A stretch of 64,000 bases of DNA from Gammaproteobacteria bacterium. Its GTDB lineage: Bacteria > Pseudomonadota > Gammaproteobacteria > Ga0077536. The stretch spans positions 1,664,001 to 1,728,000 of the forward strand of contig CAXXLL010000003.1 in the NCBI GenBank assembly GCA_963662545.2, read 5' to 3'. Positions 1-64,000 of the stretch are shown here, piece after piece. Under the pieces are notes generated by a model. It was not told where the DNA came from and did no database searches. It saw nothing but the letters and a program-made list of their open reading frames with translations. The position numbers and the translations under genes are program-made. Numbering within the stretch: the stretch's first letter is position 1; each line of letters opens with the position of its first letter.

Positions 1-125
1 TAGTAATCGGGCTCGTGCGGGTCGGGCAGGCGCGCCGCGACCTCCTCCTGATCCAGATTTTGCCACAACCAGAAACTGAAAATGCCCAGCAGTAACGTGA
101 CGGTCGCAGTTAGCCACGCACTCAC
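1..125 (-). CDS. lptC: LPS export protein LptC (5' part, runs off window)
   Basis: Manual translation MSAWLTATVTLLLGIFSFWLWQ...HEPDY: N-terminal TM anchor plus PDY motif; directly downstream of kdsC. Confidence 0.75.
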   Translation of the reverse strand, partial: MSAWLTATVTLLLGIFSFWLWQNLDQEEVAARLPDPHEPDY

Positions 126-128
126 CAG

Positions 129-683
129 TCACTCCTGGAATGTCGCTTCAGGCGCTGCTTTTCCACGCGCCGGTTTTCTATTTAGCTGGGCGTAAGCGTA
201 TTGAATCAAATCACAGACGTCACGCACCGCGCCGTTACCGCCAGGCCGGGTTGTGATCCACATTGCAGCTTCGCGTACACGCTTTTCAGCATCGGCGACC
301 GCGACCGGGAATCCGACAGCGTTCATAACGACGATATCCGGTTCATCATCGCCCACATAACAAACATTCTCTGCACTGATACCTTCTGTATCGAGAATCG
401 ATTTGAGCATTGCAAGCTTGTCTTGCACGCCTTGATAAACATGCTTGATCGCCAGTTCTTTCATACGCGTATTGACGGCCTGTGAGACGCGCCCGGTAAT
501 CACGGCCCGCTCGACCCCCATTTTTCCAAGCATAACGAGCCCGTGACCGTCGCGTACATTGAAGGCCTTATATTCGTGGCCATCGGATCCCAGCATAATG
601 CTACCGTCGGTCATGACGCCGTCGACGTCGAATACAGCCAATTCGATCCGTGCCGCACGATCGACGATTTTCGAATCGTCCAC
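129..683 (-). CDS. kdsC: KDO 8-phosphate phosphatase (HAD family)
   Basis: FDVDGVMTDG and GDDEPD HAD motifs; follows kdsD. Confidence 0.95.
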   Translation of the reverse strand: MDDSKIVDRAARIELAVFDVDGVMTDGSIMLGSDGHEYKAFNVRDGHGLVMLGKMGVERAVITGRVSQAVNTRMKELAIKHVYQGVQDKLAMLKSILDTEGISAENVCYVGDDEPDIVVMNAVGFPVAVADAEKRVREAAMWITTRPGGNGAVRDVCDLIQYAYAQLNRKPARGKAAPEATFQE

Positions 684-1693
684 TACAGCACTCTTGCTCT
701 CAGGAGATCATGCATATTAAGCACGCCGGCAAGTTTATTGTCATCGTCGACTACCAGCAGGGCGTTGATCTTATGCTCCTGCATAATCCTCAGCGCCTCG
801 GCAGCAAGAACGTCATGGCCGACGGTTTGGCAATTGTGGGTCATGACGTCTTTCATGCGCGCCTCCCGAACGTCGTGGTCTCGTTCGAACACGCGGCGCA
901 GATCACCGTCGGTAAAGATCCCCTCGACTTTACCCTGCGCGCCCACGATGGCCGTCAACCCAAGTCCGGAACGGGTCATTTCGACCAGCGCCTCGGAAAG
1001 AGTCGATGTCGGTCGCACAACCGGCATCTCATCGCCAGTGTGCATGAGGTCGTCGATTTTTAATAAAAGCCTGCGTCCGAGGGTCCCCCCAGGATGCGCA
1101 CGCGCGAAATCCCGCTCCGTGAACCCGCGCGTTTGCAGCATGGCAATCGCCAACGCGTCACCCATTGCGAGCGCCGCCGTCGTACTCGAGGTGGGAGCCA
1201 GCCCGAGCGGACACGCTTCTTCTTTCACATCAACGTGAATGTGCACCGTGGCCGCCGTCGCCAAGGTCGATCCTGGGTGACCGGTAATGGCGATAAAGGG
1301 AATACCGAGCCGCTTGATCAGCGGCAGAAGAATGATCAGTTCGTCTGTTTCCCCGGAATTGGAAAAGGCAAGTACGACGTCCAGGGCCGTGATCATGCCC
1401 ATGTCGCCATGGCTGGCTTCGCCGGGATGTACGAAAAAAGCCGGGGTCCCGGTACTCGCCAAGGTTGCTGCTACCTTGCCTCCGATGTGTCCGGATTTAC
1501 CCATGCCAAGCACGACGACCCGTCCATTGCATTCGAGCATGTAGCGGGCCGCTTCGACGAAAGATTCGTCGACGCGCTTGATCAGGTCGACCAGGGTCCG
1601 AGCCTCTATTTCCAGCACGGCTTTACCCATGTCCGCCAGATTTTTAGCGTCGTCATCCTGGTAGGTGACGGGGTGATCGGGTTTAGAAGACAT
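683..1693 (-). CDS. kdsD: Arabinose-5-phosphate isomerase (SIS + 2 CBS)
   Basis: GMGKSGHIG, HPGEASHGD, EACPLGLAPTSSTT motifs. Confidence 0.96.
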   Translation of the reverse strand: MSSKPDHPVTYQDDDAKNLADMGKAVLEIEARTLVDLIKRVDESFVEAARYMLECNGRVVVLGMGKSGHIGGKVAATLASTGTPAFFVHPGEASHGDMGMITALDVVLAFSNSGETDELIILLPLIKRLGIPFIAITGHPGSTLATAATVHIHVDVKEEACPLGLAPTSSTTAALAMGDALAIAMLQTRGFTERDFARAHPGGTLGRRLLLKIDDLMHTGDEMPVVRPTSTLSEALVEMTRSGLGLTAIVGAQGKVEGIFTDGDLRRVFERDHDVREARMKDVMTHNCQTVGHDVLAAEALRIMQEHKINALLVVDDDNKLAGVLNMHDLLRARVL

Positions 1694-1750
1694 GATGCGA
1701 TGCTCCCTCCTGAATCAGTCAGTAGGTACGCGGACTTAATCAAACTTTCA

Positions 1751-2704
1751 TCAAAAAAGAAAGTATTGATACCCGATGAAAGCGCTCAGCAACAACATGC
1801 CCTCTATACGGTTGATGCGGCCGGGCCGTTTATAGGACCACGACATCAGGAATAACGCTACGGTCAACGCCAACATGATGGGGACGTCGCGCCGAATAAC
1901 TTCGGCGCCGAACTCCGTCGGGCGGATCAAAGCCGGTGTGGCGAGCACCCCCAGAGCGTTGAACATGTTGGACCCTATGATATTGCCCAGGGCGATTTCG
2001 GGTTGATTCTTCAAAGCGCTAATAATTGAAGCGGCGAGTTCAGGCAGGCTCGTACCCACCGCCACTATGGTCAAGCCTATGACAATGTCACTCAGGCCGA
2101 AATGGCGGGCGATTTCGACGGCGCCGGAAACGAGCAGATTCGATCCCATCAACAGCATCGCAAGGCCAGCCACGATCCAGAACAAGGCTCCGGTTGTCGA
2201 CATCTGCCCGGCCAGCTCGTCGTCGAATTCCTGAACGAGGGGATCAGTGCTCCGCGCCCGTAATCCAAGCCACACGGTACAGAAAAACGCTACGAAAAAT
2301 CCGCCGATCAAGAGCACGCCATCGACACGGGTCAGCGAACGATCCCACAGTAAGAAGGACGCGAACAGCAGCGCGGCGAACATGATGGGGAATTCGCGCT
2401 GTAGGATCTGCGACCGAACAGTCAGGGGAGCGAGGATCGCGGTAACTCCGAGCACGAGACCGATATTGGCAATGTTCGATCCAATGGCATTGCCGATGCC
2501 CATGGTGGGATTGCCGTTCAATGCAGCAACTCCCGATACCAGCATTTCGGGTATTGACGTCGCGAATCCGACGATGACGAGACCTATCAGAAGCGGTTGA
2601 ACCCCGAAATTGGCTGCCGTGGCCGCCGCGCCGTCTACGAAACGATCGGCACCATAGGTCAACAAGATCAGCCCGACGCAAACAACCCCAAACGCTTCTA
2701 ACAT
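1751..2704 (-). CDS. yrbG: Calcium/sodium antiporter (CaCA family)
   Basis: Two alpha repeats (ATSIPE...GNAIGSN; GTSLPE...GNIIGSN); conserved synteny with kdsD. Confidence 0.9.
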   Translation of the reverse strand: MLEAFGVVCVGLILLTYGADRFVDGAAATAANFGVQPLLIGLVIVGFATSIPEMLVSGVAALNGNPTMGIGNAIGSNIANIGLVLGVTAILAPLTVRSQILQREFPIMFAALLFASFLLWDRSLTRVDGVLLIGGFFVAFFCTVWLGLRARSTDPLVQEFDDELAGQMSTTGALFWIVAGLAMLLMGSNLLVSGAVEIARHFGLSDIVIGLTIVAVGTSLPELAASIISALKNQPEIALGNIIGSNMFNALGVLATPALIRPTEFGAEVIRRDVPIMLALTVALFLMSWSYKRPGRINRIEGMLLLSAFIGYQYFLF

Positions 2705-2811
2705 GACTCCGTTGCGCCAGCCGACATGGCGTCAATGATGCCAGATTGAGGATGGCGATGACACATACGCCTGGTAATGAGTCAGACGTATAATGTTATT
2801 TAAGGAAGGCA

Positions 2812-3489
2812 GTGATGATCGTGAAAGCCATGATCCTCGCGGCGGGTAAAGGCGAACGCCTGGCGCCGTTGACGAATACCGTGCCAAAGCCGTTGATCAA
2901 AGTCGACGGCGAAACTTTGATACAACGTCATTTGACCGCACTTGCCGGCGCCGGAATCGAAAGCGTCGTCATTAATGTTTCCCATCTCGGCGATCGTATT
3001 GAACAGCGTATAGGTATTGGCGGCGGACCCGGTATCGAAATCATATATTCGCGGGAACCCGGCGAGCCACTGGAAACGGGTGGCGGGATCCTGCGAGCAT
3101 TACCGTTGCTGGGACAAGATCCTTTTCTGGTCGTTAATGCGGACATCTGGACGGATTACGATTTCGGTTCTTGCAGGATTCGGGGAGATGCCGCGGCGCA
3201 TATCGTATTGGTCCCGAATCCACCGCATCACGCTGCCGGAGATTTCACGCTGAACGGTTTCGAGATCGAACGCCGCGAGCAGAATCCTTATACCTATTCG
3301 GGCATTGGCGTTTATACATCGGCATTTTTCACCGGCGTGACGCAAGAGCGATTTCCGCTGGCACCGTTGCTGATCGAGCACGCTCGTAGCGGCCGTCTTT
3401 CAGGCGAAGTCCACGCTGGCGCCTGGTTCGATATCGGCACGCCTGAACGCCTGGAACGGTTGCGCGAGATGCTTGGCGCGCAGGGGTGA
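2812..3489 (+). CDS. murU: N-acetylmuramate alpha-1-phosphate uridylyltransferase / nucleotidyltransferase
   Basis: MILAAGKGERLAPLT..PKPL, LETGGG, DIGTPERL. Confidence 0.85.
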   Translation: MMIVKAMILAAGKGERLAPLTNTVPKPLIKVDGETLIQRHLTALAGAGIESVVINVSHLGDRIEQRIGIGGGPGIEIIYSREPGEPLETGGGILRALPLLGQDPFLVVNADIWTDYDFGSCRIRGDAAAHIVLVPNPPHHAAGDFTLNGFEIERREQNPYTYSGIGVYTSAFFTGVTQERFPLAPLLIEHARSGRLSGEVHAGAWFDIGTPERLERLREMLGAQG

Positions 3490-3651
3490 TCCAACCTACG
3501 GCCGCGAATGAAAGCGGTGTCGAATGCTTGACCTCAAATGCGTAACAAGCGATAATGTTGCAGCGCAATAAGTACAGCCCGCGCACGGCGTCACCTCACC
3601 CACGGCTGACGACCCGATGAAGCTCCCAATTTTATCGACGGATCAGCCGCG

Positions 3652-5724
3652 ATGCCGATGGCGCGTTTTCTCATGCTTGGTCGGCGGGTTATCCAGTGCC
3701 CGCGAAGATCTTATTTGCTCGTCGCCACGGCAGCTATTGCACTCTTTTTCCAGCCGGTCCCGGCGGCTGGGAAAACGCCCGTAAAGAACGATCCGCGCGT
3801 ACTGCGCGTATTGAAACTCAAGCACCACGAAATCAACCACCCGCATCGCGATACCAACGGTGAGTTCCGCATGCTCACCGATTTTGCGCGCCGGCAGGGT
3901 ATGACCATCATGTGGTTGGACGCGTATCAACCCAGCGAACTTCATAGCCGGCTGCTAAAGGGCGAAGGCGATGTCGTGGTCGCCGATCTGCCGCCGTCAC
4001 TGATCGTTGATCCGCACCTAAGCGCGAGTGTCCCGATGGGTGAATACCGTTATTCGGTGATCGGCCGCCACGGTATCGCCGCGAGCCACCCCGGAGAACT
4101 CGGCGGTTACCGGGTGGCCGTGCCGCTGGCGTCACCCTTGTGGCCCTATTTCAATCGGCTACAAAGTCGCGTGCCCGACATCAGCATCGTCGTCCTGCCC
4201 GTCGATACCTCCCGTGACACGATACTGAAAGCTACGTCGGACGGTGATTACGATATCGCCGTGATCCCCCAGCGACCCGACGAAGATCCGCTCGAAAATC
4301 TACCCGGGCTCAAGACGCTATTCGAATTGTCCGATCTCAGATCGGTGAGCTGGTATTTCCGCAAGAAAGGAGGCCGGCTCAGGGACGACGTCAACCGATA
4401 CCTGCAACGGTTTCATGCTTCGTTTCTCGCTCCGCGCGCAGTACTCGGCGATCTGGACGACATCAAACGGCGCCGTGTGCTACGCGTCATTACGAGGGTC
4501 GATCCGCAAAATTATTTTCTGAGGGGCGGCCAACCCGTCGGCTTCGAATACGAACTGGTCCGCCTTTTTACCCGAGAGCGTGGACTCAGCGTCGAGTTTC
4601 TCGTGGGCGAAACGGATCAGCAGATATTGAATTGGCTGCGCACGGGCGCTGGCGACGTCATCACGACACGGATCAACGCACGCGACGTCCGAATCGATCC
4701 GGCGCTCGAACAATCGCGCGATTATTTTCATTCCGCTTCCGTCATCATCAGCCGTCGCGGCAACGATATATCGCGCCCTGAACACCTGCATGGCAAACGA
4801 GTCGCGGTGCTGGGAAGTACGGTCCACCATCGAGCACTGGGAGAACTCGTAGCTGCCGGAACGGCCATCGAACCCATAATCATCAGCCCTGATACGCCAT
4901 TGGATAGCATCATCGATCAGCTGGAGAATTGGGTTATCGATGCCGCGATCGTCGATGCCTATGCGGTCGACGACATACGCGACGGACATCCGCTGATTCA
5001 AGCGGGTGCTTCATTGCCCGTGCAGTTTAAATACGCATGGACCGTGCGTACGCACGATACGAATTTACGCGCCGCGGTCGACGATCTTTTGCGCGATCAA
5101 TTTCGCATGGAGACTTAGAACGTGCTGGGACGGCGATACTTCGGCCGCTCGCGCTACACTCAATTTTCACACCTCGGGCGTCTTTCGCCGTATGACGACC
5201 TGGTTCAGCGGTACGCGGATACCTACGATTTCGACTGGCGATTAATCGTCGCGCAAATGTACCAGGAGAGTCATTTCGACCCCGGCGCGCAATCAGATGC
5301 CGGTGCTCTCGGTCTGATGCAGCTGCTTCCCGGCACCGCGCAAGACATGGGCGTCAGCGATCCGTTCGATCCGGAAGCAGGGATTCGAGGAGGCATCAAG
5401 TACCTGCGTTACTTATGGAACCGTTTCGATGATCAGGTTTCTCCGCGGGAGCGCACGTGGTTTGCGCTGGCCTCATACAATATCGGGTTCAATCGAATCG
5501 ACCTGGCGCGACGTCGAGCCCAAGAGCAAGCCTTGGATCCGAATCTTTGGTTCGGGCACGTCGAGCAGGCGATGCGCACGATGTCGAACGACGACAGGCC
5601 GTGCCGATGCGGCCAGACCGTCGTCTACGTTCGGGCTATACGCTCGCTCTACAATACCTATCATCGCCTGCGCGAGACATTGACCGCGGGCCTGACTTCG
5701 ATAACGCACGCTCCGACAATTTGA
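3652..5724 (+). pseudogene. MltF-like lytic transglycosylase (tandem substrate-binding domains + SLT) split by an in-frame TAG at 5116-5118
   Basis: ORFs 3652-5118 and 5122-5724 share one frame (ATG GAG ACT TAG AAC GTG); SLT motifs YQESHFDP, GLMQL and ASYN lie in the second part. Confidence 0.75.
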
Positions 5725-5796
5725 CCAGCCCGTCGATTGCACAAATGCGGTCGCGACGTTCAAACGCACCGGTTCTTCGCGGGGATCCGTCGTTCT

Positions 5797-6498
5797 TCAT
5801 CCAATAAGCGGGCTAGACGATTCCCCGTAGCGGGTCGGATCGGCAATACCTGCGGCCGCGAAACCATCGCGGCGGATGCGACATGCATCGCAACTTCCGC
5901 AGGCGAGGGCCATGTCATTTGGCTGATAACAACTCACCGTAAGGCTGTAATCGACGCCCAACGCGGTGCCTGTCTTGATGATTTCGGCTTTCGTCATCTC
6001 GATCAACGGGGCCTCGATGGAAACACCGCGGCCCTCTACGCCGGCCTTTGTTGCCGATACGGCCAGACGCTGGAATTGTTCGATGTATTCCGGCCTGCAA
6101 TCAGGGTAACCAGAATAATCAACGGCGTTGACGCCGATATGAATTTCGCGCGCGTCGAGAACTTCGCTCCAACCCAGTGCAATGGCGAGCATGACCGTAT
6201 TGCGCGCAGGCACGTAGGTGACCGGGATACCGGATGTCGGCGCATTGGGAATCGTGATGGCATCGTCGGTCAGTGCGGATCCGCCGAACTGGCCGTAATC
6301 GATTCTGACGATCCGATGTTCGACGGCCCCCAAAACGGCGGCTATGCGTTTCGCCGCATCAAGTTCGCACGCGTGCCGCTGACCGTAATCGATACTCAAC
6401 GCATAACAGAGTTGGCCTCGTCCGCGCGCGAGCGCGAGTACGGTCGCGGAATCGAGTCCGCCCGAAAGCAGGATAACTGCCGACGGCTCAGCGTCCAG
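5797..6498 (-). CDS. queC: 7-cyano-7-deazaguanine synthase
   Basis: [11 protein letters not shown] lies upstream of the tracked ORF in the same frame; TYVPARN, YPDCR, CGSCDAC; probable CTG start at 6498. Confidence 0.93.
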
Positions 6499-7159
6499 GG
6501 ACGTCTCCCCAAAGATATTTATGAAGCTGTACCTGCAGCCGTACGTTCAGTGTATCTTCGAGTATCCACTCGGCCAGTTCCCGCGCTTCGACGGCACCGT
6601 GGCTGGGTGAGAACAGGATTTCAACGTCTCCGTTGATTTGCACCTCCGAAATTCTCGCGCGGCTCCATTCGTAATCGGCGCGTCCGCAAATGACGAACTT
6701 CACCTGATCCGGCCCGTGCAAATGCTCAAGATTCGACCACAAGTTCCGCTTAACCTCGCCCGATCCGGGTGTCTTGATGTCGAGGACCTTCATGACCCGA
6801 GTATCTACGCACGCAACATCCATCGCACCGCTCGTTTCCAGCGACACCTCAAGGTTCGCATCACACAAGCGCGTCAGGAGTTCGAACGCACCGTACTGCG
6901 CAAGAGGCTCACCGCCCGTCAAGGTCACGCGGGGTACATCAAATTCCTGTACTTGCTCGATGACCGCATCGATGCTCATCAACTGACCGCCTGAAAATGC
7001 GTAGGCGGTGTCACAGTAAACACACCGAAGTGGGCATCCGGTGGTCCGGACGAACACGGTCGGGCGTCCAACACGGGTGGATTCGCCCTGTATGGACAGA
7101 AATATTTCAGTGATTCGCAAGGTACCCGCGTCGGACGCGGTCGGCTGCGAGGTATCCAT
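6488..7159 (-). CDS. queE: 7-carboxy-7-deazaguanine synthase (radical SAM)
   Basis: [23 protein letters not shown]; cpoB-queE-queC synteny. Confidence 0.95.
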
Positions 7160-7179
7160 GGAAGGAGAAAGCCGTTTAG

Positions 7180-7341
7180 GGAACCTCTGAATAAGTCATG
7201 GTGCGTCTGAATGGTTCATGCAATGGTGCAGATCAAGGCACGAATCGCAGGCAATAGCGGGGACTATTGGCAAGGTTCGTAACACAGAGCTGCGCGATTT
7301 CATGGGCAAGGCAGATGGGCCATGACTTATTCAGAGGTTCC
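7180..7341. mobile_element. MITE, 162 bp, family A
   Basis: Perfect 22-bp terminal inverted repeat GGAACCTCTGAATAAGTCATGG; TTAG direct repeats at 7176-7179 and 7342-7345. Confidence 0.9.
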
Positions 7342-8421
7342 TTAGGGCGACTCCGCTCGTATTCGCTTCATTCGTTCGTCGGCGAGGCGTGCCGCGGCCG
7401 AGCCCGGAAAGCGATTTTTCAGATCGGTCAAAACGCCGACCGCCTGCTCGGCCAGCGCGAGTTCGTGATAGCTGTAAGCGATCTTGAGCATCGCGTGCGA
7501 TTGCTTCTTACTGTCAGGGTAACCATTGACCAGTTTCTGATATTGATCGATCGCGGGTTCGAACTGACCCATGACGAAATAAGCTTCACCCAGCCAGTAC
7601 TGCGCGTTATCCGCATACTGGCTGGATGGATACTGCTGCAGGAAATTGTTGAACGACGCGATGGATTCGTCGTACTGTCCCCCTTGCAACATGGTGAAGG
7701 CCGCTCTGTACGCTGCTTCGGACTCCGCGCTATCAACCGTCGGTGTCGGCGGCACGATCGACGGTGTTGGCGCGTTGATGATCGGACTGGTGCTCGCCGG
7801 CGGTTGCGTCGAATCCATCGATGCAATATCAAGAGAAACATCGGCTGTTGCCGCCGCTCCGTCCGGTGGCAGTTCATCCGTATCGCCCGGCGTAACGGTA
7901 CCCGCGTCGGTCAGATCTGCCCCCAACGCAATCGCGGCCGCAGCGGGTGGTCGAATATCGACCGCAATAGCTTGAGCGGAAGGGGTGCCCGCGATAACAA
8001 CACCGGCGGGCGTCGTAAGAGTCGGCAGGGGTGGATCGGTCGCGACGCCGGGACCAGCTGCCACCGTGGCGGCGACCCCACCATTCTCGATCAGCCCCAG
8101 CCGACGGTCGACATCGGCGTAAGCCTCGCGTTGGCTCTTCCGCACCATCTCGAGCGCGAAACTCTGATTTTCCATCTCGCCGCGTAGTTGCCGGAGTTCG
8201 GCTTGCAGTAATTCAAGCTGTTGGAGCAGGTCGACAAGCCCCTCGCTATCGAGCGCGCGCTCCAGGCGCGCCACTCGACCAGCGAGGCTCCCCTCCGTCT
8301 GGCCGGTCACAGTTGCCGGCAGGCACACCAACAGCCCCAGCATCACCGTCAACGAGGCGAGCTTGTGGCGAGGTGTCGACGATTGAGTCGTTCGAAACAT
8401 TCCAAGCATCGCTAAGTTCAC
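7342..8421 (-). CDS. cpoB: Cell division coordinator CpoB (YbgF)
   Basis: N-terminal coiled coil (RVARLER..LRGEME); TPR region YADNAQYWLGE; follows pal. Confidence 0.9.
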   Translation of the reverse strand: MNLAMLGMFRTTQSSTPRHKLASLTVMLGLLVCLPATVTGQTEGSLAGRVARLERALDSEGLVDLLQQLELLQAELRQLRGEMENQSFALEMVRKSQREAYADVDRRLGLIENGGVAATVAAGPGVATDPPLPTLTTPAGVVIAGTPSAQAIAVDIRPPAAAAIALGADLTDAGTVTPGDTDELPPDGAAATADVSLDIASMDSTQPPASTSPIINAPTPSIVPPTPTVDSAESEAAYRAAFTMLQGGQYDESIASFNNFLQQYPSSQYADNAQYWLGEAYFVMGQFEPAIDQYQKLVNGYPDSKKQSHAMLKIAYSYHELALAEQAVGVLTDLKNRFPGSAAARLADERMKRIRAESP

Positions 8422-8430
8422 GGGCCCTGA

Positions 8431-8982
8431 TCAATAGACCAGTTCGACACGGCGGTTCAGCGCATAAGAATCTTCGTCATGTCCGTCGACGATCGGCCGT
8501 TCCTCGCCATAGCTCACCGTCTTGACCTGGCCCGCCGATGCGCCAAGCAACACCAGGTGACGCCGCACCGACAGTCCTCGGCGTTCGCCGAGCGCCAGGT
8601 TGTATTCGCGGGTACCGCGTTCGTCGGCATGCCCTTCGAGGGTCACGGTGGTCGAAGGGTTAGCCGCCAGATACGCGGCATGGGCGGAGATCGTCTCGCT
8701 GGAATCCGCGCGCACGGTACTGCTATCGTAGTCAAAATAGATAACGCGCACCGAAAGCGGGCTGTCAGGGTCGTCAAGCGCGGCCGCTGACATTGTTTCA
8801 TCGTCTTCGAGTCCCTGAGTCCGCGCGCCGGAATCGGCATCCGATTCCGTTCGATCCATACTGCGGTCCTCGACCTTCGCGGGGCTAATTGCTTGCTCCT
8901 TTTTGCCACCGAAGGCACCGCATCCGGCCAGCAGTATCGAGGCCATCAGCACGAACACGAGTTTTAAGACGACCTCTTTCAT
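8431..8982 (-). CDS. pal: Peptidoglycan-associated lipoprotein
   Basis: Lipobox LAGC; IYFDYD, EGHADERGTREYN, NRRVE. Confidence 0.97.
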   Translation of the reverse strand: MKEVVLKLVFVLMASILLAGCGAFGGKKEQAISPAKVEDRSMDRTESDADSGARTQGLEDDETMSAAALDDPDSPLSVRVIYFDYDSSTVRADSSETISAHAAYLAANPSTTVTLEGHADERGTREYNLALGERRGLSVRRHLVLLGASAGQVKTVSYGEERPIVDGHDEDSYALNRRVELVY

Positions 8983-9046
8983 GTGCTTCTCCTTCTAATA
9001 GTCTTCCGGGTGAGCTTCCAGTCGCCGATCGCATACGGGCGCCGAG

Positions 9047-10372
9047 TTACTTTCTGAACGGACCCCACGCCGGCTCTCTTACTTCGCCAGTTTGCAAAGC
9101 CAGCCGTTGCTTCAAGCGCCCATCGATTGATATCGCCGCTAGTTCCGTGCCGTGCGGACCCATTGTCGCATAAATTATTATACGGCCGTTGGGCGCAAAG
9201 CTCGGGGATTCATCCAAACGGGCGCTCGTCAGAATTTCGAAAATTCCTTTTTCCAACTCGAGTATCGCGATGTGAAATCCGCGTTCACCGCCGTGTACCA
9301 CCGCGAGCTTTTTACCGTCGGGTGAATGCCTGGCTCGGGCGTTATAGGAACCCATGTTGAAGGTTACCCGCTGCGGCGCCCGGCCGTCGAAAAAGAGTCG
9401 ATAGATCTGCGGGCCACCACCGCGGTCGGACGTGAAAACGATGCTTCGGCCGTCGGGCGCCCAATTAGCTTCGGTGTCAATGGCGGGATGTCTGGTCAAC
9501 CGCGTTAACTTTGTAGTTTTCAGATGATAAAGATAAATCTCGGGGTCGCCGTCGCGCGAAAGAGTCACCGCCAGCCGTTCGCCATCGGGTGCGAAGGATG
9601 GCGCGCTGTTGATGCCGTCACCCGATATGATCTTCTTCCTGCGGCCCGTTCTGATGTCCTGCAGGTAAATGGCCGAATTTTTGTCTTCGAAAGAAACGTA
9701 GGCGAGCTGCGAGCCGTCCGGTGACCAGGCCGGAGACAGCAAGGGCTGGGAGGATTCCAGAATGGTATGGGGGTCAAAGCCGTCGGCATCGGCGACCTGC
9801 AAACGAAATATCGATTGATCTTTGGATGCCCGTTCGACCGTCACGTAGGCGATGCGGGTAGCGAATGCGCCTTTACTGTTCGTCAATTTCTCGTAAATGA
9901 GATCGCTCACGTGGTGCGCCGTCAAGCGCATGTTGTCCGCGGACGTCGGGATCCGGTATCCAAGAAGTTGTTTGCCTCTGTAAATGTCTATAACGCGAAA
10001 CTCCACGACGAATCCGCCTTCGGGCGAGCGCAAGATTTTTCCAATGACGAGATTCTCCATGCCAAGCAGCCGCCAATCCTTGAAATTGATCGCGGAAAAA
10101 CTCGCTGGCCGGGAAGGTAAATCTGTCTTCGGCATGGGCGCGAACTGACCGCTGCGCGCGAGATCCGAACTGATGACTGCCGATACATCCGTGCTGCCGC
10201 TCATGTCCCCGATCGTGGCGAAAGGGATTACCGCGATCGGTAATGCCGATTCGATGCCCCGATCGATGTGAATGATCAATTCTCCATCTGCCGCTCCGCA
10301 GTCGGCTACCAACGCGACGGCTAGCAGCACGCAGTAGGTGATGCGCCAACTAAATCTGTGGATCAAACACAA
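9047..10372 (-). CDS. tolB: Tol-Pal beta-propeller protein TolB
   Basis: PIAVIPF, DLARSG, PD40 repeats (SPAWSPDG). Confidence 0.96.
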   Translation of the reverse strand: MCLIHRFSWRITYCVLLAVALVADCGAADGELIIHIDRGIESALPIAVIPFATIGDMSGSTDVSAVISSDLARSGQFAPMPKTDLPSRPASFSAINFKDWRLLGMENLVIGKILRSPEGGFVVEFRVIDIYRGKQLLGYRIPTSADNMRLTAHHVSDLIYEKLTNSKGAFATRIAYVTVERASKDQSIFRLQVADADGFDPHTILESSQPLLSPAWSPDGSQLAYVSFEDKNSAIYLQDIRTGRRKKIISGDGINSAPSFAPDGERLAVTLSRDGDPEIYLYHLKTTKLTRLTRHPAIDTEANWAPDGRSIVFTSDRGGGPQIYRLFFDGRAPQRVTFNMGSYNARARHSPDGKKLAVVHGGERGFHIAILELEKGIFEILTSARLDESPSFAPNGRIIIYATMGPHGTELAAISIDGRLKQRLALQTGEVREPAWGPFRK

Positions 10373-11180
10373 AGGAAATGCTCCTCATTTTCTTGAATAG
10401 CCTCGGATCCGCAGGTACGGGTAAAGGCGCCGATTTTCGCACCGCGTTTTCCGCCTGTCGGTCAAACGTGGCATTGCCGCTGGACTTCATCACCTGTACC
10501 TGTGACACCTCGCCACCCGGTATCAAGGTGATGCGGAGCGTACATGACAAGCCGTCCAGACCCGGCAGGATTGTGAACGATTGTCGTACGCGGTTCTGTA
10601 TGGCGGCGACATAGCGGTCGATCTCCGATTTTTCAGCAGCGGCCTGGTGTGCCGCTTCCTCGATGGCAAGATCATCCTCCAAAGCCCGTTCAATTCGCTT
10701 GCGTTGCGCTGCGGCAACCTCCGCCTCACGTTTTTTACGGTCGGCGTCTTCACGCTGATCTTTTTCTTTCGCCAGACGCTTGAAGTCGGCTTCACGCTTT
10801 TTATCCGCCTCGGCTGCCCGTTTTCGCGCCAGTTCATCCTTTTTCTTGAGACGCGCTCGCTCAGCTTTGAGTTCTTTTAGCCGTTTTTCTTCGGCTTTGC
10901 GCTTTTTCTCGGCTTGCGCCGCCTTGCGCTCGGCTTCGTTGGTCTTCTGCTCCCGTTCGAGCCTGGCTTTTTCCTCAGCTGCCTTGAGGCGTTTGACTTC
11001 CTCTATTACGGCATGATTGTCGACCACGACCGCCTGTACGATTTTCTTGCGGCTGCCGCCAGCACGAACCTCGTGCGGCGCGAAATCGACGCTCACCACC
11101 AACAGCACCACGAGCGCGACATGCAGAAGAACTGAAAGTGTAATAGTCCTTTTGGAATACATTCGCCCGACGATTCTCAA
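10350..11180 (-). CDS. tolA: TolA (start may be ATG at 11162)
   Basis: SVLLH TM motif, E/K/A-rich helix, C-terminal SSGNATFD. Confidence 0.92.
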   Translation of the reverse strand: MRIVGRMYSKRTITLSVLLHVALVVLLVVSVDFAPHEVRAGGSRKKIVQAVVVDNHAVIEEVKRLKAAEEKARLEREQKTNEAERKAAQAEKKRKAEEKRLKELKAERARLKKKDELARKRAAEADKKREADFKRLAKEKDQREDADRKKREAEVAAAQRKRIERALEDDLAIEEAAHQAAAEKSEIDRYVAAIQNRVRQSFTILPGLDGLSCTLRITLIPGGEVSQVQVMKSSGNATFDRQAENAVRKSAPLPVPADPRLFKKMRSISFVFDPQI

Positions 11181-11194
11181 ATATCGGCGTCGCG

Positions 11195-11620
11195 CTACCG
11201 TTGCAGAGGCTGCGTTATCAGGCCGACGGAAACGACCCCTGCCTGTTGTAAGAGGGTCATGACTCGTATTACCCGCCCGTAATCGACCGCTCGATCACCC
11301 TCCACGAAAACCTCAATCTGCGGGCGATACTTCTTGAGCGCGGCGATGCGCGTAACGAGCACCTCTTCAGTCACGGCGTCCTCGGGATTTTCACCGAAAT
11401 CGATGAACACACTGCCGGCGGAATCGACTGACACGATCACCGGTTCATTCTCGCTCGGCGGAAGCACCTCGGAGGGCGCCTGCGGCAGATCAATTTTGAC
11501 GCCCTGTGTGATGAGCGGTGCCGTGATCATGAAAATGATCAGCAACACGAGTAGGACGTCGAGATAGGGAACCATGTTGATTTCCGACATCAAACGCCGA
11601 CGTTCATTTGAAGGTCGCAT
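11195..11620 (-). CDS. tolR: TolR
   Basis: EINMVPYLDVLLVLLIIFMITAP. Confidence 0.96.
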   Translation of the reverse strand: MRPSNERRRLMSEINMVPYLDVLLVLLIIFMITAPLITQGVKIDLPQAPSEVLPPSENEPVIVSVDSAGSVFIDFGENPEDAVTEEVLVTRIAALKKYRPQIEVFVEGDRAVDYGRVIRVMTLLQQAGVVSVGLITQPLQR

Positions 11621-11671
11621 GCAGTGGAGCTCCTGACAGGTCGTTGATTAAATGAATGACTCAACCGGTGA

Positions 11672-12346
11672 TTAATCGTGTACCTGACGTCTCAGGATCG
11701 AAAGAAATTCTTCGTGAAAAATGTCGTATCGTCCGAATACCCGATCGATATCGCTGGAATAGAGGTTGTAGGCAACGACGGCGGGAATGGCCGCAAACAA
11801 CCCCATTGCGGTGGCTACCAGCGCTTCTGATATTCCCGGTGCGACCATGGCGAGCGTCGCCTGATGGACGTTGCCGAGCGCCTGAAACGAATTCATGATC
11901 CCCCATACCGTCCCAAATAGACCGATGTAGGGACTGACCGAACCCACGGTCGCAAGCGTCGGAAGATTCGCTTCCAGCATCTCTAGTTCGCGACTGACGG
12001 CGACCTTCATGGCGCGCTGCGCGCCATCCAGGATGTCCGTCGCATCCATGCCGCCGCGCTTGCGCAGCCGCGCGAATTCTCGAAATCCGGCCTCGAATAT
12101 GCGCTCCATACCGGTCTTCTCGTGCTCTTGTGCTGAAACTCGATTGAAGAGCGCCGTTAAATCCTCGGTCGACCAGAATTCGTCCTCGAATTCCTTGACG
12201 TCACGCTTGGCTTTGAGCATCTGGCGCCGCTTCGCGAAAATCAGGGCCCAGGAGGCGATGGACGCGATCAAAAGAACCAGCATGACGAATTTGACGAGCA
12301 GGCTCGCCCCCAGGATCAGGCTCGCGATGGACAAATCAGTTTGCAC
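11672..12346 (-). CDS. tolQ: TolQ
   Basis: SPYIGLFGTVWGIM, APGISEAL, AAIPA. Confidence 0.97.
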   Translation of the reverse strand: MQTDLSIASLILGASLLVKFVMLVLLIASIASWALIFAKRRQMLKAKRDVKEFEDEFWSTEDLTALFNRVSAQEHEKTGMERIFEAGFREFARLRKRGGMDATDILDGAQRAMKVAVSRELEMLEANLPTLATVGSVSPYIGLFGTVWGIMNSFQALGNVHQATLAMVAPGISEALVATAMGLFAAIPAVVAYNLYSSDIDRVFGRYDIFHEEFLSILRRQVHD

Positions 12347-12749
12347 TTTGAAATACCCTCAACATCTGCCCCGGAATTCGTCGTGGTTTGAACGAGCTTG
12401 CATCGACGCAGGCAACGCGGTTGCTGGCCGTGCAAACGCACCGGTGTTCGCAGTCCTCGATGATTTGCTCGAACTCCAGGCTTGCTCCGCGCAATCTTTC
12501 GAGTCCTGTTGTTACCGTGAGTTCCTCGTTGAACCGTGCCGCCCGGACGTATTTCACATCGGTTTGATTGACGACGAACACGATATTGAAATCGTTGAGC
12601 AAGGCATCCTGCTCAAATCCCAACGCACGCAGCCACTCGGTCCGCGCGCGCTCCATGAAGCGAAGATAGTTCGCGTGATAAACGATTCCCGCTGCATCGG
12701 TATCCTCGTAATAGACGCGCACCGGCCACACGAAGCGATCGCTTATCAT
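12336..12749 (-). CDS. ybgC: Tol-Pal-associated acyl-CoA thioesterase
   Basis: RVYYEDTDAAGIVYHANYL; start position approximate. Confidence 0.93.
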   Translation of the reverse strand: MISDRFVWPVRVYYEDTDAAGIVYHANYLRFMERARTEWLRALGFEQDALLNDFNIVFVVNQTDVKYVRAARFNEELTVTTGLERLRGASLEFEQIIEDCEHRCVCTASNRVACVDASSFKPRRIPGQMLRVFQSAN

Positions 12750-12774
12750 CGATTCCAGTCGCAGGTATGCGCCT

Positions 12775-13818
12775 TCACTCGCCCTGCGGAAACAAGTCAT
12801 CGGCCTGGCGCATTGATTCGGGCATCGTCAACCCGAAATGGTGCCAGGCCGTTTTAGTTGCTGTGCGCCCTCTCGGCGTGCGCATCAAGAAACCCTGTTG
12901 AATCAAATACGGTTCGATCACATCTTCGATCGTGCCCCGCTCCTCGCCGAGCGCCGCTGCCAGATTGTCGATCCCGACCGGCCCGCCGTCGAATTTCTGC
13001 ATGATCGCCAGCAACAGTTTGCGATCCATCACATCGAAACCGTGCTGATCCACATTCAACAAGTCCAGTGCACGCGTTGCCACTTTCGCGCTCAAGACGC
13101 CGTCGGCCTTGATTTCTGCGTAATCACGGGACCGCCTGAGCAAGCGGTTGGCTATCCGCGGCGTGCCGCGCGAGCGTTCCGCGATCGTCTGCGTTCCTTC
13201 GTCGTCGATAGCCACGCCGAGAATGTCCGCGGCGCGCCGCACGATGCGCGCCAGCTCCGCAGCGGAATAAAATTCCAGTCGCTGCACGATACCGAAACGG
13301 TCGCGCAGCGGCGAGGTCAATAAACCGGCGCGCGTGGTCGCCCCGATCAACGTGAACTTCGGCAGATCGAGCTTGATCGCACGGGCGGCCGGCCCCTCCC
13401 CGATCATGATGTCCAGTTGGTAGTCCTCCAACGCGGGATAGAGGGTTTCCTCGACTACCGGGCTCAACCGGTGAATTTCATCAATGAACAGGACGTCTCG
13501 CGGCTCGAGGTTGGTGAGCAAGGCCGCGAGATCACCCGGCTTTTCGAGTACCGGTCCCGAGGTCTGTCGCAGGTTGACCTTCATCTCGTTCGCCACGATG
13601 TGGGCGAGTGTGGTTTTGCCGAGGCCCGGCGGGCCGAAGATCAACACGTGGTCGAGCGCTTCACCGCGCTTAACCGCCGCGCCTATGAAGATCTCCATTT
13701 GCTCGTGCACGGCCGGCTGGCCGATGAAATCCACCAGCAGCCGAGGTCGGATGGAATCGTCGGCAGCGGAATCTTCGTTCGTTGCTTCGGCGGTAATGAG
13801 GCGATCGGGATCGGACAT
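12775..13818 (-). CDS. ruvB: Holliday junction helicase RuvB
   Basis: [28 protein letters not shown]. Confidence 0.98.
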
Positions 13819-13891
13819 GTTTTTACTGCTGTGGTGCGGTCTAACCAATTTAAGGATCCGGTTCGCGAATCCGGGTTGAACGGGCTGCTAG

Positions 13892-14051
13892 CAGCCTGTC
13901 GGACTTAGGAAGAATTGACTTGGGCGTTGGGATAGGGGTCCAGATGTGCCATGGTTTTCGTTAAATAGCCCCACTATTCGCCTCAAACCATGACACATCT
14001 GGACTCGCTCTCCCAACCGCCTCGCTACGATTCCCTAAGTCCGACAGGCTG
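13892..14051. mobile_element. MITE, 160 bp, family B, copy 1
   Basis: TIR CAGCCTGTCGGACTTAGG / CCTAAGTCCGACAGGCTG with CTAG direct repeats on both sides; related copy at 49098-49256. Confidence 0.9.
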
Positions 14052-14645
14052 CTAGCCGGCCAGGTTTTTCAGTACCTCGCGGATGATGTCTTCGCTTTTC
14101 ATGTTCCCGACGTCCAACGCATGGACGAATTTACTTGCTTCGGCCGGTTTGTAACCTAGCGCTATGAGTCCGCTGATCGCGTCGTTGACGGGCTTATCCC
14201 AGCCCGGTTCCCGTGGTGTCTGCCGGACTTCGTCAGATCTCAGGTCATCGACGCGGTCGCGCATTTCGACAATGAGGCGCTCTGCGGTCTTCTTCCCCAC
14301 GCCGGGCAGAGCCGTCAGTCTTGCCGTATCCCCGGCATGGACGCACTCGGCGAAGGCATTGGCGTCCATACCCGAAAGGATTACCAGCGCCATCTTGGTG
14401 CCGACGCCGTTGACTTTCAGCAGGCTTCGAAACAGTCGCCGTTCGCCCTCCGTCGAGAATCCATAGAGCAGATGCGCGTCGTCGCGCACCGCGAGGTGGG
14501 TATAAAGAGAGACCTGCTGGTTGATGTCGGGAAGCGCCCAGATCGTCGTCATCGGGGCTTCGATTTCATATCCCACGCCGTTGCAGTCGATGATGATCTG
14601 CGGTGGCCGCTTCTCAATGAGCAACCCCGAAATGCGACCGATCAC
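14052..14645 (-). CDS. ruvA: Holliday junction DNA-binding protein RuvA
   Basis: MIGRISG, GVGYE, HhH motifs VNGVG and LPGVGKKTAER. Confidence 0.96.
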   Translation of the reverse strand: MIGRISGLLIEKRPPQIIIDCNGVGYEIEAPMTTIWALPDINQQVSLYTHLAVRDDAHLLYGFSTEGERRLFRSLLKVNGVGTKMALVILSGMDANAFAECVHAGDTARLTALPGVGKKTAERLIVEMRDRVDDLRSDEVRQTPREPGWDKPVNDAISGLIALGYKPAEASKFVHALDVGNMKSEDIIREVLKNLAG

Positions 14646-15145
14646 GCGCGGGCTCCCGCCATCGCGAGCCGGGCCAGACCGTCCCGCATATGCCCGTGGC
14701 ATATCGCCGCGGCGAGGGCATCGGCCGCGTCCGGTTTCGGCGTATCGTCGAGCCCGAGGAGCGCTGTGACCATATGCTGAACCTGGGCCTTGTCCGCGTG
14801 CCCGCGTCCGACGACAGTTTGCTTGATCTGGGTGGCCGAATACTCGCTTATCGCAAGCCCGGCCCTACCCGCAGCGACGATCGCAACGCCGCGGGCATGG
14901 CCGAGTTTGAGCGCCGAATCGGCGTTTCGATTCATGAACACCTTCTCGACGGCAGCCTCCACGGGACTGTATAGGTCAATGATGCGTGATAGTTCATCGA
15001 ACAATAAGGACAATCGATCAGCGAGGGCACCGTTACCGAGACGAATTGAGCCGCAGGCGAGGTAAGACACGCGGTGACGTTCGGTCCGCACGACACCATA
15101 TCCAGTCACCCTGGATCCCGGATCGATACCTAAGATGATCGTCAA
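14642..15145 (-). CDS. ruvC: Holliday junction resolvase RuvC
   Basis: ILGIDPGS, LGHARG, DAADALA. Confidence 0.97.
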   Translation of the reverse strand: MTIILGIDPGSRVTGYGVVRTERHRVSYLACGSIRLGNGALADRLSLLFDELSRIIDLYSPVEAAVEKVFMNRNADSALKLGHARGVAIVAAGRAGLAISEYSATQIKQTVVGRGHADKAQVQHMVTALLGLDDTPKPDAADALAAAICHGHMRDGLARLAMAGARA

Positions 15146-15163
15146 TTGCCGGCGGGCACGAAC

Positions 15164-15913
15164 TCAGGCGTCGAGTGACGCGAGAATTTCGTCAGAGATG
15201 CCAGCATTAGAATACACTTTCTGCACGTCGTCCAGATCCTCCAGCATGTCGAGTAATCGAATCATTTTCTGGGCGCCGTCGTTATCGAGATCGTTATTGT
15301 TATCCGCGCGCATGGTCACTTCCGCGCTTTCCGGTCGGAGACCGCGATCGACCATTGCGTCCCTCACCTCGGAGAACTGGTCGGCATCGGTCAGTACATC
15401 GATCGATCGATCGTCGTTGACGACGACGTCTTCGGCCCCGGCCTCGACCGCGGCCTCCATGATGGCGTCGACGCCGACGTCGCTCGAGTAACTCAATAAA
15501 CCCACCTTATTGAACATGTACGCGACCGACCCGCCCGCCCCCAGATTTCCGCCGCACTTGGTGAAAGCATGGCGCACTTCCGCAACGGTGCGATTTCGAT
15601 TCTCGGTCATGCAGTCGACCATCACCGCTACACCACCGGGACCGTAGCCCTCATAGCGGAACTCTTCGAAGTTTTCGCCTTCGGCAGCGCCGGCGCCGCG
15701 CGCAATGGCTCGTTCAACAGTGTCCTTGGGCATGTTGTTGCCGAGCGCATTATCGAGGGCGGTGCGCAGCCTCGGGTTAGCCAACGCGTCACCGCCGCCG
15801 ATCCGCGCCGCGACGGTAATTTCTCGGATCAGGCGGGTAAAAAGCTTACCGCGTTTGGCGTCCTGGCGGCCTTTACGATGACGGATATTGGCCCATTTAC
15901 TGTGTCCAGCCAT
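15164..15913 (-). CDS. yebC: YebC/PmpR family protein
   Basis: [27 protein letters not shown]. Confidence 0.96.
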
Positions 15914-16010
15914 AGACGGGTCTTGGGTATCCAGTTCGATCAATAAACCGGGGACTATTGTCGCAAATCGGAGGGCGACTTGCAGCGTCGCGTCGCGACG
16001 GGACGGAATC

Positions 16011-17090
16011 TCAGGCGTCGTTGTTGCCGTACACCAGCCGTTTTCGCGATTCTGCGAAATCCAGCAGGCGCTTTATAGGTCGACGTGCGCGATCGGCAAG
16101 CTCGTCGGGCACCGTGATTTCGTTCGCACCTCTCGCCAGCGCGTCGCGAAGCTTGGTCAATCCATTCATCGCCATCCACGGACATTCTGCACAGCTGCGG
16201 CAGGTCGCCCCGTGACCTGCGGTCGGTGCATCGATCAGGTGCTTGTCCGGAGCCGCCTGTTGCATCTTGTAGAAAATTCCCTTGTCCGTGGCGATGATGA
16301 ACTCCGGCGCCGTGGATGTACGCACCTCGTTGATCAACCCGGAAGTCGATCCGACGTAATCCGCCTGTTCAATCACCGAGGGCGGCGACTCCGGATGAAC
16401 GAGAACGCGTGCGCGCGGGTGTTCACTGCGCAGGCCCTCGAGTTCGTGGCCCTTGAATTCCTCGTGAACGATGCATGACCCGTTCCATAGAAGCATATCG
16501 ACGCCCGTTTGCGTACGGATGTAATCGCCGAGGAAGCGGTCGGGTGCCCAGAGTATTTTTTCGCCCTTCGCGGCGAGATGTCGCACCACATCGAGCGCGA
16601 TGCCCGAGGTGACCATCCAGTCGGCCCGCGCCTTCACCGCGGCACTGGTATTGGCGTACACGACGACGGTGCGATCGGGGTGTTCTTCGCAGAAGGCATC
16701 GAAGGCATCGGCGGGGCAACCGAGGTCGAGCGAACAGTTGGCCTCGAGATCGGGCATCAGGACGCGCTTTTCCGGGTTCAGGATCTTCGCAGTCTCACCC
16801 ATGAACCGAACGCCGGCGACGATTAATGTCTGCGCCGCATGGTGATTGCCGAAGTGCGCCATATCGAGGGAATCGGAGACGTGGCCGCCCGTATCGTCGG
16901 CCAGAGCCTGTATTTCAGGATCGGTGTAGTAATGCGCGACGATCACAGCGTCTTCGCGTTTGAGCAGCCGCTTGATCTCGCTGATGACGACCGCGCGTTC
17001 GCTCGCTTCGAGATGCTCCCGGATGACTGGCGGGACCCGCGTCAGCTTGATCGGGCTCGCGCCAAGGTTTTCGATGGAATCACTGCGCAT
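16011..17090 (-). CDS. nadA: Quinolinate synthase
   Basis: [29 protein letters not shown]. Confidence 0.96.
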
Positions 17091-17181
17091 GCTCGTTAAT
17101 CTTTCCGGCTTAGCCCTATCGTGGGCTTGCAAGGGCGTCACGTCCAGGGTGATTTCTTACGCCAGACGATGCGCCCGCCTT

Positions 17182-17300
17182 GAACCTATCTCAAAATCAT
17201 CCGCGTATGCCTTGTGCCCGTAGGGCCGGGGGCGCCTCGCGCCTTGATGGTCTGCGAAAATCGCGCGCCGTGTACCGACCGATAAATTTTAGATAGGCCC
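17182..17300. mobile_element. Degenerate MITE remnant
   Basis: Imperfect inverted ends GAACCTATCTCAAAAT / ATTTT-AGATAGGCCC; internal CCTCGCGCCTTG also found in the 61614-61767 element. Confidence 0.5.
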
Positions 17301-17364
17301 TAAATATATGGCCGCTTGAACCGCCGATTACAAGGCAATGGGCCGCGACGGCGACCCTGGCAGC

Positions 17365-19143
17365 TCATTCCGACTTGGCGGATCCGGGTTTTCTCAGCCT
17401 GATGGAGAGTTCTCGTAGTTGGCGCTCACTTACTTCGCTAGGCGCCGAAGTCAACGGGCAGTTCGCCGATTGCGTCTTTGGAAAAGCAATGACGTCGCGA
17501 ATCGAGTGTTCTCCGGCCAGGAGCATCACTAGGCGGTCGAGCCCGAATGCGATCCCGCCGTGCGGCGGGCAGCCGTATTGCAGGGCATCGAGCAGAAAAC
17601 CGAATTTTCCTTCCGCTTCCTCGTCGTCCATGCCGAGTAACCGGAAGATCTCGCGCTGGGTTTCGTGGTGATGGATACGGATCGAACCGCCGCCGATCTC
17701 CGAGCCGTTGAGCACCATGTCGTAGGCGCGCGAAAGCGCTTCCCCCGGCGTCTGCCGGACCGTCTCGGGCGCCGCCGGCGCGGTAAACGGGTGGTGCAGG
17801 GGATCCCAGCGCGATTCTTCTCCATTCCAAGCGAACATCGGAAAATCCGTAACCCATAATGGCGCCCATCCCTCTTCGATGAGGCCTAGATCCTCTCCAA
17901 GCTTATCGCGCAGCGCTGCCAGCGCGTCATTGACCACGCGTGCTTTGTCCGCACCGAAGAATACGAGATCCCCATCCTTGGCTTCCGTACGGGAGAGAAT
18001 CTCGGCGACGACTTCATCGGGTAGAAATTTTAGGATCGGCGACTGCAATCCATCTTTGCCCGCCGCACGTTCGTTGATCTTGATGTATGCGAGGCCCTTG
18101 GCGCCGTAGATACTGACGAATTCGGTGTAGCCGTCGATTTGTTTGCGCGTGAGCTTGCCGCCGCCGGGGGCGCGCAGCGCGGCGACGCGGCCTTGGGCAT
18201 CCTGCGCCGGGGTGGCAAATACGTTGAACTCAACGTTTTCCATGAGATCGCCTACCTCGACGAGTTCGAGGGGATTACGCAGGTCCGGTCGATCGGTTCC
18301 GAAACGCCGCATCGCCTCGGCGAAAGTAAGCCGGGGAAAAGGCTTGGGGAGATCAATATCCGCAACGTTTTTGAACAAGGCCCAGATCAGCGCTTCCATG
18401 AGTTTCGTGATCGCGGTTTCATCGACGAAGGACATCTCGACGTCGAGCTGGGTGAATTCCGGTTGGCGATCGGCACGCAGATCCTCATCGCGGAAACAGC
18501 GCACGATCTGGTAGTAACGATCCATGCCTGACATCATCAGTAATTGCTTGAATAGCTGCGGCGACTGGGGGAGCGCAAAGAAGCGCCCCTGGTGCGTACG
18601 GCTGGGGACGAGGTAATCCCGGGCTCCTTCCGGGGTCGCCTTAGTCAGCATCGGCGTTTCGATCTCAAGAAACCCGGCGCCATCGAGAAAACGGCGAAGT
18701 TCGCGCGCGACCCTTGCGCGCAAGCGCAGATTCTCCCGCATGCGGTCCGTTCTCAAGTCGATATACCGGTACTTGAGGCGCGTATCGTCGTGAACGTGTT
18801 GGTCGTCCAACTGAAAGGGCGGCGTCAGCGATTCGTTGAGGATTTCCAGGTCCTTGATCAATACTTCGACCTTGCCGGTCGCCATCTCAGGATTTTCCGT
18901 GCCCGCGGGGCGAAAACGAACGCGACCCGTCGCCCTGAGTACGAACTCGCCTCGGACCTGCTCGGCGATCGCGAAACTCTCCGGGGTATCGGGGTCAATC
19001 ACGATTTGAGCAATGCCTTCCCGATCCCGCAGATCGATGAAGATGACGCCGCCATGGTCCCGTCGGCGATGGACCCAGCCGCACAGTGTCAGCCCCTGAT
19101 CGACCAGGTGCTCGTCGAGTTCGCCGCAATAATGAGTTCTCAT
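17365..19143 (-). CDS. aspS: Aspartate--tRNA ligase
   Basis: [43 protein letters not shown]; the His in RRRDHGG suggests the non-discriminating Asp/Asn type. Confidence 0.98.
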
Positions 19144-19283
19144 GGAAATCAGGTCAGGATCGCCGCTGACGCGGGAAGGGCGGCATGATACGGACTGCCG
19201 CGAAGGCCCGCAATCGGGCCGGAAGCCCGCGCTTTTGGTGCAGGGAGCGGATACCGGCGCGCTTTCGTCAAATAAGTCGGTGC

Positions 19284-19616
19284 TCAGTCACCCGCCGTCG
19301 AACTGGAGGCCTTGCCCGACGCCTCGCCATTAGATTTCTTGGTCTCCGAAGACGCGTCTTTCTTTGTTTCGCTCTTGGAATCCTTGGCGCCCTCCTTATC
19401 GGCTTCGCCTTCTTTTTTGGCGGGTGGTTTTCCCTTGTTCTTGAAATCGGTTTCGTACCAACCCGTCCCCTTGAGCTGGAATGCAACTTTCGACATCAAC
19501 TTTTTTAGACCGTCTTTGGAACACGATGGGCAGGTCTTGAGCAGATCTTCAGTGATCCGCTGCATGACTTCGAGCTTATGGCCACATTCCCGGCACTGGT
19601 ATTCATAAATCGGCAT
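19284..19616 (-). CDS. FmdB family zinc-ribbon protein
   Basis: [12 protein letters not shown]...[17 protein letters not shown], low-complexity tail; commonly upstream of aspS. Confidence 0.9.
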
Positions 19617-19943
19617 CAAGGGTTCTCTGCATCCGAAGAGCGAGAGATCATGGAGATATATATTCAAATATCAAGTAATTCGCTCAATTGGGATGCGCAC
19701 GGAGAGATGCATACCGGCGTCTACGGCGCTCTTGTCAACCTACCCGGTATCCTGGCGGTCGACGATTCGAGTGGCGTGTACTTGGTAGGAAGGATTAGTT
19801 AGGATCGCGGCCCGAATCGGCGTGGCTGAGCGGCGGTCGGCGTAACGGGCCGAGCCCGGGCCCTGCTCGGGCCGGCGCGAACGGCCGGGGCCAATCAAAG
19901 TCCCCAACTTCGCGCCATCAAGGGCCGGTACCGCATAAATTCA

Positions 19944-20019
19944 GGGCCGTTAGCTCAGTTGGTAGAGCACCGGACTTTTAATCCGATGGTCGTAGGTTCG
20001 ATTCCTACACGGCCCACCA
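19944..20019 (+). tRNA. tRNA-Lys(UUU)
   Basis: GGGCCGT acceptor stem, D arm AGCTCAGTTGGTAGAGC, anticodon loop CT-TTT-AA, T arm GTTCGATT, 3' ACCA. Confidence 0.97.
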
Positions 20020-20154
20020 TTTCATACCGAAGCCCTTCGAAATGCCGCGAATCGCATTGTCGCAGTTGCGAGGCGAGCGGGACCGCAGGATTGATTCCGT
20101 TGTTTTCAACGCGCATGGCGGCGCGCAAGCTGCCAAAGCCGCCATCCGTCCGCG

Positions 20155-21180
20155 TCAAGAAAAGGCCGGGATCACCTGCTCGCCAAACAAGCGCAACGAG
20201 CGCTCGAACATTGAGGTCGGGATCCCCGGTAGCTGCATGCGGCATATGACCTCGGTCGGCGCGAGTTCGTCTCGAAGCTCACGGATGCTTTCGGTCACCA
20301 TGGCCGGATCACCGATGATGTAGCGGGACGCGAAACTGCGGAAGTCGACTTCGTTTTCAGATTGCACGATCTCGCCTTGATCGTTGCGCAACTCTCGCTC
20401 CCCTTCGCCCGATTTTCGGCCATAGAGTCCGAACAGCTCCACGATGGCGGGACCGGCCAGGTCTTCTGCTTCTGCCAGGCTTGGAGCCACGAAGAGTTCG
20501 CGGATGATCGGCCGTTCACGCGTCGCGAAACCGATTTCGGCGGCCGCCGCGTCGTAGCGGGCATAGTGTGCCTTGAGTTCTTCGTTGGTGTGTCGGGGCG
20601 ATGCGGTGACCGGACATTTGCGCCGCGCTGCGCGCTTGAGCAGCTTGGGGCCGGAAACGCCGTACCAGATGGGGATCGGGTTCTGCACCGGGCGCGGTAC
20701 AACACGCGTCGGCGGCACCGTGTAGAAACGACCGCGGTAGGCGAGGATTTCGCTGGCCCAGGATGCTTCGAGAATATCGAGGATTTCTTCGGAGCGGCCG
20801 AATCGCTCGTCATGCGGCACCTGGTAGGCCGTGAACTCCTCCGACACGTATCCCGGTGCCACACCCAGGGTGAGACGCCCGTTCGACAGATTATCGAGGG
20901 TGATCACATCCTCGACCAGCCGCAGCGGATCGTAGAGCGGCAAAATCAGTATGTTGCTGACCAGGCGCAGGCGCCGGGTAAGGCCGGCAGCTTGCGCCAG
21001 GACAATCAATGGGCTCGGCGCCCAACCGTTGTCCTGAAAATGATGCTCGGTCGTTTGGAAAGAGTCGAAACCGAGCGATTCGGCGAGCGGCAGCAGGCGT
21101 TCGAGTTCCTGAAAGGTATCCCGGTGCGTCATCGAGCCGTCGCGCGGGGTAATGAAACTGTACATTAAACCGAATCGCAT
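20155..21180 (-). CDS. LLM-class (luciferase-like) flavin-dependent monooxygenase
   Basis: AESLGFD..TEHHF, LDNLSNGRLTLGV, PRPVQ, FGEQVIP. Confidence 0.9.
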   Translation of the reverse strand: MRFGLMYSFITPRDGSMTHRDTFQELERLLPLAESLGFDSFQTTEHHFQDNGWAPSPLIVLAQAAGLTRRLRLVSNILILPLYDPLRLVEDVITLDNLSNGRLTLGVAPGYVSEEFTAYQVPHDERFGRSEEILDILEASWASEILAYRGRFYTVPPTRVVPRPVQNPIPIWYGVSGPKLLKRAARRKCPVTASPRHTNEELKAHYARYDAAAAEIGFATRERPIIRELFVAPSLAEAEDLAGPAIVELFGLYGRKSGEGERELRNDQGEIVQSENEVDFRSFASRYIIGDPAMVTESIRELRDELAPTEVICRMQLPGIPTSMFERSLRLFGEQVIPAFS

Positions 21181-21404
21181 ACACCCACCTCGTATAGCCG
21201 GCCGACTGCATGGAGGACGGCTGCCGAGTTCGATAACGTCGCCCGACGGGATCTTCGGTGTATGGAGAATTGTTGATTCGCCAGATCGACCGCCGATGCG
21301 GGACAGCAGGACGGCTCATGATAACCAAAGCGATCAATACGAACAGGTGTGCACCGCCGCCGCATTAGGTGGCGCGCGGAGTGCGGATTCGGGCGTTCAG
21401 GCGA

Positions 21405-21707
21405 TCAAGCGGCGCGAGAGAAGCGTTCCGGTTGCGGCAAATGCTCGACGTTTTGAGTGTCAGGGACGGGTAAATCATCCGCCCGCGCGGAGCCCGAACT
21501 GCGCATCACGTTGGTGATCTCGCAAAGCCGCGCCGTGATGAAGGCGCTGGCGGCGCCAATCAGGCAGTATTTAAACGCGATCAACAGAAGCGGCTCAGGG
21601 ACGGAGGCCGCGAACCAAAGTGCACCGATCAACGCGAAGCCGGCGCCCAGGAGTGCAATCGCGCCGAGGTAGTCGAGTGAATAGCAGATCCAGTTCCGAT
21701 TCTTCAA
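21405..21707 (-). CDS. Small hypothetical membrane protein (2 TM)
   Basis: Two hydrophobic segments; GGAC RBS-like sequence upstream. Confidence 0.5.
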   Translation of the reverse strand: MKNRNWICYSLDYLGAIALLGAGFALIGALWFAASVPEPLLLIAFKYCLIGAASAFITARLCEITNVMRSSGSARADDLPVPDTQNVEHLPQPERFSRAA

Positions 21708-21966
21708 TTCATTGGTCCGTGATGGAGGCCTTTTTGAGATTCTTCTTGGGCGGCTGTTTTACGTTGGACGCTAATATATCGAAGATAGGACGGAAAACTG
21801 TTAAATGCGCCACAGTGAACGCAGATTTAACACAATTTAATGTTCGGGTGGTGGCGATCGTCGGTGCTGTGTGCTGAGGCCCGTGATGGAAAGACCGGCC
21901 CCATCACGGCCAGAAAATACTCAAGTGCCGGAAATTCGCGGCTTTGCGCCGCACAGGGCGTGGCAC

Positions 21967-22314
21967 CTACCAGTTCCATACATCTACCGAAACGCTGGTG
22001 CAGGGTGTCCAGGCTGCCCCAGCACAGCCAATAGGCGGGGTAACGATTAATGACGCCGGGTTACCCGCCGTGGCATCGTAAATCTTCGCTGCCAGCGCCT
22101 GCCGACCCGGATAGCGTTGCCGTATGTTTTCCCGCCGGGGGCCGAGCGTGCCCATCAGCGAACCGCCCCTCATCGGGTGGCAGGCGAGGCCGTTGCCCCT
22201 GTCCCGTGCGAAGGCGAGTTCGCGACCCGTATTACGGGCATCGGTGTCCGACGCGCGCAGTAAAGCGGGGGGAAACAATACCAGGGAAATCACCGCGGCC
22301 GCGGCTAGTCCCAT
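21967..22314 (-). pseudogene. soxX: Degenerate SoxX-like c-type cytochrome
   Basis: GRELAFARDRGNGLACH...GTLGP...IYDAT..NP resembles SoxX, but CxxCH reads GLACH and the distal MP.FG Met ligand is absent. Confidence 0.65.
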
Positions 22315-22391
22315 TCAATTCCGCGGCACTTCGGGATCGCTAACCCGCATTTCCGAACACCCGCGCAACGGGCCGCGGTGAGCGATTCGAT

Positions 22392-23858
22392 CTAGCGGCG
22401 GCCGCGCCTGTCTTTTTCAATTTTCTGAATGGTGTCTTGGACTTCTTCGAGGCGCGCGATGATCTTCTGGCGCTGGTAATTCGTCAGCCCGGGCGTCGCC
22501 CGTGCGATGCGCAACTGCTCGGCAGCGTGCGGAAACTCGCCCACGCTCAGGTAGTATTCAGCCAGCGAATGATGTGAGTTGGCCTTCTCCCCAAGTTTTG
22601 TCTCAGCCTCGGCAAGGTATTTGTAGAATTTCGGATCGCGCCGATCTGCAAGCCCGTACTCGCCTAACAGATCCTTGGCTTCATCAGGCCGGTCAACCAG
22701 GATCAAGGCGTTGATGTAGCCGTAGATCGAGGCCCGGTTTTCGGGTTCGAGTTCATATGCCTTCTTGTAATGCAGCAGCGACGCATCGAAATCGTTCGCT
22801 TTCTGTTCGAGTTGGCCCGCGGCAATACGAAACGGTACCAAGGTGGGATAGTCCGCCATGAGTTTCAGGAGTTCGATGCGGGCTTTCTCGAATTCGCCGG
22901 TCTCAATCAGCGCAAGGGCGTAACCGTAGCGCGCGACCTCTTCATAGCGATACTCGCCATTTCGAAGCTTTGCTTGAAAAAAGTGGCGGGCTTGGACCGG
23001 GTCGCGCGCGGAGCCCACCTGGAGCTTGGTCTTGATGAGGTAATACTTATAACTGTCTTCGCGGATGATCGCGGGCTTGACGCGCTCGGCGCGGCTTCTG
23101 GCTTCAGCGATGCGATTAACCGTGATCGGATGCGACCGCAGGTATTCGGGAATTTGTTTCGGATCCGTGTAGCGGCTCGCGCGCTGCATGCGTTCGAAGA
23201 ACACCGCCATCTTCTGGGTATCGTATCCAGCCTGGCTCATGAGCCTGATCCCGATGTTGTCCGCCTCTTTTTCGTTCCCGCGGGTGAAATTTATCTGGTG
23301 TTGCTGCGCCGCGGCCTGCGTCGCAATCAACGCCGCTGAGCCGGCTTCGGGATTGACTGCCGCCAGGGCTATCGCGCCGATCATGGCCGCGATCATGGGA
23401 ATGTTCATCTGCGACGCTTCCTCGATCATGCGCGCGGCGTGACGTTGCGTGACGTGCGATATTTCGTGTGCGATGACGGACGCGAGTTCCGCCTCGCTTT
23501 GCGTCTCGAGGATCAGGCCTGAATAAAACGCAACGAGGCCACCCGGCACGGCGAAAGCGTTGATCGCAGGGCTGTCGATGACGAGAAAGGTGAATTCGCC
23601 GTAGTAACCGGTCAACTCGCTCATGCTCTCGCCGAGTTCCTGGATGTAATCCTCGACTTCTTCATCGGTCATGAGAGGCGCGAGGCGGCGAATCTGACGC
23701 ATGAAATCCTCGCCGATTCTCTTCTCCTGTTCAGGTGAAATGAGCGCGCCGGCGGAGTCGCCGAAATCAGGCAGTTCGATCAATTCCTGCGCCGCCGTGG
23801 ACAGTGCAAAGATGAGGCATGCGGCCGCAGTGAAGATGCGATCAAATCCAATTTTCAT
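22392..23858 (-). CDS. bepA: Beta-barrel assembly-enhancing protease (M48 + TPR)
   Basis: INAFAVPGG, HEISH, EKEAD, YLRSHP, C-terminal TPRs. Confidence 0.9.
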   Translation of the reverse strand: MKIGFDRIFTAAACLIFALSTAAQELIELPDFGDSAGALISPEQEKRIGEDFMRQIRRLAPLMTDEEVEDYIQELGESMSELTGYYGEFTFLVIDSPAINAFAVPGGLVAFYSGLILETQSEAELASVIAHEISHVTQRHAARMIEEASQMNIPMIAAMIGAIALAAVNPEAGSAALIATQAAAQQHQINFTRGNEKEADNIGIRLMSQAGYDTQKMAVFFERMQRASRYTDPKQIPEYLRSHPITVNRIAEARSRAERVKPAIIREDSYKYYLIKTKLQVGSARDPVQARHFFQAKLRNGEYRYEEVARYGYALALIETGEFEKARIELLKLMADYPTLVPFRIAAGQLEQKANDFDASLLHYKKAYELEPENRASIYGYINALILVDRPDEAKDLLGEYGLADRRDPKFYKYLAEAETKLGEKANSHHSLAEYYLSVGEFPHAAEQLRIARATPGLTNYQRQKIIARLEEVQDTIQKIEKDRRGRR

Positions 23859-24161
23859 GATGCCGTTGCGCTCAATTGCAATGCCTACACAGTAACATAG
23901 GACCGGTCTTGCCGAAGCCTTGCCCTTAACACCATTAAAGTTGGATTTCGCGGCCCTAATCCCAGCTCGCCGGGCAAGCCGGACCGCACCCTCCAACGTT
24001 GACGACGTTAGCCGAGGCCTCGCCCCGACGATATCCATGCGACGCAGGAAACTCTGACATAATCACGATCCCCTTGAATAAACCTGCCTGAACGCGCCAA
24101 GCTTTTTGAAAACCGAAGCCGTTTTACCCACGGAACACTCATTTTTACCCGAAACTGTGAA

Positions 24162-25433
24162 TTGACTGTGGAGAAACGAAACGCGTTTTACGCCCAATCG
24201 GGCGGGGTCACCGCCGTCATCAACGCTTCGGCCTGCGGCGTGATCGAGGCGGCGCGTAAACACCCCGAGCGTATCAGCAAAGTCTACGCCGGTCGTAACG
24301 GCATCCTCGGCGCCCTCACCGAGGATCTCATCGATACCTCAGTCGAATCGGACGCCGACATCGCTGCGCTGCGCCATACGCCCTCGGGCGCGTTCGGTTC
24401 GTGCCGCTACAAGCTCAAGGGCGTCGACGCGCATCGCGCCGAATACGATCGCCTCCTGCAAGTGTTCAAAGCCCATGACATCGGTTATTTTTTCTACAAC
24501 GGCGGCGGTGATTCGCAAGATACGTCCAACAAAGTGGCCGAGTTCAGTCGTGAAGCCGGCTATCCGCTGATTTGCGTCGGCATTCCCAAGACCGTCGACA
24601 ACGATCTACCCGCCACGGACACCTGCCCGGGTTTCGGCTCGGTTGCCAAATACGTCGCCGTGTCGATTCGCGAAGCCGGCTTTGACGTAGCCTCCATGGC
24701 AAAAACTTCGACCAAGGTCTTCGTCATGGAGGTCATGGGCCGCCACACCGGCTGGATTGCAGCGGCCGGCGGTCTCGCCAGCACGGCGCCGGGCGAAGCG
24801 CCACACCTTATTCTGTTCCCCGAAGTGAGCTTCAACGAACCGGATTTCATTCGGCGCGTCGACGAATGCGTCAAAGCTTACGGTTACTGCGCCATCGTCG
24901 TATCCGAAGGGCTGAAGAACGCCGCGGGTCGATTCGTAGCGGAAGCGGGAACGCGAGACGCCTTCGGGCATGCGCAACTCGGCGGCGTGGCGCCTGTGAT
25001 CGCGCAATTGATCAAAGACGCGCTCGGTTACAAGTTTCACTGGGCAGTTGCCGATTATCTACAGCGCGCCGCGAGGCATATCGCTTCCGGCACGGACGTC
25101 GAGCAAGCTTACGCGCTCGGTCGCGCGGCGGTCGAAATGGCGCTCGCCGGTGAGAACGACGTCATGGTGACGATCATCAGGTTGTCCGATGAGCCTTATC
25201 GATGGGAGATCGGCAAGGTCCCGCTCGCGGAGGTTGCCAACGTCGAGAAAAAAATGCCGCCGGAATTCATCACGCAAGACGGTTATGGGATCACCGAGCC
25301 GTGCCGGCGTTATCTGGCGCCGCTCATCGTGGGCGAAGACTATCCGCCCTACTGCGACGGCCTGCCACGCTACGTCACTCTCAAGAACCAGGCGGTGCCG
25401 CGTAAACTCGCCGCGACCTTTGAACCGGCCTGA
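24162..25433 (+). CDS. pfp: 6-phosphofructokinase, probably PPi-dependent
   Basis: YAQSGG, NGGGDS (Asp at the specificity position), PKTVDND (Lys), EVMGR. Confidence 0.85.
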   Translation: MTVEKRNAFYAQSGGVTAVINASACGVIEAARKHPERISKVYAGRNGILGALTEDLIDTSVESDADIAALRHTPSGAFGSCRYKLKGVDAHRAEYDRLLQVFKAHDIGYFFYNGGGDSQDTSNKVAEFSREAGYPLICVGIPKTVDNDLPATDTCPGFGSVAKYVAVSIREAGFDVASMAKTSTKVFVMEVMGRHTGWIAAAGGLASTAPGEAPHLILFPEVSFNEPDFIRRVDECVKAYGYCAIVVSEGLKNAAGRFVAEAGTRDAFGHAQLGGVAPVIAQLIKDALGYKFHWAVADYLQRAARHIASGTDVEQAYALGRAAVEMALAGENDVMVTIIRLSDEPYRWEIGKVPLAEVANVEKKMPPEFITQDGYGITEPCRRYLAPLIVGEDYPPYCDGLPRYVTLKNQAVPRKLAATFEPA

Positions 25434-25547
25434 TTCCAAAGTACAATCTGCCGCGCTCATCCGGGGGGATGACAGGCAAATTCCGGCTTAATTCGGCCGA
25501 TTTTCTGCTTTTTTTTTACAGCGATCTGCTAGCTGAGGGCTTTTCTC

Positions 25548-27560
25548 ATGTCCGCAATTTGGTTTTCCATCCTCTGTGGCCTGGTCGCCCTTGCATACGG
25601 TGCGTGGTCTGTACGCTGGATACTGGCACAACCACAGGGTAATGAACGTATGCGTGAAATCGCGGCCGCCATACAGCAGGGCGCGACGGCTTATCTCAAT
25701 CGTCAGTACTCCACCATTGCCATCGCGGGCGCCATTTTATTTGGGGCACTCTATTTCGCGCTGGGTGGTCTGACGGCCATCGGTTTTCTCATCGGCGCAG
25801 TCCTCTCCGGCGCGACCGGCTACATCGGCATGAACATCTCGGTACGGTCGAATCTGAGAACCGCCGAAGCCGCCAACAGCGGCATGAACGCCGCATTGCA
25901 GGTCGCGTTCCGCGGCGGCGCCATCACCGGCTTACTCGTAGTCGGGCTGGGGTTGCTCGGGGTCGCGGGCTTCTACGGTGTGCTCTTAAGCCTGGGTCAG
26001 GGTGACAACCTGACGCCCCTGCTGGGGCTTGCCTTCGGCGGCTCGCTGATTTCCATTTTCGCCCGCCTCGGTGGCGGCATCTTCACCAAGGGCGCCGACG
26101 TCGGCGCCGACCTCGTCGGCAAGGTCGAAGTCGGCATCCCCGAAGATGATCCGCGCAACCCCGCGGTCATCGCCGACAACGTCGGTGACAACGTTGGTGA
26201 TTGCGCGGGCATGGCCGCCGATCTCTTCGAAACCTACGCAGTCACGGTGATCGCAACCATGCTCCTCGGCAGTCTCGCCTTGAGCGAGGTCGGACCGAAC
26301 GGCGTCATCTATCCGCTGGTGCTCGGCGGCGTCTCGATCCTGGCCTCGGTCGTCGGCACCTTCTTCGTCAAAATCAGCGAGGGCGGCAGTGTCATGGGCG
26401 CACTCTACCGCGGTCTCATCGTTGCCGGCGTGCTCGCAGCCATCGCCTTTTTACCGGTGACCTGGTTCTTGATGGCGGAATCCACATACAGCGTGATGAG
26501 CCTGTTCGGCTGCGCCGTCATCGGACTCTTGCTGACCGCCGCGCTGGTCTGGATCACGGAGTATTACACCGGCACCGAATACGGCCCGGTCCGGCACATC
26601 GCCGCGGCGTCGGAAACCGGACACGCAACCAATGTCATCGCCGGCATCGGCGTTTCAATGAAGGCCTGCGCGATGCCGGTACTCGCGATTTGCGCCGCCA
26701 TTTACTTCGCTTATGACTGGGCCGAACTCTACGGCATCGCGATCGCCGCCACCTCGATGCTGTCGATGACCGGCATCATCGTCGCGCTGGACGCCTTTGG
26801 TCCGATCACCGACAACGCCGGCGGCATCGCGGAGATGGCCAACTTACCCGAAAAGATCCGCGCCATCACCGACCCGCTCGACGCGGTCGGAAACACCACC
26901 AAGGCCGTGACCAAGGGCTACGCCATCGGATCGGCCGCTCTGGCGGCCTTGGTATTGTTCGCCGACTACACCCACGAACTCGAGAAAGTGAGCGGCGTGC
27001 ATTTCGAATTCATGCTGTCCGACCCCCGTGTCATCATCGGCCTGTTCATCGGCGGCATGGTGCCCTATCTTTTCGCCGCGATGGCCATGGAGGCCGTCGG
27101 GCGTGCCGCCGGGTCTGTCGTACTCGAAGTGCGCCGACAGTTTCGTGAGATTGACGGCATTATGGAAGGCACGGCGAAACCCGACTATACGCGGGCCGTG
27201 GATTTGCTGACCAAGGCGGCCATCAAGGAAATGATCATCCCGTCGCTGCTACCCATATTTGTCCCGGTTCTGGTCGGGTTCATTCTCGGGCCTGTTGCGC
27301 TCGGCGGATTGCTACTTGGCTCCATCATCACCGGCTTGTTCGTCGCCATTTCGATGACGACGGGCGGCGGCGCCTGGGACAACGCCAAAAAATACATCGA
27401 GGACGGAAATTTCGGCGGCAAGGGCTCCGAAGCACACAAAGCGGCTGTCACCGGGGACACGGTGGGCGACCCCTACAAGGACACGGCCGGACCTGCGGTG
27501 AACCCCCTCATTAAGATCATCAATATCGTCGCCTTGTTGATCGTGCCGCTCATCGTCTAA
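25548..27560 (+). CDS. hppA: Membrane H+-translocating pyrophosphatase, K+-independent type
   Basis: [26 protein letters not shown] (Lys = K+-independent), [10 protein letters not shown]. Confidence 0.96.
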
Positions 27561-27666
27561 GACCCTTACAGAAAAGGCTATTTCTACCACCGAGATTGAG
27601 CGTTATTTTATTGAGACCTTGAGGTGTCCTCGCCGGTTTAATTTGACGTTCGTGGACGTGCTTGCA

Positions 27667-28278
27667 CTATCGATCGAGCTGTCCGCCGCTCAAGGTATGG
27701 TCGACGCCGGCCTCATTCAACAACGTCGAGGTCTCATACAGCGGCAAGCCGACCACCGCCGAATAGCTGCCTTCGATCTGCTTTACCAGCGCGCCGCCGA
27801 TGCCCTGAATGCCATAGGCGCCCGCTTTGTCGGCCGGTTCGCCGGTTTGCCAGTAGGCTTCGATCGTCTGCGCCTCGAGAATAGCGAACTGCACCCTACA
27901 GCGAACGACACGGCACAAGGTATCCATTTCCCAGCCCAGGACGACGGCAGTCAACACCACATGCCAACACCCTGACAGTGCGGTCAGCATTTCTGTTGCA
28001 TGCGCGCGATCCCGCGGCTTGCCGAAGATCAGCCCGTCGACGCTGACCACTGTGTCGGCGGCCACAACCACAGCATCTTCTGGAAGCGCGGCACGCCCGG
28101 CGGCTGCCTTGGCAAGCGCTGTACGGCGGACGTGGTTTTCCGGCGATTCCTGCGTGATGGGTGTCTCATCGACGTCGACCTCTACCACCCGGAATTTCAC
28201 GCCGAGTAAGCGCAGCAGATCAGCGCGACGCGGCGAGCGCGAAGCGAGATACACAGTGCCTTTACCTACGGCCGCCAT
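27667..28278 (-). CDS. maf: Maf-family nucleoside triphosphate pyrophosphatase (YhdE type)
   Basis: LASRSPRR, AADTVV, DKAGAYGIQG, VVGLP. Confidence 0.94.
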   Translation of the reverse strand: MAAVGKGTVYLASRSPRRADLLRLLGVKFRVVEVDVDETPITQESPENHVRRTALAKAAAGRAALPEDAVVVAADTVVSVDGLIFGKPRDRAHATEMLTALSGCWHVVLTAVVLGWEMDTLCRVVRCRVQFAILEAQTIEAYWQTGEPADKAGAYGIQGIGGALVKQIEGSYSAVVGLPLYETSTLLNEAGVDHTLSGGQLDR

Positions 28279-28390
28279 GGTACTTGCTCGATGATCTCAA
28301 CAGCGTTTATTGCAAGGTGAATCAAGGCTGCGCTGTGGTAGAACGCTAACGGCTCGATTGCAAAAACGTCCGCGGGCAAGTGTTTCAGGC

Positions 28391-28777
28391 CTATCCGGAG
28401 ATCCCCTGACTCACCTTCGTCGGTGCCCACACACCCCACAATTTTTCGAGTTGATAGAACTCACGGACTTGCGGCTGCATGATGTGAATGACGACGCCGC
28501 CCAGATCGATCAGTACCCACTCGCCCTGGCGCTCGCCCTCGATACCCAGAATCTCCGCTCCGACAGCGCGTGCCGCTCCGACGACCCGCTTTAACAACGC
28601 TTTGACCTGCCGGTTTGAACGGCCTGAAGCGATCACCATGAAGTCGGTAATGATCGTCAGTTCCCGCACGTCAAGAGTACTAATGTCGACCGCCTTGCCG
28701 TCGTCAAGGGCTTCGCATATTTGCCCCGCGAGTGTTACCGAGAAAGTGTCTTCGTTGTCGTTGTTGCCTTGGATCAT
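28391..28777 (-). CDS. rsfS: Ribosome silencing factor
   Basis: DGKAVDI, WVLIDLG, REFYQLEKLW. Confidence 0.95.
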   Translation of the reverse strand: MIQGNNDNEDTFSVTLAGQICEALDDGKAVDISTLDVRELTIITDFMVIASGRSNRQVKALLKRVVGAARAVGAEILGIEGERQGEWVLIDLGGVVIHIMQPQVREFYQLEKLWGVWAPTKVSQGISG

Positions 28778-29433
28778 GCCAGGTACAGACCTTGGTCGAT
28801 TATGATGTCGTTTACTGGACCGGGTACCAGATGTCGAAGATCCCGCCCCGCGGCGCGGCGTGCGCGCAGGTCACTGGACGCGATCGAAAGTAGGGGAATA
28901 TCAAGAAAAAAAACTCGCCCCGCGGTACTGTCATGGAGATCATCCACGGTATCAGCCTGCGCACTCCCGATGATTTCGTCAAGTCCGCAAGCGTCATGAT
29001 CGGGCGATCCGGGACGGGCAACAACGACGACATGCGCCAGCCGAAGGATCTCCTGCGGCCGGTGCCAAGTGGGTAGTGATCGATAGGAATCGACGCCCAT
29101 CAACAGGCACAATGGCACCTCAGGCTGATCACGTCGCAACTCGCTCAGCGTGTCGACTGTATAGCTGACGCCACCGCGTTCGATCTCTCGAAGATCAATT
29201 TCGATCGGCGCGCGCGCAATCACGCGTAACATTTCAACGCGCACTTCAGGTGACGTCTTGGGAGCGTTGCGATGACTGGGCGTGTGTAGGGGAACGAGTC
29301 GGACATGATCGAGGTCGAGCGCCTCGTGCGCCTCGATGGCGACGCGCAGGTGGCCGTGGTGAACCGGATCGAAGGTGCCACCCAGAATCCCGATAGGACG
29401 TGGTTGCGCGCGCGATTGTTTTCCGGAATTCAT
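28774..29433 (-). CDS. nadD: Nicotinate-nucleotide adenylyltransferase
   Basis: GGTFDPVHHGH, SYTVDTL, IASSDLR. Confidence 0.95.
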   Translation of the reverse strand: MNSGKQSRAQPRPIGILGGTFDPVHHGHLRVAIEAHEALDLDHVRLVPLHTPSHRNAPKTSPEVRVEMLRVIARAPIEIDLREIERGGVSYTVDTLSELRRDQPEVPLCLLMGVDSYRSLPTWHRPQEILRLAHVVVVARPGSPDHDACGLDEIIGSAQADTVDDLHDSTAGRVFFLDIPLLSIASSDLRARRAAGRDLRHLVPGPVNDIIIDQGLYLA

Positions 29434-29476
29434 ACGAGGTCAAAATCAGCCGGCTATTGCAGACAGGCAGCGGACC

Positions 29477-30757
29477 TCATTCCCGAATATGCCCGTCTCC
29501 CAGCACTACCCATTTTTGCGAGGTCAGGCCTTCGAGCCCGACCGGGCCGCGCGCGTGAAATTTATCCGTGCTAATCCCGATCTCCGCCCCGAGGCCGTAT
29601 TCAAAGCCGTCGGCGAAGCGGGTGGACGCATTGACGATGACCGAGCTCGAATCGACTTCGTTGATGAAGCGGCGGGCGTGCTCGAGATTTTCGGTGACGA
29701 TAGCATCCGTGTGTTGTGATCCATAGGTCCGGATGTGGTCGATGGCGGCATCCAGATCATCGACTATCCGAACAGCCAGCACGGGGGCGAGGAATTCCTC
29801 ATACCAATCGTCTTCGCTGGCCTCCTTGACGGCATCGTTGAACGTACGCGTACGCGCGCACCCGCGAAGCTCGACGCCGGCATCGAGGTAATCCTCGATG
29901 AGCGTCGGAAATACCTTTTCGGCAATCTTCGGCGCCGCGAGCAGGGTCTCCATCGTGTTGCAAGTGCCATAACGCTGCGTTTTGGCGTTGAACGCGATGC
30001 GCCGTGCTTTCGCGCTGTCGGCCGCATCGTCCAGAAAGACGTGGCAAACACCATCGAGGTGCTTGATCACCGGCATGCGCGCCTCCCTACTGACCCGTTC
30101 GATCAAACCCTTGCCGCCGCGCGGAATGATCACATCGATTAGATCATGCAACGCGAGCAAGGCGCCGACGGCGGCGCGATCGGTCGTTTGAACGATCTGT
30201 ACGGCCGCCTCAGGAAGGTTCGCCGCTGCAAGGCCGGCACGTATGCACGCTGCGATCGCCTGGTTCGATGCCTGTGCCTCCGAACCACCGCGCAATATCA
30301 CCGCATTACCGGATTTAAGGCACAGCGTCGCGGCATCCGCCGTCACGGTGGGCCGCGATTCATAAATGATCCCGACGACCCCGAGGGGCACACGCATGCG
30401 GCCGACCTGGATCCCGCTCGGCCGGTAGTTGAGATCCGTAATCGCGCCGATGGGATCGGGGAGTTGCGCGACCTGGAGAATGCCGAGTGCCATCGCTTCC
30501 ACGCGCTCCGGATCCAACGCCAGGCGATCGAGAAGCGCCGCATCGAGATCGACCGCCAGGTCGAGATCCCGGCGGTTGGCCTCGAGGATCACGTCACTCG
30601 ACGCGCGGATCCTTTGCGCGATTCCCCGCAACGCCTCGTCCTTTTCAGCCGTAGTGGCGCGCGCCATCATCCGGCTTACTTCGCGCGCTTCGGCTGCGAT
30701 GGCGTGAATGCGGGCAACGATGTCGCCCGCTTTGGATTGTCGTACGGCCTGTTGCAT
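29477..30757 (-). CDS. proA: Gamma-glutamyl phosphate reductase
   Basis: [37 protein letters not shown]. Confidence 0.97.
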
Positions 30758-30761
30758 CGGA

Positions 30762-31799
30762 TTAATGGTGGGTTAAAAGCGCTCTAAAGTTCGTATGTCC
30801 GGTTGCATTGACGATCAAGATTTCCAGCGCATCCCAGGGATCGCCTGTTCGCGCACCCTTGATCAAGGTATCGATAAAGTTAGCGTACGCCAGCAGCGTA
30901 GATAATTCATCCAGTTTGAATCGTTCGAGCGCGCGCGTGACCAGGCGCCTGCGCGATTGCCAGATGCGATATTTGTCCATCACCTGGGCCGTTTGCATGC
31001 CACCTGCACGCGCCGCCGCCATCGACGCGAGCTGTCTGAGTTCACGACCCAGCGCCCAGTTCACGAAAACCGCTTCCGCCCCTTCCTCGCGCAACCCGCG
31101 AATCACCCGTATCGCGCGAGGAAGTTCGCCCGCAACGACGGCGTCCGTCAGTTGAAAGACATCGTAGCGCGCGCTGTCGCGAACCGCGTTGATCACGTCG
31201 GTCTCGCCGATTTCCTGGCCGTCGACCAGTAGGCAAAGCTTTTCGACTTCCTGCGCCGCGGCGAGCATGTTGCCTTCCACGCGATCGGCGATGAATGCGG
31301 CCGCGGCCGCCGACAATCGTTTGCCCGAACGTCGTGCACGCCCGCTCAACCATCCCGGCAAGGCACTGATCTTGAGATCCCTCACCACTACGCAGACGGC
31401 GTTTTGCTCGATGGTCTTGAACCATCGGGTCTTACGCGCGCCTGTGTCGAGCTTGCCCGCGGTCACCAGCAGTACGTCATCGGCCTCCTCCCGCGCCGCG
31501 AGTTCTGCGAGGACAACGGCTCCGTTTTTGTCTGGTTTGCGGCCACCTAGCCGGATTTCGATGAGGCGGCGAGCGGCGAAAAGGGACAAGGCCCGGCTTT
31601 CAACGGATAGCGCCGGCCAGTCGATGCCGACTTCGGCGTCGAAAACGAGTCGTTCTTCAACTCCTTCCGCCGCCGCGTGGCGACGTACGGCGTCGGCACA
31701 TTCGGCCAGTTGCAAGGGTTCGTCGCCGTGGAAGAAATAGACCGCGTCCAAACCGTGATCGCGGAGGCGGTCATTGAGGCGCTCGCTGTTGACCTGCAT
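30762..31799 (-). CDS. holA: DNA polymerase III delta subunit
   Basis: [26 protein letters not shown]; leuS-lptE-holA synteny. Confidence 0.94.
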
Positions 31800-31817
31800 A
31801 CCGTTCGGTGTGATACC

Positions 31818-32330
31818 TCACTCGGCCGGTGGCAGGTGTACGGCCTGTAAACGCATCATCAGTGTCGTCGCGGCCGTCTCGGCCAGATCGCGACGCACGG
31901 TTTTATCCTGTTCGACCGTACCCAGCAGCGAGCCCTCGTCGAAGACGTAATCCAACTGCCAATTCACTAACTCCACCGGCACGAGCAACTTGCCATCGCC
32001 GCTGTGCACGGAAAAATAGGCTTGCAGCCCCAGCTCGATCTCGCGGACCTTGCCGGTGTCGGGATCGACTGAAAGAACCCGCCGATCGAAATTCTCACTA
32101 CTGAGTTCGACGACGACTTCGGCTTCTGTGCGTTTCGCGGTAACTCGAACGCCGCGGTTGGCGAGTTCGGTACGAACCGCGGTCGATACTTTGGGTGCAT
32201 TGGCCGCATTGACGTACACCGTCTCGAAGGGAAACTTGTTCGGTCCTTCACCGCGCAGATACCAACCGCTACAAGCCTGTATGGAACAGGCCAGCGCCAT
32301 AAGGGCAGCGATTTTCGTTCGGTTCGACAT
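31818..32330 (-). CDS. lptE: LPS assembly lipoprotein LptE
   Basis: Lipoprotein signal QACSGWYLRG; lies between leuS and holA. Confidence 0.88.
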   Translation of the reverse strand: MSNRTKIAALMALACSIQACSGWYLRGEGPNKFPFETVYVNAANAPKVSTAVRTELANRGVRVTAKRTEAEVVVELSSENFDRRVLSVDPDTGKVREIELGLQAYFSVHSGDGKLLVPVELVNWQLDYVFDEGSLLGTVEQDKTVRRDLAETAATTLMMRLQAVHLPPAE

Positions 32331-32333
32331 GCT

Positions 32334-34949
32334 TCAGGCCGATACGACTACATTCACGAGTTTTCCGGGTACGACGATGATCTTGCGGATCGTTTTCTCC
32401 GCGGTAAAGCGTTTGACGTTGTCGTCGGCCATGGCCGCGGCCTCACAGTCCGCCTTGCCCGCGTCGGCAGGGACCTGGATGATCGCACGTTTCTTGCCGT
32501 TGACCTGCACCACGATCTCGATTTCGTCGCGTACCATCGCATCCTCGTCGGGCCGGGGCCAGGCAGCCTCAATGATATCGTCTGTGTGACCGAGTGCCTG
32601 CCACAGTACCGAGGCGACGTGCGGGACGATCGGCGCCAACAATAATACCGCTGTTTCCAGGCCTTCCTGGCGGACTGGCCGTGCCGCTTCGGAGGTGTCG
32701 TCCGCACGTGCAATATGATTGACCAGCTCCATCACCGCGGCGATCGCGGTATTGAATTTATACCGCCTGCTGAAGTCGTCGGTGACCTTCGCGATCGTTT
32801 CATGGGTGTGCCGGCGCAGCGCCTTGAGATCCTCAGGAAGTGCGCAAGGAAAAACCGCCGATGCATGGCCGCCGGCCACGTGTTTACGCGTCAAGCGCCA
32901 CAAGGACTTGATGAACCTGAAAGCGCCTTCGACCGCGGTATCTGACCACTCGAGCGTCTGGTCCGGAGGCGCGGCAAACATCGTGTAGAGACGAATCGTG
33001 TCGGCACCGTAACGATCGATGAGCCCCTGCGGGTCGACGCCGTTGTTTTTGGATTTCGACATCTTCTCGATCGGCCCGATCGTGACCGGCTGTCCATCGC
33101 TGATCAAGCGCGCCGCGATCACTCGGCGCCTGGCGTCCGTTTCCACCTCGACCTCAGCGGGATTGTAGTACTGCCGCCGGCCACGCTCGTTTTCACGGTA
33201 GTACGTTTCCTTGCACACCATCCCCTGGGTTAACAATCGCGTAAAAGGTTCGTCCGACACCACGAGGCCGGCGTCGCGCATCGCCTTGTGAAAGAAGCGC
33301 GCGTAGAGTAAATGCAGTACGGCATGCTCGATACCGCCGATATAAATATCGACCGGCATCCAGTAATCGACGCGTTCGTCGACCATCGCCGTCTCATTGT
33401 CGCGGCAGCAGAAGCGCGAAAAATACCACGACGATTCGAAAAATGTGTCGAAGGTGTCGGTCTCGCGCCGCGCCGGCGCACCGGTTGGCATTCTTGCGTC
33501 GATGAAGTCGGGCATTGAGCGCAAAGGTGAAGAGACGCCCGCCCACTCGACCTCCTCGGGCAAGATCACGGGAAGACCTTCGTCTGCCTCCGGCACCACC
33601 TCGCCGCCATCGCCGTAGAGGACGGGAATAGGGCAGCCCCAGTAACGCTGACGCGACACCAACCAGTCGCGCAAACGGTACTGCGTCCGCCGTTCGGCGC
33701 GGCCTTGGCGCTCGAGCGCCGTGGCGATTGCGTCGAACGCGGACGAAAAATCCAGGCCGTCGAATGCCCCGCTGTTGACCAGCACACCGTGATCCGTAAA
33801 TGCCCCGCGATCGATATCGATCGCTGGCCCATCCGCCGGCGCTACGACCTGGCGGATCGGCAAACGATGCTCGTTCGCGAATTCCCAGTCGCGCTGGTCG
33901 TGTGCGGGAACCGACATCACCGCGCCGGTGCCGTAAGCCATCAGAATGAAATTGGCGACCCACACGGGCAGCGGATCACCGGTCAGGGGATGGTCCACGC
34001 TAAATCCCAGCGGTTCGCCGCGCTTTTCCATCCGTGCGAGGACGCCTTCGCTGGTGGACTGCCGCCGGCAAGAATCCAGAAAAGTTTCCAGTTTTTTGCT
34101 GCCGGCCGCGGCGGCGACCGCCAGGGGATGTTCCGGGGCGATGGCCATATAAGTCGCGCCTAGCAGTGTATCGGGCCGCGTTGTGTACACCTCGAGGTTG
34201 CCGGAACCGTCGCTCAGGGGGAAACGGATGAGCAGACCTTCGGAGCGTCCGATCCAGTTCCGCTGCATGGTCTTGACGGCTTCGGGCCAGCCATCGAGTC
34301 GATCGAGTCCTTCTAGCAGCTCATCGGCATAGGCGGTAATTTTTAGGAACCATTGAGGAATCTCGCGGCGTTCGACCGGCGCTCCCGAGCGCCAGCCGCA
34401 ACCGTCGATCACCTGTTCGTTGGCGAGTACGGTCTGGTCGACCGGATCCCAGTTGACCACCGCCGTGTCGCGGTAAACCAGTCCCTTCTCATACAAGCGT
34501 GCAAAAAACCACTGCTCCCAGCGATAGTAATCGGGGTCGCAAGTGGCGAATTCTCGGTCCCAGTCATAAGCGAAACCGAGCCGCTCGAGTTGTCCGCGCA
34601 TGGATTCGATGTTCGAGCGGGTCCATGCGGCCGGCGGCACGTCGTTCTCGATGGCGGCGTTCTCCGCCGGCAGGCCAAATGCATCCCAACCCATTGGTTG
34701 TAATACATTTTTACCCTGCATGCGTTGGTATCGCGAGATCACATCCCCGATCGTGTAGTTGCGCACATGGCCCATGTGCAGGCGGCCGCTGGGGTAGGGG
34801 AACATCGACAGGCAATAAAACTTCTCGCGGCCTTCGTCTTCGGTTGCCTTGAAGGCACCGCGCTCGCGCCACGCTCGCTGCACCGCCGGCTCGATCACCG
34901 CGGGCTCATAGCGCTCTTTCAGGAACTCCTGCATGACTTCATCGCGCAA
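32334..34949 (-). CDS. leuS: Leucine--tRNA ligase
   Basis: MFPYPSG, HMGH, TTRPDT, KMSKS. Confidence 0.98.
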
Positions 34950-35070
34950 ATACTGCGCCCTTTTGCGGTTTCGGCCGGACTGCCCGTAGCATTTTTCATC
35001 CGCGCGCGGCCGGCTTTAGGGCCCGCATCCCGGTGCGGCGCAGAGCATACAGGAGGGCCCTGAGCCGCGC

Positions 35071-35101
35071 AAAAAAAAGCCGGCACCGCGGCGGTACCGG
35101 C
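35071..35101 (-). terminator. Intrinsic terminator downstream of the comEA-like gene
   Basis: Minus strand GCCGGTACCG-CCG-CGGTGCCGGC followed by T8. Confidence 0.8.
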
Positions 35102-35138
35102 GGGGCTTATCAGCCCGAGGAGGGTATGGCGAAAAGAC

Positions 35139-35414
35139 TCAGGGTGTGGCGGCGGTCAGCCGATCGCGATTCTTCTTGAGGGTGGATTCGCCGATGCCTT
35201 TAATGAGAAGAAGGTCATCGACGGATTTGAACGGACCGTGCTTTTCGCGAAACGCGACGATCGCCGCGGCCTTTGCCGGCCCGATACCGGTGACCTGCGC
35301 TGACAGGGTCTCGGCGTCGGCCGAATTAATATCGATGGCCTCTGCCGCCCAGCTGAATACGCTTGCGAGCAGCAACGATGTAGCGATGAGGTTTTTGATC
35401 GTGGACATGTCCAT
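35139..35414 (-). CDS. comEA: ComEA-family helix-hairpin-helix DNA-binding protein
   Basis: Signal peptide, IDINSA, GIGPAKA, GPFKSVDDL, KGIG. Confidence 0.88.
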   Translation of the reverse strand: MDMSTIKNLIATSLLLASVFSWAAEAIDINSADAETLSAQVTGIGPAKAAAIVAFREKHGPFKSVDDLLLIKGIGESTLKKNRDRLTAATP

Positions 35415-35729
35415 GTCTCCTTAGAAGGTTTCCTTGAGCGCCCCCGCGGCGCGACCGCAGGAACAGCCTGCGACGGCGCCTACGTTCGAGAGGAAAGGCA
35501 GGGTAGCGAATGCTGGCCGGCACCACGAACGCGAGTTGCGGCGGCGCGGCGGCTTGTGAAGGGAATAATTCCCGAATGGTATAGACTTTTATCGCCTAAA
35601 GGGCGGGAAGCATGGATGCCGCGCTGCAACGGTTTCGGCCATTCTCTTCGACGGCGTTTGGGGGGGCGTGAATGCCGGTCTTCCGGCCGGCGAGATCGCT
35701 CCGGGCCTTCCGCTGACGGCGGTTCGCCT

Positions 35730-36578
35730 CTACTTGATGGCCGCGATGTAGCAAATCCAGCCGGCATCGGCGTCTGCCGTCTCGACTGGTTCGAATTCGT
35801 CGTTTCCCTCTTCTTCGTCGTCGTCCCAGCCCTGCCAGTACACAACGTTCCGGCTGAAGCCAGCCTCCAAAATAATCTCGCGAATTTCGGGCAGGGTCCA
35901 CAGCCGCCAATCATACGAAAACGCATTTTTCATCCGCGAACCATCCTTGAAACGGAAATGAATATGGGTGATCGTGTGACCGTTGACGGGATTGTAAGAC
36001 GCCTGATCCCAAACGTAGGTAAATTCCTCGTGCTTCGTGTGTTCGTTGAGCTCCCTGAAGGCGTCGTAGCCGCCGTAGCAATCGAGAAAAAACACCCCGT
36101 CGTCGATCAGCGCGCCCAGGGCCCGCCGGAAGTAACTGCGCAGCTGAGCGCGTTCCTTGAAGCTGAAGTAGCTGAAGTTCATGGCCAGCACGATGTCCTG
36201 CGGCGCGGTTTCGACCCGCATGACATCGCCCTCTATCAGGGTGATGCGCTCACGGGCGGCTGGGGTCAAGCTTGCGACACGATTTTCTTTGCCCCACTGG
36301 AGCACCTCCGGATCGAGGTCCACGCCCGCCGCGCTGTTATCCGCACGGCGCCGCACCCACTCACAAGAAGTGCTGGCTGTGCCGCAAAAATCCTCCCGCA
36401 GAGTGCGCGCGCGGCGGCCGCGAAGATTCTGGAATTCCTGGTCGACGAAATCGATTTCGGCCTCGACGCACTGGACCGCGGCTTCGTATAGAACGTGGCG
36501 GTCAGCGGTTTCAGCCATTGATGGCCCATTCGTTTTTATGCGGGCGTGTTTTTTTCGCTTCTTGGGGCGCTTGGCCAT
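35730..36578 (-). CDS. Class I SAM-dependent methyltransferase
   Basis: LREDFCGTA motif I, GVDLD, GVFFLD. Confidence 0.82.
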   Translation of the reverse strand: MAKRPKKRKKHARIKTNGPSMAETADRHVLYEAAVQCVEAEIDFVDQEFQNLRGRRARTLREDFCGTASTSCEWVRRRADNSAAGVDLDPEVLQWGKENRVASLTPAARERITLIEGDVMRVETAPQDIVLAMNFSYFSFKERAQLRSYFRRALGALIDDGVFFLDCYGGYDAFRELNEHTKHEEFTYVWDQASYNPVNGHTITHIHFRFKDGSRMKNAFSYDWRLWTLPEIREIILEAGFSRNVVYWQGWDDDEEEGNDEFEPVETADADAGWICYIAAIK

Positions 36579-36751
36579 CCTGCTGTTTCGGACCCGTTAT
36601 ACTTTGGAAAAACGCCTTGATCGTGATTGGCGGTCGGTGAGCGGCGCGCAATCTTAAACGCAGCCTGATGAAATTGCACCCGCACTGTTTTTCTTGAACC
36701 GTACCTTACCAAGGCGTGCCAGCGCACCGACGATCCAGACTGCCCGAGTTT

Positions 36752-37465
36752 ATGGACGCAAAAACGATTCAAATTGGAGACCCGGAGCTTTACATCAACC
36801 GGAAATTGAGCCAACTCCAATTCAACCGACGCGTGCTCGCCCAGGCGATGGACGAATCGAATCCCTTGTTAGAACGGGTGAAGTTCCTGTGCATCGCGAG
36901 CAGCAATCTGGACGAGTTCTTCGAAATCCGTGTGGCCGGACTCAAACAGCAGGTCGCGTTCGGCTCCTTACAGAGCGGCCCTGACCAGATAGTCCCGGTG
37001 GAGCAGCTCAAGGCCATCAGCGCCGGCACGCACGAATTGGTCGACGAACAATACCGTATCCTCAATGAAGAACTCCTGCCGCAGCTCTCGAAAGAGGACA
37101 TTCATTTCCTCAAACGCGGGGAATGGAATGTGCGGCAGGCGGCATGGGTGCGGCGGTTTTTCAATCGTGAATTGCTGCCCGTCTTGAGTCCCATCGGGCT
37201 TGATCCTTCACACCCGTTTCCGCGAATTCTCAACAAGAGCCTCAACTTTCTCGTGTCGTTAGAAGGCACCGACGCCTTCGGACGAGACAGCGTGATCGCC
37301 ATCGTACAGGCGCCGCGATCGCTGCCACGCATCATCAATGTGCCCGACGGTTACGGTAGTGGGCCCTATGAGTTCGTCTTCCTGTCATCGATCATCCACG
37401 CGCACGTCAATGATATTTTCCCAGGCATGGAGGTCACCGGCTGCTATCAGTTCCGGGTGACCTGA
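36752..37465 (+). pseudogene. ppk1: Polyphosphate kinase 1, N-terminal third only
   Basis: YINRKLSQLQFNRRVL, PLLER, SNLDEFFEIRV, HPFP, CYQFRVT then stop; catalytic C-terminal domains absent. Confidence 0.9.
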
Positions 37466-37631
37466 AGGCGGCGAACTCGAGATCTGGTACGGGGGTACGC
37501 CCAAAATAGTCCCCAGGTTGCAGGGCATGCTCACTGCGTTCCCGAGCTACACGATGCACCGCGTCACGCCCGTTACCCGGGGTGTACGGAAGGCGCTCGT
37601 GGCCTGGGTCAACGGCCCGGATTTTCGCTAG
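37464..37631 (+). pseudogene. C-terminal fragment of a 2OG-Fe(II) oxygenase (prolyl-hydroxylase-like); not in the ORF track
   Basis: Manual translation EGGELEIWYGGTPKIVPRLQGMLTAFPSYTMHRVTPVTRGVRKALVAWVNGPDFR*: distal His and 2OG-binding Arg present, HxD half missing. Confidence 0.85.
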
Positions 37632-37737
37632 CGTGAATTTCTGTTACGTGCCCTATCGTTCGGCCGTGGCTTAAGCTACATTCGCACCGGGCGCTTGCCG
37701 AAATCACATTCGCCCCTTGTTGCAATGAAAGTTCCCT

Positions 37738-40731
37738 ATGCTGGCCGCCGCCGTTGGCGTCCTCTGGACACGGAGCCCGGACGAGCTGACGAAGGCGCCC
37801 GCAAAAGTGGTGGACGCGGGAACGCGGGCGTTCCAGAAAAGCCTCAAGGATACCTACGACTCCGAAGAGCTCCTGTTCAACCTGCTGCCGCGGCTGCAGA
37901 AGCTGGCCGACGGCACGGCCAACCTCGCGATCCCCGATTACAAGAACGGCAAGCTGTTCGCGGCGCAGGTCACCGTGCGCGATCTCGCGAACAGCTCGGC
38001 CGCAGTGGACGCGATTGACTCTGTCGGTGTCCGCTCGGCGGCGTGGTCCGCGGTGGAGCGGGACGAGACGCTGGCACGAGAGCGCCTGGCAATCTGGCAA
38101 CCCTACCTGAACCAGGTGCGCTACTTCGAGCACGCGAAGTTCTACTTCATAGACGCCCGCTTCGCGGATGAGACACGCACGCGCTGGAACGCAGAGTTGG
38201 GCTTTTCAGGTCTCGCCCGCATGCGGAGCGGCGCCTCGCAGTCGATCAAAGCGGTGATCGAGACGGAATGGGAGCGTGCGGCCGTGATCGAAGACGACCC
38301 TTACGGCGGCTGGCAGATCGACCGCTGGATTACCGGCAGCTTCACCACGATCGAGGCCCGGGAGCCCGTTTTCACCGAGGTGCTCGATGTCGCCATCCCG
38401 GATCCGGATACCCGGGCAAGCCTGCGCGACTCTCAACACGAGCGCATGGTGCTCCGCTACATCGCGGATGAATCCTACGCGCCCAATAAGCTGTTTCGCC
38501 CGCCCGCCTGGGACCGGCATCCCGGGCTCGCAGTCGTCGACATCGACCGCGACGGTTTTGACGACGTCTACACGATGGCCCGCCGGGGCAAGAACAAGTT
38601 CCTGCGCAACCGCGGCGACGGCACGTTCGAGGAGATCGCAGCCGAGCTCGGGCTGGACATCGCCGATTACACATCGAGCGCCTTGTTTGCCGATTTTGAC
38701 AACGACGGCGACGCCGACGTGTTCATCGGACGCACTCTGCAGCCGTCCCAATACCTCATGAACGAGGGCGGACGCTTCGTGGCGCGCTCCGATACCCACG
38801 TCGACGGACGCATGCCACATTTCGTGTCATCGATTTCCGCGGTCGATTACGACGGTGACGGTCTGCTCGATATCTACCTCGCCACTTACGCGTCGCAGAG
38901 CCTGGGCAAAATCAAGAACAACCTGAGCCGCTTCATGCACCGCGAGGACGTCCTACGCCACGATGAACTGCGCATGGCCGACGACTTCGAGAGCTTCGTC
39001 CATGCCTCCGGCCCCCCGAACGTACTACTCAGAAACGTCGGGGACGGGCGCTTCGTCGAGGTGATGGACACGCCGCTCAGAGTATTCAAAAACTCCTACC
39101 AGTGCACATGGGCGGACTACGACGACGACGGCGACATGGACGTCTACTGTGCGAACGATTTCGCGCCGGACAATCTGCTCCGGAACGAAGGCGGCGGCCG
39201 TTTCGTCGATGTCACCAACATGGCCGGTTTCGACGTGGTGGGCCTCGCCATGGGCGCCTCCTGGGGAGATTACGACCGCGACGGCCGGCTCGACTTGTAC
39301 GTCACCAACATGTACAGCAAGGCCGGCTCGCGCATCGCGCGCAAGATCGAAGGCCTTGACCCGCGGTACGCGCAGACGGCGCTGGGGAACTTCCTGTATC
39401 GCAACGAAGGGGACAAGTTTCGCCGGGTGTCGGGCAGTGCCCCCCAGGCTATGCAGGTCGAGCGTGCAGGCTGGTCCTGGGGTAGCCAGTTCATCGATGT
39501 CGACAACGACGGGGACCTCGACATCTATGCGCTGAACGGCTTTTACTCGGCGCCGAAAGACGTTGCCCGTCCGGGTGATACCTGAAGCCGCTTCTGGCGC
39601 TCGGTGGTCCACCGGGTATCGAAGGTCAAGCAGAACCTGAATTACAACCGCTCGGGGCGGTTCGGCTACACCGACCACGCGTCGTGGCGGTATTCGTTGT
39701 CCGGCCGTGAGCGCAGCCACCTGTTCGTGAACGAAGACGGCCGGCGGTTCATCGATGTCTCGGGCATCTCAGGCGCGGACCACCCGGGCGACGGGCGCGC
39801 GTTCGCGAAGATCGATTTCGATCGCGACGGCTGGACGGACCTCGCGGTGATGAACGCGAATGCCCCGGCATTCACTTTGTACCGGAACGAAATCGGGCGA
39901 CGCAGCATCGGAACGGGTGCGGACAATGAAGTGATAGCGGTACGGCTGGCCGGGGGCAACCGCAGCGCGCATCCCGCCACGGACGCGAGTAACCGGGACG
40001 GCATCGGAGCGCGCTTCTGGGTGTCTTTCGAGAACGAGACGATCGTCAGGGAGTACCGTGCCGGCGAGGGCATGGCAGCCCAGAACAGCGCGACCCAGCT
40101 GATCGGCATCGGCCCGCGGCAGACTGTCCAAAGCCTCAAGGTCCGCTGGCCGTCGGGTACCGAGCAGACTGTCGCGGCCGTACCGGCGGGCACGCTGGTC
40201 ACCGTCTACGAGGACCCGGCGCACTCGCCCACGGGTGAAGCGTTCGTGTTCGAAACGTATCGCCGCTCGTCGCCGACGGACAACAAGCCGGTATCACCCC
40301 GGAATGAACTCGCATCGCTGCCGCGCTTCGCGCTACCTTCGGCCGCGTCACACGGGCCGAAGGGCCGCTTGCGACTCTATACCGCGACGGCGACATGGTG
40401 CCCGAACTGCAAGCGGGAACTGCCGCAGCTCGAGCGCCTGCGCGCGACGTTCACGGACGGCGAGCTCGCCATGTTCGGTGTACCCGTCGACGATACCGAA
40501 ACCAGGGAGATGTTCGAGGCCTATGTCGCCGAGCATCGGCCCGCCTACGACATGCTGATCGGGATCGCCCCGGAAGAACAGGCCACGATGCGCCAGACGC
40601 TGACCTCGCGACTCAAGTCCGAAGGGATACCCGCCACGCTGGTGACGGATGCCGAGGATCGCATCCTGCACGTTAGCTGGGGCGTGCCGAGCCTGTCGAC
40701 ACTGCACAAGCTGCTGGCTTTGAGCCGCTAG
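37738..40731 (+). CDS. CRTAC1-like FG-GAP repeat + ASPIC/UnbV + thioredoxin-like (WCPNC) protein with in-frame TGA at 39583-39585; candidate selenoprotein, ~997 aa
   Basis: ORFs 37738-39585 and 39604-40731 share one frame; DxDxDG repeats on both sides of the TGA; NRDGIGAR/VRWPSG ASPIC motifs; ATWCPNCKRELP. Confidence 0.75.
39591..39624 (+). promoter_or_regulatory. Putative bacterial SECIS hairpin
   Basis: CTTC-T-GG-C-GCTCGGTG-[GTC]-CACCGGGT-A-TC-GAAG; apical loop GU begins 22 nt after the TGA. Confidence 0.6.
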
Positions 40732-41000
40732 ACCGGATCCCCCGTCGTCGCGCGCCGACGAAGCGCGACAGGAGAGGGCGACGCCGCGGCCGGGTCATTG
40801 CGCAAGTTTCAGCATGGGCATTGACCCTTGCCCGCTTGCGGCGGCTTTCACATGGCGGCGCGTTTTTGCACTAATTTTCATTGTCAGTCGCGCGGTTCCC
40901 TTACAATGTTGCGCCGCTGTGCGGCGCTTGCCAGGGCACCGATCGCGGTCATCGAGCGGGCCGGTACCAGGCAGCGCGCGCGAAGTGAGGTCGAAACACC

Positions 41001-42221
41001 ATGATTCGAATCGTAAGTTCATGCGCCCGGCCGCGCCGTCTCGACCACGCGACCGTGCGGGACATCGAGGACGAGGGCTCCCTGCTGACAGTGGCGGGTG
41101 GCGACCCGGTGTCCCTCAACGCGACAGCACGCCGCATCCTCGAACTGTGCGACGGCGCGCGCAGCGTAGCCGCGATCAGCGAGGCGCTCGCGGCAAATTT
41201 CGGCAGCTCGCGTGACGCGGTGCTGTCCGACGTGCGTGAGTCCGTGCGGCATCTCGCCGATATTCCCGCGCTGGAACTCAACGATGACACGTCGTGCGAG
41301 GCAGGGCCCGCCGATATCGACTGGTCGCGGATAGCCGCGCCGCAGCCCGATCAGTACGACACCGAGGTGGTGCTTGACCTGATGGCGGACAAACTGCGGG
41401 GACGCTGGCTCTATTGTGGCGATTCCGGTGAGGACTGGTGGCAGCCCGATGGCCGCATTAAGCTCGGCGACGGCCGCGTCGACGTCGGTTACTGTTATAA
41501 CGGACCGTGCGAGGACTCTTTGCTGCGGCTCCTGACGAACGCGCCGCTCGATCACCCGAATATCGCGGCCGCCGAGGAATTCCTGCACGCCTGGCCGGTC
41601 GCGGCCGAGCAGTTCGGCCGTTTGATGCGCTGCCTGCATCCGGTGATCGACCCGCACCGCCCCAGCGATGAGCGCGCCTTCCTGGTCGGCAGCAACTCGC
41701 ATTCCGTGAATCACCGGGCGATGTTCGGCACGTTGTATTCGACCATTAACTGCCCGCTGGAGCTCGCGAACAATTGCATTCACGAAATGGCCCATCAGAA
41801 GCTCTTCGCGCTGGGCATCTACAAGGAGTCGAGTACGGCGCTCATTACCAATGACCCGCAGGAAATGTACGCGAGTCCGGTGATCGTCGATCGACCGCGA
41901 CCGATGACGGCGGTGATCCACGGTGTTTACGTGTTCTGCTACGTCGCGCAACTCGAATTGCACGTACTGGACACGAACCTGCTTAACGGCGAGCGACGCG
42001 ACATGCTGCGCAAGCGGCTGTCGAAGGACCTGGGGCGTCTGCATACCGGGGTGCGGGAAATCGTCGATAACGTGCGCAGCGACGCCTGTGGCACGGCGTT
42101 TCTCGGCGGCTTGTACCGTTGGATAGACCAGCTGCTGAAGGACGGTCGTGCCCGCCTCGGAATGCAGTCGTTTCCCGCACCTAAGATCCGGCACCCGGCC
42201 GTGGCGGGGCAGGGCGCTTGA
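41001..42221 (+). CDS. PqqD/RRE domain fused to a HExxH-motif domain (aKG-HExxH peptide beta-hydroxylase-like)
   Basis: N-terminal LNATARRILELCDGARSVAAISEALAANF (PqqD-like); C-terminal CIHEMAHQKL and SP...PRPMTAVIHGVY. Confidence 0.8.
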   Translation: MIRIVSSCARPRRLDHATVRDIEDEGSLLTVAGGDPVSLNATARRILELCDGARSVAAISEALAANFGSSRDAVLSDVRESVRHLADIPALELNDDTSCEAGPADIDWSRIAAPQPDQYDTEVVLDLMADKLRGRWLYCGDSGEDWWQPDGRIKLGDGRVDVGYCYNGPCEDSLLRLLTNAPLDHPNIAAAEEFLHAWPVAAEQFGRLMRCLHPVIDPHRPSDERAFLVGSNSHSVNHRAMFGTLYSTINCPLELANNCIHEMAHQKLFALGIYKESSTALITNDPQEMYASPVIVDRPRPMTAVIHGVYVFCYVAQLELHVLDTNLLNGERRDMLRKRLSKDLGRLHTGVREIVDNVRSDACGTAFLGGLYRWIDQLLKDGRARLGMQSFPAPKIRHPAVAGQGA

Positions 42222-42838
42222 ACGTGGTAAAGCCTTCGTCGGAAACGGGCGTCCTCGGACCGTTTCACGTCAGGGAGGCGGCCGCCAAGCCCTTCGCGTA
42301 TTTTGTCGTGGATGACGTCCTCGAGTGCGCGCACGCCGACTCGCTGCTCGCGTGGATCGAGTCATGCCGGTGGTGGGAACTGGTCCACACCCAATTCTAT
42401 GATCAGTACGAGTTCATGGTGTGCGAAGGGAAACGCCGCATGGACCTGCCGAAGGAGTGCAAGCCGCTGTTCACGCAAGCGGCGCTCGGCGAACTGGCCG
42501 CGCTCGTCGGCGAGCATCTCGGGCTAGAGCGCTGCCTGATCTTGAGAGTCGTAGCGCATATGCTCAAGCCCGGCCAGGGGATCGGCATACACAACGACGA
42601 CAAAGCAAACGGGCCGCCGACATTCCGTTTCGTTCTACAGCTCAACCGCAGCTACGACGATCGGGACGGCGGGCAGCTGGGCCTGTTCGACGGCCACGAC
42701 CTCGACCGCGTGATCCACATCGCCCGCCCGTTGCACAATACGGGCTGCGCATTCGCCATTGGGTCGGCCTCGCAACATGCAGTCAGCGAAGTCCGTCGCG
42801 GGAACCGTTATACGTTGGTCTATACCTTTACGGGTTGA
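42218..42838 (+). CDS. 2OG-Fe(II) oxygenase resembling the cyclophane-RiPP-associated YhhC family
   Basis: FYDQYEF, AHMLKPGQGIGIHND, LQLNR, HAVSEV, RYTLVYTF (HxD...H...R). Confidence 0.8.
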   Translation: MNVVKPSSETGVLGPFHVREAAAKPFAYFVVDDVLECAHADSLLAWIESCRWWELVHTQFYDQYEFMVCEGKRRMDLPKECKPLFTQAALGELAALVGEHLGLERCLILRVVAHMLKPGQGIGIHNDDKANGPPTFRFVLQLNRSYDDRDGGQLGLFDGHDLDRVIHIARPLHNTGCAFAIGSASQHAVSEVRRGNRYTLVYTFTG

Positions 42839-42850
42839 AGCATCGGCGAG

Positions 42851-43990
42851 ATGAAGCGCAGTCACATCCGACGCGATGAAATACCGCAGCGCCTCTCCAG
42901 CGTCACCGGCTACGAACTCGCCAGCGAATTACTGCTCTACTGCAGCGATTCGCAGCGGGTCCACGTATTAAACGCGTCGGCGGCCGCCGTGTGGGATCTC
43001 TGTGACGGACAGCGCACGGTGCTCGAGATCAACCGTGAGCTGGCATCGGTGCTCCGGCGTTCGAATGCAGACCTGTTTCCTGACATTCAACTCGCGGTCA
43101 ACGAGCTGTTAAAAATGGAGATGATCGATATAGCACCGCCGCCGGTCAGCGACGCCCGCGAAGTGCTGATGGCGATGCGGGCAGCGCCGGCGATGGCGAT
43201 GGCGATCGGATTCAACGGTACGGCAGTGACTATCCATACCGAAGTCGAGGGCGTCAGGGCGCACCTGTCCGGCCGGTTCGGAAGGCTGGTCGCATCGGGC
43301 GGCGAAGCGAACGTCGCCGACTTCTACGTGCAAGCTTCGGGGGATCGCTATCTGTTGTGCGGAGAGTCCGGCGAAACACGTTACCTGGGTGGCCTAGGCG
43401 ACGTCCTGCAGGAACTCGAAATGGTGCTGGTTCAAACGCTCGTGGACGCGAACCCGGATCTGTTATGGATGCACGCCGGCGCGGTTGCGGACGACGGCGG
43501 CGCGATCATGGTCGTCGGGCCGTCGGGGGCGGGCAAGAGCATGTTCATAACGGGACTGGCGCGTGAGTCGCGCGTCTATCTTTCCGATGACGTGCTGCCG
43601 GTACGCAAGGAAACCAGTGAAGCGCTGCCATTCCCACTGGCGCCGAGCGTGCGCCTCGCCGCCGGGCCCCGGCTGCCGGCGCACCGTATCCAGAACGTCG
43701 AACGGGAGTCCATCGCATTGAGTGACGACCAGATCGGGTGCGCGCCGTTTCGTCTCGCTGCCGTTTTGCTACCGATATTCGACGCTGGGAAATCGGCGCA
43801 GATCCGCGAACCCAGCCCATCGCAGGTCGCCCGCGTGCTGATTGAGAACAGTCTCAACATAGCGCAGCACCGGGAACGGGCCGTCGCCTATCTGTGCGAA
43901 CTCGCGAACACCGTTCCGGCGCTCGAGTTGCGCTACGGTGACCGCGCCGCAGCGCTCGAGCTCGCGGCGCGCGCACTTCCTTTGAGCTGA
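42851..43990 (+). CDS. PqqD/RRE domain fused to an HPr-kinase-like P-loop kinase
   Basis: HVLNASAAAVWDLCDGQRTV (PqqD-like); MHAGAV, GPSGAGKS, YLSDD. Confidence 0.82.
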   Translation: MKRSHIRRDEIPQRLSSVTGYELASELLLYCSDSQRVHVLNASAAAVWDLCDGQRTVLEINRELASVLRRSNADLFPDIQLAVNELLKMEMIDIAPPPVSDAREVLMAMRAAPAMAMAIGFNGTAVTIHTEVEGVRAHLSGRFGRLVASGGEANVADFYVQASGDRYLLCGESGETRYLGGLGDVLQELEMVLVQTLVDANPDLLWMHAGAVADDGGAIMVVGPSGAGKSMFITGLARESRVYLSDDVLPVRKETSEALPFPLAPSVRLAAGPRLPAHRIQNVERESIALSDDQIGCAPFRLAAVLLPIFDAGKSAQIREPSPSQVARVLIENSLNIAQHRERAVAYLCELANTVPALELRYGDRAAALELAARALPLS

Positions 43991-44043
43991 CGCGACCGAG
44001 GCACGCGGGCGAGCGGCTGGAATAAGCTTAATCGATCGAGGAG

Positions 44044-44790
44044 ATGCGTATAGTGAACAAAAAAGGCGTTCTCAAGGTGTTTGTGGTCACGATCCTTTTG
44101 GGTTCGGCGGCGCATCTACCGGCCGGGGACTCGGAGCGCGAGTGGTATGTGCGCAAGTACCATCAGCGTGAGGCGGTCGATTGGTCCCGGGAGGCGGAGG
44201 TCGATCTCGGCGAGCGCAGGCCCGCGATGATGGAAATCTACGAGGTCTCGCAATACGCGGACGGGTCAGAGCCGAGCGACGCCCAGCGCGGCGCGGCGAA
44301 CGACCTCGCGCAGCAGTCGTTCGCAAGCGCACGGAAGCACGGATGGTTCGATTTCGATAAGGGTTTGAATGACGGTTTCGAGCCTGTGTTCGGGGACCGG
44401 GTACATTACGCGAACAAGCCGTTCATCACCGATGACCACCTCCTGAACCCCGACCGTCCGGAGTTTCTGATGTATTACGATACGCCGAATGGCAAGCGCC
44501 TCGCTGGCATCATGTATCTGACCCGCAAGCTCGACGAACGCGGCCCCCAAATCGGCGGCCCGCTCACCGTCTGGCACTATCACATCTTTAAAGGCCGGAA
44601 GTGTTTTCTGAGGGGACTGCTGGTAATCGGCGCGCCCGGCGAAGACGGCGCCTGCGCCCATGGTTTCCCTAACGACCACAGCCCCGAGATGCTGCACGTT
44701 TGGCTGCTGGACCACCCACAGGGAAGGTTCGCGACCGACATGGCATTGCCCTCCGAGACGCTCGAGGCGCTTGCGGAACAGTCGGACTGA
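44044..44790 (+). CDS. Hypothetical exported protein with several His-containing motifs
   Basis: Signal-peptide-like N-terminus; VHYAN, NPDRPEFLMY, GGPLTVWHYH, PEMLHVW. Confidence 0.75.
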   Translation: MRIVNKKGVLKVFVVTILLGSAAHLPAGDSEREWYVRKYHQREAVDWSREAEVDLGERRPAMMEIYEVSQYADGSEPSDAQRGAANDLAQQSFASARKHGWFDFDKGLNDGFEPVFGDRVHYANKPFITDDHLLNPDRPEFLMYYDTPNGKRLAGIMYLTRKLDERGPQIGGPLTVWHYHIFKGRKCFLRGLLVIGAPGEDGACAHGFPNDHSPEMLHVWLLDHPQGRFATDMALPSETLEALAEQSD

Positions 44791-44974
44791 ACCAGATTCG
44801 GAGCGCGGCTCACCGCGGGCAATCTCGACAGGTGCCACCCCTAACTATTGGGTGCACCTGCCTACTGTTACGGGTTGCGCGCCGGGCGTTTCGACGGCGA
44901 CGCTTCAGGAACTCGCATGCGCGTCCGGCCCGTCGGCTGTGCTATGAACCTGCCCGCGCGAACGCGTCGCCTGC

Positions 44975-45622
44975 TCAGTGCGAATGGCCGCTGTGGTCGT
45001 GGCTCGACTTGCCTTCAGCGGGAACCGCCTCGATTGCAGCTTCAGTACCGGCATTGGCCGCATCGGTCGCCGCCGGGGAATCCCCGTGGTGATGGCCTTT
45101 CGCATCCGCCGCATGATGCCCCCGGCCTTCTGCGCGGGCCAGCATCGCGTCATAAGCTGCCGCATCGAGCCGCGGCAGCTCGATCATGAAGGCGATCACC
45201 GGCCACAACGACTCATCGTCATGGGTCGCCCCCCATGCCGGCATACCGGTCATCCTGATGCCATGCTTGGTGATCCAGAAAAGCTCGGCCGGGCTCATCT
45301 CGGCCGCGGATTCCGTGAGATCTGAAGGCTGGGGGTTGAGCCCCTGCCCAGCGGCCTTCGATTTTCGTCCGGGCGCGCCGTGGCAGCCGGCGCACATGGC
45401 ATCGAAATCGCTGATGCCGACGAGCCGTAATTCTTCGCTGCTTAGGTCGGGCATCTCGATGTCGCGAGCCTGACGCGCGACCGAAGCGTGCATCGCCGTC
45501 GAGAACAACCATTCCGTGACCGCGTTGTGCGGAGAACTAGCAGCGACATCGTAAAGTCCCGCGTAGGCAATGCCGGCCGCAACGACGACCGCGAGCACGA
45601 CACCCGTGATGAACATCTTCAT
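44975..45622 (-). CDS. Membrane-anchored monoheme cytochrome c with His-rich tail
   Basis: N-terminal TM; CAGCHG; KHGIRMTGMPAWG; tail GHH...HHH...HDHSGHSH. Confidence 0.85.
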   Translation of the reverse strand: MKMFITGVVLAVVVAAGIAYAGLYDVAASSPHNAVTEWLFSTAMHASVARQARDIEMPDLSSEELRLVGISDFDAMCAGCHGAPGRKSKAAGQGLNPQPSDLTESAAEMSPAELFWITKHGIRMTGMPAWGATHDDESLWPVIAFMIELPRLDAAAYDAMLARAEGRGHHAADAKGHHHGDSPAATDAANAGTEAAIEAVPAEGKSSHDHSGHSH

Positions 45623-45880
45623 GAGCGTGATCGGGCCCTCAATTCTTTGCGCATTATTAAGGGGCGGAAGTACGGCGCCTTGCCGACGCATTTCGGGTGA
45701 ACTGCCCAGCCTGCCGTCGTAGCAAAAGCAGCGTAGATCTTTATATCGATCGAAGCGAGCCGTTCGAGAAGCGTGCGCAGGCGGTGGCAGCGCGATGGGA
45801 TCAAGAGCTTGAATAACTGCAATTCTGACAGTGCGACCGGCTCGCTAAGTGTGTTCGACGAAGAGCTACGGCTCCGATCT

Positions 45881-47015
45881 CTATCCATAGTTCAACTTGA
45901 ATCCCGCCGCATTGAGATAGACCGCCTCCTGCTCGAGATCCGCCCGGGTCAACGCGTGTGCATCGAGCCACTGCGGCGGGTATTTGAGTTTGATCACTGC
46001 GTCCTCGGCGCTGATCAAGATCGGCGGCAGGGGATCATCGCTGCGGCGGCGGTGCAACATATAGGCCAGGCGCAGGAGTACACAGAGCCGGGTGATCGAC
46101 TGGACGCGGGCGGCCGGCAATTTTGCGAACTCGGCGAGCGGCATCTTGCGGCGATGGCCGCGCACGAGGGCGGCGAGGCGGCGTTGCTCACCGTGGGCAA
46201 ATCCCGGCATGTTCAGATGGGTCAACAAGTAGCCGCCGTGCTTGTGGTACTGGTTGTGCGCAATCGACAGGCCGATTTCGTGGAGCACCGCGGCCCAGCG
46301 CAGCATACCTCGGTACTCCTCGGACGCGAGATCCCAGGCGCACGCGACCTGCTTCAACAGCGCCTCGGCGGTTTCCCGCACGCGCTCGCCCTGTTCCAGG
46401 TCGATTTGATAGCGCCGGGTCAGTTCATTCACGGTGCGTTCGCGCACGTCTTCCCGGTGGATTCTCCCCAGCAGGTCGTAGAGCAGCCCTTCCCGCAAGG
46501 CGCCGTCGGAGACGCGCATCCGCTCGATGCCAAGCGCTTCGAAGGCCGCGATCAGGATCGCTACGCCGCCCGGGAACACCGGGCGGCGTTCATCCGGCAG
46601 GCCCTTGAAGTCGAGCTTGTTCACGTGCCCGGCCTCTATCATCGCCTGGCGCAGGTTTGCCAGCGCGTCCGGGGTGATGCCTTCTTCGCTCCATTGCCGG
46701 GCCAGTACGATGTCGCGGATTGCCAGGATCGTACCGGATGCCCCGATGACCGCGTGCCAGCCGACGCGCCGAAAGCTTTCTTCCATGGTTTCCAGTTCCT
46801 GCCGTGCGGCGATCTCCGCCGTGCGCATGCGGGCGCCATCGATGGATCCGTCGGCGAAAAAGGCTTCGCTCAGGCTCACACAGCCCATGTGCCTGCTTTC
46901 CATATACAGCGGATCGAAACGCCGGCCGAGTATGAATTCGGTACTGCCGCCGCCGATATCCATGACCAGGCGCAGATCAGAATCGTCATCCAGGCCATGC
47001 GAAACCCCTAGGTAG
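45881..47015 (-). pseudogene. ppx: Exopolyphosphatase Ppx/GppA, 3' part (after IS)
   Basis: DIGGGSTE, MGCV, GALREG, LHEIG, YHKHG. Confidence 0.92.
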
Positions 47016-48710
47016 TGTCCGTCCATAAACAGGCATTTTCTTCGATGGGCACGGAGAAATCGAGGTGTTGAAAGTAGGTTGTTGGAGCGGTAGCGGCGGT
47101 TCGGTGGGGGTCGAAGGGCTCTTCGAGCGTAATTGTGAGTACGTTCGCCGGCCGCAGAGCGCTGCAACCCAAAGTCGCCCGTTCGACGATATCGAGGAGG
47201 TCAGTTAGTGCGAGTGAACGTCGCTATTCGAGTTGATAGCGCGCGAGCAGGCTGAGGTTGTAGGCGACCACAGAAGACCACACGTAGGCTTCGAAGTGCG
47301 GCAGGCTCTTCCAGGTGCAACGTGCCAATCCGTATGCACGCTTCAGGCAGGAGATACCGGCCTCGATGCCGGCGCGGAAGTTGCGCAAGCGTCGATAGAC
47401 CCACTGACTCTTGACCATGTCGGCGATCGCGAGCCCGCGCTTCTTGTGGAAGGCAACGTCTTCGATGCCTTCTGCTTTCGCCGCCCGGAGATTGTCGAGG
47501 CTCGCATAGCCGCCATCGGCGGCGACCTGTCGTGGCATCGTCCCGTAGTGTGTTCGATGCCGTTCGAGCATCGGCATGAAGCGCTGACTATCGACCGGAT
47601 TGCCTCGCTCGATGACCACGTCGAGGATGAGGCCACTGCGCCCCGAAGCCAGATTGATTTTGTGTCCGTACTGAACGTCGCGCGCACCCTTTATGATGAT
47701 GTCGGTATGCGGCTCGAACAAGCTCACGCACTTCTCGCTCGCGGGGACCTTCTCACCGCCGAACACCCGCCGCTCAGTTTGCGAAATCACCTGCAGAACA
47801 AGTGTTTCGTAGTGCGCTACCTGCGCTAGCCAGTCCGGCAGTTCAACGCCGGTGACGCCCGGGCTCAGCAGCTGCTCACGTACCCTCGCTACCGCTTCCA
47901 AGGTTGAACGCGTCGCCCCAATCAAATCGCGATACAGACGTTGGCGTTGCTTCGCACCACGCGCATACCACAGCGCCCGCGCACGCTTCTTCGCCAATCG
48001 AGTGTGGTTCACGAAGCACAACTCCGGCGCGCCAGGCAACTCGCGCGCCTGTGCGAGCAGACGAACCACAACACGCACGCCATCCCACAGCAGATGACTG
48101 TCGCTCGGCGCGTGGATGGCACTGTCCGTTACCGTGCTATCAATCCGTACACGCTGTGCCGGCTCAATGCGCGTCTCTTTCGCCGTCGCCAGCAGGGCGC
48201 GATGAATAGACTCCCACGTCGATACCTGGATCGCCGAGACCACCCGCTGTAAGGCAGACTTCTTCGGACGTTCATTACCCGGCAACCGGGCGAAGGCCTG
48301 AAAGCTCGCCGAGTCCTGCAGGTGAAAGGCCAGCTCCTCGTAACTCAATTGCCGGTGCTGCTTGAGCACCGCGCAGCGCAGCACCGACTCCGCCGACAGT
48401 CCGCGTCGACCGGTGGGCTTCAAACCCCGCCGACACAGATCGTTCATGACCGGCGTGAGGACCTTGGGGTGAGCATCGAGCCACTCGGACATGCCCTGCA
48501 GCTCTCGCCCCAGGTCATGGTCAGCAAACAGCTCGTATATACTCGCTTGGGCCGTGCGTTTCTGACGCATTCCCCCTCCTGTGGTGTCGATGATTGTGTG
48601 GAAAATCAGAGGTTTGAAGTTCCATTAGATCACGACCCACCGGAGGTTTCGATCCCTTAAGCGACAAATTTTCCTTTTTATTTCAACCGCATCGCGTTTA
48701 GGGATGCACA
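47016..48710 (-). mobile_element. Insertion sequence (ISNCY/IS5-like DDE) inside ppx
   Basis: 8-bp target duplication CTAGGTAG at 47008-47015 and 48711-48718; imperfect IR TGTCCGTCCATAAAC / GTTTAGGGATGCACA. Confidence 0.9.
47224..48570 (-). CDS. DDE transposase (ISNCY/IS5-like)
   Basis: RIDSTV, AADGGY, FRAGIEAGISCLKR, AYNL. Confidence 0.9.
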   Translation of the reverse strand: MRQKRTAQASIYELFADHDLGRELQGMSEWLDAHPKVLTPVMNDLCRRGLKPTGRRGLSAESVLRCAVLKQHRQLSYEELAFHLQDSASFQAFARLPGNERPKKSALQRVVSAIQVSTWESIHRALLATAKETRIEPAQRVRIDSTVTDSAIHAPSDSHLLWDGVRVVVRLLAQARELPGAPELCFVNHTRLAKKRARALWYARGAKQRQRLYRDLIGATRSTLEAVARVREQLLSPGVTGVELPDWLAQVAHYETLVLQVISQTERRVFGGEKVPASEKCVSLFEPHTDIIIKGARDVQYGHKINLASGRSGLILDVVIERGNPVDSQRFMPMLERHRTHYGTMPRQVAADGGYASLDNLRAAKAEGIEDVAFHKKRGLAIADMVKSQWVYRRLRNFRAGIEAGISCLKRAYGLARCTWKSLPHFEAYVWSSVVAYNLSLLARYQLE

Positions 48711-49080
48711 CTAGGTAGATCAGGCGTGCTTCTTCGTGGCCGGAAATGACGTCGACGGCGTGTCCGAGGGCCGTTTCTGCTTGCGAGAGAAAGGCGGGTG
48801 CGTTGCGCGCCTTGCGCAGTGTGTTCGTGCCGACGGCGCGCACCGCAAGTTGCGGCAGATCACTCAAGCGTTCGCCAAAACGCTCGAGACACTCGATCGC
48901 TCGTCCGATGACTGTGTCGGTTAGGTTGTTGTCTTGGTCAAGGCCCGCCGCCAGCTGCACCATTTCACGCATGCGGTCGACGATGTGAAAACTGTCCTCG
49001 TTCGTTTTCGCGACGATCATGTGAAAGCTGTTGGAACCGAGATCGACGGCGGCAATCATCCCTGGAGTCGCGTTGCCCAT
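48711..49080 (-). pseudogene. ppx: Exopolyphosphatase Ppx/GppA, 5' part (before IS)
   Basis: AAVDLGSNSFHM, GTNTLR, ISGHEEARLIYL; removing the IS restores a 498-aa frame. Confidence 0.92.
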
Positions 49081-49097
49081 AAAGAATCGCTATCTAG

Positions 49098-49256
49098 CAG
49101 CCTGTCGGACTTAGGAAAATCTGCTACGGCGTTGGGATAGCTGCCCAGATGCGCCATGGTTCTCGTTAAATAGACCCACTATTCGCCTCAAACTATGACG
49201 CCTCTCAGACCTCTCTCCCAACCGCCTCGCGACGATTCCCCAAGTCCGACAGGCTG
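49098..49256. mobile_element. MITE, 159 bp, family B, copy 2
   Basis: TIR CAGCCTGTCGGACTT / AAGTCCGACAGGCTG, CTAG direct repeats; alignable by eye with 13892-14051. Confidence 0.9.
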
Positions 49257-49327
49257 CTAGGTAATTCGCCTGGGAAGCGGCCGGGTTTATACTCCATGGC
49301 AGTGATCGATTTAGCGGAGAAGCCGCC

Positions 49328-49747
49328 ATGGCAGACGACAATATAAGTAGTATCACGCCGCCCGAAGCGTGGCAGATTCTTAATGACGAGTCGAATGCGA
49401 TCGTTTTGGACGTGCGCAGTAAAGTCGAGTTCGACTACGTCGGACATCCGTTACATGCCGTACACGTCGCGTGGAAGGAATATCCCGACTGGACAGAAAA
49501 TCCGAACTTCGTGGATGAAGTCAAGGCGGCCCTGCGAGAGCGGGGCGGCGACGATTCGTCGCGTCCGGTACTCGCGATTTGCCGCAGCGGAGTCCGGTCG
49601 CTGGCCGCGGCCAAGGCGTTATCCGCCGCGGGTTACGAGCGCCTTTACAACGTTGAGGAAGGCTTCGAAGGTGACAAGAACGACGAAGCCCATCGGGGCA
49701 CGATCAACGGATGGCGTCGTCACGGTCTTCCTTGGGAGCAGACCTGA
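49328..49747 (+). CDS. Rhodanese-like domain protein
   Basis: LDVRS..E, GHP, ICRSGVRS, EGFEGD, GLPW. Confidence 0.92.
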   Translation: MADDNISSITPPEAWQILNDESNAIVLDVRSKVEFDYVGHPLHAVHVAWKEYPDWTENPNFVDEVKAALRERGGDDSSRPVLAICRSGVRSLAAAKALSAAGYERLYNVEEGFEGDKNDEAHRGTINGWRRHGLPWEQT

Positions 49748-49749
49748 TT

Positions 49750-50073
49750 TCATCCTTCGGCCTCGCCACGGACGGCACCGCAGTTCCAGCACTGATTGAA
49801 TTGCCCTTCCAGATGCTCGTCGCAGTGCGGGCACACCCAGGGATCGTCTTGTAGCATTCGGTTGCTGAGCGCGCTTTGAATAATGCGCCCGGCGGCGCTC
49901 TCGTCTTCGTCGTGGAGCACCCACACTTCCGGCCAGCATTCGTTCACCGGGAGCTCGCCGACGCCGCCACCGAGATAATGGTTGCGAATCAAGCACTGAA
50001 TACCGGCAGCCTCGAGCAGCGAATCGACGAACCCGGAAAGCACCGGATCCGCATCGGTAAATACGCGCTTCAT
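49750..50073 (-). CDS. DUF2007-type putative signal-transducing protein with C-terminal zinc finger
   Basis: LLEAAGI, GELP..ECWPEVWV, WVCPHC...CWNCG. Confidence 0.85.
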   Translation of the reverse strand: MKRVFTDADPVLSGFVDSLLEAAGIQCLIRNHYLGGGVGELPVNECWPEVWVLHDEDESAAGRIIQSALSNRMLQDDPWVCPHCDEHLEGQFNQCWNCGAVRGEAEG

Positions 50074-50204
50074 CGTCCTAAAACCATCGTTATCACCCGT
50101 GCCGTCGTATAATGCACGGCTTTGCTGGCCCTGGACACCCTGAAATCAGCCGCGTCTCAGGGGCCAAGAGTTCCCGTAACGCCGCCGCTTACCTTGTCAC
50201 TGAG

Positions 50205-52028
50205 ATGCCGTCCAATAAGCTTCGCAATATCGCTATCGTCGCGCACGTCGACCACGGCAAAACGACGCTGGTCGATGAGCTGCTGAAACAGTCGGGAACA
50301 CTCGACATGCGCCGCGACACCGCCGAGCGCATCATGGATAGTGATGCGCTCGAGCGCGAGCGCGGGATCACCATCCTGGCCAAAAATACGGCCGTCCAAT
50401 GGGAAGGGTACCGAATCAACGTCGTCGACACGCCGGGGCATGCAGATTTCGGCGGCGAGGTCGAGCGCATTCTGTCGATGGTGGATTCCGTTCTTCTGCT
50501 GGTCGATGCAGTCGAGGGCCCGATGCCGCAAACGCGGTTCGTGACACAGAAAGCCTTCGCGCGGGGGCTCCATCCGCTGGTCGTGATCAACAAATGTGAT
50601 CGCACGGCCGCGAGAGCTCATTGGGTTCTGGATCAGACCTTCGAACTGTTCGATCGCCTGGGTGCGAGCGATGCCCAGCTCGATTTCCCCGTCGTGTATT
50701 GCTCGGCGACGCAGGGCTATGCGCGGCACGACCCCGATGACGCGGAGCGCGACATGCGCATCCTGTTCGAAACCATCATCGAACATGTCCCGCCGCCAAG
50801 CGTGGACACAAAAGGCGGGTTTCAAATGCAAATCAGCTCGCTTGATTATTCGAGCTATATAGGCGCAATCGGGATCGGCCGCATCAACCGCGGTCGAATC
50901 GCGCCCAATCAGAATGTCACCGTCATCGACGGACATGGCCGTCACCGCCGTGGCCGTGTCCTTGAGGTACTCGGATTTCAAGGGCTCAAGCGGGAAGCGC
51001 GTGATGTGGCCGAGGCCGGCGACATCGTAGCGGTCACCGGCATCGACGAGCTTCGGATTTCCGATACGTTGTGTGATCCGGCACATGCCGAGGCACTGCC
51101 GTCTCTCACTATTGACGAACCCACCGTGTCCATGACCTTCGAGGTTTCCGCCTCGCCGTTTGCCGGACTTGAAGGGCGCTTCGTGACCAGCCGTCAAATA
51201 CTCGAACGTCTCCAACGTGAGATAGTCCACAACGTCGCCTTGCGGATCGAAGAAACCGATGATACCAAGTGCATCAAGGTGGCCGGTCGCGGCGAGCTGC
51301 ACCTGTCGATACTGATCGAGAACATGCGCCGGGAAGGCTATGCATTTTGCGTCGGCCGGCCGCAGGTCATCGTCAAGCAGATCGATGGTAGCCCGGCCGA
51401 ACCCTTCGAGAAATTGGTGGTGGACGTTTCGGAATCCAATCAGGGTACGGTCATGGAGCGACTCGGCGCGCGCCGCGGCACCATCGAACATATGATGCCC
51501 GACGGCAAAGGTCGGGTACGGCTCGACTACGTGATTCCGTCCCGAGGGCTCATCGGATTTCGCACGGAATTTCTCACCGCTACCGCGGGTACTGGGATCA
51601 TGTATCACACCTTCGAGGATTACCGCCCGCTTGCCCGCGGCGCGATTGCGCCGCGCAAAAACGGCGTGCTCGTGTCCATTACCGATGGCAAAGCGCTCGC
51701 CTTTGCCCTGTTCAATCTGCAAGAACGTGGGCGCATGCTCCTCGCGCCCGGCGAGGAGGTATTCGAGGGCATGATCGTGGGTATCCATTCGCGGGACAAC
51801 GATCTCGCCGTCAACCCGATGAAAGCGAAGCAGCTCACCAACATCCGCGCCGCCGGCAGTGACGAAAATGTTCTCTTAACCTCGCCGTTGCGTTTCGATC
51901 TCGAACAGGCACTGGAATTCATAGTCGAAGACGAACTGGTGGAGGTAACGCCCCGCGCAATTCGGCTGCGCAAGCGCGAATTGAAAGAAGCCGACCGGCG
52001 CCGTTCCTTGCGCCGCGCGTTGAAATGA
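50205..52028 (+). CDS. typA: Translational GTPase TypA/BipA
   Basis: [37 protein letters not shown]. Confidence 0.97.
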
Positions 52029-52094
52029 TTGAAAAGCTGTCCTCGATATTCCACCCGCGTCACTCCGATTCCCTATGCCGTACAAGCTCCTAGC

Positions 52095-52592
52095 ATGATC
52101 GGATTGATACAGCGCGTCGACAAAGCCCAAGTCGAAGTCTCGGGCGAGATCATCGCGAGCGTTCAACGCGGCCTCGTGGCGTTCATCGGTGTCGAACGCG
52201 GCGACACGGAAGCCGAAGCCGGGCGCCTGATCGAGCGGATTCTGGGCTACCGCGTATTTCCCGACGACGACGGCAAGATGAATCGATGCCTGGGCGACAT
52301 CGACGGCGGGCTCCTGCTCGTCCCACAATTCACGCTGGCCGCCGATACCCGCAAGGGCACGCGGCCCAGCTTTTCTCCCGCCGCCCCGCCCGAAGAGGGG
52401 CGCCGGCTGTTCGACTCGCTCGCTGAAGAAGCACGCCGTGCCTACGCGCGCGTCGGGACCGGCCGGTTCGGGGCGGCAATGAAAGTCGGCTTGGTCAATG
52501 ACGGGCCCGTCACGTTCTGGCTGCAGGTATCACCAAGCCGGCCGCAAACGGAGGCAGCCCGAAAAGCCGCGTCTCAACGATCGCCAACATGA
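52095..52592 (+). CDS. dtd: D-aminoacyl-tRNA deacylase
   Basis: IQRV, PQFTL, NDGPVT. Confidence 0.95.
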
Positions 52593-53050
52593 AACATCTG
52601 CTGATGGTCTACCACTCGCAGTCCGGATCGACCGAGGCAATGGCTGAGGCGGTGATCGAGGGAGCCAGCGATCCGGCAATCGAAGGCGTCGACCTGCGTG
52701 TCCTGACCCCGCTGGACGCGTCCGTCGATGACGTCCTGTGGTCGGATGGAATCATTCTCGGCACCCCGGAGAATTTCGGCTATATGTCGGGAGCGCTCAA
52801 ATATTTTTTCGACCATATCTACTATCCGTGCCTCGAACACACTCAGGGACTGCCGTACGTCCTCTTCGTCAAGGCCGGCAACGACGGCAGCGGCGCGGTG
52901 GCAAGCATCGAGCGACTCGTTACGGGATTGCGCTGGCGTGAAGTGCAGGAGCCGATCGTTGTGGTCGGGGACGTTCAGCCAGCACAGATCGAAGCCTGCC
53001 GTGAACTCGGCATGGCGCTCGCAGCTGGCCTTGAAGCGGGATTGTTTTAG
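52589..53050 (+). CDS. Flavodoxin-family protein
   Basis: [27 protein letters not shown]. Confidence 0.9.
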
Positions 53051-53227
53051 GCGCATCGGTGTCCGTTTTGGGTGGCCGCGGTTGACTGCCTGTCATATTG
53101 CGGTTGCCGAGGCGCGCCGACCGCCTTGCAAAATCGTCGGCTTCCGCGACCAGGGCCCGCGAGATTAAGTTTCCAATCTAGAAATTGCTTTAGAATGCGC
53201 GCTCGCGAATGATTTCTGGGAGTCGAC

Positions 53228-54328
53228 ATGGCGCTTGATAGTACGGCCCGGCTGGAGGGCACGGATGTCCGTGCCGAGGCGCGCGACATCCGCAAGACCG
53301 CTATCGATCCGAATTTCTGGTACCCGGTCGCGCGCAGCAGGGATGTCAAGCGAGGCAAGACGCAAGCCGTCACGTTCGCCGGCGATCCCATCGTGCTCAT
53401 ACGCACGAAGTTAGGAGAACTGTTTGCGCTCGAGAACCGCTGCGCCCACCGGCAGATACCGCTGCACGTCGGCGCCGTCCAGGACAACACGATCAAGTGC
53501 GGCTATCACGGCTGGGAGTACGATGCCACAGGGAAATGCGTCAATATTCCCTACATCGACACTTGCCGTATGCAGCCGAACAGCGTCCGCCACTACCCCT
53601 CACGCGAAGCCTACGGTCTCGTCTTCATCTTTCCCGGCGAAGCCGCACTCGCGGCCTCCACGGCATTTCCCTTGGTCCCTTCGGCGGACGATCCGGCTTA
53701 CAAGACCCGCTACCTCGACCGGCGCCTTGACTGTCATTACACGTTCATGCACGAAAACCTCATGGACATGAACCACCAGTTCCTGCACCGGCGCTTAATG
53801 GGCGGCATCAAAACGATTTTTTTAGGGACTCGCGAAGGTGAAAACTGGATAGAAGCGGACTACTCGTTTAAGCGCGCAAGCGGTAAACAGCCGCTGGGTG
53901 AAAAATTCATGTTGGGCAAACGGCCCGAGGCCGCGCCCGGCGAACGCGACCTGATGACGATACGCACGGACTACCCTTATCAGACCCTCAAATTCTGGAC
54001 CGCCGGCAGCGAGCACCCGGCCCTTGACCTGTGGAACGCCTATATCCCGACGGACAAGGCACAGCGGGCCAATCATACTTTCGGACTGATGATGATTCGC
54101 CGGCCGCGAATTCCCGGGGTCCTCGAATTATTCTGGCCTTTCATCATCTGGTTTACGAACGGGATCTTCGCCGAGGATCGTTGGATCTGCGAACTCGAAC
54201 AGGCGGCCTTCGATCGACAGGGCGCCGATCGAAATCGGGAAATATTTCCCGCCATCCGCAGCCTGCGTAAGGTCCTTGTCGACAACGGTTTAGCAATGGA
54301 TGACGGCCAGAGCAAGACCATCGATTGA
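53228..54328 (+). CDS. Rieske non-heme iron oxygenase, alpha subunit
   Basis: CAH...CGYH Rieske ligands; ENLMDMNHQFLH mononuclear Fe motif. Confidence 0.9.
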   Translation: MALDSTARLEGTDVRAEARDIRKTAIDPNFWYPVARSRDVKRGKTQAVTFAGDPIVLIRTKLGELFALENRCAHRQIPLHVGAVQDNTIKCGYHGWEYDATGKCVNIPYIDTCRMQPNSVRHYPSREAYGLVFIFPGEAALAASTAFPLVPSADDPAYKTRYLDRRLDCHYTFMHENLMDMNHQFLHRRLMGGIKTIFLGTREGENWIEADYSFKRASGKQPLGEKFMLGKRPEAAPGERDLMTIRTDYPYQTLKFWTAGSEHPALDLWNAYIPTDKAQRANHTFGLMMIRRPRIPGVLELFWPFIIWFTNGIFAEDRWICELEQAAFDRQGADRNREIFPAIRSLRKVLVDNGLAMDDGQSKTID

Positions 54329-54349
54329 CGCACCGGGTTAGTTCCGCTT

Positions 54350-55812
54350 CATAGGTTAGTTCTTAAGCGGCCGCATGAACATGCTGAAGGCCGAGCTTGA
54401 GTCGTCCCGAAATGCAATCGCGGTCAGGTTTTGCGCGCTGAGCGTTGCTGGCCAAATAGCGCAACGCGTGTTCGAGCGGTCGGTGTAAAGAGCGGGGCCG
54501 ATGGATAAGCGTATGGAGAATGGGACCGAGCACGTGATGAATGCACTTGGCCGCGGTATGAGTCGAGATGGCGACGTTCAACCAGCGCTCGGTGACATGA
54601 GCGCAATAGCGCTGCAGCGTTGCGGCGCATAGTGCGGCCCAGATAAGCCCTTCGGCGATGTGCGGGTTGGCGGTATCAAAGGCGTGTAGATTGGCGTAAG
54701 ACTTCCACTCTTTGAATAGCAGCTCGACCTGCCAGCGTAATCGATACGCGTCGCTAATATGCTCGGGCGTAAAGGTGGTGGCGTCGAGATTGGTGATGAG
54801 ATAACGAGGTGCTGCACCTTTTTTAAGGTTGGGGTGCACGACTAAACGACAGGTCCAGGGTCCCTGCACGCCGTCGAATTGCACGGCCATGTCGAGGCAA
54901 TCGAAGCGCTTTAAGGTCGATGCCACCGCTTTCAATCGCTGCTTGTCAAAGCGTTTGACCCGCCGCCCATCGGCGCGACGAGCGGCAACGATCAGCGGAT
55001 TGATACCTTGACCCGCGCGCACGATGAAATAGCCGCCGGCGGTGTCGAGCGCTTCAAAGTAAGGCCGCGCGAAGTAGCCACGGTCGGCCAGCAGCAAACC
55101 ACCAGCGACCTCTTCAACGGCCGGCAAGAACTGCCGCTCTGCTGAGCTGTCAGGGCTGAGTACGACCTCGTTCAGGGTCTCACTGAGCAGGTCGAGATCG
55201 GCATGGAGCTCTACCGCGGCGGGACTCACGGTCGTGAAGCGACCGGGAAAGCTGTCCTTCAGCGCCGGTTTTAACGCAAACGAGGTGCCGTCCTGGATGC
55301 GGATGTGGTCAAACTGCGCAAATGGGCTGTTGGGTTCGAATCGGAGGACATCGCAGGCCAGGCCATTGAGCAATTCGCTTAGCAGCGCTTGCATAAACAT
55401 CGGAAACTGTTTTTTGGCGAGCTGATTATGAAACGGTTTGTAGCGCACCGTGGTCGAGCACAGCGCATTGAAAGCGCGTTGAATATCAGCGATACAGCTC
55501 GCTGAGTGCCCGGCGAAGCTTTCGATTAGGCTTACCGCTAAACGGAACGGCGTGACCTCCCTTTCTCGGCGACAGAATCGCGTTGCACGCCCCAAGTCGT
55601 TGAGCGTACGCTCGCCTAGCGTGCGTTTTAACTGCCGGCTCACTGTGCTAATTTCGCTGTGCTTCATCCGATACTCCCAGATCACGAAGCGATAAGTCAT
55701 TCCTCCGGTGTTTTGACGCCGAGCTCGGAACGATTGGTGTTGATTTCATGATCTGATCGGATGGAGCGCTTTTGGTTCCCTCTTTTCAACGGCTTATAAG
55801 ATCCGACCTATG
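54350..55812 (-). mobile_element. IS4-family insertion sequence
   Basis: 10-bp target duplication AGTTCCGCTT (54340-54349, 55813-55822); IR CATAGGTTAGTTCTTA / TAAGATCCGACCTATG. Confidence 0.92.
54363..55700 (-). CDS. IS4-family transposase
   Basis: QDGT, ADRGY, YREK signature YRLRWQVELLFKEWKS. Confidence 0.93.
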   Translation of the reverse strand: MTYRFVIWEYRMKHSEISTVSRQLKRTLGERTLNDLGRATRFCRREREVTPFRLAVSLIESFAGHSASCIADIQRAFNALCSTTVRYKPFHNQLAKKQFPMFMQALLSELLNGLACDVLRFEPNSPFAQFDHIRIQDGTSFALKPALKDSFPGRFTTVSPAAVELHADLDLLSETLNEVVLSPDSSAERQFLPAVEEVAGGLLLADRGYFARPYFEALDTAGGYFIVRAGQGINPLIVAARRADGRRVKRFDKQRLKAVASTLKRFDCLDMAVQFDGVQGPWTCRLVVHPNLKKGAAPRYLITNLDATTFTPEHISDAYRLRWQVELLFKEWKSYANLHAFDTANPHIAEGLIWAALCAATLQRYCAHVTERWLNVAISTHTAAKCIHHVLGPILHTLIHRPRSLHRPLEHALRYLASNAQRAKPDRDCISGRLKLGLQHVHAAA

Positions 55813-55885
55813 AGTTCCGCTTAGGCAGGTCAAGACCTTAGGTCTGTTGCCAGATCATCCGTGGCTCAATTGATGGTCGTAATAT

Positions 55886-55961
55886 CGTGCACTTTGCACG
55901 GTTTCAAACAGGCGAATGCCGGTTGGGTTTCGTGCAATATGCACGCTACTTAATGTTAGGT
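55886..55961 (+). other. attI-like integron recombination region
   Basis: Core GTTAGGT at 55955-55961 with no attC stem upstream; it is the exact complement of ACCTAAC opening the next attC. Confidence 0.55.
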
Positions 55962-56631
55962 GGCAAAACAAGTGCGGAGACCAGATGAGCAGGCGGCAAT
56001 CAACTTAGTATTCCAAGCTTTGATCGAAGAAGGCAAAGTACCCAACGAAGACAGTTCTATTGATGATAATCCTGACTGCGTTTTCGAAATTGAAACCTCT
56101 CGCATAGCCGCCGACTGCACGAATATAAACTTAGAAGCGTTAATGCAATGGAGTAACTCTACGAAGCGTCTCGAACCGGGTAAACAATACGAAATTAGGT
56201 TCGCAATCGAGCCGCATTATTGGGCGAAAAACTCGATCCTTGACAAGCAACCGAAGATTTGCAGCTATAGAGCTAACGGAAAAGCGAACGAAGTATGGCT
56301 AATCATCCACGCGCTTGAAGATCCGGAGCATTTCGATTGCGATGATTCGACTATCGCAATAATGACCGATGCGGTACGTAATATTCAGCCTGATTTCGAC
56401 GAAATTTGGTTCGTACATAAAGATTACCGCCCTACCAGAATCTGGCGAATCGGAGATCCAAAGGTCGCAGAATTCCCTCGATGGGACACAAGTGAATCTG
56501 AATATCCGTTTGAGAGCATTATTCAGTTTAAAAGCACAATTACTTCGACGGGATTGAACGAAACGGTTACATTCGGGGGTGCTTTTGAGGAAATTGTGCT
56601 AGACCCTCTAGATCCTAATTGGCAACATTGA
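55960..56631 (+). CDS. Cassette 1 hypothetical protein (possible PD-(D/E)xK-like nuclease fold)
   Basis: AT-richer ORF starting in the GTTAGGT core site; DNPDCVF...IAADCT. Confidence 0.7.
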   Translation: MAKQVRRPDEQAAINLVFQALIEEGKVPNEDSSIDDNPDCVFEIETSRIAADCTNINLEALMQWSNSTKRLEPGKQYEIRFAIEPHYWAKNSILDKQPKICSYRANGKANEVWLIIHALEDPEHFDCDDSTIAIMTDAVRNIQPDFDEIWFVHKDYRPTRIWRIGDPKVAEFPRWDTSESEYPFESIIQFKSTITSTGLNETVTFGGAFEEIVLDPLDPNWQH

Positions 56632-56747
56632 GTATTGTCATGAAGCCATCTCCTGAGATACACGAAATGCCGTTCAGATTTCCTAGTGAAGTGCAACAAA
56701 GTACCCAAGAATAGGAAAACAAAGTGTCTCAGGCTCCGTTAAACGCT

Positions 56748-58069
56748 TGAGCGGACCGGGAGAAAGGTAACAAAAGTGCCAAGGTAGATGGGTAACACTT
56801 TTGTTATCGATAATGTCGTTTTAGTCGGCCGTAAGCATCTTCGATCCGATTGTATTTTTCAATCATTCGGCCGAGCTTAAGCGTTCCGAAATAGACGTTC
56901 CAAACACCACAGTCGATTTCCTCTAATCCTATGTACTCACCGGCACACGCGATTGAGACAGGCACATGGGTGGAATGCCATCGGATGCCACCGTTGGCAC
57001 TGACGAAGCGCTTGATGAAACGGTCAGGATATTCGAGCGGCGGGATTTTGCTAGGCATTTCTTTGGCAGAAAATTCGTAGAAGTCGGCAGGTGTGAACAT
57101 GTCGAGCGCTTCATGAGGGCGTTCTTCATTGAATTCAATCTGGAACCGATTAAATCGTTTCTGTTGCGCGCGATAGTCCCCGGCCGGAGGTCGAGTCGTC
57201 TCCGCCTTTAAGGTTCGGTGCATCCGTTCGTGTCGGCCATTTTGTTGAGGCTTTCCGGGTTCGATGAGCTCGGGATAAATACCAAGCCTGATCCACCAGG
57301 CAGACAGCGTTGATAATCGACCGAGCGTGTTCGTCGCGAAGGGGACGCCGTTGTCGGTACGGATGCGTTCTGGCAGTCCGTATTCTTTGAATAAGCGGGT
57401 GAACACCGCCTTCGATGGTTCAACGGCGGTCGTGAGTAATGACTGGCATCCGATGAGGTATCGACTAAAGCCATCGGTGACGGTCAACGGGTAACAATAC
57501 CGCCCGTCTTCGGTCTTGAAATGCCCTTTGAAGTCGGCGCCCCAGGTTTGGTTGGGTGCATTCATTCGGGTTTCAGGTTTTCCCGGATGCCCGAGTTTGC
57601 GTGAGCGCCGCGGTGTCCGGATGAATCCTTCACGGATTAGGATGTCATGAATGGTTGTCCGTGTTGGCCACGGCTCTCGCGGGTGCTTCCGCGATAGAAA
57701 CGTCCGCAATTTACGAGCGCCCCAAGTCGGATGACGTTGTCGCGCATCGATGATCAGGCGCTCGAGCCGCGCCGGCGTTTTATGCGGGCAAGTTCTAGGC
57801 CGCCGTGTGCGTTCCTCTAAACCCGCCGGACCTTCGCTTAGATACCGATCAATCCATTTGTAGCCAGTCTTGCGACTGATGCCGTAATGTTCGCACAGCT
57901 CGGTAACTGTCAACAGGTCGCGCAGATAGTCTGCGATGAATTGCGTTTTTTCGTTCATTGGTGACGTTTCTCTCCAGGGCATCGGACTCCTCCTTTGAGG
58001 AACCTAATACCATTGATCTGTCACCCATGTACCTTGACTATAATGTTACCTATCTACCCGGTCCGTACC
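56748..58069 (-). mobile_element. IS481-family insertion sequence (ends approximate)
   Basis: Inverted ends CGGACCGGG-AGAAAGGTAACA / TGTTACCTATCTACCCGGTCCG with sub-terminal repeats. Confidence 0.8.
56804..57982 (-). CDS. IS481-family transposase
   Basis: MPWRET, ISRKTGYKW, WGADFKG, RTDNG, PGKPQQNGRHERMHRTLK, RPHEAL. Confidence 0.94.
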   Translation of the reverse strand: MPWRETSPMNEKTQFIADYLRDLLTVTELCEHYGISRKTGYKWIDRYLSEGPAGLEERTRRPRTCPHKTPARLERLIIDARQRHPTWGARKLRTFLSRKHPREPWPTRTTIHDILIREGFIRTPRRSRKLGHPGKPETRMNAPNQTWGADFKGHFKTEDGRYCYPLTVTDGFSRYLIGCQSLLTTAVEPSKAVFTRLFKEYGLPERIRTDNGVPFATNTLGRLSTLSAWWIRLGIYPELIEPGKPQQNGRHERMHRTLKAETTRPPAGDYRAQQKRFNRFQIEFNEERPHEALDMFTPADFYEFSAKEMPSKIPPLEYPDRFIKRFVSANGGIRWHSTHVPVSIACAGEYIGLEEIDCGVWNVYFGTLKLGRMIEKYNRIEDAYGRLKRHYR

Positions 58070-58077
58070 GCTCCGCC

Positions 58078-58187
58078 ACCTAACAAGGCGCTGAACCGGA
58101 CGTTTCGCAGCGGGCTTTCTTGTGCCGGCGTTGCATTTTCGTCCCAAGAAAGCCCGCTGCGAAACGCCGGTTATCCTAGCGTTAGAT
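58078..58187 (+). other. attC site 1 (110 bp)
   Basis: ACCTAAC...AACCGGACG...long palindrome TTTCGCAGCGGGCTTTCTTG/CAAGAAAGCCCGCTGCGAAA...CGCCGGTT...GTTAGAT. Confidence 0.9.
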
Positions 58188-58217
58188 TGCTTTCCGGCGC
58201 GATGCTAAACTGCAAGT

Positions 58218-58417
58218 ATGTCGGCTAAGAATCAGAGCGGGCTGAATTAGCGAATTCGCTCCTAGAGAGTTTAGAGCCCACAGACCCAGACGCGGACCGT
58301 GCTTGGGCTGAAGAAATCAGGCGGCGAGTAGAAGACCTTAAGGCAGGTCGAGTCGAAACAATCCCGTGGTCTGAAGTACGATCCGAGCTTGAAGCCAAGT
58401 TAAGGTCGATTGGCTGA
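58218..58417 (+). pseudogene. Addiction-module antitoxin (TIGR02574-like), frameshifted at the 5' end; not in the ORF track
   Basis: Manual translation ESERAELANSLLESL...AWAEEIRRRVEDLKAGRVETIPWSEV; the ATG at 58218 is out of frame (200 nt to stop). Confidence 0.75.
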
Positions 58418-58712
58418 GATTCGTTTCCATCCAGATGCGCGCGAAGAACTTGGTGCGGCATTTGATTGGTACTTGGAGCATAGCCCTTCAGCCGGGCAAT
58501 CATTTTTGCGACAAATTGACGAGGCAATCGCGCGCATCGTCGATAATTCGCAAAGCTGGCCAATGCATGTGCACGGCACCCACCGCTTTATCGTTCGAGT
58601 GTTTCCATTTCAAGTCGTTTACCGAACTGACCCGGAAGTCATCGAAATCATCGCGGTTGCCCACGATAAGCGGCGTCCCGGCTATTGGGGCGCACGTGTG
58701 GGCGCAATCTAA
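58410..58712 (+). CDS. RelE/ParE-family toxin (cassette 2)
   Basis: FHPDAREEL..AFDWY, FPFQVVYR, IIAVAHDKRRPGYW; stop codon lies in the attC ATCTAAC. Confidence 0.9.
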   Translation: MAEIRFHPDAREELGAAFDWYLEHSPSAGQSFLRQIDEAIARIVDNSQSWPMHVHGTHRFIVRVFPFQVVYRTDPEVIEIIAVAHDKRRPGYWGARVGAI

Positions 58713-58816
58713 CCAGTGGATCAACCGGACGTGTTACAGCAAGTTTATTTGAAGCGGCTGCGCATTTTCGCTCCAAAGAAACTTGCTGTAACACGCCGGT
58801 TATCCTAGCGTTAGGC
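58707..58816 (+). other. attC site 2 (110 bp)
   Basis: ATCTAAC...AACCGGACG TGTTACAGCAAGTTT/AAACTTGCTGTAACA CGCCGGTTATCCTAGC GTTAGGC. Confidence 0.9.
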
Positions 58817-58869
58817 GACCATTATCTTTTGATATTGCATAGATACCGTGTATTCGTTAATATCATCTA

Positions 58870-59160
58870 ATGATTACGTCATTCGGTGACCGCCGCACCG
58901 AAGATCTATTCCACGGGCGCACCACAAATCGAATCCGGCGACTACCGAAAGACATTATGGACGTCACCGTTCGTAAGTTAGACATGCTAAATGCGGCGAC
59001 CTCGGTCAACGATTTGAGATCACCGCCAAGCAATCGATTAAAGCGTTTAAGGGGCGAATATCAAGGCTTTTACAGTATTCGAGTCAACGATCAATGGCGA
59101 ATCGTCTTCCGATGGGCTAGCGGTGACGCAGCTGAAGTCCGAATCATTGATTATCACTGA
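58870..59160 (+). CDS. higB: HigB-type toxin (cassette 3)
   Basis: MITSF, RKLDML, DLRSPPSNRL, YSIRVNDQWRIVFRW, IDYH. Confidence 0.92.
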   Translation: MITSFGDRRTEDLFHGRTTNRIRRLPKDIMDVTVRKLDMLNAATSVNDLRSPPSNRLKRLRGEYQGFYSIRVNDQWRIVFRWASGDAAEVRIIDYH

Positions 59161-59172
59161 GTAGAAACAACT

Positions 59173-59454
59173 ATGATTCCCGAACATAGAGTCGCAACAC
59201 ATCCAGGCAAAGTGCTACTTCACGAGTTTCTAGAACCACTAGATCAGTCTCAGAAGGGACTTGCCGAACATTTGGGTATCCCAATTCAGCGGGTTAATGA
59301 ACTCGTAAGGGGCAAACGAGGAATAACGCCTGATACTGCGTGGCTTCTTGCATCCGCTCTGAATACGTCGCCCGAGTTTTGGATGAATCTCCAAGTTGCC
59401 TTTGAACTGTCATCAATGACCCCTCCGAAGGGCGTTAAACCATTAGTCGCCTAA
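59173..59454 (+). CDS. higA: HigA-type antitoxin (cassette 3)
   Basis: HPGKVLLHEFLEP, HTH, GKRGITPDTA, PEFWMNLQ. Confidence 0.93.
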   Translation: MIPEHRVATHPGKVLLHEFLEPLDQSQKGLAEHLGIPIQRVNELVRGKRGITPDTAWLLASALNTSPEFWMNLQVAFELSSMTPPKGVKPLVA

Positions 59455-59480
59455 CAAACGGATCAACCGGCGTGTTACAT
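59449..59480 (+). other. Truncated attC site 3 (left arm only)
   Basis: GCCTAACAAACGGATCAACCGG-CGTGTTACA matches the attC2 left arm, then similarity stops. Confidence 0.75.
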
Positions 59481-59526
59481 GCGCTAGACCCTGCAGGCGG
59501 CGAAAGCGATGCCTTTCGTCAATCCA

Positions 59527-59886
59527 TCAGCTGATCGTATCGTCCATCGCGCGAAGACGCCGCGTCATGAGGCGCATAACGTATAACGCAAAAAACGGCG
59601 TTTGCTGAACCAGAAACGTAAAGCGCCTCTCGTCCACGGCTGCAAGCTTACACTTCGTCACCGCCGTCGCGGTCGCGCTGCGCGGGTTGGTGTCGATGAG
59701 CGCCATCTCGCCGAACATCTCTCCCGTTTCGATCGTGCTGATCTGCGTATTGCGCACGCTCAACGCAACTTCACCCTCGATGACGACGTACATCTTGTCG
59801 CCCGGGGCGTCCTCTTCGAAGATCTTGTCGCCCGGTGCGTAGTCGATTAATTCGGTATCGTTTGTGAAAAGACTCAGCAGATCCAC
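59527..59886 (-). CDS. Stand-alone cyclic-nucleotide-binding domain protein
   Basis: IFEEDAPGDKMYVV, FGEMALID..PRSATA. Confidence 0.9.
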   Translation of the reverse strand: MDLLSLFTNDTELIDYAPGDKIFEEDAPGDKMYVVIEGEVALSVRNTQISTIETGEMFGEMALIDTNPRSATATAVTKCKLAAVDERRFTFLVQQTPFFALYVMRLMTRRLRAMDDTIS

Positions 59887-59956
59887 GGGCACATTACCTC
59901 GGTTGGAAATGACTCGATCGGCTGGCAGAGCATATCCTATCGTGCAGGGTCGGAGG

Positions 59957-60976
<1,020 letters not shown>

Positions 60977-61019
60977 TTAATGTACGCGCCCTTCGATCGC
61001 GAATCACGGCCGGACCGAC

Positions 61020-61613
61020 ATGGCTGAACGTATTGCCTGCGTCACGCGGGACACCAAAGAAACCCAGATCGCGCTTACCGTGAATCTGGATGGGGCCGGG
61101 CGCGCCGAGATTAACACCGGCTTGCCGTTCCTGGAGCATATGCTTGATCAGGTTGCGCGCCACGGCGTGATCGATATCCAGATCGACGCCAAAGGCGACC
61201 TTGAAATCGACGCCCATCACACCGTCGAGGACATCGGCATAAGCTTCGGGCAGGCCGTGCTCGAAGCCGTCGGCGACAAGCGTGCAATCCGGCGCTACGG
61301 TCATGCTTACGTTCCTCTCGACGAGGCTCTGTCCCGTGTTGTCATCGACCTTTCCGGTCGCCCAGGCTTGACTTATGAAATCGATTTTCCGCGCGCGCGG
61401 GTCGGCGACTTTGACGTCGACCTGTTCGGGGAATTCTTTCGAGGTTTCGCGAACCACGCCAAGTGTACGCTGCATATCGACAACCTGCGCGGCCGCAACA
61501 CACACCATATTATCGAAACCGTGTTCAAGGCGTTCGGCCGCGCCTTGCGCATGGCCGTCGAACGTGACCCTCGCATGGGAGACGAACTGCCTTCGACCAA
61601 GGGCGTGCTCTAG
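61020..61613 (+). CDS. hisB: Imidazoleglycerol-phosphate dehydratase
   Basis: [27 protein letters not shown]. Confidence 0.97.
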
Positions 61614-61767
61614 TGCGCCGTCCCGCGAAAAACTTTCATAATTCGCTGGTCTTTTTCGTCCCCAGCCGTGCTCGTCCTTGCGTAGAGCCCGCTACGCGGC
61701 GTCCTCGCGCCTTGCCAGGAACGAAAAATCCAGCGCGACTTACGCAACTTTTTCACGGGGCGGCGCA
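61614..61767. mobile_element. MITE, 154 bp, family C
   Basis: TIR TGCGCCGTCCCGCGAAAAA / TTTTTCACGGGGCGGCGCA; CTAG direct repeats, the left one containing the hisB stop. Confidence 0.85.
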
Positions 61768-61794
61768 CTAGCAGCCTGTTGTTAGTTTACTAAA

Positions 61795-62445
61795 GTGTCT
61801 ACGGTCGCCGTCATTGATTATGGTGGAAGCAACCTGCGCTCGGTTGTCAAAGCGCTGGAATCGGTGGCGCGTGAGCGCCACCGGATAATCGTCAGTGATG
61901 AAAGCCGCGTTATTCGCGAGGCAGAGCGCGTGGTTTTTCCCGGTCAGGGTGCGCTCGGCGATTGCATGGCGCGCCTCGCGGCCTGCGATCTGACCGAAGT
62001 GGTCTGCGATTGTGCGCAGACGCGTCCCTTTTTAGGCATCTGCCTCGGGCTGCAGTCGCTGATGCCGTTCAGCGAGGAGGACGGGGGCACGGAGGGGCTC
62101 GGGCTTTTCGCAGGCCGGGTCGTCCGCTTCCCAGAGCGCCCGCCTGCCGCGCCCGACGGTAGCCCGCGTAAAGTGCCGCACATGGGATGGAACCAGGTTG
62201 AATGGGCGCGCGCGCATCCCGTCACGGCAGGCATCGGGACGGGCACGCGTTTCTATTTCGTGCATAGCTATTACGTCGTGCCGGAGGATAGCGCCCTGAC
62301 CCTGGGCTCTACCCAATACATCCGTCCATTCACCGCCGCGCTCGCGAGCGGGTATGTATTCGCGACGCAATTCCACCCCGAGAAAAGCGCCGCAGCGGGG
62401 CTCCGACTGCTTGAAAATTTCTTGGCCTGGAACGGCGGCGCCTAA
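61795..62445 (+). CDS. hisH: Imidazole glycerol phosphate synthase, glutaminase subunit
   Basis: IDYG..NLRSV, GICLG, VPHMGWN, YFVHSY, QFHPEKS. Confidence 0.96.
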   Translation: MSTVAVIDYGGSNLRSVVKALESVARERHRIIVSDESRVIREAERVVFPGQGALGDCMARLAACDLTEVVCDCAQTRPFLGICLGLQSLMPFSEEDGGTEGLGLFAGRVVRFPERPPAAPDGSPRKVPHMGWNQVEWARAHPVTAGIGTGTRFYFVHSYYVVPEDSALTLGSTQYIRPFTAALASGYVFATQFHPEKSAAAGLRLLENFLAWNGGA

Positions 62446-62467
62446 GCTTCGGGTTCTTCCACGAATC

Positions 62468-63754
62468 TCATCGCGTCTCACGAGCGACGGCGCGGTAACC
62501 GATATCGCGCCGGTAGAACATGCCCTGCCAATCGATGGTGTCGACGCGCCGGTAGGCTGCGGCCTGCGCATCGCCGACCTTGTCGCCCAGACCCACAACG
62601 CAAAGCACGCGGCCGCCGTTCGTCACGCAGCGATCCTCATCGATACGCGTCCCCGCGTGGAATACCCGAGTCGAAGTTTCGTTACCCGCTGTGAGTCCGT
62701 CGATGACAGCGCCCTTCTCATAAGCACCGGGATAACCAACGGCAGCCAAGACGACGCCGAGCGCCGCCTTGTGATCCCACTCGAGGGCTACCGACCCGGC
62801 ATCCCCATTCAATACGGCGAGGCAGGCGGCGACCAGATCTGATTTGAGCCGCATCATGACGGGCTGGGTTTCGGGATCGCCGAATCGGCAGTTGAACTCG
62901 AGAACCCGGGGTATGCCGTCGGACCCGATCATGACGCCGGCATAGAGAAAACCGCAGTAAGGCCGCCCGTCGCTCCGCATCCCGTCCAAAGTCGGGGCGA
63001 TCACGGTCTGCATGATGCGCTCGTGCATGCGCTCATCGATGACGGGTGCGGGCGAGTAGGCGCCCATCCCCCCGGTATTGGGTCCGCGGTCGCCTTCGTC
63101 GCGGGCTTTGTGGTCCTGCGAGGAAGCGAAGGGAATCGCCGTTACACCGTCGGTCATGCAGATGAAGCTGGCTTCTTCACCATCGAGGAATTCCTCGACG
63201 ACGATGCGCGCACCGGCGGCGCCGAAAGCTTTCTCGGCCAGCATCGACCTTGCAGCGGCCCGCGCCTGTTCGTGATCCTGGGCGATGATGACTCCTTTCC
63301 CCGCCGCCAGGCCGTCGGCCTTGATCACCACCGGAATCGCTTGGGTGTCGATATAGTCAAGTGCGGCCGGCAAATCATCGAAGTTCTCGTAGGCGGCGCT
63401 CGGGATGCCGTGTCGTTTTAAAAAGTCCTTGGTGTAGGACTTGGAAGCTTCGAGGATCGCCGCATCCCGCCTTGGCCCGAAGCATTTGAGGCCGGCCTCG
63501 TCAAAGGCATCGACGATGCCCGCGACGAGGGGGGCTTCGGGGCCGACGATGCTGAGCCCAATCGATTCGTCCGCGGCGAAGCGAGTCAGGCGCTCGATAT
63601 CTTCCGCCCCGATATCGACGTTGCCGACCCCGGCTTCCCGCGCAGTGCCGGCGTTACCGGGCGCGCAGATCACGGCTTCCACCAGCGGCGATTGCGCGCA
63701 TTTCCATGCCAGGGCGTGTTCCCGCCCGCCACCGCCGATGATCAATACCTGCAT
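62468..63754 (-). CDS. purD: Phosphoribosylamine--glycine ligase
   Basis: [35 protein letters not shown]. Confidence 0.98.
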
Positions 63755-63828
63755 CGCATCCTAACCCGCGAATTTCACGAAGCGTCTAGAGCAACGGCTC
63801 GTCAAAAAGTGGCATTTTCAGCCGCGTG

Positions 63829-64000
63829 TCAATGTCTGAAGTGGCGCTCGCCGGTGAAGACCATGGCGATGTCGTGCTCGTTGGCGGCCGCGATAACCTC
63901 GTCGTCGCGTATCGATCCGCCGGGTTGCACGACGGCGCGGATGCCCGCTTCGGCGGCGGCATCGATGCCGTCTCTGAACGGAAAGAACGCGTCGGATGCC
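63829..64000 (-). CDS. purH: PurH C-terminus (runs off window)
   Basis: Manual translation [11 protein letters not shown]...QPGGSIRD...[11 protein letters not shown]. Confidence 0.95.

Follow-up and report, generated by a model that had tools for sequence, protein, structure and literature searches.

An in-frame UGA codon at 39583-39585 of the window (the whole 64,000-nucleotide stretch of DNA that was analysed) is, judging from sequence comparison, very probably decoded as selenocysteine (Sec), which would form residue 616 (U616) of a single polypeptide of about 997 residues. The gene apparently belongs to a large, widespread family of exported propeller selenoproteins that has so far gone undescribed. 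The open reading frame 37738..39585 on the + strand (615 codons) ends at this TGA, past which the frame opened at 37738 runs on to a TAG at 40729-40731, reading ...PKDVARPGDT[U]SRFWRSVV... across the junction; the joined product has 997 residues, and the TGA codon stands at residue 616. A sequence-only reading made beforehand had taken the two open reading frames for one frame broken solely by this TGA, and had placed Sec at residue 616 of a protein of about 997 residues; translation bears out both the continuity and the coordinates. The features of the gene are the following.

37725..37737, + strand: remnant of the start codon of a sibling strain (MKVP...), not in frame with the rest of the gene (comparison with P0004)
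37738..39582, + strand: coding part 5' of the Sec codon, residues 1-615, with a short hydrophobic N-terminus, an N-terminal helix and beta-sheet domain and FG-GAP propeller blades
39583..39585, + strand: UGA very probably read as selenocysteine, residue 616, in the first turn of a predicted helix (615-627)
39586..40731, + strand: coding part 3' of the Sec codon up to the TAG stop at 40729-40731, with the conserved S-x-x-W-R-x-V-V, the last propeller blade, UnbV_ASPIC and the thioredoxin-like domain
39599..39617, + strand: core of a SECIS-type hairpin, 8 bp, apical loop GUC at 39607-39609 (folding; register and compensatory change in L103)
40000..40200, + strand: UnbV_ASPIC domain, residues 755-821 (Pfam)
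40321..40728, + strand: TlpA/ResA-like thioredoxin-fold domain, about residues 862-997 (Pfam, profile match, AF2 model)
40399..40410, + strand: CxxC motif C888-P-N-C891 of the thioredoxin-like domain (alignment)

The helix and beta-sheet domain at the N-terminus (residues 27-245) precedes a propeller recognised by Pfam as FG-GAP_3 in six stretches (144 bits) and FG-GAP (76 bits), which together with UnbV_ASPIC (50 bits) score above the cut-offs. Residues 876-985 match AhpC-TSA, Redoxin and Thioredoxin_8, AhpC-TSA with 26.6 bits (cut-off 26). The DxDxDG repeat made up of D693, D695, D697 and G698 lies 3' of the TGA and is invariant in the family alignment, which indicates that the stop cuts the propeller; with FG-GAP blades also continuing 3' of the TGA, the earlier suggestion that the stop splits this domain in the middle is borne out. 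The same holds for the C-terminal TlpA-like WCPNC domain that had been proposed: WCPNC occupies residues 887-891, and the profile of the domain matches TlpA (1jfu) at 3.9e-15, and also ResA and DsbE. Since the scores of the NCBIfam TlpA and ResA models are far under their cut-offs, the domain is best regarded as a relative of these proteins and not as an equivalog. In the AF2 model (pLDDT 87.2, pTM 0.88) U616 is located at the N-terminus of a helix. The best PDB match of the protein is murine CRTAC1 (PDB 9etn; profile 2.7e-29; Foldseek E 7.6e-26, TM 0.73 on the target), although the profile alignment to 9etn passes over the region of residue 616. Like the CRTAC1/ASPIC-UnbV family, with which it has Pfam domains in common, the window protein presents an FG-GAP/VCBS propeller followed by an UnbV_ASPIC domain, and several Glu-type relatives carry the NCBI name 'CRTAC1 family protein'; unlike CRTAC1, it would have Sec in a D-x-U-S-x-x-W-R motif, and it ends in the TlpA-like CxxC domain.

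The TGA is not private to this genome. Among close relatives the gene is patchy, a match being found in only one of 40 other genomes, weak and stop-free, and for this reason wider genome and metagenome collections were scanned. A TGA occupies the same column of the motif D-x-U-[S/T]-x-x-W-R-x-V-V in 28 further genes (29 sites with the window); 16 of the 28 belong to genomes representing four named phyla and the remainder to metagenomes. An in-frame stop at the motif was present in 16/80 genome loci and 11/80 metagenome loci (12 sites); it is TGA in 29/29 sites, and the frame 3' of it stays open for 200-820 codons. L163, whose TGA has unrelated surroundings, and L165, which has TAA, fit the loosened pattern by chance and were left out. 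In protein databases, 43 of 120 near-length homologs end at the TGA column, and 113 of the best 150 cluster representatives at 50% identity stop precisely there under a strict test, with 10 more ending in D-x; gene callers have split the gene in every shortened database record encountered. Residues S617, W620 and R621 are conserved in Sec and non-Sec forms alike while their synonymous codons vary. Conservation of the protein extends to both sides of the TGA. Homologs without the TGA are single uninterrupted genes, contrary to the possibility, raised earlier as one that would speak against Sec, that homologs are always two genes. The sequence-only reading had also looked for Cys/TGA alternation with flanking conservation; the conservation was found, but the alternation with Cys is weak, since among 77 hits spanning position 616 the residue is Glu in 69, Asp in 4 and Cys in 1 (P0002), and Cys is found in 0/7 spanning hits among the cluster representatives. 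Neither Trp nor Arg occurs at 616 in any of the 120 near-length homologs and 150 cluster representatives. When the frames flanking 27 Sec loci and the window were clustered, no common neighbour emerged except FG-GAP paralogs.

The TGA at 39583-39585 is no assembly slip. Contigs from two runs of two studies cover 39000-40200 with the codon unchanged (the present assembly may derive from one of them), a sponge-metagenome contig over 39580-39946 shows zero differences, and P0004, a near-identical protein of a sibling assembly, ends at the same site; the contigs thus agree with the codon, for which read support had been asked. A metatranscriptome contig of 152 nt maps to 39870-40021; as it leaves the TGA uncovered and might stem from carried-over DNA, it was not counted as evidence of expression.

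The genome from which the window comes (G000) encodes selD, selB, selA and tRNA-Sec, all above curated cut-offs, so that the Sec machinery the sequence-only reading had proposed to look for is present. In the comparison of genomes, selA was detected in 16/16 other TGA-bearing genomes (17/17 with the window's own) against 32/49 genomes in which the retrieved locus has no TGA (Fisher p = 0.0066). That last figure indicates that selA is frequent in these phyla regardless. Within the window TGA also serves as an ordinary stop, closing 19 of 37 long frames.

In SECIS elements of the E. coli fdhF type, a hairpin in the coding sequence 3' of the UGA carries G-U in a small loop. The hairpin of the window is similar in lying straight 3' of the UGA, within the coding sequence, and in its small G-U loop: the stem pairs 39599-39606 with 39610-39617, a bulged extension reaches across 39592-39624, and the loop GUC begins at UGA+24, in agreement with the hairpin at 39591-39624, with a small loop starting in GU, that had been seen in the sequence beforehand. 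The apical loop is GGUCG in most family members and GUC in the window, and, unlike the fdhF element, the propeller family uses at least four stem registers. Much of the pairing stems from the conserved peptide itself. The window hairpin has an MFE of -18.1 kcal/mol (z = -0.12), 84 of 200 shuffles fold equally well or better, and its 8-bp stem is attained by 3.2% of 1000 synonymous recodings of the window peptide. Each of the 29 TGA sites is followed by a hairpin, the mean MFE z-score over the family being -0.78; in stem length, 4 of the 29 hairpins stand out from synonymous recodings at p < 0.05 (median p 0.26). A single fixed register over the 29 sequences pairs 70.7% of cells with weak shuffle statistics; this weak fit is due to the several registers, and a subset defined by its peptide, the 17 WRQVV genes, was therefore tested instead. 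In this subset 89.1% of cells are paired, a share that drops to 22.7-69.7% once the partners are slid, and pair 18-28 is kept in 17/17 genes by five types of pair (GU, AU, GC, CG and UA). L103 repeats the shifted register of the window, with a compensatory change from G-C to C-G. The non-Sec WRQVV control comprised five usable loci and one spurious locus, too few for a comparison, and the Glu form L029 folds a similar hairpin; an Rfam scan of 39540-39700 (E <= 10) returned two chance matches and no fitting model. On the comparative evidence, SelA, SelB, SelC and SelD, together with the hairpin within the coding sequence 3' of the UGA, very probably serve to decode U616.

As to function, the protein is predicted to be an exported or membrane-anchored CRTAC1-like protein in which an FG-GAP propeller, UnbV_ASPIC and a C-terminal TlpA-like thioredoxin domain are joined, and U616 would be a redox-active residue acting on an extracytoplasmic substrate. 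TlpA/ResA/CcmG-type domains take reducing power from the membrane; by analogy, the fused domain might resolve oxidised U616 with its CxxC and might in turn be re-reduced from the membrane. A relay from U616 to the fused TlpA-like CxxC is, on balance, somewhat probable. The CxxC is intact in 20/20 Sec or Cys forms that bear the domain against 6/34 non-Sec forms, those six being Glu forms, and C888 belongs to a set of just 9 columns by which the Sec/Cys group can be told from the non-Sec group; lineages with Glu, Ser or Ala in place of Sec appear mostly to have let the CxxC decay. Three UxC-type Sec forms have no thioredoxin domain and carry Cys at +2, and in a further Sec form, L076, both the domain and UxC are absent. 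On the family tree (FastTree), Sec-CxxC transitions amount to four independent pairs, about 3.3 of them in the same direction, for which a sign test is not significant. The earlier proposal that Sec is possibly recycled by the thioredoxin domain of the same protein is supported by the co-variation between position 616 and the CxxC, while the relay itself is what we infer from it. A comparable arrangement may be seen in Neisseria PilB (Trx-MsrA-MsrB), where a periplasmic TlpA-like CxxC domain is joined to a redox-active chalcogen domain and reportedly recycles the fused catalytic Msr domains; the PilB Trx domain is among the PDB matches (2h30, 2jzr, 2fy6). The window protein differs in having no Msr domain, in its propeller scaffold, in the putative use of Sec as the residue and in that its relay is deduced. 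The known bacterial selenoproteins with a TlpA-type fold are likewise similar in their coding-sequence SECIS and in a presumed extracytoplasmic thiol/selenol redox role, but in them Sec lies inside a CxxC-type motif, whereas here the CxxC is kept and Sec would be located about 270 residues upstream, in the propeller.

It could also be supposed that U616 is a genuine Sec that serves as a metal or metalloid ligand or as a sensor, and not as a catalytic redox residue, with Glu forms using this site for a hard cation and the TlpA-like domain merely keeping the selenol reduced. Position 616 does alternate with cation ligands (69 Glu and 4 Asp against 1 Cys), D614, two residues before it, is almost invariant, and DxDxDG calcium loops abound in the scaffold; TlpA, moreover, prepares the cysteines of copper sites. 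Such a role is nevertheless unlikely, given that Sec co-varies with the CxxC, that the thioredoxin-less forms have UxC, a typical redox arrangement, and that U616 is placed at the N-terminus of a helix, where redox-active residues are typically found.

The N-terminus of the window's copy raises a different issue. In comparison with P0004, the window copy is without 41 nt of anchor-coding sequence (FANTRDVIYLTVIA in P0004), about half of the anchor, and because of these missing nucleotides the frame of the MKVP start does not match that of the body. A hydrophobic N-terminal anchor was recognised by eye in P0004, P0002 and the translated homologs of L024, L031 and L032. The window copy may be mislocalised or decaying, or the 41-nt difference may be one between strains or assemblies. 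The loss of anchor nucleotides and of the start frame, together with a truncated polyphosphate kinase immediately upstream, would suit a gene that is being lost, that is, a member of a real selenoprotein family that is itself no longer exported or functional; we hold this to be improbable, since the 997 codons that are left show no damage, the 615 residues preceding the TGA depart from P0004 at only 2 positions, and the ATG at 37738 is able to start the body of the protein.

Returning to the decoding of the UGA as Sec, the TGA might instead be a true stop, with two polypeptides arising by re-initiation at a GTG within the V-V codons, or with the gene simply broken. Gene callers split the gene everywhere and a GTG does occur seven codons past the TGA (ORF 39604..), but the peptide of these seven codons is conserved despite synonymous changes and aligns with the continuous non-Sec homologs. 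The break moreover falls within the propeller, the stop is TGA without exception and selA is present in all 17 TGA genomes, the window's own included, which makes this reading very unlikely. Selenium-free read-through, whether through a near-cognate tRNA for Trp, Cys or Arg or through an altered code, is scarcely credible, having nothing specific in its favour beyond the low-level UGA read-through that bacteria show, as the share of long frames closed by TGA argues against reassignment, no homolog has Trp or Arg at 616, and the conserved hairpin and complete Sec machinery would be left unexplained.

The family is missing from the catalogue of prokaryotic selenoproteins that was consulted. This 2026 catalogue lists 119 prokaryotic selenoprotein families (PMC13188914, Table 1), and this table has no FG-GAP, ASPIC, UnbV, CRTAC1 or propeller entry, in accordance with the earlier remark that no textbook selenoprotein family could be recognised here. 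The same words are absent from the available portions of PMC13188914, the deep-Sep paper and the BSepDB paper, the family list of the last being a supplement. NCBIfam selenoprotein models gave no match at E <= 0.01.

Most known bacterial selenoproteins are thioredoxin-fold or metal-cofactor enzymes and were discovered via Sec/Cys pairs. The present family counts 113 or more 50%-identity clusters within the best 150 representatives and spans at least four named phyla, mostly of uncultured marine, soil and symbiont bacteria; it is distinctive in that Sec would be carried on a beta-propeller scaffold and alternates with Glu, not with Cys. It is conceivable, and we propose it tentatively, that Sec is ancestral in the whole bacterial CRTAC1-like branch, whose members would have been extracytoplasmic selenoenzymes on a new, non-thioredoxin scaffold, in which a TlpA-like domain of the same chain would recycle a helix-N-terminal Sec; the Glu-type 'CRTAC1 family proteins' would be derived forms in which redox chemistry was lost and the CxxC decayed. 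If this is true, the near absence of Cys forms would have made the family invisible to searches for Sec/Cys pairs and would account for its being missing from catalogues; searches that depend on Cys homologs would thus overlook some selenoprotein families. The annotation of hundreds of split genes would have to be corrected. The bacterial CRTAC1/ASPIC-UnbV members would gain a first functional handle, a putative redox site together with a dedicated reductant domain.

The frame opening at 37738 is terminated by the TGA at 39583-85 (ORF 37738..39585) and then continues without a further stop until the TAG at 40729-31, as the sequence-only reading had proposed; the read-through product has 997 residues. 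Pfam recognises FG-GAP_3 (six stretches), FG-GAP and UnbV_ASPIC (755-821) in this protein, together with a weak AhpC-TSA/Redoxin match over 876-985. In the alignment, a DxDxDG blade located downstream of the TGA (D693-G698) is invariant among homologs, which bears out the view that the stop cuts a propeller. An AlphaFold2 model obtained with a 47-row alignment as input is confident (pLDDT 87.2, pTM 0.88) and contains, in order:

Residues 27-245: long helix and beta-sheet domain
Between this N-terminal domain and the beta-sandwich: propeller
Following the propeller: beta-sandwich holding UnbV_ASPIC
Residues 878-996: thioredoxin fold

In this model U616, the residue encoded by the TGA, is found in the first turn of helix 615-627, which follows strand 595-600. 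Among solved structures murine CRTAC1 matches best (9etn; Foldseek E 7.6e-26, profile E 2.7e-29), and by profile the C-terminal domain matches TlpA (1jfu, 3.9e-15), ResA and DsbE/CcmG. As judged by eye, the N-terminus of homologs is a signal peptide or hydrophobic anchor, in keeping with a TlpA-type domain located outside the cytoplasm. Four Sec-form loci of the subtype NGYxT...GDL-U-SFFWRQVV (L105, L106, L110 and L130) present a long extension past the thioredoxin domain, with C-terminal 200-300 residues that by eye look like TPR-type repeats.

The TGA recurs at a single column of the family. A word-indexed protein search with residues 520-760 as query, followed by BLAST, listed 120 proteins, 77 of which span position 616 (69 Glu, 4 Asp, 1 Cys, 1 Ser, 1 Ala, 1 gap), the sole Cys being that of database protein P0002; the remaining 43 (557-744 residues) end in ...D-x, exactly at the site column. 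In an exhaustive phmmer search with the 615-residue N-part, the best 150 cluster representatives (50% identity) include 113 that pass a strict test for ending at the site, another 10 whose last residues are D-x, and 7 that read across it, with 3 Glu, 3 Ser and 1 Gly at the position; the remainder are giant repeat proteins or fragments. At the DNA level, an in-frame stop in the motif D-x-stop-[S/T]-x-x-W-R-x-V-V was found in 16/80 species-representative-genome loci and 11/80 metagenome loci; with the window counted it is TGA in 29/29 sites, followed by open frames of 200-820 codons, and the named genomes bearing it belong to Gemmatimonadota, Verrucomicrobiota, Planctomycetota and Acidobacteriota. 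The codon is shared and not private to this genome. Conservation on both sides of it is as the sequence-only reading had suggested, but Cys rarely alternates with Sec, and the usual replacement is Glu. Since TGA also ends 19 of the 37 long frames in the window as an ordinary stop, no code change is involved. One metagenome contig, L103, carries two tandem paralogs (nt 1228 and 4388), each with an in-frame TGA and hairpin.

Other sequence data agree on the codon. Two runs, each from a different study, yield contigs that span 39000-40200 with the codon unchanged (one of them may be the assembly's own source), a sponge-metagenome contig is identical over 39580-39946, and P0004, the near-identical protein of a sibling assembly, has the same stopping point, with 2 differences over the 615 residues that precede the TGA. 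A total of 20 runs belonging to 9 studies, sponge and seawater metagenomes among them, contain the 39000-40200 stretch; a marine source organism is probable, and an association with sponges possible. That the TGA is a true stop, with translation re-initiating at the GTG seven codons on, does not fit: the intervening seven codons vary synonymously while the peptide they encode is conserved and aligns with continuous homologs, TAA or TAG is never found at the site, and the break falls within a domain.

RNAfold recovers the hairpin that had been noticed immediately after the TGA:

39599-39617: hairpin of 8 bp whose loop is GUC (39607-09) and which can be extended to 39592-39624

Its folding energy is ordinary (z = -0.12; 84/200 shuffles fold as well). 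A hairpin is present behind each TGA, with a G-U in the apical loop inside the Val-Val codons, and the commonest loop is GGUCG at nt 21-25, counted from the U of UGA. At least four registers exist, tracking the residue between R and V-V, so that one fixed register accounts for only 70.7% of cells across the 29 sequences. In the 17-gene test subset defined by the peptide W-R-Q-V-V, 89.1% of cells are paired, versus 22.7-69.7% with slid partners, and the covariation score was matched in 2/500 shuffles; the third base of the Arg codon pairs with the first base of the codon after V-V in 17/17 genes through five pair types (GU, AU, GC, CG, UA), so that a synonymous site tracks an amino-acid change. 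The window register, with the loop in the second Val codon, is also found in L103, the other W-R-S-V-V gene, with a G-C to C-G swap. When the same peptides are recoded synonymously for comparison, MFE z averages -0.78 (negative in 26/29) and stem length reaches p < 0.05 in 4/29 (combined p = 0.0017, the rows being non-independent), while 3.2% of recodings reach the window's 8-bp stem. The signal over synonymous recoding is modest, and the conserved peptide itself builds much of the stem, as expected of a coding-overlapping bacterial SECIS. No Rfam model matches at the hairpin. In L029 (nt 4234), a Glu-type locus with WRQVV, a similar hairpin still folds after the GAG codon, perhaps as the vestige of a former SECIS.

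The machinery that such decoding needs was looked for and found in the same genome: selD, selB, selA and tRNA-Sec score above curated cut-offs, all on contig 2. The selD match (G000:C2:1272288-1273199, outside the window) sits in a 761-residue open frame, far exceeding the 311 positions of the family model, and SelD therefore appears to be fused to another domain. selA was detected in 16/16 other TGA-form genomes versus 32/49 genomes with a TGA-less fetched locus (50 of 64 loci searched; Fisher p = 0.0066), a contrast that is supportive but not strong, given the high baseline in these phyla. Near-cognate read-through of the TGA without Sec would account for neither the hairpin nor the selA link, and Trp or Arg occupies the site in none of the homologs among the 120 listed proteins and the best 150 cluster representatives. 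Taken together, it is very probable that this is a real selenoprotein gene, of a large, apparently undescribed family.

P0004 begins MKVPFANTRDVIYLTVIA-MLAAAV..., and in the window (37725-37740) the absence of 41 nt, which encode most of the membrane anchor of P0004, puts the corresponding MKVP start at 37725 in a different frame from the body. An alternative start is the ATG at 37738, with which the body keeps only about ten hydrophobic residues; early decay could account for the 41-nt difference, as could an assembly fault or divergence between strains. The neighbouring frames are:

36716-37465, just upstream: 249-residue ORF comprising the N-terminal domain of polyphosphate kinase and an incomplete middle domain, which looks like a truncated ppk
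About 37500-37631, + strand, in the interval separating ppk from the selenoprotein gene: short open frame lacking a start codon (...TMHRVTPVTRGVRKALVAW...), possibly a gene remnant, with a resemblance by eye to the C-terminus of a 2OG-Fe(II) oxygenase
41001-42221 and 42851-43990: ORFs with PqqD-like domains, on either side of a 2OG-Fe(II) oxygenase ORF (42218-42838); 41001-43990 may be a peptide-modification cluster

Around the family's loci, no conserved neighbour gene giving a functional clue was found.

Regarding function, the main alternative is that U616 acts as a metal ligand, with which the alternation of Glu/Asp at position 616 and the near-invariance of D614 would agree. A redox relay between Sec and CxxC is the best mechanistic reading, and is held with slight preference: the U616 selenol would be paired with a resolving thiol, here the CxxC of the fused thioredoxin domain. 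In the fused Trx-Msr protein PilB, whose Trx domain is one of the profile matches to the C-terminal domain, the thiol of the fused domain serves in this way. Among 61 aligned family members, CxxC is kept in 20/20 Sec/Cys forms with a thioredoxin-like domain and in 6/34 non-Sec forms with the domain, the others having SxxW, SxxS, SxxC and similar, and C888 is among only nine columns separating Sec/Cys forms from the rest. Moreover, the Sec forms L045, L091 and L123, which lack the domain, have a Cys two residues past Sec (UxC), and L076, with neither domain nor UxC, carries one five residues ahead of Sec. These patterns point to a resolving thiol as companion of the selenol, situated close by or provided by the fused domain. 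With few transitions on the FastTree phylogeny, the Sec-CxxC link has four independent contrasts, about 3.3 in the same direction, a number that cannot reach significance. Both sides of the root, which is a midpoint root only, contain Sec forms, and the 30-row Glu clade is nested, its sister being a Sec form (support 99); this suggests an ancestral Sec with several losses.

Full-text literature searches joining selenoprotein or selenocysteine with FG-GAP, ASPIC, UnbV, CRTAC1, VCBS or beta-propeller returned no prokaryotic paper, and no NCBIfam selenoprotein model matches the protein. Table 1 of a 2026 review (PMC13188914) gives 119 families or subfamilies, and no FG-GAP/ASPIC/UnbV/CRTAC1 entry stands in that table; in a term search the family's domain terms were absent from the main texts of this review, of deep-Sep (PMC12013277) and of BSepDB (PMC13326102), whose 111-family list is a supplement outside the search. 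NCBI-sourced records of the family stop at the TGA, one being named 'FG-GAP repeat domain-containing protein'. According to the main text of deep-Sep (PMC12013277), present methods depend on Cys homologs. As these are nearly absent here, their rarity may explain the gap in the catalogues, and search methods relying on them may have missed this family.
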